Below are positions 1-30,728 of a stretch of DNA of 30,728 nucleotides, piece by piece. The position numbers and the translations under genes were made by a program. Location: IMG/VR virus record IMGVR_UViG_2695420871_000006; one strand, written 5' to 3'. This stretch comes from a virus (taxonomy: Duplodnaviria > Heunggongvirae > Uroviricota > Caudoviricetes). The notes under the pieces are model-generated. The model saw only the letters and a list, made by a program, of their open reading frames with translations. It had not been told where the DNA came from and ran no database searches. Each line of letters begins with the position of its first letter. The first letter of the stretch is position 1.

Positions 1-195
1 GAGCTGCATGACAAAGTCATCGGGCATTATCTGAACATAAAACACTATCAATAAGTTGGAGTCATTACCGGCTGGCGGAGCCTTCAGTCTATTTTAATGC
101 CGCCAACGGGCCGTGGAGAATTGCTCTGGCCTATTATCAGGAAGGGCCGGTAGATTATAGCGCGGGTAAACGTGGAACGTGTATAGCGCGGCGAT

Positions 196-268
196 TTTTT
201 TGATACCGATTTGCATTTCATTTGATACCGCTGAAAAACGCCGATACGCAACTTATTTGATACTAAAT
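196..268. repeat. Three direct copies of TTTGATAC(C/T) at 199-208, 221-230 and 256-265; candidate transposase end-binding sites of the prophage right end
   Basis: Repeats read directly from the sequence. The first two are 22 bp apart, the spacing typical of MuA-type end sites (inference). Confidence 0.4.
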
Positions 269-309
269 CGGCGCTTTTCTTTTGAGTTTTAGAATGAGTT
301 TTTAAGCGT

Positions 310-1047
310 TCATTCACTCTCTTTCAAACCAGTTTTAACTGTTTGTGGTTTTGGGTAAGGCTGGACTTTGAATAGCTTTGTGTTAAGGCGTTTTCTGGCT
401 CTCTTGTCCAGAAACCGGATGTAACGAAACTGACGGAATTTATGAACACTGGCTCTGTCGATATTAGCCCGCAGATGTTCACCTCGCTGTCCTCCTCGTT
501 TGATTGCATTCTTGCAAATCTCGTGATACCACTCGCCATCAAGTTCATAGAATGTTGTTTCATGACTGCCTACATAATCAAAATTGCTTGCCTGGTACAC
601 GACACCAAGACAGCCACAACGCTCATCTGCAAACGACTGAACCCACTGCACCTGCGGATAAAGTTGTCTGATTAGTTTGAGCGCGTAACTGATTGCCCTT
701 GATTCAGAGTTTCTCGGCATACAGTCATGCAGCCATAACCGGTTAAGCTCCATATATTCGCGGTTCTGCGTGCCAGTTACGACGCGTGCACCATTGTTTG
801 GATTAAGGGCATAACCCCATTGCATTACGCCAACCAGCTCCCGTTCTGAAAATATGCCCAGATGAAGGTAGGAATTATTTACGAAACGATGGCTGTAATG
901 TTTATTGACGACGACCAGCCGGGCCAGCCAGCAACTTATTGTCTCAACCCGTAACTCACGGGAGCCATAACCGACGATATTGTCGTTATAGTGAATAAGT
1001 TCAGGCGTGCTGATGATACGGGATGTAACTTGCTTTCTGTTCCCCAC
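310..1047 (-). CDS. mom: Mom-like DNA (adenine) modification protein, anti-restriction. Start uncertain: GTG at 1045-1047 is proposed, but the frame is open up to 1242.
   Basis: Large ORF overlapping and immediately downstream of com, and the last gene before the phage end as in Mu. The proposed GTG lies in the 3' arm of a hairpin with AAGGAAA in the loop. Confidence 0.7.
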
Positions 1048-1201
1048 GACAGGATTTCCTTGTGTATGTGGGGTGCTCTGTGGCGCTCTGAGATGTGATT
1101 TGATTGAGGGTTTTACAGCGCGGACATTTAACTTCCAGATAACTGAAGCTGGCTCGTGCCAGTAGCTTGTTACAATGTCGGCACCGTATGTTTCGATACA
1201 T
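1001..1201 (-). CDS. com: Com, zinc-finger translational activator of mom (about 66 aa from ATG 1199-1201; the track ORF extends to a TTG at 1246)
   Basis: Protein [34 protein letters not shown]... has a CxxC...CPRC zinc finger resembling Mu Com as recalled from memory. AGGAGG (revcomp of 1212-1217) lies 10 nt upstream of the ATG. Confidence 0.8.
1042..1073 (-). promoter_or_regulatory. mRNA hairpin (CCCCAC, 20-nt loop, GUGGGG) sequestering the putative mom GUG start and SD; candidate Com-responsive translational switch
   Basis: Perfect 6-bp GC stem read from the sequence. Matches the established Com mechanism of unmasking the mom translation initiation region. Confidence 0.5.
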
Positions 1202-1248
1202 GGCCGCATAACCTCCTGCTTTGTTGTTGATATCTTTATCACTCAATC

Positions 1249-1334
1249 GATCGACAAAAACGATCGATTTGATTTATTTAATTGATACAACAAATAACAC
1301 GAAATGTCATTAGCGAAAATTTATGAGTTTGATC
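1249..1334 (-). promoter_or_regulatory. GATC cluster upstream of com (GATC at 1249-1252, 1262-1265, 1331-1334; two CGATCG palindromes 13 bp apart); candidate Dam-methylation/OxyR-type control region of the mom promoter
   Basis: GATC sites read from the sequence. By analogy with Mu Pmom, where upstream GATC sites confer Dam dependence. Confidence 0.4.
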
Positions 1335-1457
1335 ACTAATTTTAAACGGTGCTGTAACGCATAAGTGCTGAATGATTGTACATTTGAATACCGCAAAGCA
1401 AACAAATCAACTAATTTATAGAAGTCAATTGGTTAATTGCCAGCGTAAGAGGCTGCT

Positions 1458-1751
1458 ATGGACAATCATGTAACGACGAGAAATCGAAAAATGATTGAAA
1501 ATGCGGAAATCTATAATGATTATTTTTCCGATTATTCAGATGCCTGCAAATACAGTTCGAGTGCGGGAGAGTTCATATGCTTCAACTTTTTTATTAAATC
1601 TTATGTTTTTCCTCCACAGCAAGAAGATGGAGGTGTGCCACCTCCTGAAATCACTTTGCACCGTATAGCCTCCGTCTCAATGATGGAGCAACAGGCTAAT
1701 GAGCTGTATAGCATTCTGGGAACGATTCTACAAAAGCGTGAATCGGACTAA
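1458..1751 (+). CDS. Hypothetical protein, 97 aa, AT-rich moron-like gene divergent from com-mom
   Basis: ATG with AAGAGG 6 nt upstream. Visibly AT-rich coding sequence in a GC-richer phage. No recognisable motif. Confidence 0.5.
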   Translation: MDNHVTTRNRKMIENAEIYNDYFSDYSDACKYSSSAGEFICFNFFIKSYVFPPQQEDGGVPPPEITLHRIASVSMMEQQANELYSILGTILQKRESD

Positions 1752-1832
1752 TGATACCGGTTCATTTGCCTGCCCGGATGGGGAAGCAGGATTGACTGCT
1801 CCATAAGCAGCTATATTTCTGAATACGAAATA

Positions 1833-1861
1833 CTATCCAGCGATTACATATGGCTGGATAG
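1833..1861. other. Perfect 9-bp inverted repeat CTATCCAGC/GCTGGATAG with 11-nt spacer, between convergent genes
   Basis: Read from the sequence. Could be a terminator for minus-strand transcripts (followed by U-rich UAUUUCGUAUU on the minus strand) or a protein-binding palindrome. Confidence 0.45.
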
Positions 1862-1885
1862 CGGCAAAGATGTTTTCATTAGTGT

Positions 1886-1920
1886 CAAACCGGCAGAGGA
1901 CACCACCGGTTTGTATTGTT
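1886..1920 (+). terminator. Hairpin CAAACCGG (12-nt loop) CCGGTTTG followed by TATTGTT; candidate intrinsic terminator for the plus-strand ORF 1458-1751
   Basis: 8-bp perfect stem plus a U-rich tail on the plus strand. Confidence 0.4.
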
Positions 1921-2173
1921 ACATCATGGTACTGTCAGTTCCGGGCTGAGCCGGGTCTGGTTGCTCTGGCTGCGCGTCGGTTTTCGGCTCATTATCAGCA
2001 TCACTGGCCGCAACTGCTGGCCCAATAAGTTTTGCCAGCACTTCATCAACGTAAGTGTCGATTTGTGCCTCAAAATCCTTGCGGACCTGCGCTTTCAGCA
2101 ACTTATTTACTTCACCGGAATACAGTGCCTGTTTTACCAGGTCTTCAGTGACGGTGCCTTTAATTTCTGGCAT
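1919..2173 (-). CDS. Hypothetical small acidic protein, 84 aa, with Pro/Gln-rich C-terminal tail
   Basis: ATG 2171-2173 with AGGAGG (revcomp of 2180-2185) 6 nt upstream. Estimated net charge about -8. Confidence 0.6.
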   Translation of the reverse strand: MPEIKGTVTEDLVKQALYSGEVNKLLKAQVRKDFEAQIDTYVDEVLAKLIGPAVAASDADNEPKTDAQPEQPDPAQPGTDSTMM

Positions 2174-2208
2174 GTATATCCTCCTTATGCGGGAATAAAG
2201 CCCTGCAA

Positions 2209-2391
2209 TCAGGGCTGGGTCGGGTCTTTTGGGAGCGGAGTTACCTGCGCTGTTTTACTGAGTTTTTCAGCTGCTGCGTCCTCAATTTTGCGGCGAACAT
2301 AATTTCTGATGGCCTTATAACCACCACTCACCAGATATAACGCACATACTGCCGTGCAGAAATACAATAAAATAAGCTGTAAAAATGTCAT
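2209..2391 (-). CDS. Hypothetical small membrane protein, 60 aa from ATG 2389-2391: one N-terminal TM helix followed by a basic segment
   Basis: GGAGGG immediately upstream of the ATG. Hydrophobic FLQLILLYFCTAVCALYLV followed by KAIRNYVRRK (positive-inside). The track TTG start at 2403 is less likely. Confidence 0.6.
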   Translation of the reverse strand: MTFLQLILLYFCTAVCALYLVSGGYKAIRNYVRRKIEDAAAEKLSKTAQVTPLPKDPTQP

Positions 2392-2406
2392 TATCCCTCC
2401 CAATTA

Positions 2407-2433
2407 TTGACATGGTGTTGACACCGGTAATAT
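2407..2433 (+). promoter_or_regulatory. Candidate sigma70-type promoter on the plus strand: TTGACA (2407-2412; second copy 2418-2423), 15-bp spacer, TAATAT (2428-2433)
   Basis: Consensus hexamers read from the sequence. No plus-strand ORF lies downstream before the terminator at 2488-2529. Confidence 0.3.
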
Positions 2434-2487
2434 CTGTTAGGTAAAAAGGTGCACTGCATTTTTTGCTTTGGATATAACGATCTTTTT

Positions 2488-2529
2488 GCCGCCGGTTTCT
2501 TGTTTTCCCTTACCGGCGGCATTTTTTTA
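2488..2529 (+). terminator. Strong rho-independent terminator on the plus strand: GCCGCCGGT (15-nt pyrimidine-rich loop) ACCGGCGGC followed by ATTTTTTTAT
   Basis: 9-bp GC-rich perfect stem followed by a T7 run on the plus strand. On the minus strand it is followed by AAAAAG, so it is not a terminator for the esterase gene. Confidence 0.7.
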
Positions 2530-2535
2530 TCCTGC

Positions 2536-4590
2536 TTACGCGTTATTCACTTCCACCACGATACTGTCAATCAGTACCGGGTAAGTCGCATTTTTAGTGA
2601 TATCGGTCACGCGCAACTTGTCTGCCGTAAACGTGCCGACCGGAGACTGCGACAGCATGAATGGTGTCCCGTCCTTACCATCAATGACCGGCGTCACCTC
2701 AATACTGTTGTTACCGGCAAAACGGAAGCCCAGCGTATGCCATTCGTTATTAAATGCACCGAATGACCCCAGTTTCGTGTTTTGCGCCGTATTGCCCTTG
2801 TGGTACATCACGTTAAGGTCTGTGGCATCGCTCTGTACATAGAATGACGCCAGCAAGTTATGACCTGAATTACCTTCCAGCATGACACCCTGAGGCAGTG
2901 AAGAAACCGGCCAGTATAGCGCCAGTGCATACCGATTAGCCGTAAGCGCACCATCAAGTTTAAAACGACAACTGACAAGACCGCCTTTACCCAGGAGGTC
3001 TGCGCCATTACCAGCATCATGCTCAAGGTACCAGGAGGCTCTTCCTGTTTCCTTGGTCAGTTTCATTGCCTTACCCCCGCTGGCTCCGGCATCATCCACG
3101 ATTTGAGCCTTGCCACCTCCGGCAGCCCAACCCTGTGGTGTCAACCGTCCTTCAGACTCAGATGCCCGGTAAGCAAATAGCGTACTCATCGTCGTGGTGT
3201 CTGCGGGTGGCGTGGACGGTTTTGATGGTGTATCAGGTGACGGCTTCTCATCCGGTGGTGTCACGGTCTGCCCGCGCATCAATTCAGCCGTGCGCCCTGC
3301 ATGGAGCATAATAGCTGAGGCCAGACGGTCTGAAATGACGCCCCTGCGTGCCCATGAGCTGAAATGGCTGTCACGCTGTGTCGAAACAAAACTGCCCTGG
3401 GTTCGGGATGCTGCACCGTAATACCCGACAGCCACAATATCCGGGTCTTCCGCCGGAGCATTCGTTGGCGTGCTCTGTCCATTCTCATCCGTCAGGAACG
3501 GTACAAAGAAAATTTTCTGTGCTTCCTTGCCTTTGTAGCCACCGTATACTGCCTCATATTTATCGGTGCCAGCGTTTTTCCAGTAATACGTGGTATCACC
3601 GCAAATCCACGGCACCGTGGTGGCATTTCCACTCACGCACTGCGCAGCAAGCGGAGCCAGGTCAGTTCTGAACTGCTGAACCATGGCCGTGAATAAACTA
3701 TTATGCTGCTGGCTTCCTGAGGCAAGGTCTGCCTCTCCCTGCATCCAGACCACAGCCAGAAGTTTGTTTTTCGGGTTTTTCGCCAGCGCGACTTTGGTGC
3801 GGCTTACCAGGTCCTGATACAGAGGTTTACCGGCCCCCCAGCGTGAAGAATCAGCGGAAGCACCGCTGGCCTCACTGAATGAGCCGTCGGCTCCAGTGGT
3901 GAATGCTGACCCGCCACGACAACAGGGCACCAGAAGTATCCCCGCATTCTGTGGGATATAGGGAAGCAGTTTTTTGGCAATATGCAACCCCTGACTGACA
4001 GTCCCGTACTGGCCTTTTGCCAGATCAGCTTTCGGGTGGTTTATCCCGCTCATATCCTGAACATCATGCAGGCAGTGGTCTGCCGGAATGATGTCGTTGT
4101 ATGTACACGACGTACCGTTGGGCGTTACCGTACTGCGGCGTGCCAGTTGCTTAATGCGTGGGTCCGGGCGGTCAAACGAATCCGGTAACGGCAGCCCCTC
4201 GCCGTAGGCCATGCCATTTGACTGACCCGCGAGAATGACAACAAAGTAATATTCCGGCTCTGAACTGCTGCCATTCGTGCTACCGGAAGGCCCGGCGTTA
4301 TCCGGTGCATTCCAGTCGGAGGGCGTGAGCGTTCCGGCCACGTCAGATGTGATTGGAATGATGCCAGTCACGCCTGAACTGGTGATTTCTGCACTGGGAT
4401 TACCGGATACCGGCATTACCCATAATGGCTCTTTCGTGCTGAAGCGGATCACGCAGTCTGCGAAGGTGATCCCCCCTTTATTACCCGAAGGGCGGAAAGG
4501 GCTTTCAATAAATGCCACCGTGCCACCGGCAACCTTGACTGAAAACTCTCCGGGCATGGCGGAGAGCATTTTCCACTTGGAGTCTGACAT
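2536..4590 (-). CDS. Prophage cargo carbohydrate O-acetylesterase (SGNH/SASA family, NanS-p-like sialate O-acetylesterase) with N-terminal domain, Pro-rich linker and C-terminal lectin-like domain; 684 aa
   Basis: Motifs LAGQSNGMAYG, CCRGGSAF and VVWMQGEADL match the GQSN / WxQGE(S/A)D signatures of the sialate O-acetylesterase family. Linker PPDEKPSPDTPSKPSTPP. Sits downstream of tail fibre genes as nanS-p genes do in EHEC prophages. Confidence 0.65.
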   Translation of the reverse strand: MSDSKWKMLSAMPGEFSVKVAGGTVAFIESPFRPSGNKGGITFADCVIRFSTKEPLWVMPVSGNPSAEITSSGVTGIIPITSDVAGTLTPSDWNAPDNAGPSGSTNGSSSEPEYYFVVILAGQSNGMAYGEGLPLPDSFDRPDPRIKQLARRSTVTPNGTSCTYNDIIPADHCLHDVQDMSGINHPKADLAKGQYGTVSQGLHIAKKLLPYIPQNAGILLVPCCRGGSAFTTGADGSFSEASGASADSSRWGAGKPLYQDLVSRTKVALAKNPKNKLLAVVWMQGEADLASGSQQHNSLFTAMVQQFRTDLAPLAAQCVSGNATTVPWICGDTTYYWKNAGTDKYEAVYGGYKGKEAQKIFFVPFLTDENGQSTPTNAPAEDPDIVAVGYYGAASRTQGSFVSTQRDSHFSSWARRGVISDRLASAIMLHAGRTAELMRGQTVTPPDEKPSPDTPSKPSTPPADTTTMSTLFAYRASESEGRLTPQGWAAGGGKAQIVDDAGASGGKAMKLTKETGRASWYLEHDAGNGADLLGKGGLVSCRFKLDGALTANRYALALYWPVSSLPQGVMLEGNSGHNLLASFYVQSDATDLNVMYHKGNTAQNTKLGSFGAFNNEWHTLGFRFAGNNSIEVTPVIDGKDGTPFMLSQSPVGTFTADKLRVTDITKNATYPVLIDSIVVEVNNA

Positions 4591-4894
4591 CGTCTTTTCT
4601 GCCTGTTTCTGAATTAAACAGAGTCAGAATAACAACCGCTGATAAATATGTGTTTTGCGGAAATTCAAAAAAAGCATCACGGTACTTTTTGTGACGGAGC
4701 CGGTTAGGCAGGAACATAACGACAAAGGATGGACAGGCCAATACGATAACCGCATATTACCGGCTTATAATTGATTTAACGATTCATGACGCTGCGGTCA
4801 GCATCTGAAAATATGCGTTATTTCAGAAACCCCTTGCCTGTATATGGCGATATTATTATTCCTGTTTTTATCATTGATTTACATGGTGATGTTT

Positions 4895-5416
4895 ATGCAA
4901 CTGATTAATGTTAAACGATATTACCCGGAACAAAAACCCTTTGGTAATGATGTACAGTATTTTCAAAGTGAAGATGGTAAGGATTTCTATGAGTCCCTGC
5001 CATTATTCACCAAAAAATATAAACTTTGCATAACCCCTGACAGCGGTGTTATCTGCTCAATATCACAGGATGCTTCGGCGCTGTATCCTGCGGGTTTTTC
5101 CGTTGTTGAGACAGACGAATTACCTGAAGGTACTGATATTTCAGGTAACTGGAAGTTTGATAATGGTGTCATCTCACAACTCCCGGTTAACTATACCAAA
5201 AAAGCGGAAGCACTGCGCCAGTCATATCTTAATCAGGCATATGAAAAGATTAATGACTGGAGAACTGAGTTACAGCTGGGCACGATTAGTGATGAAAACA
5301 GAGCTGCGCTTACACGATGGATGAAATACATCAGTCAGGTGAAAAAAATGGAACTACCAGCGATTAAAAACAAAGCTGAATTTGACGCCATTAAATGGCC
5401 GGAGAAGCCTGAATAA
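4895..5416 (+). CDS. Tail fibre assembly chaperone (Tfa/U-like), opposite strand to the fibre gene; start at ATG 4895 proposed (track ORF starts at 4844)
   Basis: C-terminus ...TRWMKYISQVKKMELPAIKNKAEFDAIKWPEKPE is typical of Tfa proteins. The gene is AT-rich by eye. Confidence 0.75.
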   Translation: MQLINVKRYYPEQKPFGNDVQYFQSEDGKDFYESLPLFTKKYKLCITPDSGVICSISQDASALYPAGFSVVETDELPEGTDISGNWKFDNGVISQLPVNYTKKAEALRQSYLNQAYEKINDWRTELQLGTISDENRAALTRWMKYISQVKKMELPAIKNKAEFDAIKWPEKPE

Positions 5417-5419
5417 CAT

Positions 5420-5442
5420 AAAGGGTGCTTATCGCACCCTTT
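5420..5442. terminator. Bidirectional intrinsic terminator between convergent tfa (+) and tail fibre (-): AAAGGGTGC (5-nt loop) GCACCCTTT with flanking A/T runs
   Basis: Perfect 9-bp palindrome with a GC core, T-run downstream on both strands. Confidence 0.6.
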
Positions 5443-5450
5443 TCCTTTAA

Positions 5451-6362
5451 TCAGACGGATGAAACTGTGCGCCAGGCATTACCGATATATATCTGCACCG
5501 GACGGTAATAAACGCCTCCGATATTATCGGCTGAACTTTTCCCGGTATCCTGCACGTTAATACCTGAAAGCATACAACCAGAAGGTGCACCATAACTCCA
5601 GGACATTTCATTACCTCCGGGTGAATGGTAACTCTGGGCACCAAGCTGAACGTTGCTAACGTATTTGTTATCAGCAGTAGCTTCAGTCATACCGGAGGTA
5701 ATGTATATGTCCTGCGTCCCGTCAAAAGGAACGCCATTAATATTTCTTGGGGTGGAGAGTTTATTCGCGGCAACGGCGGTGCCGTCCGATGGCAGAGCAT
5801 TCGCCGCCTTATTCACCGTTTCCCGTAAACCGACGTTATCGATAAAAGCCCCTTTATCCGGAATGTCTGCGCCGTTCTGCTCCCTGCGCAGGTAACGGTT
5901 ATCACCTTCGCTTTTGCTGTAAACATCCAGATTATTACGGGCGGTTCCCTTATTCTCCAGGTCGGCGAGATTCTGATCCTTCGCCAGGGCATTAACGTCA
6001 CCGGGACCAAGACTGTTTTTTGTGGCAAGCGTCCCCAGACCAAGATAACCACGGGCCAGACGCTGGGCCTCCGCACCGGCATCAGCAATTTCTTTCAGGT
6101 TATTTTTCCGGGAAAAGGCATTCGCAGCGATAATGGCTTTAATGGACAGCGTAAGCTGGTTTAACTGCGCCTTATCCGGCTGAATACTGGCTTCAGCCAG
6201 AATATTCAGCAGTTCGGCCTGGAGAATATTCAGCCAGTCCTGACCAATCCAGCTGATACCTTTTTGTCCGTCACCTTCGGTAAACCAGGTTGTGGTATTA
6301 CTCTGCGCCGGTGCCAGCGCAGGCATATTCGCCACGCCGGAATTATTATCAACATGAAACAT
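5451..6362 (-). CDS. Tail fibre protein (Mu S-like), 303 aa
   Basis: Follows the baseplate gp47/gp48 homologues. Conserved fibre N-terminus MFHVDNNSGVANMPALAPAQS... and a Gly/Ser-rich tip. Confidence 0.8.
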   Translation of the reverse strand: MFHVDNNSGVANMPALAPAQSNTTTWFTEGDGQKGISWIGQDWLNILQAELLNILAEASIQPDKAQLNQLTLSIKAIIAANAFSRKNNLKEIADAGAEAQRLARGYLGLGTLATKNSLGPGDVNALAKDQNLADLENKGTARNNLDVYSKSEGDNRYLRREQNGADIPDKGAFIDNVGLRETVNKAANALPSDGTAVAANKLSTPRNINGVPFDGTQDIYITSGMTEATADNKYVSNVQLGAQSYHSPGGNEMSWSYGAPSGCMLSGINVQDTGKSSADNIGGVYYRPVQIYIGNAWRTVSSV

Positions 6363-6922
6363 TAAATAGTCTCCTCTTCATGGCTGTTTGCATAAACGTA
6401 AATAAACGTCTGCCATGCAGGCTTATAACGGTTCAGAATACATTCCAGCGCACCGCCTTCATAAATACGCAGCGGCGTGAGAATATCATCCAGCACATTC
6501 ATATTCCGGTAGCCGGTTTCACTGTTAATCGTGACAATACTGACCCACAGCGAATCCGGTGAGGGCTGAATGTCAATCTGATAACCAAACTCCGCCGCAA
6601 ACCGGATATAAAATTCACGGTTCAGCGAGGGCTTCATCCGGTATTTATTTCCGGCATAACGCTGTCGCTCCGTGAGGGTGGCTCCGGCCATATCACACTC
6701 GGGAAGCCCGAGATAACGCTCCCAGTCTTCCAGCAGCAGGCGCGACGTGTCAGGGAAACGCTCGGCAAGCAGCTGTTTACCCGTCCAGGATACACGCGCT
6801 GTCGAATGACTGAGGCCCAGACATAATGATGCCAGTACGGATGACGGACGCTTGTCCCATGCCAGCCCGTCAGGCAGTAACTGCAACAGGGCGCGCTGAT
6901 GTGGGGTCAGGGTTACAGCCAT
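6362..6922 (-). CDS. Baseplate/tail protein, Mu gp48-like (DUF2313-type)
   Basis: Position between baseplate J and the fibre; overlaps the upstream gene. Confidence 0.7.
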   Translation of the reverse strand: MAVTLTPHQRALLQLLPDGLAWDKRPSSVLASLCLGLSHSTARVSWTGKQLLAERFPDTSRLLLEDWERYLGLPECDMAGATLTERQRYAGNKYRMKPSLNREFYIRFAAEFGYQIDIQPSPDSLWVSIVTINSETGYRNMNVLDDILTPLRIYEGGALECILNRYKPAWQTFIYVYANSHEEETI

Positions 6923-7995
6923 GTGATTTCTCCCACCGTCAGCAGCTCACTGTCTCCCGCCTGAACTGACGTCAGCGGACTGCGCACTTCAAAATCCTCC
7001 AGATTTTTCACCCCCGCCACAGCACGCCAGAAAGACGACGGCAGAACCAGACCGCCGGGCCGGGATTCGTTGTATAACAGGTCGGTCAGCGCCTGTTTTA
7101 CGGCCGCCTGATTCTCCGGTGTTTTCGGGATGATCCTGATGCTGAAGGGCACCGGCTTATTGGTCAGTTTAAACACGGTCACCGTCGGCCCCAGAGGCTG
7201 TCCGACAGGCTGGCCGGTCGCCGGATCATCATGACTGCGGATATAATCCGCCACCCGCTGAACATCACCGTCACCGGGGAAAATATCCGGGTTATTATCC
7301 TGAACAAACGTTACCCCCACGCTGCCCGCCTGCGGCCATTCCGGGCGGCACCATGCCCGCGTTACGCCCGGCACTTCACGCGCCCAGCGTTCAAAATCAT
7401 ACTGCGTGCCGCCGGACGGTGGATTCTGCACCCGGAAAACCAGACGGGAAAGCAACTCCGGCACGGTTTCCACATCCGCACCACCGGTGATCCCCGTTCC
7501 GGTCACCGTGGCCGTCTGGTTGATCCCCGCCTGCGGTGTGATAAATGTCAGTTTTGTCCCTGCCGGGGCATTCCCCGCACGACCGGCACTTTCGGCTTCC
7601 ACACTGACATTCAGCGTACCGGCCTTACCGGTCAGTGAGGTGGTGATACGGTAAACCACGCCATCACTTCGCTGGAGAAGCACACCTTCCTTGATCCCCG
7701 CATCCGTGGTCAGCATCAGCTGAACCGGCCCGTCCCCCCGAGAGGCAGGCTTACGCATGACGCCCCAGAATGCACAGTGTTTCAGCAGTTCGGCTTCATC
7801 GGCTTCGGTCGGGATGATCTGACGCGCAATCCAGGCCAGATGCTCATGCTCCTGAGCAGATAACCCTGCCTGAGCGTAAGCAATGGCATTCAGGGTGGTT
7901 TCATTCACACCCGGCTGCGAGCCGGGCAGGCGCTGGCTGATATCCTGCTGTGTCTGCGTGATTAACTGTGCCAGCGGTAAAGGCTGATAAGGCAT
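6913..7995 (-). CDS. Baseplate J-like protein (Mu gp47-like)
   Basis: 360 aa; synteny; TAATG stop/start overlap with the upstream gene. Confidence 0.8.
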   Translation of the reverse strand: MPYQPLPLAQLITQTQQDISQRLPGSQPGVNETTLNAIAYAQAGLSAQEHEHLAWIARQIIPTEADEAELLKHCAFWGVMRKPASRGDGPVQLMLTTDAGIKEGVLLQRSDGVVYRITTSLTGKAGTLNVSVEAESAGRAGNAPAGTKLTFITPQAGINQTATVTGTGITGGADVETVPELLSRLVFRVQNPPSGGTQYDFERWAREVPGVTRAWCRPEWPQAGSVGVTFVQDNNPDIFPGDGDVQRVADYIRSHDDPATGQPVGQPLGPTVTVFKLTNKPVPFSIRIIPKTPENQAAVKQALTDLLYNESRPGGLVLPSSFWRAVAGVKNLEDFEVRSPLTSVQAGDSELLTVGEITWL

Positions 7996-8432
7996 TACTC
8001 CCCCTTAAGATCAGCATAAAAAATCATGGGCCTCACTGAACCATCAGGCAGGGTTATGCGCACCGAAAGCGCCAGCCGCGCGTGCCCCACACGTTCTGCA
8101 TGACAGACCACGGATGACGCCACGCCATCCTGACTGAGCCAGCCCAGCGCCTCATCCGCATAGGCACGGGCACGGCTTATCACGGAGGCCAGCGTTTTTT
8201 CCCGGCGGAGAAGCCACAGACGGGAGCCAATGGGACGCGGGCGAAAACTGTCTCCCCACCATCCCCGGCGGTCACGCGTACCGTCAGGGATTTCATCCGA
8301 TGCCAGCGCCCGGCGGTCAGTAAACAGCGAAATCAGAACGGCCGTCAGCAGACTGTCATCCGTCAGCAGGTCGGCACCGTTCAGTTGCAGCGAACCGCAC
8401 CCCTGATCCCATACAATTGCAATATCAGCCAT
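7995..8432 (-). CDS. Baseplate wedge protein (Mu gp46-like, GPW/gp25-like); start at ATG 8430-8432 (track ORF extends to 8576)
   Basis: MADIAIVWDQGCGSLQLNGADLL... is typical of GPW-family proteins. The longer upstream extension overlaps the previous gene. Confidence 0.75.
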   Translation of the reverse strand: MADIAIVWDQGCGSLQLNGADLLTDDSLLTAVLISLFTDRRALASDEIPDGTRDRRGWWGDSFRPRPIGSRLWLLRREKTLASVISRARAYADEALGWLSQDGVASSVVCHAERVGHARLALSVRITLPDGSVRPMIFYADLKGE

Positions 8433-9039
8433 TCTCCGGCGCTCCTGTCTTACTGCCTTTGCCGTTATCCTGATGCACATGGCCGGAATAGGTGATCCCG
8501 GCAATAACGGCATCAGACATCGTGAACAGCCCGTCTGATTTACCTGTACCATCAAGCACGAAATTACCCTTAACATGCAGGTTTTTATCCACCGTCACAT
8601 TGCCCGTAAAGGTGGCCTCCGGCGTATCCACCCGCATCCCCTCATCGGCGTAAATCTCCAGCATTTTGCATGTCACAATAATGCGACCATCCTTTGTTAA
8701 CCGTATCCGGTGCCCCTCATGGTGATACACCCCCGTATCTCCGGCTGTGAGTCCGGTCGGGCGGCTGCGCCGGTCTTCCACCACAAGCACCACAGTCTGA
8801 TCCCGCTGTCCGCCCAGACAGGCAAAAAAGGTTTCCGCACCCGGCAGGGGAACGCTGATCTGCCCGTACTGCTGGGGACGCTCCACATCATCAAAGGTTT
8901 CGCCGTCCATGCCGGTGAGCTGCACATTCTGCATTTTCAGTTCGTCATGTGTGCCGGTCAGAACGCCCCGGCCAAACAACAGGCGAATACCGCGCGTTAC
9001 CGGGGCAATCAGGCGGCTGAACACTTCATCATTCATCAA
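8425..9039 (-). CDS. Baseplate assembly/spike protein V-like (Mu gp45-like)
   Basis: 204 aa; synteny. Confidence 0.75.
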   Translation of the reverse strand: MMNDEVFSRLIAPVTRGIRLLFGRGVLTGTHDELKMQNVQLTGMDGETFDDVERPQQYGQISVPLPGAETFFACLGGQRDQTVVLVVEDRRSRPTGLTAGDTGVYHHEGHRIRLTKDGRIIVTCKMLEIYADEGMRVDTPEATFTGNVTVDKNLHVKGNFVLDGTGKSDGLFTMSDAVIAGITYSGHVHQDNGKGSKTGAPENG

Positions 9040-10153
9040 AGCTGATCCCCTGTTTTTTCATCTGCTGGCGAATAAAGGCATCAACATCGTCACCGGAACC
9101 ACCCCGGCCCTTACTGTCCGGCTCTGCCGGAACGATAAAGCCGTCACGCGGTGCCAGTACCAGCCGGGTGACTTCCCCGTTATGTTCATCAAGTAAAAAC
9201 TCTACCTGACAGACCAGCAGTTCAGTCTGTTCTATACCGAAACGCAGGGCTGAAACACCGGTCAGCAGATTGACATCCCATAACCGGCCATCATCCCGGA
9301 ACCAGCCACGCACGGTGGCAGAAAACCGTTCTGAACGGGCAATCGCACGGCGCATTTCACGCAGGGCACGCTGCCGTGCACCGGTGGTGTCTGTCTGTTG
9401 ATCGGCGAGGATGATTTTCGGCCGGTAGCGGCCGATCTGCTCATCACTGATGACGCCCACAGGTGCTGCCAGACGGGCGGCGGATTCGCTGTCTCCCCGT
9501 TTGCCACCACCGCGCCCGTGTCCCCGGACACGGTATTCGCTGTATCGTCCTCGCCAGTCCGTGTTGTAATCGGCATCAAGCAGGTTATCTCCCAGCACCA
9601 GTCTGTCCGTCTGCTGGCTTCCTGCCTGGGTGAACACCAGATCGCCGTCAGCATTACTGGTCACCAGCACCCCGCGATGCCGGGCAGCACGGGTCAGCGC
9701 ATCCGCCACGGTTTCTGAGTTTTCCAGCGTAAAAGAGCTGAAGGGGCGTGCAGCCGTGTCGTCGTTAACCTGCCAGCGCACGGCTATCCCGAAGGGCGCA
9801 CATAAATCTGCGGCAATCTGTGCCAGCGTCCGGTTGCGCCACTGGCTGCCGGGATGGATGGCGGCACAGTCCACCAGGTCGCCGGTTTTATCCCGACCGC
9901 TGATGCTGATCTGATGACGGGTTGCACTGATCCGCTGACTGACCTGATCCAGCCAGCCACTGATGACCGTCTGCCCGTTAATTCTGAGCGTCAGGGACTG
10001 ACCGGTTCGCAGGGCTGAGGGGATGCGCTCACCGGGCAGCATCAGCCCCAGTTCAAACGACCCGGCCAGATGCTCCAGCGAGCGACGGACGCTGACCGTC
10101 AGCCAGCCGGAAAAAATACTGCCACCGATATACAGTTCAATCCTGCTGCTCAC
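9029..10153 (-). CDS. Baseplate hub / late control D-like protein (Mu P, gp44-like)
   Basis: 374 aa; synteny after the N-like protein. Confidence 0.75.
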   Translation of the reverse strand: MSSRIELYIGGSIFSGWLTVSVRRSLEHLAGSFELGLMLPGERIPSALRTGQSLTLRINGQTVISGWLDQVSQRISATRHQISISGRDKTGDLVDCAAIHPGSQWRNRTLAQIAADLCAPFGIAVRWQVNDDTAARPFSSFTLENSETVADALTRAARHRGVLVTSNADGDLVFTQAGSQQTDRLVLGDNLLDADYNTDWRGRYSEYRVRGHGRGGGKRGDSESAARLAAPVGVISDEQIGRYRPKIILADQQTDTTGARQRALREMRRAIARSERFSATVRGWFRDDGRLWDVNLLTGVSALRFGIEQTELLVCQVEFLLDEHNGEVTRLVLAPRDGFIVPAEPDSKGRGGSGDDVDAFIRQQMKKQGISFDE

Positions 10154-11495
10154 TGATCACCTCCACGCTGCGGCCACCCGGAACAAAAACCGGATCGGGG
10201 ATATTGTTTCTGCGGACAAAATACTGCCAGCGACTGCTGTTGCCGGTGGCACGGTACAGCGTGACCAGTGCCGGTTCGGTGGTGCGAACCATGACCTGAA
10301 AAGCACCGGGAAGATGCACGCTCCGTGTGGTTAAATCTTCTGTCAGCGCAAGCCCTGCATCACGTAATGCAAGGGCAGTCCCGGTATAGCCCTGTGCGGA
10401 CAGATCCAGCACCTGTTGTTCCATGGCATCGCTCAAATCCCGGTTGATACGCTGCACATCAGCAGAACTTTCCAGCCAGGCCAGTCCGCCCGAACGGTCA
10501 GTATCCTGAACGTGCGTCGTATTCTGCCGGATGACCTGATCCAGCAGTTTTCCGAGCGTCTGTGCCTGCGACACCAGGGTTGCACTCTGCATCACGCTCC
10601 GCAGCAGACGGATATTTTTCTGTGCCGCAGGCGTCAGGCCAATCAGGCGCTGTGGATCATCCTGTTCGCTGAGGGTGTAACGCAGGGAGGAAAGTGTGCG
10701 GTACAGCTGCGGCATGGCCTGCTCTGCTATGCTGTCACGGTTTGTGGTCAGGCTGCCGGACGGCGTTCCGGCTTTTCCGGTCAGAGACAGGGAAGGATCG
10801 CCGGGCAGCCCGGTCAGCACGGCAAACATTCCGGCCAGCGATTCAGCCATGCGACGGGGCGCATTAATCAGGGCGGCGGCATTGCCTTTCAGGGCAGTAA
10901 AACTGGCCGTAAAGGCACTGATATCCTGCACAATCCCCATCCCCGAAACGGCATTCTCCAGTGCATCAATCTTATCGCTGATGGTGTCGGTCATGGCCTG
11001 TACATCATGCAGACCGTCTGAAATCACCGTCCAGCCGTCTGAAAGCGTGTTAAACAGCTGATTCATTGCTGAGCCGCTTTTCTGCTCCAGCGCAGCTGCC
11101 GTATCTTCTGCCACCGCAGGGGCGGTATCGTCACTGGCGGGGATCACGTTGATCGTGAACTCAACCGTTCCCTGCTCGCTGGCGTTATAACGGCTTTCAA
11201 AGCTGTTTATCAGCACGTTTAACGTGCCGTAATCCGGGTGCATCAGTTCACCGGCACCGGGTGCACGCAGCGCATCACGCAGGCGGCTTCGCTGTGTCTG
11301 AAGATCGTCTCCGGTCACCAGAACCGTGAATGTGAACTCCGGGAGTTTTGGCCCCAGATCATCCGCACCGCCGCTTTCACGCAGTGGGTATTCACGGCGC
11401 ACAATGTTACGTCCGCCCCGTTCCCGCTGCTCCTGATAAACCAGGAACGGTACGCCACGAAAGGAGCCACGCCCCGGCGTGTCAGTAGAGGCCAT
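10137..11495 (-). CDS. DNA circularisation protein N-like (Mu gp43-like)
   Basis: 452 aa immediately downstream of the tape measure gene. Confidence 0.7.
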   Translation of the reverse strand: MASTDTPGRGSFRGVPFLVYQEQRERGGRNIVRREYPLRESGGADDLGPKLPEFTFTVLVTGDDLQTQRSRLRDALRAPGAGELMHPDYGTLNVLINSFESRYNASEQGTVEFTINVIPASDDTAPAVAEDTAAALEQKSGSAMNQLFNTLSDGWTVISDGLHDVQAMTDTISDKIDALENAVSGMGIVQDISAFTASFTALKGNAAALINAPRRMAESLAGMFAVLTGLPGDPSLSLTGKAGTPSGSLTTNRDSIAEQAMPQLYRTLSSLRYTLSEQDDPQRLIGLTPAAQKNIRLLRSVMQSATLVSQAQTLGKLLDQVIRQNTTHVQDTDRSGGLAWLESSADVQRINRDLSDAMEQQVLDLSAQGYTGTALALRDAGLALTEDLTTRSVHLPGAFQVMVRTTEPALVTLYRATGNSSRWQYFVRRNNIPDPVFVPGGRSVEVISEQQD

Positions 11496-13539
11496 AGTTC
11501 CCTCCGTTCCAGACGTTCACATCCAGGCCATGCTGTGCGGTATCATCCACATCAATACTGCGCGCCCGCCAGCCTTCAGGGGCCACAAGCTCCACCCGTG
11601 CGGCGGTTTTCGCGGTGGCCTGTCCGCCGTTTTCGTCACTGCTGCCACGCAGTTTCTGCCAGGCCTGCGTCAGCCAGCCCCCCAGATAATCACCGAGATA
11701 GCTGCCCACCGTGGAACCAATGGCAACCCCGACCGGACCGGCAGCCGCCCCCAGCGCGCCACCGGCGATACTTCCGGCAAGAGAACCCACGGCACCGGCT
11801 TTATCGGCTGCACTGGCGCTGCTGTCCAGCAGTACAGGAGCCGCCATGGCACCGGCCCACAGGGCACCACCACCCAGCCGACCGGCACCACGGAACAGCC
11901 CGGCAAAACGCCCCAGCCCCATGCGGTTTCCGGCCGCCGTTAGCAGACCACCGGCACGGCTCATCATACGACCGAAGAAGCCCTGTTTACCGGCACTCTC
12001 CGCCAGTTGCTCACCGGCAGTCACGACGGTCGTGACACCCCGTCCACGTCCGGGGCCGCGTTTTTTACGGCCGCGCACGGTTTTGCCGTCACCGCTGACC
12101 ACCACATCCCCGCCACCTGAGGCCAGGCCACCCGCAGGCCAGTTGGTGACCAGCACGGGCTGAACGGCAGCCGGATTTACCCCGGTAAGGAAATTCAGGA
12201 ACCGGCCAGCGCGTCCGGGCTGCGTTCCCGGTACAGTGGTCTGCGGTTTGCGGAAGGGCGACGTCAGCACGGAGGTCATCGCCATGCCATAGCGTAAGGG
12301 GGTTGCGCCGAGACGTAATGCCCCCGTCCCCGCAAACCTGAGCACCTTCAGCGCACGGGAGGCGAGATACATATACATCAGGTACTTTGCGGCGGTCTGC
12401 GCACCCTGACCAATACGATCCAGTGCATCGCCATAACCGGCGTCGCGCAGTGCCTGAAGCGTTTCCCTGACTTTCTGAATGGCCCGGTAAAAGCCGGTTG
12501 CAGCGTCTCTGGCATACTCGAATCCCTGATTCAGGGCTGAGGCCGTCTGTGTGGCCAGCTTATCCTGTAAGCCGCTTTTCTGTGCCGCATCAGCATAATC
12601 CAGAAAGCCTTTCAGGCTCTTTTTCAGGCTGTCAAACGGTCCCTTTGCCATCACCTCGCGGGCAAATCCGTCCCAGACATCGCCCATCATGGACGTCATT
12701 CCCGTCCAGGAATTCATGGCGTTTTTCTGGGCACCTTTTGCCTGTTCGGCCATCACCTGAAATAACAGGCGAATGCTGTCCGGTCCCAGTTTTCCTTTCT
12801 CGCCTTTCTCACGGATGATCTTCTGGTTTACACCCAGCTTATCGGCCAGCAACTGGTAAACGTTAATCCCGTATCCGGTCAGAATATTGGCGTCCGCTGC
12901 CTGGATACTCTGGCGGGCAAACATCTGTTTGAGTTGCAGGGACGCACCCTGTGCATCTGACAGTGACCAGCCGTGATAGCCGCCCTGATCCTGAAGCATG
13001 GTAATAAAGCGACGGGCTTCCCTGTCACTCATACCGAACCCGCGACTGGAGGCGTATTCCTGCATAACCCCCGCCAGCCCCCAGGTGGTGTCTTTGGCGT
13101 TCTGTACCGCCCAGGCTTTCACTGCTTCCGTTTTTGCCGTATCGCCATGATTAATGGCGTTGAGACGCAGAATATAGTTCTCCATCTCTGCGGCCGGGCG
13201 GATAAAGGCTTTATTAAACCCGTAGACCGCAGCCCCTCCCGCCAGCATCCCGTAAAGGTTGCTTATCCGCCCGATGGTGCCGGTAATGCTGCCCTGAAGG
13301 CGGTCAAAATCTGACGTCACCGTGCGGATACTGCCACGAACACCGGCAAGCGTTCGCTGCATACGGGAGCCGACAAGTTCTGTCTCCTGACCGGCACGAC
13401 GTGCTGCATTTCCAAGACCACCCAGCCCCGTCCTGCCGGAACGGGAGAATGCCCCCAGCTCCTGTGACCACTGGCGGGATTTGGCAGAAATATTGCCGAG
13501 TAAATCGACAATCAGGGAGGCTTTCAGGTTTTTTGCCAT
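11482..13539 (-). CDS. Tail tape measure protein
   Basis: 685 aa, Gly/Ala-rich C-terminal half, downstream of tube and chaperone genes. Confidence 0.85.
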   Translation of the reverse strand: MAKNLKASLIVDLLGNISAKSRQWSQELGAFSRSGRTGLGGLGNAARRAGQETELVGSRMQRTLAGVRGSIRTVTSDFDRLQGSITGTIGRISNLYGMLAGGAAVYGFNKAFIRPAAEMENYILRLNAINHGDTAKTEAVKAWAVQNAKDTTWGLAGVMQEYASSRGFGMSDREARRFITMLQDQGGYHGWSLSDAQGASLQLKQMFARQSIQAADANILTGYGINVYQLLADKLGVNQKIIREKGEKGKLGPDSIRLLFQVMAEQAKGAQKNAMNSWTGMTSMMGDVWDGFAREVMAKGPFDSLKKSLKGFLDYADAAQKSGLQDKLATQTASALNQGFEYARDAATGFYRAIQKVRETLQALRDAGYGDALDRIGQGAQTAAKYLMYMYLASRALKVLRFAGTGALRLGATPLRYGMAMTSVLTSPFRKPQTTVPGTQPGRAGRFLNFLTGVNPAAVQPVLVTNWPAGGLASGGGDVVVSGDGKTVRGRKKRGPGRGRGVTTVVTAGEQLAESAGKQGFFGRMMSRAGGLLTAAGNRMGLGRFAGLFRGAGRLGGGALWAGAMAAPVLLDSSASAADKAGAVGSLAGSIAGGALGAAAGPVGVAIGSTVGSYLGDYLGGWLTQAWQKLRGSSDENGGQATAKTAARVELVAPEGWRARSIDVDDTAQHGLDVNVWNGGNYGLY

Positions 13540-13542
13540 GGG

Positions 13543-13737
13543 TTACTGCTTCGTTCTGAGAATTTTTTCGGTCTGTCGGCAGTGCCGGTAAAGCTGCGAT
13601 AAGGGGAGGTTAAGCGCCCACTCCGGGCCGCTTTTTGTCACCATCCCCAGCACAATTGCGGCTTCTTCAATCTGATCCCGGCACTGCATCTGTTCGCCCC
13701 CGTTCAACGACCAGCTTTCCGGCCATCGCCGAGTCAA
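13543..13737 (-). CDS. +1-frame ORF filling the gap between chaperone stop and tape measure start: candidate frameshift extension of the chaperone, or an independent 48-aa gene from the internal ATG
   Basis: Overlaps the 3' end of the chaperone in the +1 frame and ends 3 nt before the tape measure ATG. An internal ATG is preceded by GGGGG. Confidence 0.4.
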   Translation of the reverse strand: MTRRWPESWSLNGGEQMQCRDQIEEAAIVLGMVTKSGPEWALNLPLSQLYRHCRQTEKILRTKQ

Positions 13738-14143
13738 GCAGGCTTACCGCCGCCATCAGACGGGAGAGATCGCGCTCGCTGAGTTGTCCAATCTGACGCG
13801 GAGACAATGGCCCCTCAATCTGGCCAACAGCGGCAATCTGACGGCGCAGCAGCGCAATGCCGCGCAGTGCCGGTGAGGCCACCAGAACCGGACCGTTTTG
13901 GGTTTCCATAAGACGCTCGGCCTCGCTCTCCGCATCAATGCTGTCTTTCGCCGTCAGTTCGCGGAAGGTGACGCGGTATTCACGGGATTCCCCGAACGGC
14001 AGACCGTCGAGCAGATCCACATAGCCGTTCGCCAGTTGTTCAGCCAGCCCGGCGGTGCGGGGATCGCCGTCTTCAAGTGCATCCCGGATAGCCTCCATCA
14101 CGGCCTCGTCAGAAACCGCCGTTTTTTTCTTACGTGTGCTCAT
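13667..14143 (-). CDS. Tail assembly chaperone (Mu gp41-like), acidic, 158 aa
   Basis: Position between tube and tape measure; acidic composition. Confidence 0.7.
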   Translation of the reverse strand: MSTRKKKTAVSDEAVMEAIRDALEDGDPRTAGLAEQLANGYVDLLDGLPFGESREYRVTFRELTAKDSIDAESEAERLMETQNGPVLVASPALRGIALLRRQIAAVGQIEGPLSPRQIGQLSERDLSRLMAAVSLLDSAMAGKLVVERGRTDAVPGSD

Positions 14144-14157
14144 TACATTTTTCCTGA

Positions 14158-14523
14158 TTACTGGACACGGGTACTGGTGGCGCTGGCGAACTTCGCGGAG
14201 ATATCACCGCCACCGTCAAGCGAGGCCGGTTCACTGCTCCAGGCCTTCGTCATCATGTGGACTTCACCGGTATCGGCCACGAACTCAATCGTGACCGCAG
14301 TCCAGGTGTTGATTTCATCGGCAGCCGGTGAACCCTCTCCGCCCGCCGGAAATTTACAGTCCATCGTCGCCTCACGGGGTTTCTCGCGATAGCCATAGAC
14401 TTTCGCGCCTTTCACCACTTCACGCTCAAAGCCGGACGGCGAGAACGTGGCACCCTCAAGGGTGGCGTACTCCTGTCCGTTCACACGGATGGTGGCCGTG
14501 CCCTGATACTGTTTTCCGCTCAT
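14158..14523 (-). CDS. Tail tube protein (Mu M-like)
   Basis: 121 aa directly downstream of the sheath gene. Confidence 0.8.
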   Translation of the reverse strand: MSGKQYQGTATIRVNGQEYATLEGATFSPSGFEREVVKGAKVYGYREKPREATMDCKFPAGGEGSPAADEINTWTAVTIEFVADTGEVHMMTKAWSSEPASLDGGGDISAKFASATSTRVQ

Positions 14524-14531
14524 GCCTTACC

Positions 14532-16034
14532 TCACAAAATGAAACGGATCTGCGCGGCCATGAAGCGGAACTGGTTAACCAGATCCGGTGTACACATCAC
14601 ATCCAGACGGTTACGGTCTTTTGTGTTGCGCTCCACGAGCAGATTCTTTTTAAAGGTGTCCAGATTTTCGACCAGTCCCAGCTCCACCCATTCTTCACCC
14701 AGCGAAATTAACTGAAGTTTCATGATCTCCGGTGTCACGATATTCTGACCTGCACGAACAGGCGTCCCGTCATCAGCCAGTTTATGGCGCGGAAAACGTT
14801 GCGTGATAAAGGTGCGCAGGGAATAACGCAGATATGACAGGGTGTAGATGGTTTCCACATCCAGATAGCTGGGATCGCTTTCGCCGTATGCATTCTGACG
14901 GTACATCGTCACCTGACGTTCAATCTGCACCATGTCAGCGGCCGCGACGGTCACCGTGGACATGCCGGTATAAAGCAGGCTGTTTCGCTCTTCCCGCGTC
15001 AGACGAGCCGGTGCTTCAGGTGCCATACGGGCAGGCAGCGCCAGTGTCTGTAATGGTCGGGCCGGATCCGTTGACAGGGAGGGCGCACAGACCGCACAAA
15101 TGGAGGCCGCCCAGACATAATCCGGCTCTGGTGCTTTAGGAATAGAAGTGCAGGTAAACAGGAAGTCATTACGGGATTCACCAAAACTGGTTGCCGTACC
15201 GAAGGTGCCGGTATGCGCCATCCAGACCATACCGTCCGACATTTTTACCGGTCCCCAGCGTTTCAGCAGTTCATCCGCCAGAATTTTGAGATTTGCCGCA
15301 TCCTTATAGGGCATGACGATGTAGTTGTACTGACGATTCCCCATCCCTGAGACGCTACGGGTGATATCGGGGTTTGTTGCCTTCTGTGTTGGCGCGACGA
15401 GCTCCAGCGTAAGACCGGCCGGTGTAGTTTCACCGTCATAATAGTTCACCCGTAAATCATGAGCTGAGCATTCACCGATAAAGCGGGCGTTAACCCCCAT
15501 GCTGCCTTTAAGTCCTTCAGCATTATCACCACTGACTTCAGCTGCGATAGCAGTGAATGGCGCATCAGTGTCAGCGTTAATGACCTTAGCCAGCTCTTCC
15601 ACAAGCTCTTTACCTTTTTTCCCCTTACTGACGGGCAGGAGGTAACGGCGACCGCCGATGTAAACACTTAACACCCCGTCTGCCAATGCTGTTCCAATGA
15701 TATTCATCACGCATGCCCTGGACTGACCTGTTCCAGCCCCCTGTGCAATGGCATATAACTCTGTGTCAGGGTTAATGGCGATAAATTCCTCTACCATCAG
15801 TGCAATCATGGAACCTCGCCCCCAGAGTTCTCTTGCTTGTGAAGCTCGGGTAATACGTACTGGTACATCAAGCTGACCGCGCCCCTGAATGGTGGTGTCT
15901 TTCATTGCAGCCTGACCAAACAACAGTACCGCCTGACGCTGTGGTGGAGTGCCGGTCACGGCCATTGAATTATTGATTTCAATCTGTACCAGCGGAATGC
16001 GATTGTTATCGCCGATATAATCAAAGTTAATCAT
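14532..16034 (-). CDS. Contractile tail sheath protein (Mu L-like)
   Basis: 500 aa; synteny; ATGA overlap with the upstream gene. Confidence 0.85.
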   Translation of the reverse strand: MINFDYIGDNNRIPLVQIEINNSMAVTGTPPQRQAVLLFGQAAMKDTTIQGRGQLDVPVRITRASQARELWGRGSMIALMVEEFIAINPDTELYAIAQGAGTGQSRACVMNIIGTALADGVLSVYIGGRRYLLPVSKGKKGKELVEELAKVINADTDAPFTAIAAEVSGDNAEGLKGSMGVNARFIGECSAHDLRVNYYDGETTPAGLTLELVAPTQKATNPDITRSVSGMGNRQYNYIVMPYKDAANLKILADELLKRWGPVKMSDGMVWMAHTGTFGTATSFGESRNDFLFTCTSIPKAPEPDYVWAASICAVCAPSLSTDPARPLQTLALPARMAPEAPARLTREERNSLLYTGMSTVTVAAADMVQIERQVTMYRQNAYGESDPSYLDVETIYTLSYLRYSLRTFITQRFPRHKLADDGTPVRAGQNIVTPEIMKLQLISLGEEWVELGLVENLDTFKKNLLVERNTKDRNRLDVMCTPDLVNQFRFMAAQIRFIL

Positions 16035-16312
16035 CAGGACGTCCCCTTATCTGATGCTGCGTTTTTTTCAGCCACCGCCGCAGTTTTTTCTGCTACCGCT
16101 CCCGCTGGTTTTGCCGCCGCGCCGGTATTACCTGTTGTGGCAGCCGGGGCAGGCTCCTCCGTTTTATCCACCACAATGACGTCACCATCATTAAGACGGC
16201 GGCACCAGAACGGAGTGAAGGGTTTCTCTTCACCGTCCTGTGAGAGCGGAGTCATCGTGTCGGGATCGCGAATCAGGCATCCCGGCGCAGGTTTAATAAA
16301 AATGGTTGTCAT
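16034..16312 (-). CDS. Mu gp38-like small protein
   Basis: 92 aa with Ala/Lys-rich C-terminus; position upstream of the sheath. Confidence 0.6.
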   Translation of the reverse strand: MTTIFIKPAPGCLIRDPDTMTPLSQDGEEKPFTPFWCRRLNDGDVIVVDKTEEPAPAATTGNTGAAAKPAGAVAEKTAAVAEKNAASDKGTS

Positions 16313-16315
16313 CTG

Positions 16316-16879
16316 TTATTCCTCTGACGGTCCGGCGTTTTCACCGGCGGCAGTTGCACCAGGCAGACGGATGTGTGCCTTAAACTCCGGCGTGCCTTCC
16401 GGTTCGGTAAAGGTTTCGTAATGGCGCAGGAAATCATCCAGCGAGCTGATATCCGTCAGCGGGTCGATCATTTCCTCGCATGAGAAATACAGGGCGTACA
16501 TCACGGCACCGCTGCCTGCCTGCGTTTCGGTGTAACCGTTGACCGCCTTTTCAAAGTAAAGCGGTGAGGTTTTTTCTGCTCTGAAGCCGTCCAGCACGGT
16601 AATCAGGCGGGCCACAATCTGATAAAGCCCGGGACGGCTGACCTCACGGCCATTGAGCATGTCGCCGATGACGTAGAACACCCAGTGACTGACCAGACGC
16701 CCACGGGTACGCCCTTCACCGGCACCCAGCCAGGCAACATAGATAGCCGGGGCGTTAATCAGCATGGTGCGCAGCACGCTGTCGCTCCAGTCGCCGGGAT
16801 GTGTGTCAACAGACACCAGTTCATTCCCGAAATACTCACGGATACGGGCGATGTACGCCTGCTCGGTTTCCGTAATCAT
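16316..16879 (-). CDS. Mu gp37-like head-tail joining protein
   Basis: Synteny; 187 aa. Confidence 0.65.
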   Translation of the reverse strand: MITETEQAYIARIREYFGNELVSVDTHPGDWSDSVLRTMLINAPAIYVAWLGAGEGRTRGRLVSHWVFYVIGDMLNGREVSRPGLYQIVARLITVLDGFRAEKTSPLYFEKAVNGYTETQAGSGAVMYALYFSCEEMIDPLTDISSLDDFLRHYETFTEPEGTPEFKAHIRLPGATAAGENAGPSEE

Positions 16880-17295
16880 ATAAAGCCCTTCTGGTTGCGC
16901 CCGAACACCGCCGCATCAGACTGCACCTGCGGTAAATCCCCGGATTCAGGGGCCGCACCGTCTGTATCCACGCCGACCGGCACGTTACCGTTCATGACAT
17001 CTTTCAGCCAGGCCAGCGCCTCACGGTAACGGTCACGCGCCTGATCGGATGCCCGCTGATCGCACAGGTAATAAAAGGCAATCGTGCAGCAATGCTGAAC
17101 AAGGACCGCCGGAACCACCGCCAGCGGCAGCGTGTAACGGGCAGACAGGTAACTGTCGATAAGGGCAGACGCGTCCGTCAGTGCCCGGTTCAGCTTGCGC
17201 GTGTCCGGCTCATCCGAACGGGGCACGGCCAGTAATGGCCTGAGCAAATCCTCGCGGTAACGTGCCCGCATATCGGTTTCGGTGGCGTAATTCAT
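16876..17295 (-). CDS. Mu gp36-like head-tail joining protein
   Basis: Synteny; 139 aa; overlapping stop/start. Confidence 0.65.
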   Translation of the reverse strand: MNYATETDMRARYREDLLRPLLAVPRSDEPDTRKLNRALTDASALIDSYLSARYTLPLAVVPAVLVQHCCTIAFYYLCDQRASDQARDRYREALAWLKDVMNGNVPVGVDTDGAAPESGDLPQVQSDAAVFGRNQKGFI

Positions 17296-17645
17296 GCGCG
17301 AGCCTTTTTCGCCTGTCTGGCGTTATTGCCGGTCTTTTTCCGGGGAGCATCCTGTCCGGCTTCGGCTAAATCTGCACCGGTCTCTGCATGAACCACACCC
17401 GCCACGGCTCCCGCATCATCACCAGGCGTCTGTAGTATTCGTACAGTGAGGCATGGCTCCGCTTCCAGTCGGGCAAGCTGCTCCGGGGTGACGTCAACCT
17501 GCTGGCGTCCCCGCATGAACAGGAACCCCGCACGACGAAACTGCGCACGACTGCAACGCACTTCTGCCAGTACCGTGACAGGACTGTCACCACTGACCTG
17601 AAGGCCTGAATCATCTGTTGCTGCCACAGTGTGATGTTCATTCAT
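17292..17645 (-). CDS. Mu gp35-like small protein downstream of the major capsid gene
   Basis: ATG 17643-17645 with GGAGGA 5 nt upstream; 117 aa. Confidence 0.55.
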   Translation of the reverse strand: MNEHHTVAATDDSGLQVSGDSPVTVLAEVRCSRAQFRRAGFLFMRGRQQVDVTPEQLARLEAEPCLTVRILQTPGDDAGAVAGVVHAETGADLAEAGQDAPRKKTGNNARQAKKARA

Positions 17646-17688
17646 ATTTGTCCTCCGCAGGGGCCGGGCCGTAAGCCCGGCTCACCGT

Positions 17689-18636
17689 TTACAGATAATC
17701 CGCGACAACCAGCTCCAGCTTGCCCTTCATCTCGTTAGAGACGGTGGTGTTACCGTCCGCGAACAGCTCGCGCTCCAGCAGCTGCACCGCCTGTTTTTCC
17801 AGCGAGGTGGGGACAACAATATGGGTGGGTTTGATGCCGAGTTTGCGGCCACCGTCAGCCTTAAAGTCACGCATGGCTGACCAGCCGTGCCACAGCGCAT
17901 CCAGCGTCAGCGGTGACTGCATCATGTAGGCCATCTGCCAGAAGCCGTAGCCCACATTGCGACGGGCGGAAGCACCGAACACAAACTCGTTATCAGTAAA
18001 CGCACGGCCTTCATCGACTTTTGTCTGGGCAACCAGTTCGGCCTTGCGGCGATCCTGATAAATCAGCGGTTTTACCGCGCGGGAGCAGTCAAGCAGATAC
18101 CAGGCCGGGCCGCTGTAATCCGCCTGTGCACCGACAGAGCCGGTTTTTGCCACAAACATATTGCTGACCATCTGTGCATCACCGGAGCCATCCACTTTGG
18201 GGTAAACAGGGTGTTCGGTATCAAAGAAGTTCTGGCCGTCATAGCAGGCCGCATTCAGACCATCACGCAGTGCAGCAAAGACCAGTTCATCCGGTTGTGC
18301 CGCCGCAGCGCGCCCCATCTCCTGGAACAACGGGGAGTAGATGCCAAGATTGTCGTCTTCAAAGTCATCGCGGCTAATAGCAACGGTGCCTTCAAAGGTT
18401 TTGTTCACGATGGCGTAGCCATAGGCTTTCATCTTCTCGATGACGCGGGAGCCGATCCACTCACGGAACTGCGGGAACTGCCCCAGCCAGCCGTAGGTGT
18501 TGGATTTCGACGTGGACGGTACGGTCATCGCAATTTTCTGGTACTGAGACGGAGCCATGGACATCCCGGCCTGAAAATCAGAACGGTAGCCCGTCATCAG
18601 GGCGGTGATCATCGCCGGTGTAATCGGGGTAGGCAT
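17689..18636 (-). CDS. Major capsid protein (Mu T-like)
   Basis: 315 aa immediately after the protease/scaffold gene; a GC hairpin (17663-17681) follows its stop. Confidence 0.85.
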   Translation of the reverse strand: MPTPITPAMITALMTGYRSDFQAGMSMAPSQYQKIAMTVPSTSKSNTYGWLGQFPQFREWIGSRVIEKMKAYGYAIVNKTFEGTVAISRDDFEDDNLGIYSPLFQEMGRAAAAQPDELVFAALRDGLNAACYDGQNFFDTEHPVYPKVDGSGDAQMVSNMFVAKTGSVGAQADYSGPAWYLLDCSRAVKPLIYQDRRKAELVAQTKVDEGRAFTDNEFVFGASARRNVGYGFWQMAYMMQSPLTLDALWHGWSAMRDFKADGGRKLGIKPTHIVVPTSLEKQAVQLLERELFADGNTTVSNEMKGKLELVVADYL

Positions 18637-19760
18637 TATTGCATTTCCTCTTTCATTTTCAGGAACTCGGCTTCGGTTTTACCCAGCAGATGGGCGGCGG
18701 CGATATCTTCAGCCGACAGCGCAGCGGTGGCGGTCTTTTTATCCGGCACGGTTACGGTGTCGGTCTGAAGAGTGGTCAGAGCCGCAACCGGCTGGCGGGC
18801 GTCAAGCTGTGCAGAAAGTGCCGCAACACCAATCTGTTGTCCGAGTCCTTCCATGTATCCGCGTTCGCTTTTGAAAATGCGTCCTTCGGACTCGGCCTTA
18901 TCCAGCAACTGCTCCAGCGTGGTGCTGCCGTGTTGTGCCGACAACGCGACATATTCGGTACGCAGGGCGTTATACGTCTCAACGGGCACGTATTTCGTCA
19001 GATCAATAGTGCCGCCAGTTGGTGTGCCTTTTGCGGTTTCCAGCTCTGCCGACAGGCTGGCAACCTGCGTTTTCAGGGTGTCGTGCGCATCCGCACGGGT
19101 TTTGATCCCGGTAAGGGCAGACAGCGCCGCCGTGCCCAGTTCCGGTGTAAATTCGTCACCGTCGGCCACGGTCAGACCGAGCGCCGTCAGCAACTGGCGT
19201 AATTGCTCATTCATGGAGGTGTCCTTTAAAGGAGGGTTTAAGGCGTTATAAAGGTCATCCGCCGACAGTGCGGCGACAGGATTCATGCCAGTCAGACCGG
19301 GGTCACCGGTAATAGCCAGCATCCGAAGCTCAACAGGTTCACCGGTGATTTCGTCATAACCAATCACCGGGGAAAACCAGGGAAATTCGTTATTGCGCAG
19401 GTGTTCAATGGCCGGAGGGTTCCAGTCCGGACGCACTTCAAAACCCCGCTCTTCACTGAAGCGGAAGTTTTCCGGTGAGGCCATGACAAAGCCGGCAGCC
19501 GGTGCCGGATGCCCCTTAATCAGGGTCTGGTGGTTGTAGTCAATTTTTACCGGCTGATTGAGCGCCACAACCCGGGATACCATGCGCTCAACGGCCGCAT
19601 GGTTAATCAGCCAGCCTTCCGCCGGTTTTTCCGGGCGACCGTCACGGGCCTTTACCCGACCGGCTGGCATGATCTGACACCAGTCACCGTCCCCGTCTGC
19701 GGACAGGCTGATGGCATTCAGAATGGCATAAGCAAGTTTGGGCGTGTTTTTCGTCTTCAT
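18636..19760 (-). CDS. Head maturation protease / scaffold (Mu I-like, with nested scaffold C-terminal part)
   Basis: 374 aa; Ala/Leu-rich helical C-terminal half; synteny. Confidence 0.8.
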   Translation of the reverse strand: MKTKNTPKLAYAILNAISLSADGDGDWCQIMPAGRVKARDGRPEKPAEGWLINHAAVERMVSRVVALNQPVKIDYNHQTLIKGHPAPAAGFVMASPENFRFSEERGFEVRPDWNPPAIEHLRNNEFPWFSPVIGYDEITGEPVELRMLAITGDPGLTGMNPVAALSADDLYNALNPPLKDTSMNEQLRQLLTALGLTVADGDEFTPELGTAALSALTGIKTRADAHDTLKTQVASLSAELETAKGTPTGGTIDLTKYVPVETYNALRTEYVALSAQHGSTTLEQLLDKAESEGRIFKSERGYMEGLGQQIGVAALSAQLDARQPVAALTTLQTDTVTVPDKKTATAALSAEDIAAAHLLGKTEAEFLKMKEEMQ

Positions 19761-19937
19761 TCCGGCAGCATAAGCCGGTGTTTTTCGGGGCCGGTTTTGC
19801 GGGACTTCAGAAAGTGCTGACAGGGGAAAAATGAGAAAGGCGCTTCACGCAGATTTTAAAGCCCGTTAAATACAGGTTAGAAAATCACGACACGCGCCTG
19901 AAGAGGGTAAGGCAATGCGTTTGTATACCTTAAACCA
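19761..19937 (-). promoter_or_regulatory. 177-bp non-coding gap upstream of gene I; candidate activator-dependent late promoter (PI equivalent)
   Basis: The only sizeable gap in the head operon and no ORF in any minus frame. Mu has a late promoter upstream of I. Confidence 0.3.
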
Positions 19938-20411
19938 TTACGGCGTTTCTGTGGCCTTTTTAAAGCGTTTTCTGATTTCGTCCATGATCTCCTGTTCTGC
20001 CACCTGATCAAAGCCCATATACGGACGTGCGCCAATGGCCGCCGGTCCCGGTGGCATACCAGGCAGGCCACCCCACTGATGAATGGCCGCATAAGGTTCA
20101 TTTGATCCAATCAGCGCCCAGGTATCGCCATAATCCGTGGTCAGGCGGCGGGCCAGATCGCCGTTCAGTGTCAGGATTTTGCCGGGCGTGTATCCCTTAC
20201 GGGTACGCCACTTGCGGTAAGGATCTGACCAGTCATGCCAGCGTTCGCCGTCCGGCTCTTTTTCCTGTTCAAACGCCATTTCTGACGATGACAGAAGACT
20301 CTCCGCCACACTGCGGGCCAGGTCTTTTCCGCCGCCCACAAACTGAAGCCGGGCAAACACCCGCTGGAGACGCGTAACGTCAACAACGACAGCGGCATCA
20401 ATGGATGACAT
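19938..20411 (-). CDS. Virion morphogenesis protein (Mu G-like)
   Basis: 157 aa; GGAGG upstream of ATG; synteny. Confidence 0.8.
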   Translation of the reverse strand: MSSIDAAVVVDVTRLQRVFARLQFVGGGKDLARSVAESLLSSSEMAFEQEKEPDGERWHDWSDPYRKWRTRKGYTPGKILTLNGDLARRLTTDYGDTWALIGSNEPYAAIHQWGGLPGMPPGPAAIGARPYMGFDQVAEQEIMDEIRKRFKKATETP

Positions 20412-20532
20412 ATTGCCTCCGCATAAAGGATGAATATAAAATAAACAGGCGGTCAGTGTACGCTTAACTGGTAAAGTCGGTGCCTGCCTCCGGGTGGATC
20501 ATGTATGCGGGTTCGACCCCCGCCACTGACCG

Positions 20533-21864
20533 TTAATCAATTTGTCCTTCCAGCACCTCAAGCATTCCGCCCCGGATATCCGATTTCAGCTTATCCATAT
20601 TGATAACCCGGTAAGCATTCACAATCACATCCAGTTTGTCGGGCTGACGTTTCAGACTGTACGGTGCATTAACGGCAATCTGCACACTGCCATCCTTATT
20701 TTCCACGATATACATCAGATTTTTGTGCCGTTTGTCCCACAGCACCGCTTTTGGCTTTGCCAGCATTGCCGGTAAGCGCCCGAAGTCCTCTGGCATCAGG
20801 GCGATGCCGTCATTCTGATGTTTCACACTGTCTGCATGGAGCACATTTTTACCGCTCATCGCCAGCAGGCGGGCCGGTGGCGTTCCCGTCCGGCTTTCCA
20901 CTGCCTGCGCAATGCTTTCAGTCATAAAGCCCAGCGTGCGGATATCGTTACCACCTCGCCGGGTCTGCATGATGTTTTTTGCCCAGATGCGGAACGCCAG
21001 CTGCCGCTCCGGGCTGTTGTTCATCTCCTGAACCACCATTTCCCGTAACGCCGGGCTTTTCACCTCGATCAGTTTGCGGATCAGCGCCTGGTCTGTGCCG
21101 AACGCTGCCGAGCCGGGGTTATATGACCAGCCCACATCCGGTGTCATGGTTCTGGTGCCATCTGAATATGTGGTCACCGGCATTTCTCTGACTTCTCCGG
21201 TCTGTTTATCCACGCCAGCCTCAACATTGCGGGTGGAGAGATGATCCTCACCGGATGAAACGGATAACCCCATTGCATCCAGACGAGCCTGAGACAATGG
21301 CCGCACACGGCAGCGGCAGTTCCAGCCATTAGGTGGGTAGTGTGTTTTCCAGAACGGATCGTCATAGCGGAATACCAGACCGTTAAGGGCGGAATGCGAC
21401 GGGCGGGTACGGCTGTCCATGACCGCCACATACTGCCAGAACGGATGCGTGTCCGTGTTGTTCATCATCTGCGTGTAACGCCCGGCATTGTAAGCCACCC
21501 GGGTGTTCACGTTGTAAATCAGCGCCAGACGACGGGGACTGCCCAGTTGCACTTCTTCCGCGTTACCGTCGCTGTCCACCACAATCTGCTTTCCCCACCA
21601 TCCCAGCTTTTGCAGGCGTGGCGTCAGCGTGCGGATAAATGCTTTCTGTGAAATTCCCTCATCAATGGCCCGCTGCACTTCGGCCTGTAACGTGGTCACT
21701 ACATCCAGGCGTGCCGCTTTTGCTGCCGTGAATGAGCGGGCATGAACATCCGCGGCTGTTTCGAACCAGTTCCAGCTGATATGCGCCCCTTTGGCGCGGA
21801 AGTATGCCACCGTCTCTTTTGAGGGAAGCGTGGCGGCATAACCTAAATCAATCTCCTGAGCCAT
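20533..21864 (-). CDS. Head morphogenesis protein (Mu F-like)
   Basis: 443 aa downstream of the portal. Confidence 0.8.
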   Translation of the reverse strand: MAQEIDLGYAATLPSKETVAYFRAKGAHISWNWFETAADVHARSFTAAKAARLDVVTTLQAEVQRAIDEGISQKAFIRTLTPRLQKLGWWGKQIVVDSDGNAEEVQLGSPRRLALIYNVNTRVAYNAGRYTQMMNNTDTHPFWQYVAVMDSRTRPSHSALNGLVFRYDDPFWKTHYPPNGWNCRCRVRPLSQARLDAMGLSVSSGEDHLSTRNVEAGVDKQTGEVREMPVTTYSDGTRTMTPDVGWSYNPGSAAFGTDQALIRKLIEVKSPALREMVVQEMNNSPERQLAFRIWAKNIMQTRRGGNDIRTLGFMTESIAQAVESRTGTPPARLLAMSGKNVLHADSVKHQNDGIALMPEDFGRLPAMLAKPKAVLWDKRHKNLMYIVENKDGSVQIAVNAPYSLKRQPDKLDVIVNAYRVINMDKLKSDIRGGMLEVLEGQID

Positions 21865-23437
21865 CCAGCATCCCCTTCATTTCCGCAGCAAACATGGCAT
21901 CACTGAGCAGCGTCATCAGGCGGGAATCATCCATTTCACGATAAAGGGCAGGCAGGTCTGCCAGCGCATCCGCCAGCCCCCGCGTTCTGATGGCATCAAT
22001 GACCGGCTCCAGTACCGGGTCGATGGCCTCCTGTAAGCGGCGGGCAGGCACCGCGTCCCCCATATCATCCAGTTCATCACGCGGCGTGCTTTTCGCTTCC
22101 GGCAGTCTGGCTGACAGCGCCGTCTGCTCTGTTTTTTCCTGTTTTTCCGGTGGTGTTTCCCTGTCGGTCTGAGCCGGTTCATTGCCACTCTGACGGACAC
22201 GGAATATGGCTTCACCGGGCGTGGGCTGCGGAATACCGGTCTGCTCACGTATCCAGGGATCAGAAATATCCATCCCCGTACTGAGCTGCATCACCGCACT
22301 GGTGATTTTGGTGATATCACCTGGTTCTTTTGTCTGGAAGCAGATACGTGGCAGACGGCGGATATCAATAGTGTGCGTGGTGTTCAGGGCGTACAGCGGA
22401 TACACCAGATCGCGGTTCAGGGTTGCAGCCAGCTGTCGTAAATCAGAATCCCTGATTTCCCGGCGCACCTCGTTATGTACCTCACCCAGTGAGCGCGCGC
22501 CTTTGTCTCCGGCTTCCGTGGTCAGCGTGCCGCCGAGTATTGCTTTGGAGATGGAACGCTCCCCCCACGAAATCATGGTTTCAAACGGATCGGCCTGACC
22601 GTTCGCTGCCGCCTGAAACTCCAGCGACATCCCGGCCGGGATGATCCCGCCTGTACGTCGCCCGATATCCATCACCGCCCGCATCAGGGCACTTTTCTGC
22701 TCCGGTGTTGCCCCGGACGGGTATTTCCCGACCTTCATCGGCAGGCCGTACACCTCCAGAAATTCCGCCAGATCGCGCACGGAATAGTTTTTGAAAATGA
22801 ACGGCCAGATAAGCGTCCGGACAAGCCCGGTTGCACCACCGTAACCGGTGCGTGAACGCGACTGATGCACTATCCAGCCAAAGGGCTGAAACGCCACCCC
22901 GGAATGGCTGCCGTCACGCAGCCGCAGTTCGCTCAAATCATCCGGGTTAAGGCAGAAATGCCCGCTGTCACGCCAGCGGATGGCGCGGATGATGTGCATT
23001 TTACCGAGCATCCCGTGCTCAATTTCCATGCAGGAATAGCCCTTCAGGATGGCATCCGTGGCGTCAAACAGCATGGCATCAAACCAGTCTGCGGAATGCA
23101 GATATTCGTCGAGCATTTCCGCGTCCTTTTTCTCATTCGCGCTGGCGTTCGGTGGCGGCTCAATACTCCATGGCACCCCCTGAATGGCAAGACGTCGCTT
23201 GCCCAGCTCCGCAAAAAGGTGGGTGTCCTTTTCTTCAATATCAGCGGCCAGATCGGACTGGGCAATCAGATCGCCACGTTCAGCCCCGCGAAGGCACTGC
23301 GCCGCCCGGTTCGGGGTGATACCCGAAGCCGGATGTTCAATATAACGGCTGGCAATCTGCGGAATATCCAGCGCGGCACTCTGCATCTCCGGGTCAAAGG
23401 AGAAAGGTTTTCCGTCAGTATCAATGATGCGTCCCAC
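21848..23437 (-). CDS. Portal protein (Mu gp29/H-like)
   Basis: 529 aa immediately downstream of the large terminase. Confidence 0.8.
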   Translation of the reverse strand: MGRIIDTDGKPFSFDPEMQSAALDIPQIASRYIEHPASGITPNRAAQCLRGAERGDLIAQSDLAADIEEKDTHLFAELGKRRLAIQGVPWSIEPPPNASANEKKDAEMLDEYLHSADWFDAMLFDATDAILKGYSCMEIEHGMLGKMHIIRAIRWRDSGHFCLNPDDLSELRLRDGSHSGVAFQPFGWIVHQSRSRTGYGGATGLVRTLIWPFIFKNYSVRDLAEFLEVYGLPMKVGKYPSGATPEQKSALMRAVMDIGRRTGGIIPAGMSLEFQAAANGQADPFETMISWGERSISKAILGGTLTTEAGDKGARSLGEVHNEVRREIRDSDLRQLAATLNRDLVYPLYALNTTHTIDIRRLPRICFQTKEPGDITKITSAVMQLSTGMDISDPWIREQTGIPQPTPGEAIFRVRQSGNEPAQTDRETPPEKQEKTEQTALSARLPEAKSTPRDELDDMGDAVPARRLQEAIDPVLEPVIDAIRTRGLADALADLPALYREMDDSRLMTLLSDAMFAAEMKGMLDGSGD

Positions 23438-25101
23438 TACCAGCCCCCCCGATCAAATTCATGATATGCCTCATCGTCATCACGATAACCGCCCTCCATT
23501 GCCCGCGACCGCTCCGGTAGCGCCTGACAGGCTGATTCATCCAGGATGAAGCCCTCCATGTATGACGCCCGGTTTGCCATACAGAGCGCCACGGCAAAAT
23601 CACCATGGCGGCGGGCGTTCGCAGCCGTTGCGTTCTGGTCCTTCGTGCGCCCCTTGTCGATTTGCGGGATACCATTCACTACCTTCACATGGCGCAAATC
23701 ATCAAGCGTGGTCTGATGGCGGGCGACGAGGATATTCTGATCTTCAAACTCGGCTTTCAGTTTTGGCATCCACTCGCCGTACCACTTCGGCGACAACATC
23801 ACGCAGTCGATGATGTCCGGGCCAAAGGCCAGCAGTGCGGCCTCTGCCAGATAGCCGCCGTTACCGGTGGCGTCGAACGCCGCACCGACCAGCGCCGGAA
23901 CGCGGGTCAGGATGTACATCATCACCTGTTCCTGCTGGGCATACGGCAGGTTGCGCAGCTCCACGCGAAACACCTCGCGCTTTGCCAGGGATTCGGTGAT
24001 TTCCAGCAGCACAAAGCAGGACAGGTCACCGGTGCGGGCAAAGTCTTCCCCGAAGCTGAAGCGGGAACGGGGATTTAATTTCTCTAAAAGCGGTTTTAAA
24101 TGTTCTTCACACCAGGTTAAAACTTCCGATTCACGCAGCCATGCGGCACGGCTGATGAAGTTGTCCGGGGCTTCAAACGTCAGAATCGGGATGTCGCGGA
24201 TCATCGCCATTTCAATAAGCGCGTGGGGGATATAGGCACCGCCGGATTTTTTCGGGATACAGCCGTATTCCTCGTCGGCATCCTCACGGGTCGGGGCGTT
24301 TTTGTAGAGATCATCACGCCATTTCTGCTCGCTTTCCGGTGACCATTCCTGATCGGTGACGTAACAGATACGACGGTACAGCCCGTCCGCAATGGCATCA
24401 TCCAGGGTTATGCGGTGGACGCTGTAATCCTTGCGCCCCTCGCGGGCTTCCTGAATGTACTGATTAAACAGATTATCGACGCCGTTATGCGTGGAGATAA
24501 TACGCACGCGCGCGCCCCACATAGTGAGCGCCATTGCCGCCTTGAGAAGTTCATCCAGCGACTCGTGGAACGCGGCTTCATCAATCACCACATCCCCCTG
24601 AAGGCCGCGCAGGTTTGACGGACGGGAAGACAATGCCTGAATTTTGAATCCACTGTTCGGAAAGCGGATCATGTAGGTCAAAATTTCTTCTTTTTTATCC
24701 CGATCCCAGAATGTCTGCTCATACACATCAGCATCTGCCAGCTGGTTAAAGGCACGGGAGAACAGCGCGCAGGCAGAAATATATTCCAGCGCCATCTCCT
24801 GTTTTGACCCCACATAAAACACATTGCGGCCACCACGCCGCTTCGGTTTTGCAGCGGTAATGACGTTACGCCCGGCTTCCGCCCAGGTAAGCCCGGTGCG
24901 GCGGGATTTTTCCGCGATGCAGACCTGACTTTCATCCGCAAACCAGCGGGCCTGATAATCCAGAAACACCGGCATATCACCGGGCAAATCAAGGCTGTCC
25001 GGCACATCCACGCCCAGCAGGGCTTTTTCACCGGACAGATCAATTTTGCGGGGAGGCGTCATTTGTATCAGTGAAGGAGACTTTTCTTTGGCTTTGTTCA
25101 T
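23437..25101 (-). CDS. Terminase large subunit (Mu gp28-like)
   Basis: 554 aa; synteny; ATGA overlap with the upstream small gene. Confidence 0.85.
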   Translation of the reverse strand: MNKAKEKSPSLIQMTPPRKIDLSGEKALLGVDVPDSLDLPGDMPVFLDYQARWFADESQVCIAEKSRRTGLTWAEAGRNVITAAKPKRRGGRNVFYVGSKQEMALEYISACALFSRAFNQLADADVYEQTFWDRDKKEEILTYMIRFPNSGFKIQALSSRPSNLRGLQGDVVIDEAAFHESLDELLKAAMALTMWGARVRIISTHNGVDNLFNQYIQEAREGRKDYSVHRITLDDAIADGLYRRICYVTDQEWSPESEQKWRDDLYKNAPTREDADEEYGCIPKKSGGAYIPHALIEMAMIRDIPILTFEAPDNFISRAAWLRESEVLTWCEEHLKPLLEKLNPRSRFSFGEDFARTGDLSCFVLLEITESLAKREVFRVELRNLPYAQQEQVMMYILTRVPALVGAAFDATGNGGYLAEAALLAFGPDIIDCVMLSPKWYGEWMPKLKAEFEDQNILVARHQTTLDDLRHVKVVNGIPQIDKGRTKDQNATAANARRHGDFAVALCMANRASYMEGFILDESACQALPERSRAMEGGYRDDDEAYHEFDRGGW

Positions 25102-25349
25102 CAGGCTTTACCTGTCAGAATGCTTTTGATTCGGGACTCAAGCTCTTCAGTCATCACGTCCACGCCGCTCAACTCATCAGTGGCAGCCTCTGCCAGCAGC
25201 GAATGCAGTTGTTCCAGGGATATTTCCCCGGCAATGCTGAGTTCAGTCAACTCACGACACGCTTTTATGGTTTCAGGAGGTAACTGTGTTGCAAGACTGA
25301 ATGCCTTCAGATGAGCACTACTCATCAGTGAGCGGTTATCTGTTGCCAT
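25101..25349 (-). CDS. Small protein (82 aa) whose C-terminus is paralogous to the C-terminus of the preceding gp27-like protein
   Basis: AAGAGGTGA SD plus ATG. C-terminus ...TDELSGVDVMTEELESRIKSILTGKA versus gp27-like ...TDELRGVDGMSEQIEFRIRQMLLGKA. Confidence 0.6.
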   Translation of the reverse strand: MATDNRSLMSSAHLKAFSLATQLPPETIKACRELTELSIAGEISLEQLHSLLAEAATDELSGVDVMTEELESRIKSILTGKA

Positions 25350-25359
25350 GATTCACCTC

Positions 25360-25941
25360 TTATGCCTTACCCAGCAGCATCTGCCTGATACGGAATTCGA
25401 TCTGCTCGCTCATGCCATCCACGCCGCGTAACTCGTCGGTGACCGCGTTCGCCATCTCTTCAGCAAATGCGGCCCGGATTTCTTTTTCACGCTTAATACT
25501 GCGCTCGGCGGCACTTTCTGCACGCTGTGCCGACAGGAGGATGTCCTTGATGAGGCGCATATCCACATCGCTGTCGCTGTTCAGGGATTCGGTGGCGGCA
25601 CGCAGACGGCGGTACATCAGGGCACGGGACATCTCCAGAATCAGTGCCGTGGTTTCACCGGTCGGCTTATCCCCCAGTTCGGCCATCATGGCTTTTGTCT
25701 GCTCGCGTAAATCACGCAGATTACGGGCAATCAGCTCATTACGGGAGGCTTCCCGGCTGATGGCCGCCGGTGAAAGCTGCTGCTCTTCCGGCAGGCCTGC
25801 CTCACGGATCAGACGGTTGATTTCCTCGCGGATCTGGACCTGCGTCAGGCGTTTTTCACGCAGCATTTCCAGCAGCGGCTTACGGATGCTGTCGGGGAGC
25901 AAATCCACCTTGCGTACACGGCCACGCGTCGGCTTATCCAT
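25360..25941 (-). CDS. Mu gp27-like DNA-binding protein (putative small terminase subunit)
   Basis: 193 aa upstream of the large terminase; basic N-terminus. Confidence 0.7.
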   Translation of the reverse strand: MDKPTRGRVRKVDLLPDSIRKPLLEMLREKRLTQVQIREEINRLIREAGLPEEQQLSPAAISREASRNELIARNLRDLREQTKAMMAELGDKPTGETTALILEMSRALMYRRLRAATESLNSDSDVDMRLIKDILLSAQRAESAAERSIKREKEIRAAFAEEMANAVTDELRGVDGMSEQIEFRIRQMLLGKA

Positions 25942-25943
25942 CG

Positions 25944-26234
25944 TTACCCCCTTGCGCGTGGTTTCTTCACACCCGGAACAGTGGCACGACCTTCCGCCAC
26001 ATCCTGACCCCGGCCGGTCAGTTCAGCGATGAAATAACCGTTAACAAGCGTGCGCTTACGCACCAGTCCCTGCTCAGCAAGCCAGGCAATGTGGGTGTGA
26101 ACGGTGTCGCGGGACACGCGGTGGCCGTAATCATCCAGGCAGTCCTGAAGCACGGATTCGCCCAGTTCGCCGTTGTAATCCGCCAGCGACCGCAGAATGA
26201 CAAGACGCTGATCTTCAGTAATGAAATCACTCAT
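25944..26234 (-). CDS. Mu gp26-like small protein (putative winged-helix)
   Basis: 96 aa; AAGGAAAAAA SD; synteny. Confidence 0.55.
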   Translation of the reverse strand: MSDFITEDQRLVILRSLADYNGELGESVLQDCLDDYGHRVSRDTVHTHIAWLAEQGLVRKRTLVNGYFIAELTGRGQDVAEGRATVPGVKKPRARG

Positions 26235-26538
26235 TGTGTTTTTTCCTTACAGCCTGCTCCAGCAGCAGTTCGTTCTGGTGGGAGACGGATTTCAGGGTGG
26301 CATTGGTGGCCTTAAGCTCACCGCGCAGGGTGGTGATTTCGATATTGAGTCTGTTCACCTCCTGCTGCGTGGGCAGGCCGGAAATCCGGCTCTCCACCCG
26401 CTCAACCCGGTCGGAGAGTTTTTCAAAGGCCTCGCGGGGGACAAAGGTTTTGCGCATCAGCGCCATAAAGATCCCCCCGGCCGTGGCTGTTGCCGACAGG
26501 ATCGGCACGACATAATCTTTAACGATGCTGACCCACAT
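26227..26538 (-). CDS. Mu gp25-like membrane protein (N-terminal TM helix plus coiled coil); possible lysis regulator
   Basis: TM segment VVPILSATATAGGIFMALM; position in the lysis/packaging junction. Confidence 0.6.
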   Translation of the reverse strand: MWVSIVKDYVVPILSATATAGGIFMALMRKTFVPREAFEKLSDRVERVESRISGLPTQQEVNRLNIEITTLRGELKATNATLKSVSHQNELLLEQAVRKKHNE

Positions 26539-26746
26539 GACCGGCCTCCATGATGCTCTGGCAGTTCACACAACGGATGGCATCCGGCACGGCAACCAGA
26601 CGGGCGGCCGGAATGTCACCCCCGCAGTCTGCGCATACACGCCTGCCCGGAGTCTCCTCCACCCGGCACTTACGTGTCAGCCGGTCACAAAGGGCGCGTT
26701 CTGTTGCCCGCTCCACGACTGCCTGAGCACAATCTGAATCATCCAT
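26519..26746 (-). CDS. TraR/DksA-family C4 zinc-finger protein (75 aa from ATG 26744-26746)
   Basis: CADC-x17-CVNC spacing is typical of the DksA/TraR zinc finger. AAGGAAAAAGG SD before the internal ATG. Confidence 0.7.
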   Translation of the reverse strand: MDDSDCAQAVVERATERALCDRLTRKCRVEETPGRRVCADCGGDIPAARLVAVPDAIRCVNCQSIMEAGHVGQHR

Positions 26747-26756
26747 ACCTTTTTCC

Positions 26757-27128
26757 TTACTTCGTCTTTCCTGCCGGAACAGCAGTCGTTCCGGCCATAT
26801 CAGTAAATTCATGCTGTCGCTGTGCCTCCAGACGGCGGATGCTGGCCTTGTCCACGTTGCAGTTCTTAATCACCGCCAGCAGTTGCAGGTTGTAAGTGAC
26901 CGATGCGCCAAACGTGAACGGCTGCGGCACAGGAGGAACCAGACAGTCAGCCAGCCATTCAGCGGGGATCGGCACCGGCTTCACCGGCACGTATTTCACA
27001 GACGGCCCGCCGCACCCGGTCAGCCACATCATCAGGCACAGGAACAGAGGCCGCAGGCACCGTTGCCAGCGACCGGCGGACAATGCTCTGCTGTTCCTCG
27101 CTGTGCTGCATGTTCTGCTGTTTTTCAT
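26757..27128 (-). CDS. o-spanin (Rz1-like outer-membrane lipoprotein), overlapping the i-spanin gene
   Basis: Lipobox LTGC followed by the Pro-rich mature region GGPSVKYVPVKPVPIPAEW. Start assigned to ATG 27126-27128. Confidence 0.6.
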   Translation of the reverse strand: MKNSRTCSTARNSRALSAGRWQRCLRPLFLCLMMWLTGCGGPSVKYVPVKPVPIPAEWLADCLVPPVPQPFTFGASVTYNLQLLAVIKNCNVDKASIRRLEAQRQHEFTDMAGTTAVPAGKTK

Positions 27129-27357
27129 TCGTGGCCGCCTTACTGATTTGTGAAATGAGTTGCAGGGTACGTTGCTGGTTTGCCAGCACCAGACGGGCTT
27201 CGTCCCGTTCACGCACAAGCACATGATTATTGTCTTCAAGACGCTGTGTCTTCTGGTGCATTCCCCATACCACGGCAGCCAGCACGCTCATCACCCCCAG
27301 CGCCGCCATACACCCTCCGGCAATCAGGGCCGGTAAGGGATTATTCACCGCAGCCAC
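26959..27357 (-). CDS. i-spanin (Rz-like); start uncertain (GTG near 27355 or ATG 27309; ORF open to 27480)
   Basis: N-terminal TM segment LPALIAGGCMAALGVMSVLAAVVW followed by a charged coiled-coil-like region. Confidence 0.6.
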   Translation of the reverse strand: MAAVNNPLPALIAGGCMAALGVMSVLAAVVWGMHQKTQRLEDNNHVLVRERDEARLVLANQQRTLQLISQISKAATNEKQQNMQHSEEQQSIVRRSLATVPAASVPVPDDVADRVRRAVCEIRAGEAGADPR

Positions 27358-27421
27358 AGCACACCCCGGAGCACCACAACGACACACAACAGCGCAATCA
27401 TGAGTGGTCGCCAGAAGCGGT

Positions 27422-27922
27422 TCAGACTTTCGGCAAATCGTAGCGACACAACCATTCATCCGCCGAACGGCGGGCCTCAAGACCGGGGAGTTTTACCCCC
27501 TTTGAATAAATCCAGCGGATATACTGCTTACAGGACCCGGGCATCTGCCCGGCATTGATAAGGCGCAGGAGCGTGGAGTTGCGAAAGTTCGTTTCACCGG
27601 CCCAGAAAATCCAGGAGGCCAGCGCCACCGTCTGACCACGGGTAAGCGGCACCTGAACATGACGATCGATAGCCGCAAAGGCCCATTTCATGTCCTTTTC
27701 CAGCAGCTCCAGACATTCTTCATCAGTTTTTGTCATCCCCGGTTTCACATCCGGGCCGGTATGGCCGTAACAGATGGTGGGGGTGCCGGTGGGATCAATG
27801 TACGTGGTGTTTTCTTTCCCTTCCCAGTAGCCGGTGTAGTGCGTGGCAATGGTGAACGTCCCGGCTCCGGCCAGAACAAGGGCAATCAGCTTTTTACGCA
27901 GGGGTGCGGGGAGTTTTGGCAT
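27422..27922 (-). CDS. lys: SAR endolysin (T4-lysozyme-like, GH24)
   Basis: N-terminal Gly/Ala-rich signal-anchor LIALVLAGAGTFTIA. Catalytic E-x8-D-x5-T in YWEGKENTTYIDPTGTPT. Confidence 0.85.
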   Translation of the reverse strand: MPKLPAPLRKKLIALVLAGAGTFTIATHYTGYWEGKENTTYIDPTGTPTICYGHTGPDVKPGMTKTDEECLELLEKDMKWAFAAIDRHVQVPLTRGQTVALASWIFWAGETNFRNSTLLRLINAGQMPGSCKQYIRWIYSKGVKLPGLEARRSADEWLCRYDLPKV

Positions 27923-27993
27923 TGTTACGCTGTCTCATGGTGTTCTCTGAGTCAGCGTAACCGTGGGAAAAAGTGGGCAGGATTTGCGGAATA
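27923..27993 (-). promoter_or_regulatory. Intergenic region upstream of lys; candidate late promoter (Plys equivalent)
   Basis: Position only, by analogy with Mu. Confidence 0.25.
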
Positions 27994-28416
27994 TCAGAAA
28001 AGCCGTGGCTGCGTGCGTTCCTGATGCAGGCGACGCTGGTTGCGGATAACGGAGTAAATCTGCGTCTCTGACATCTGGTAGTGGCGGCGCAGGGTTTCAA
28101 TTTTTTCGCCCTGGCTCCAGCGGGAAAAAATTTCATTATTGCGCAGTTCGGTGAAAAGGGATTCACCGACCGGGAGATAATAACCACGCCCGCCCATGTA
28201 CCCGGCCTGTGCGGCTGCAACCTTACGGGCAAGCATTCCCGCCTGAGCAGGTTCAATCCCCTGACGGTGCAGTTCAGCACTGATCACATCAACCAGGTCC
28301 CGCAGCGTGCCGGGCCAGTTCTTTTTCAGCTCATCATCAGGAATATCATCCAGACGGTCAATCAGCGCGTGCAGCTGTTCGCTGTCACCAAACATGCTCA
28401 TCTGTGTTTCAGCCAT
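27994..28416 (-). CDS. Mor/C-family transcriptional activator of middle/late genes (140 aa)
   Basis: C-terminal ...GGRGYYLPVGESLFTELRNNEIFSRW...ETQIYSVIR is typical of the Mor/C family. GGAGG SD. Located between gemA and lys. Confidence 0.8.
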   Translation of the reverse strand: MAETQMSMFGDSEQLHALIDRLDDIPDDELKKNWPGTLRDLVDVISAELHRQGIEPAQAGMLARKVAAAQAGYMGGRGYYLPVGESLFTELRNNEIFSRWSQGEKIETLRRHYQMSETQIYSVIRNQRRLHQERTQPRLF

Positions 28417-28450
28417 ACCCGCCTCCGGTCATCATTACACAGGGCAAGTT

Positions 28451-28480
28451 TAAAATAAAAATCCCGCGCTGTGGCGGGAT
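28451..28480 (-). terminator. Intrinsic terminator 7 bp downstream of gemA: ATCCCGC (6-nt loop) GCGGGAT followed by UUUUAUUUUA on the minus strand
   Basis: 7-bp perfect stem with a U-run read on the minus strand. Confidence 0.65.
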
Positions 28481-28486
28481 TTGGGG

Positions 28487-28999
28487 TTAAAAGGGGGAGG
28501 ATTCTTCATACAGCCTGCAAACGCGCTCATAACTCATCACTGTACGCGCTGACATCCCCAGCACATCCAGCATCTTGCGGCGGTGCCAGCGTTTGAGACG
28601 CTCCAGCACATCAGAGGCCAGCGCGGGGTGTTGTTCCAGCCACTGCCAGTTAGCCACACCTTCGCCGCCGTTCTGAGCGGCCGTCTGCGATTTCACCCAG
28701 CGGTTAAGGGCTGTTTCCCCGCCATCAGAGATAAAGCCCTGCCGGTGCATCACCTTCCAGATGGCGCGAATTTTGGCGGTCACCGTACCCGGTTTTAAGG
28801 CCCGGTTAACCGGCTTCTGACGCACTTTAAAACCGCGTTTTTTGAAAACATCCAGCACGCGGGATAACTCATCCGGTGACATATCCCGGCAACTGGGTTT
28901 GCCGGTGGCTGCCAGTAGTACGGATGTGTAGGTCTCATGGTCAAGCTGTAGATCGCATTTTGCGACATGTATTAAGGTAATCAGGGAAGCGCGATTCAT
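28487..28999 (-). CDS. gemA: GemA-like early regulatory protein (Mu gp16-like)
   Basis: 170 aa; position immediately upstream of the Mor/C gene; Trp-rich C-terminal half. Confidence 0.7.
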   Translation of the reverse strand: MNRASLITLIHVAKCDLQLDHETYTSVLLAATGKPSCRDMSPDELSRVLDVFKKRGFKVRQKPVNRALKPGTVTAKIRAIWKVMHRQGFISDGGETALNRWVKSQTAAQNGGEGVANWQWLEQHPALASDVLERLKRWHRRKMLDVLGMSARTVMSYERVCRLYEESSPF

Positions 29000-29063
29000 T
29001 ATCGTGTCTCCGTAACAACAGGCGGCATGGCAACGCCGCCCGGATAAAACTAAAGGTATCGAT

Positions 29064-29474
29064 ATGAAAATAGATTACGATGAAGTATTAAGTATTCTCA
29101 CAACTTTTCAGGATGCTGAAACACCTTTCCTTACACTACAGGATCTGGGCATGGCTGAGGCAGAAGGAGAGGAAAAGGATAAAAAAGTTTTTCATCTTAT
29201 GCTTCTCGCTGATAATGGCTCAATTGTTAATGGTGATATGCGGTCAGAAACACCAAAATATATTGGTTTCTTTTTTCATTCTCTGGGCGTTGGTTTCAGA
29301 AACACGCCCATTATGCTTACTCAGCAGGGGCATGATTTAGCTAACGCCCTGAGAAAAAAACCAATCCTTGAAAGAATCAAAAAGGAGTTTACAGACGCGC
29401 CATTTGATCTAATCAAAGAAGTTACCAAATCAATGTTAACCAGGTTCGTCAAAGAACGTATTGGGATTGACTAA
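29064..29474 (+). CDS. Hypothetical protein, 136 aa, AT-rich opposite-strand moron in the early region
   Basis: ATG with AAAGG 7 nt upstream. Clearly AT-rich by eye. Own terminator 24 bp downstream. No recognised motif. Confidence 0.55.
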   Translation: MKIDYDEVLSILTTFQDAETPFLTLQDLGMAEAEGEEKDKKVFHLMLLADNGSIVNGDMRSETPKYIGFFFHSLGVGFRNTPIMLTQQGHDLANALRKKPILERIKKEFTDAPFDLIKEVTKSMLTRFVKERIGID

Positions 29475-29744
29475 ACAACTTAATTCAGCCAGTAATCGCA
29501 GGGCGGCGACAGCCGCCTGCTTGTCACTTCTTTTAGCTATTTCCGCAAGGGTATGCACAATCCATAACGGACTTAACGCTACGGCTGAATCCAGAATCAT
29601 GTCATCCATAATAATTTCTGGCATATCCCGCTTGTCACATTCTTTATCCATAAAAGAAACGAATTTTTCAGCATCTTCCGGTTTCATCCCTCCGGCGATA
29701 AGGATTTTGCGATATTCATAAGACGATCTTAATTCAATACTCAT
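29436..29744 (-). CDS. Hypothetical early-region protein, 102 aa
   Basis: ATG 29742-29744 with AGGTG SD; 15 nt after the upstream gene's stop; 3' end overlaps the moron by 39 nt. Confidence 0.45.
   Translation of the reverse strand: MSIELRSSYEYRKILIAGGMKPEDAEKFVSFMDKECDKRDMPEIIMDDMILDSAVALSPLWIVHTLAEIAKRSDKQAAVAALRLLAELSCLVNPNTFFDEPG
29498..29534 (+). terminator. Hairpin GCAGGGCGGC (GACA loop) GCCGCCTGC followed by TTGTCACTTCTTTT; candidate terminator for the plus-strand moron
   Basis: 10-bp stem with one bulge and a U-rich tail; lies inside the coding region of the opposite-strand ORF 29436-29744. Confidence 0.45.
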
Positions 29745-29759
29745 TATTCACCTGCCTGC

Positions 29760-30110
29760 TTAATCTGTTTCCAGTGCTTTGCTACGAGCTATAGCCTCAC
29801 ATTCAAAAAATACCGACTCCGGCACGCGCCCTTTTAATTCACGAACAAGGAAGTCATTAACGCGTTCATGACGTCTTATATTTCTTTCCTTTTCCTCCTG
29901 GCGCAATACAGCAAGGCGGTATTCAACAGCCCGGCGTTGTTTCTGAAAGACAGCCAGTGCTTTTCTGGCAGCATTACGCCATGCATCATCGCCACATGGT
30001 GCGTATTCAAGCTGAAATTTAATCTCTTCAATAGTTTCTTTGATTTTTGCCAGCAAGCTAAGACAGTCGCTTATTGTCTCCAGCTTTTCATTATCAATAT
30101 AACTTCTCAC
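29760..30110 (-). CDS. Hypothetical early-region protein (116 aa from GTG 30108-30110; track ORF starts at GTG 30152)
   Basis: No internal Met. The GTG at 30108-30110 has GGAGG 7 nt upstream and forms a GTGA overlap with the upstream stop. Confidence 0.5.
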   Translation of the reverse strand: MRSYIDNEKLETISDCLSLLAKIKETIEEIKFQLEYAPCGDDAWRNAARKALAVFQKQRRAVEYRLAVLRQEEKERNIRRHERVNDFLVRELKGRVPESVFFECEAIARSKALETD

Positions 30111-30436
30111 GCATTCACCTCCCGTAATTCCGGTAAAGCCGAAATATGACACCAGTGCGTCACCTGTCCGTCTTCATCTTCAAGGCAGGCTCCGGTTTCT
30201 TCATCAACAAAAAAGCCTTCATACCCCATATGGCCGATGCGCAGCTCCTGACGGTGACCATACTGAACAATCAGCACGACAGCCTCCATATCAGGTGGGA
30301 AAGCATCATTCAGTGAATGCCAGGGATAACCGCGTAAATCCCCGAAATAAACACCGGTCAGCGTTCCGCCACAGAGCGGCATTCCGGCGGCACACACAAG
30401 AGGTTCATCTGATTCAACAAATAAGGTCGTTATCAT
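30107..30436 (-). CDS. Hypothetical early-region protein, 109 aa
   Basis: ATG 30434-30436 in an ATGA overlap with the upstream gene; GGGAG SD. Confidence 0.55.
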   Translation of the reverse strand: MITTLFVESDEPLVCAAGMPLCGGTLTGVYFGDLRGYPWHSLNDAFPPDMEAVVLIVQYGHRQELRIGHMGYEGFFVDEETGACLEDEDGQVTHWCHISALPELREVNA

Positions 30437-30728
30437 GGCGTTAACTCCCGTAATACAGCGTCCTCGGCAGTCCGGCGACGGTAATAAACTGCGTGAGCAG
30501 AATGTTCAGATATTCCAAACTTTTCGCCAATTTCCCGGAATGACAGACGGCGTGGGTAATCGGAATCACGCAGCGCACGTATAAGACGTACATCATCATC
30601 AGATATGCGCGTGCCGGGGCGTAACTCTCCGCACTTTGGGTGATGCTGCCAACTTACTGATTTAGTGTATGATGGTGTTTTTGAGGTGCTCCAGTGGCTT
30701 CTGTTTCTATCAGCTGTCCCTCCTGTTC
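30433..30728 (-). CDS. 3' part of an early gene running off the window; C-terminus has a helix-turn-helix-like motif
   Basis: Hand translation of the open minus frame gives ...ISDDDVRLIRALRDSDYPRRLSFREIGEKFGISEHSAHAVYYRRRTAEDAVLRELTP, with stop TGA at 30433-30435. Confidence 0.45.
   Translation of the reverse strand, partial: TGGTADRNRSHWSTSKTPSYTKSVSWQHHPKCGELRPGTRISDDDVRLIRALRDSDYPRRLSFREIGEKFGISEHSAHAVYYRRRTAEDAVLRELTP

Follow-up and report, generated by a model that had tools for sequence, protein, structure and literature searches.

In the Pe early operon of phage Mu the slot between gp12 and gemA is occupied by gp13, gp14 and gp15 (E14, E15), which are small and uncharacterised. Gp15 is encoded on the opposite strand directly upstream of gemA, where it overlaps with the preceding gene at the 3' end of the latter. 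In the Mu-like prophage Sp18 of Escherichia coli O157:H7 and its relatives (FRIK944, locus L002; TOE17, locus L001) the interval from gp12 to gemA holds four genes in a common order. Among the accessory early proteins of other temperate phages, DUF551 has been described as a portable domain that occurs in the Ea22 variant V2 of Stx phages and in YfdS of CPS-53, and the phenotypes reported for DUF551 proteins involve the balance between lysis and lysogeny (Stx Ea22) and the sensitivity to oxidative stress (yfdS) (PMC10834534, PMC4776307).

The window, i.e. the whole stretch of 30,728 nucleotides analysed here, carries the same four genes in the same order, with amino-acid identities of 99% to TOE17 and of 72-95% to the O157 type. 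We assign a probability of roughly 0.6 to the reading that this block belongs to a transposable E. coli prophage of the Sp18/O157 type, in which it forms the distal accessory portion of a Mu-type early operon. The intact copy in TOE17, which is 99.3% identical, shows the order A, B, ..., Gam, gp11, gp12, HTH183, 109, 116, 102, DUF2513 (opposite strand), GemA and Mor. According to this copy, the block lies on the early-operon strand with the A/B transposition genes on one side and gemA/mor on the other, and it is bordered by gp12 and gemA, where Mu has gp13-gp15. This order agrees with an earlier note on this DNA, which had placed the genes in a Mu-like semi-essential early region. The same note had positioned them upstream of gemA. 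They do belong to the same early operon, but they do not directly adjoin gemA, since a plus-strand DUF2513 gene (29064-29474) lies in between and extends over the first 39 bases of the region that had been described.

The conserved right-hand anchor of this variable interval is gemA (gp16; 28487-28999, minus strand), the product of which matches the Pfam GemA family with an E value of 2.8e-28 and is 47% identical to Mu GemA. A GemA search of the genome contigs gave no match. The gene of the middle-operon activator, mor (27994-28416, minus strand), lies downstream and is oriented like the block; its product is named “Mor transcription activator family protein” in RefSeq and is 28% identical to Mu Mor. 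At its other end the same prophage carries Mom.

Three complete minus-strand open reading frames were identified at 30107-30436 (109 aa), 29760-30110 (116 aa, GTG start) and 29436-29744 (102 aa), in addition to an upstream frame ending at 30433, and the RefSeq annotation of the 99.3% identical prophage gives the same coordinates. The translational coupling reported in the earlier note was recovered in full: stop and start codons overlap as ATGA at 30436-30433 and as GTGA at 30110-30107, and a Shine-Dalgarno sequence precedes each of the three starts (GGGAG, GGGAGGTG and AGGTGA). These sequences and the overlaps are conserved. In comparison with the O157-type copies dN/dS amounts to 0.06-0.18 in the called frames (102-aa gene, 0.06; 109-aa gene, 0.08-0.18; 116-aa gene, 0.12-0.16; HTH remnant, 0.16) and to about 1 or more in most other frames; judged from the aligned sequences, all four genes evolve under purifying selection. 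Their GC contents of 42%, 43%, 51% and 52% are below the 57% of the late genes, as had been estimated by eye. No convincing internal promoter was seen in the block, the genes of which lie on one strand with overlapping stops and starts; the position of Pe itself is outside the window, on the far side of IS1. Furthermore, the Rfam search of the whole window revealed nothing at gathering thresholds, with only chance-level matches in 28300-30728, and ARAGORN detected no tRNA. The whole block is present in 122 of 5,426 complete E. coli genomes, and its genes are annotated as hypothetical in every case. The four genes are real, but they are ordinary: they belong to the accessory early genes of a Mu-like prophage that is common in E. 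coli and are already annotated in many genomes.

The outermost gene of the block is represented by a 3' remnant of 67 codons plus stop without a start codon (30433-30638, minus strand), which aligns to residues 117-183 of WP_000977058-type proteins and contains the third HTH repeat only. Its partial state had been attributed to the end of the DNA. It is true that only the 3' part of the gene is present; the gene is cut, however, by an insertion sequence and not merely by the window end. Positions 30639-30728 (plus strand) correspond to bases 1-90 of IS1, comprising the terminal inverted repeat and the start of insA and reading away from the phage genes, and they are identical to the annotated IS1 of phage P1 at 90 of 90 positions (100%) and 98-100% identical to thousands of IS1 copies. 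On this sequence match the segment is not phage DNA. IS1 base 1 at position 30639 falls within codon 116 of the 183-codon HTH gene, leaving the 67 codons at 30436-30638, and since the reading frame stays open by chance through the IS1 end, the gene appears to run off the window. The window ends inside the element and holds only its first 90 bases, so that the other junction and the target-site duplication lie outside. This particular junction was found in none of the 5,426 complete E. coli genomes. Neither the IS1 insertion nor the opposite-strand DUF2513 cassette had been mentioned in the earlier note.

The full-length product of the interrupted gene is a basic protein (pI 10) of 183 aa with three HTH repeats, as recognised in an alignment with Mu gp9. 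The HTH-like C-terminus that had been noticed in the remnant was confirmed: the motif is recognisable in the part present in the window, and residues 130-164 of the full-length protein match HTH_AsnC (E 0.0012) and HTH_10 (E 0.0015), both below the Pfam cut-offs, as is a further match to Myb. The whole protein was assigned to PHROG 323, “transcriptional regulator”, with an E value of 2e-52. Mu gp9 (E8) belongs to the same PHROG (“transcriptional regulator, D5-like”; E 5e-29), and both proteins share the repeat pattern W/F-[TS]-x-[ED]-[ED]-D ... HTH. Gp9 differs in having 99 aa and two repeats instead of 183 aa and three, and it is encoded upstream of gam, whereas HTH183 is encoded downstream of gp12. 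The product is a three-repeat HTH protein that is predicted to bind DNA and is related to Mu gp9. The P2-like phage phiSM has a homologue in its early operon, adjoining an Ead/Ea22-like gene. The gene itself exists as two alleles that are only 72% identical, beside neighbours of 93-96% identity.

The 109-aa protein (30107-30436, minus strand; PHROG 6925, E 3.5e-51) is acidic (pI 4.3) and combines a family-specific N-terminus with a divergent DUF551-like C-terminal beta domain (approximately residues 44-103). An exhaustive HMMER search of 1.84 billion cluster representatives with the family profile gave 14 matches, of which 13 are genuine relatives and one, a eukaryotic fn3-repeat protein, was dismissed as spurious. 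The window protein gave no match to DUF551 (PF04448; Pfam gathering threshold 22 bits), and only one of 12 relatives reaches the domain at 15.9 bits (E 0.025). At the profile level, the family is homologous to a bona fide DUF551 domain: hhalign aligned it to the DUF551 region of YfdS with a probability of 66%, including the pattern PP..E.V.L...G...ETG...VTHW...PE, and YfdS residues 46-117 in turn match PHROG 6925 with an E value of 7e-13. This was the only link found when the 109, 116, 102, DUF2513, gp14 and gp15 families were compared by hhalign with the lambda exo-xis proteins, other accessory proteins of the lambda pL operon, the CPS-53 proteins and the early proteins of phiSM and Fraca. 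Residues 44-103 align with the DUF551 region of YfdS, and in Ea22 V2 DUF551 forms the C-terminal domain. Like YfdS and Ea22, the 109-aa protein is one of the accessory early proteins that temperate phages encode, and it shares its acidity with the C-terminal domains of Ea22. However, the coiled-coil N-terminal part of Ea22 and YfdS is missing from the 109-aa protein, in which the N-terminal 40 residues are specific to the family. The AlphaFold2 model is of low confidence (pLDDT 45).

The 116-aa protein (29760-30110, minus strand), translated from the GTG within the GTGA overlap with the upstream stop, is predicted to be a charged, helical, coiled-coil-like protein with the invariant motif RLAVLRxE(E/R)xERN. 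It belongs to PHROG 6158 (E 3e-54) and has homologues in E. coli, Salmonella and Serratia. Homologues with 36-40% identity are encoded one to three genes upstream of xis-int in the HK97-like phages Fraca, AsXd-1 and SaltyDalty, in the last of which a Lar-like restriction-alleviation gene lies three genes upstream of the homologue. The HK97-like phages are integrase-based lambdoid phages, whereas the phage of the window is transposable; their exo-xis or early-left region is likewise dispensable and mosaic.

The 102-aa protein (29436-29744, minus strand; PHROG 1988, E 8e-38) is acidic (pI 4.7) and predicted to form five helices, according to a low-confidence AlphaFold2 model (pLDDT 58) for which Foldseek returned no match at E <= 0.001 against PDB and BFVD. 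Relatives with 31-36% identity occur in Mu-proper lineages and the family is found in 44 of 67 gemA-anchored loci. A relationship to gp14 was rejected on the basis of hhalign between the slot families. The last approximately 20 codons of the gene belong to the exchanged DUF2513 cassette, and the C-terminus diverges at the cassette boundary.

The earlier note had found no motif in these proteins that could be placed. This still applies to Pfam and NCBIfam, which gave nothing meaningful for the 109-, 116- and 102-aa proteins, but no longer to the HTH protein, which shares the PHROG of Mu gp9, to the 109-aa protein, which is DUF551-like, or to the 116-aa protein, which falls into PHROG 6158. Except for the HTH family, all PHROG families concerned are labelled “unknown function”. 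None of the four genes is homologous to a characterised Mu early gene such as gam or kil, so that the homology which that note had named as a refutation of its reading was not found.

Between the block and gemA the plus strand encodes a DUF2513-like protein of 136 aa (29064-29474; GC 38%), named DUF2513 domain-containing in RefSeq and assigned to PHROG 585 (E 1e-17). The Pfam match to DUF2513 (PF10711) covers profile positions 1-96 of 100 with 23.3 bits (E 8.5e-5), which is under the gathering threshold of 29.6 bits. This gene converges on the 102-aa gene, with which it shares 39 bases, and diverges from gemA; no sigma-70 consensus promoter was found upstream of it in any lineage. According to a blastn comparison of the window with L002, a segment at 28972-29500 has no DNA similarity to the O157-type prophage, its boundaries lying inside gemA codons 1-9 and in the 3' end of the 102-aa gene. 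The O157-type copies instead contain two small same-strand ORFs (65 and 98 aa), and in locus L009 the DUF2513 gene is precisely deleted. It is this gene that forms the real exchangeable cassette. A two-gene module with the 102 family could not be substantiated: although the DUF2513 gene is preceded by a 102-family gene in 16 of 16 loci, only about three lineages among them are independent, and 44 of 67 loci contain the 102 family in any case, so that the pairing is not significant.

Mu gp15 resembles the DUF2513 gene in its orientation, in its position immediately upstream of gemA and in overlapping the 3' end of the preceding gene, but neither sequence nor profile similarity is detectable between gp13, gp14 or gp15 and the four window genes or DUF2513, and hhalign between the slot families led us to reject a relationship of gp15 to DUF2513. 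Lambda's sieB lies inside the pL operon. By analogy, the recurrent opposite-strand slot beside gemA, filled by the gp15 family in Mu and by DUF2513 here, might possibly be a prophage-expressed slot for exclusion or defence.

The description of the region as variable was borne out by the 67 gemA-anchored loci, in which the interval from gam to gemA shows many different gene orders. Mu is devoid of all four genes, and in close Sp18-type relatives the 109/116 pair is absent or replaced, the alternative being a 61-aa membrane ORF. Since close relatives exist without these genes or with replacements, the four genes are presumably dispensable for the phage. Across the loci compared, the gp12-gemA interval of Mu-like phages presents itself as a mosaic of exchangeable cassettes in which an opposite-strand slot recurs.

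After induction or infection the four genes would be transcribed early from Pe. As with the exo-xis accessory genes of lambdoid phages, where two of the four genes have relatives, their products would bind host DNA or host proteins and thereby tune the host physiology or the lysis-lysogeny outcome; they would not serve as core transposition or regulatory functions. IS1 insertions are polar, so that in the window the three intact genes as well as gemA and mor downstream would probably be cut off from Pe, and this prophage would then be impaired for middle and late expression. However, a terminator-like hairpin sits between gemA and mor, a hint that mor may be expressed independently in this lineage; if so, the case for a crippled prophage would be weaker.

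It has to be considered whether one or more of the four proteins inhibit host immunity (restriction, CRISPR or abortive infection), for which the small acidic 109-aa and 102-aa proteins are the most plausible candidates. The location in a dispensable, cassette-swapping early region would be consistent with such cargo, as would the small size and acidity of two of the products (pI 4.3 and 4.7), the AT-richness of the genes relative to the phage backbone and the very narrow distribution of the 109-aa family; the Lar-like gene near the SaltyDalty homologue of the 116-aa gene and Mom at the other end of the prophage add weak neighbourhood evidence. However, no homology to known defence or anti-defence proteins was detected in Pfam, NCBIfam, PHROGs, PADLOC (0 of 8 proteins), sequence and profile searches of the PDB or the Foldseek search of the 102-aa model. 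Matches obtained in the single-protein and profile searches of the PDB, i.e. designed coiled coils, helical repeats and the Abraxas coiled coil (E 6e-4), were rejected as compositional rather than homologous. We found no functional study of the four genes or of DUF2513 in the literature, and the phenotypes of DUF551 proteins relate to the lysis-lysogeny balance and to oxidative-stress sensitivity, not to immunity (PMC10834534, PMC4776307). Taking these points together, a role in anti-defence seems unlikely.

A role within the phage itself was considered as well, in which the HTH protein regulates early or middle transcription or binds the ends of Mu, with the small proteins as helpers of transposition or replication; this would correspond to the arm, cim and lig phenotypes known classically from the semi-essential region of Mu. 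Such a role could be suggested by the early-operon site directly upstream of the regulators gemA and mor, the pI of 10 and the three predicted DNA-binding repeats of the HTH protein, and the filing of PHROG 323 under transcription regulation. It is rendered quite improbable by Mu, which has none of the four genes at this position, by the lack of the 109/116 pair in close relatives and by the divergence of the HTH183 alleles (72% identity beside neighbours of 93-96%), which is typical of exchangeable accessory modules and not of co-evolving core regulators. It might also be suspected that the frames are open by chance or are pseudogenes decaying in a dead prophage, since all of the genes are annotated only as hypothetical proteins and one of them is a pseudogene fragment here through IS1. 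For the three complete genes this is effectively refuted by the low dN/dS values, which are confined to the called frames; the conserved Shine-Dalgarno sequences and overlaps, the intact genes in 122 complete E. coli genomes and the homologues in Salmonella, Serratia and isolated phages also argue against it, and we regard its probability as negligible.

The block is thus preferably read as distal accessory genes in the early operon of a prophage of the Sp18/O157 type. The significance of this is modest; it holds nothing surprising for the phage specialist and makes no open question testable. The end of the window is now read as an IS1 insertion and not as a gene running off the contig. Furthermore, three hypothetical proteins, which are carried by approximately 2-4% of complete E. 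coli genomes including O157:H7, receive their first placements through a DUF551-like domain, a PHROG (6158) common to lambdoid phages and the kinship with Mu gp9. There is a small chance that a lineage-restricted small acidic protein of this kind, with the DUF551-like 109-aa protein as the best candidate, may turn out to be a new early inhibitor of a host defence or physiology target from transposable phages. Screens for host takeover or anti-defence could reasonably include the gp12-gemA cassettes.

The minus-strand ORFs near gemA are real genes. Three complete ORFs encoding proteins of 109 aa (30107-30436), 116 aa (29760-30110, GTG start) and 102 aa (29436-29744) follow a minus-strand HTH ORF which ends at 30433 and of which only the 3' part is present. 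The ATGA overlap at 30436-30433 and the GTGA overlap at 30110-30107, from which coupling of the genes had been proposed, are both present, the third junction between the 116-aa and 102-aa genes is a 15-base spacer, and a Shine-Dalgarno sequence was found at each start, as the earlier note had claimed. The RefSeq annotation of the 99.3% identical prophage of E. coli TOE17 gives identical ORF coordinates, and in the comparison with the O157-type copies dN/dS was 0.06-0.18 in the called frames and about 1 or more in most other frames. The GC content of the four genes (42%, 43%, 51% and 52%) is indeed lower than that of the late genes (57%).

The HTH protein was correctly described as partial, but the phage part comprises only 67 codons (30436-30638), while the remainder belongs to an IS1 element that had been overlooked. 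The left end of IS1, with the terminal inverted repeat and the beginning of insA reading on the plus strand, opposite to the phage genes, occupies 30639-30728; thousands of IS1 copies match this segment at 98-100% identity, and when it is aligned with the IS1 annotated in phage P1, base 1 of IS1 falls at 30639. The minus-strand frame stays open across the IS1 end by chance, so that the HTH gene appears to continue. The 67 codons correspond to residues 117-183 of a 183-aa protein (HTH183) that TOE17 and O157 strains encode in full, the insertion point lying within codon 116. Since the junction was absent from all 5,426 complete E. coli genomes searched, the insertion is specific to the source strain. 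An IS3-family element with two transposase ORFs was detected inside the gp11-gemA interval of another Mu-like locus (L078:4363-5567), which suggests that IS insertions in the accessory region are tolerated or recurrent.

The window represents a Mu-like prophage of the Sp18/O157 type, extending from a Mom-family protein at its right end (310-1242, minus strand, E 1.6e-77) to the early region. The 684-aa product of a minus-strand gene at 2536-4590, probably a tail-fibre or tail-spike component, contains a SASA (sialate O-acetylesterase-like) and a DUF6645 domain. For the near-identical TOE17 prophage, RefSeq furthermore lists a 'tRNA-OTHER' (L001:1052-1131) between the genes for virion morphogenesis and head morphogenesis, corresponding to window positions ~20411-20533, for which neither ARAGORN nor Rfam detected a counterpart in the window.

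The early operon of the intact copy carries the genes of a Ner-like HTH protein, A and B, then several small genes, and after these Gam, gp11 and gp12, followed by HTH183, the 109-, 116- and 102-aa proteins, a DUF2513 protein on the other strand, GemA and Mor. The proteins gp11, gp12 and GemA are 68%, 55% and 47% identical to those of Mu; the slot filled here by the four genes harbours gp13, gp14 and the opposite-strand gp15 in Mu. No sequence or profile similarity between the four genes and gp13, gp14 or gp15 was found, nor does any of the four show a resemblance to Gam, Kil or the remaining characterised early genes of Mu; clear homology of all four to such genes, which the earlier note had named as refuting its reading, is thus not seen.

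The reading as a variable accessory early region is supported by the comparison of 80 GemA-anchored IMG/VR loci, onto which the known proteins were mapped. In 67 of these loci the ORFs of the gam-gemA interval were clustered, which yielded 38 different gene-order strings, a number inflated by spurious antisense ORFs from the crude ORF caller, among which there are several real arrangements. Besides the window type (HTH183-109-116-102-DUF2513(-)) these include the O157 type (HTH183-109-116-102-65aa-98aa), an arrangement with a 61-aa ORF of two transmembrane segments in place of the 109/116 pair (HTH183, 61-aa ORF, then 102-65aa-98aa), HTH183-109-gp13-like-gp14-like-gp15-like(-), and the Mu-proper arrangements gp12-gp13-(102-like)-gp14-gp15(-) or gp13-102-like-DUF2513(-). 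The 61-aa ORF (MIKRLVFFAIIVPVWGTGF...; L010:4969-5154, also L011, L012, L018, L021-L024 and others), which many Sp18-type relatives carry and for which no PHROG match was found, keeps the same ATGA overlap with the stop of the HTH gene. The HTH gene itself occurs as two alleles about 72% identical, while its neighbours are 93-96% identical.

The DUF2513 gene (29064-29474, plus strand, 136 aa, GC 38%; RefSeq 'DUF2513 domain-containing protein') lies between the 102-aa gene, with which it is convergent and shares a 39-base overlap (the first 39 bases of the region 29436-30728 singled out by the earlier note), and gemA, from which it diverges with a 64-base spacer. DNA similarity to the O157 type is lost exactly between 28972 and 29500, indicating that the swapped cassette consists of the DUF2513 gene together with the final ~20 codons of its 102-aa neighbour. 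Mu-proper lineages carry DUF2513 versions with 45-54% identity at this same position. Immediately upstream of gemA there is a recurrent slot for a gene on the opposite strand (7896-8162 in phage Mu; loci L044-L079), comparable to sieB embedded in the lambda pL operon. Of the 67 loci, 25 have the gp15 family there (counting two diverged clusters that hhalign joins at 95%) and 16 have the unrelated DUF2513 family. A consensus promoter for the DUF2513 gene was not found. Between the divergent gemA and DUF2513 starts there is a perfect 6-bp GC hairpin (GGCGGC-N8-GCCGCC, 29022-29041), followed by TGTTGTT on the minus strand. In one locus (L009:5943-5949) a clean 358-base deletion of 29058-29415 removes most of DUF2513 and leaves the flanking genes intact.

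The statement that none of the proteins carries a placeable motif has to be revised in part, as the families of HTH183 and the 116-aa protein could be placed and the 109-aa protein is DUF551-like, although in the window it remains below the Pfam threshold for this domain. HTH183 is basic (pI 10), is made of three tandem HTH repeats and matches PHROG 323 ('transcriptional regulator, D5-like', E 2e-52), as does Mu gp9 (5e-29). The P2-like Citrobacter phage phiSM has a 36% identical homologue in its early operon, beside an Ead/Ea22-like gene.

The acidic 109-aa protein (pI 4.3) belongs to a tiny family with 18 clusters in an index of 5.8 billion proteins; when 1.84 billion representatives were searched with the family profile, 14 hits were obtained, of which one, an fn3-repeat protein, was discarded as spurious. 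Judged from its sequence, the protein has a divergent DUF551-like domain in its C-terminal half: a distant member of the family matches Pfam DUF551 (E 0.025), hhalign of the family against YfdS of the cryptic prophage CPS-53 gave 66% probability over the DUF551 region, and YfdS matches PHROG 6925, the family of the 109-aa protein (E 7e-13). In the literature DUF551 is described as a portable domain of the Stx-phage Ea22 variant V2 and of YfdS; lysogeny is promoted by Ea22, and mutants of yfdS show sensitivity to H2O2 (PMC10834534; PMC4776307).

The 116-aa protein is charged and helical with the invariant motif RLAVLRxE(E/R)xERN. It is present in E. coli, Salmonella and Serratia, and homologues with 36-40% identity are encoded one to three genes upstream of xis-int in the HK97-like phages Fraca, AsXd-1 and SaltyDalty. 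The acidic 102-aa protein (pI 4.7) is predicted at low confidence to form five helices (pLDDT 58), and its model, the only one searched, gave no fold match; relatives with 31-36% identity are widespread in Mu-proper lineages, the family occurring in 44 of the 67 loci. No solved relative was found for any of the proteins.

All four genes fall in existing PHROGs, and of the 5,426 complete E. coli genomes 122 carry the whole block and 232 carry parts of it, the annotation being in every case hypothetical proteins and a DNA-binding protein. The region is of a known kind, and what is new here is the copy disrupted by IS1.

The four genes are shown to be selected, translationally coupled and cassette-like, and they lie in the distal part of the early operon in a transposable prophage; by comparison with relatives they appear dispensable. 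It is possible, but less likely than the host-directed role given below, that proteins of this variable slot serve as anti-defence cargo countering host defence, which would be in agreement with their small size, acidity and AT-rich genes, the variability of the slot and the location of one homologue near a Lar-like gene; PADLOC gave no match for any of the proteins.

In the 70-base gap that separates gemA from mor, two genes which overlap in Mu, there is a hairpin resembling a strong intrinsic terminator (9 pairs and a T-run; 28459-28482, minus strand). It suggests that mor is regulated differently in this lineage, and mor may have a separate route of expression.

IS1 insertions are polar. 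Pe, the Mu-type early promoter beyond IS1 and outside the window, has thus probably lost its connection to the three intact genes, to gemA and to mor in this strain, and this loss would impair middle and late expression. In intact copies the four genes would be expressed early from Pe. Like the accessory genes between exo and xis in lambdoid phages, among which two of the four have relatives, they probably act through their products on host DNA or host proteins, tuning host physiology or the lysis-lysogeny outcome.
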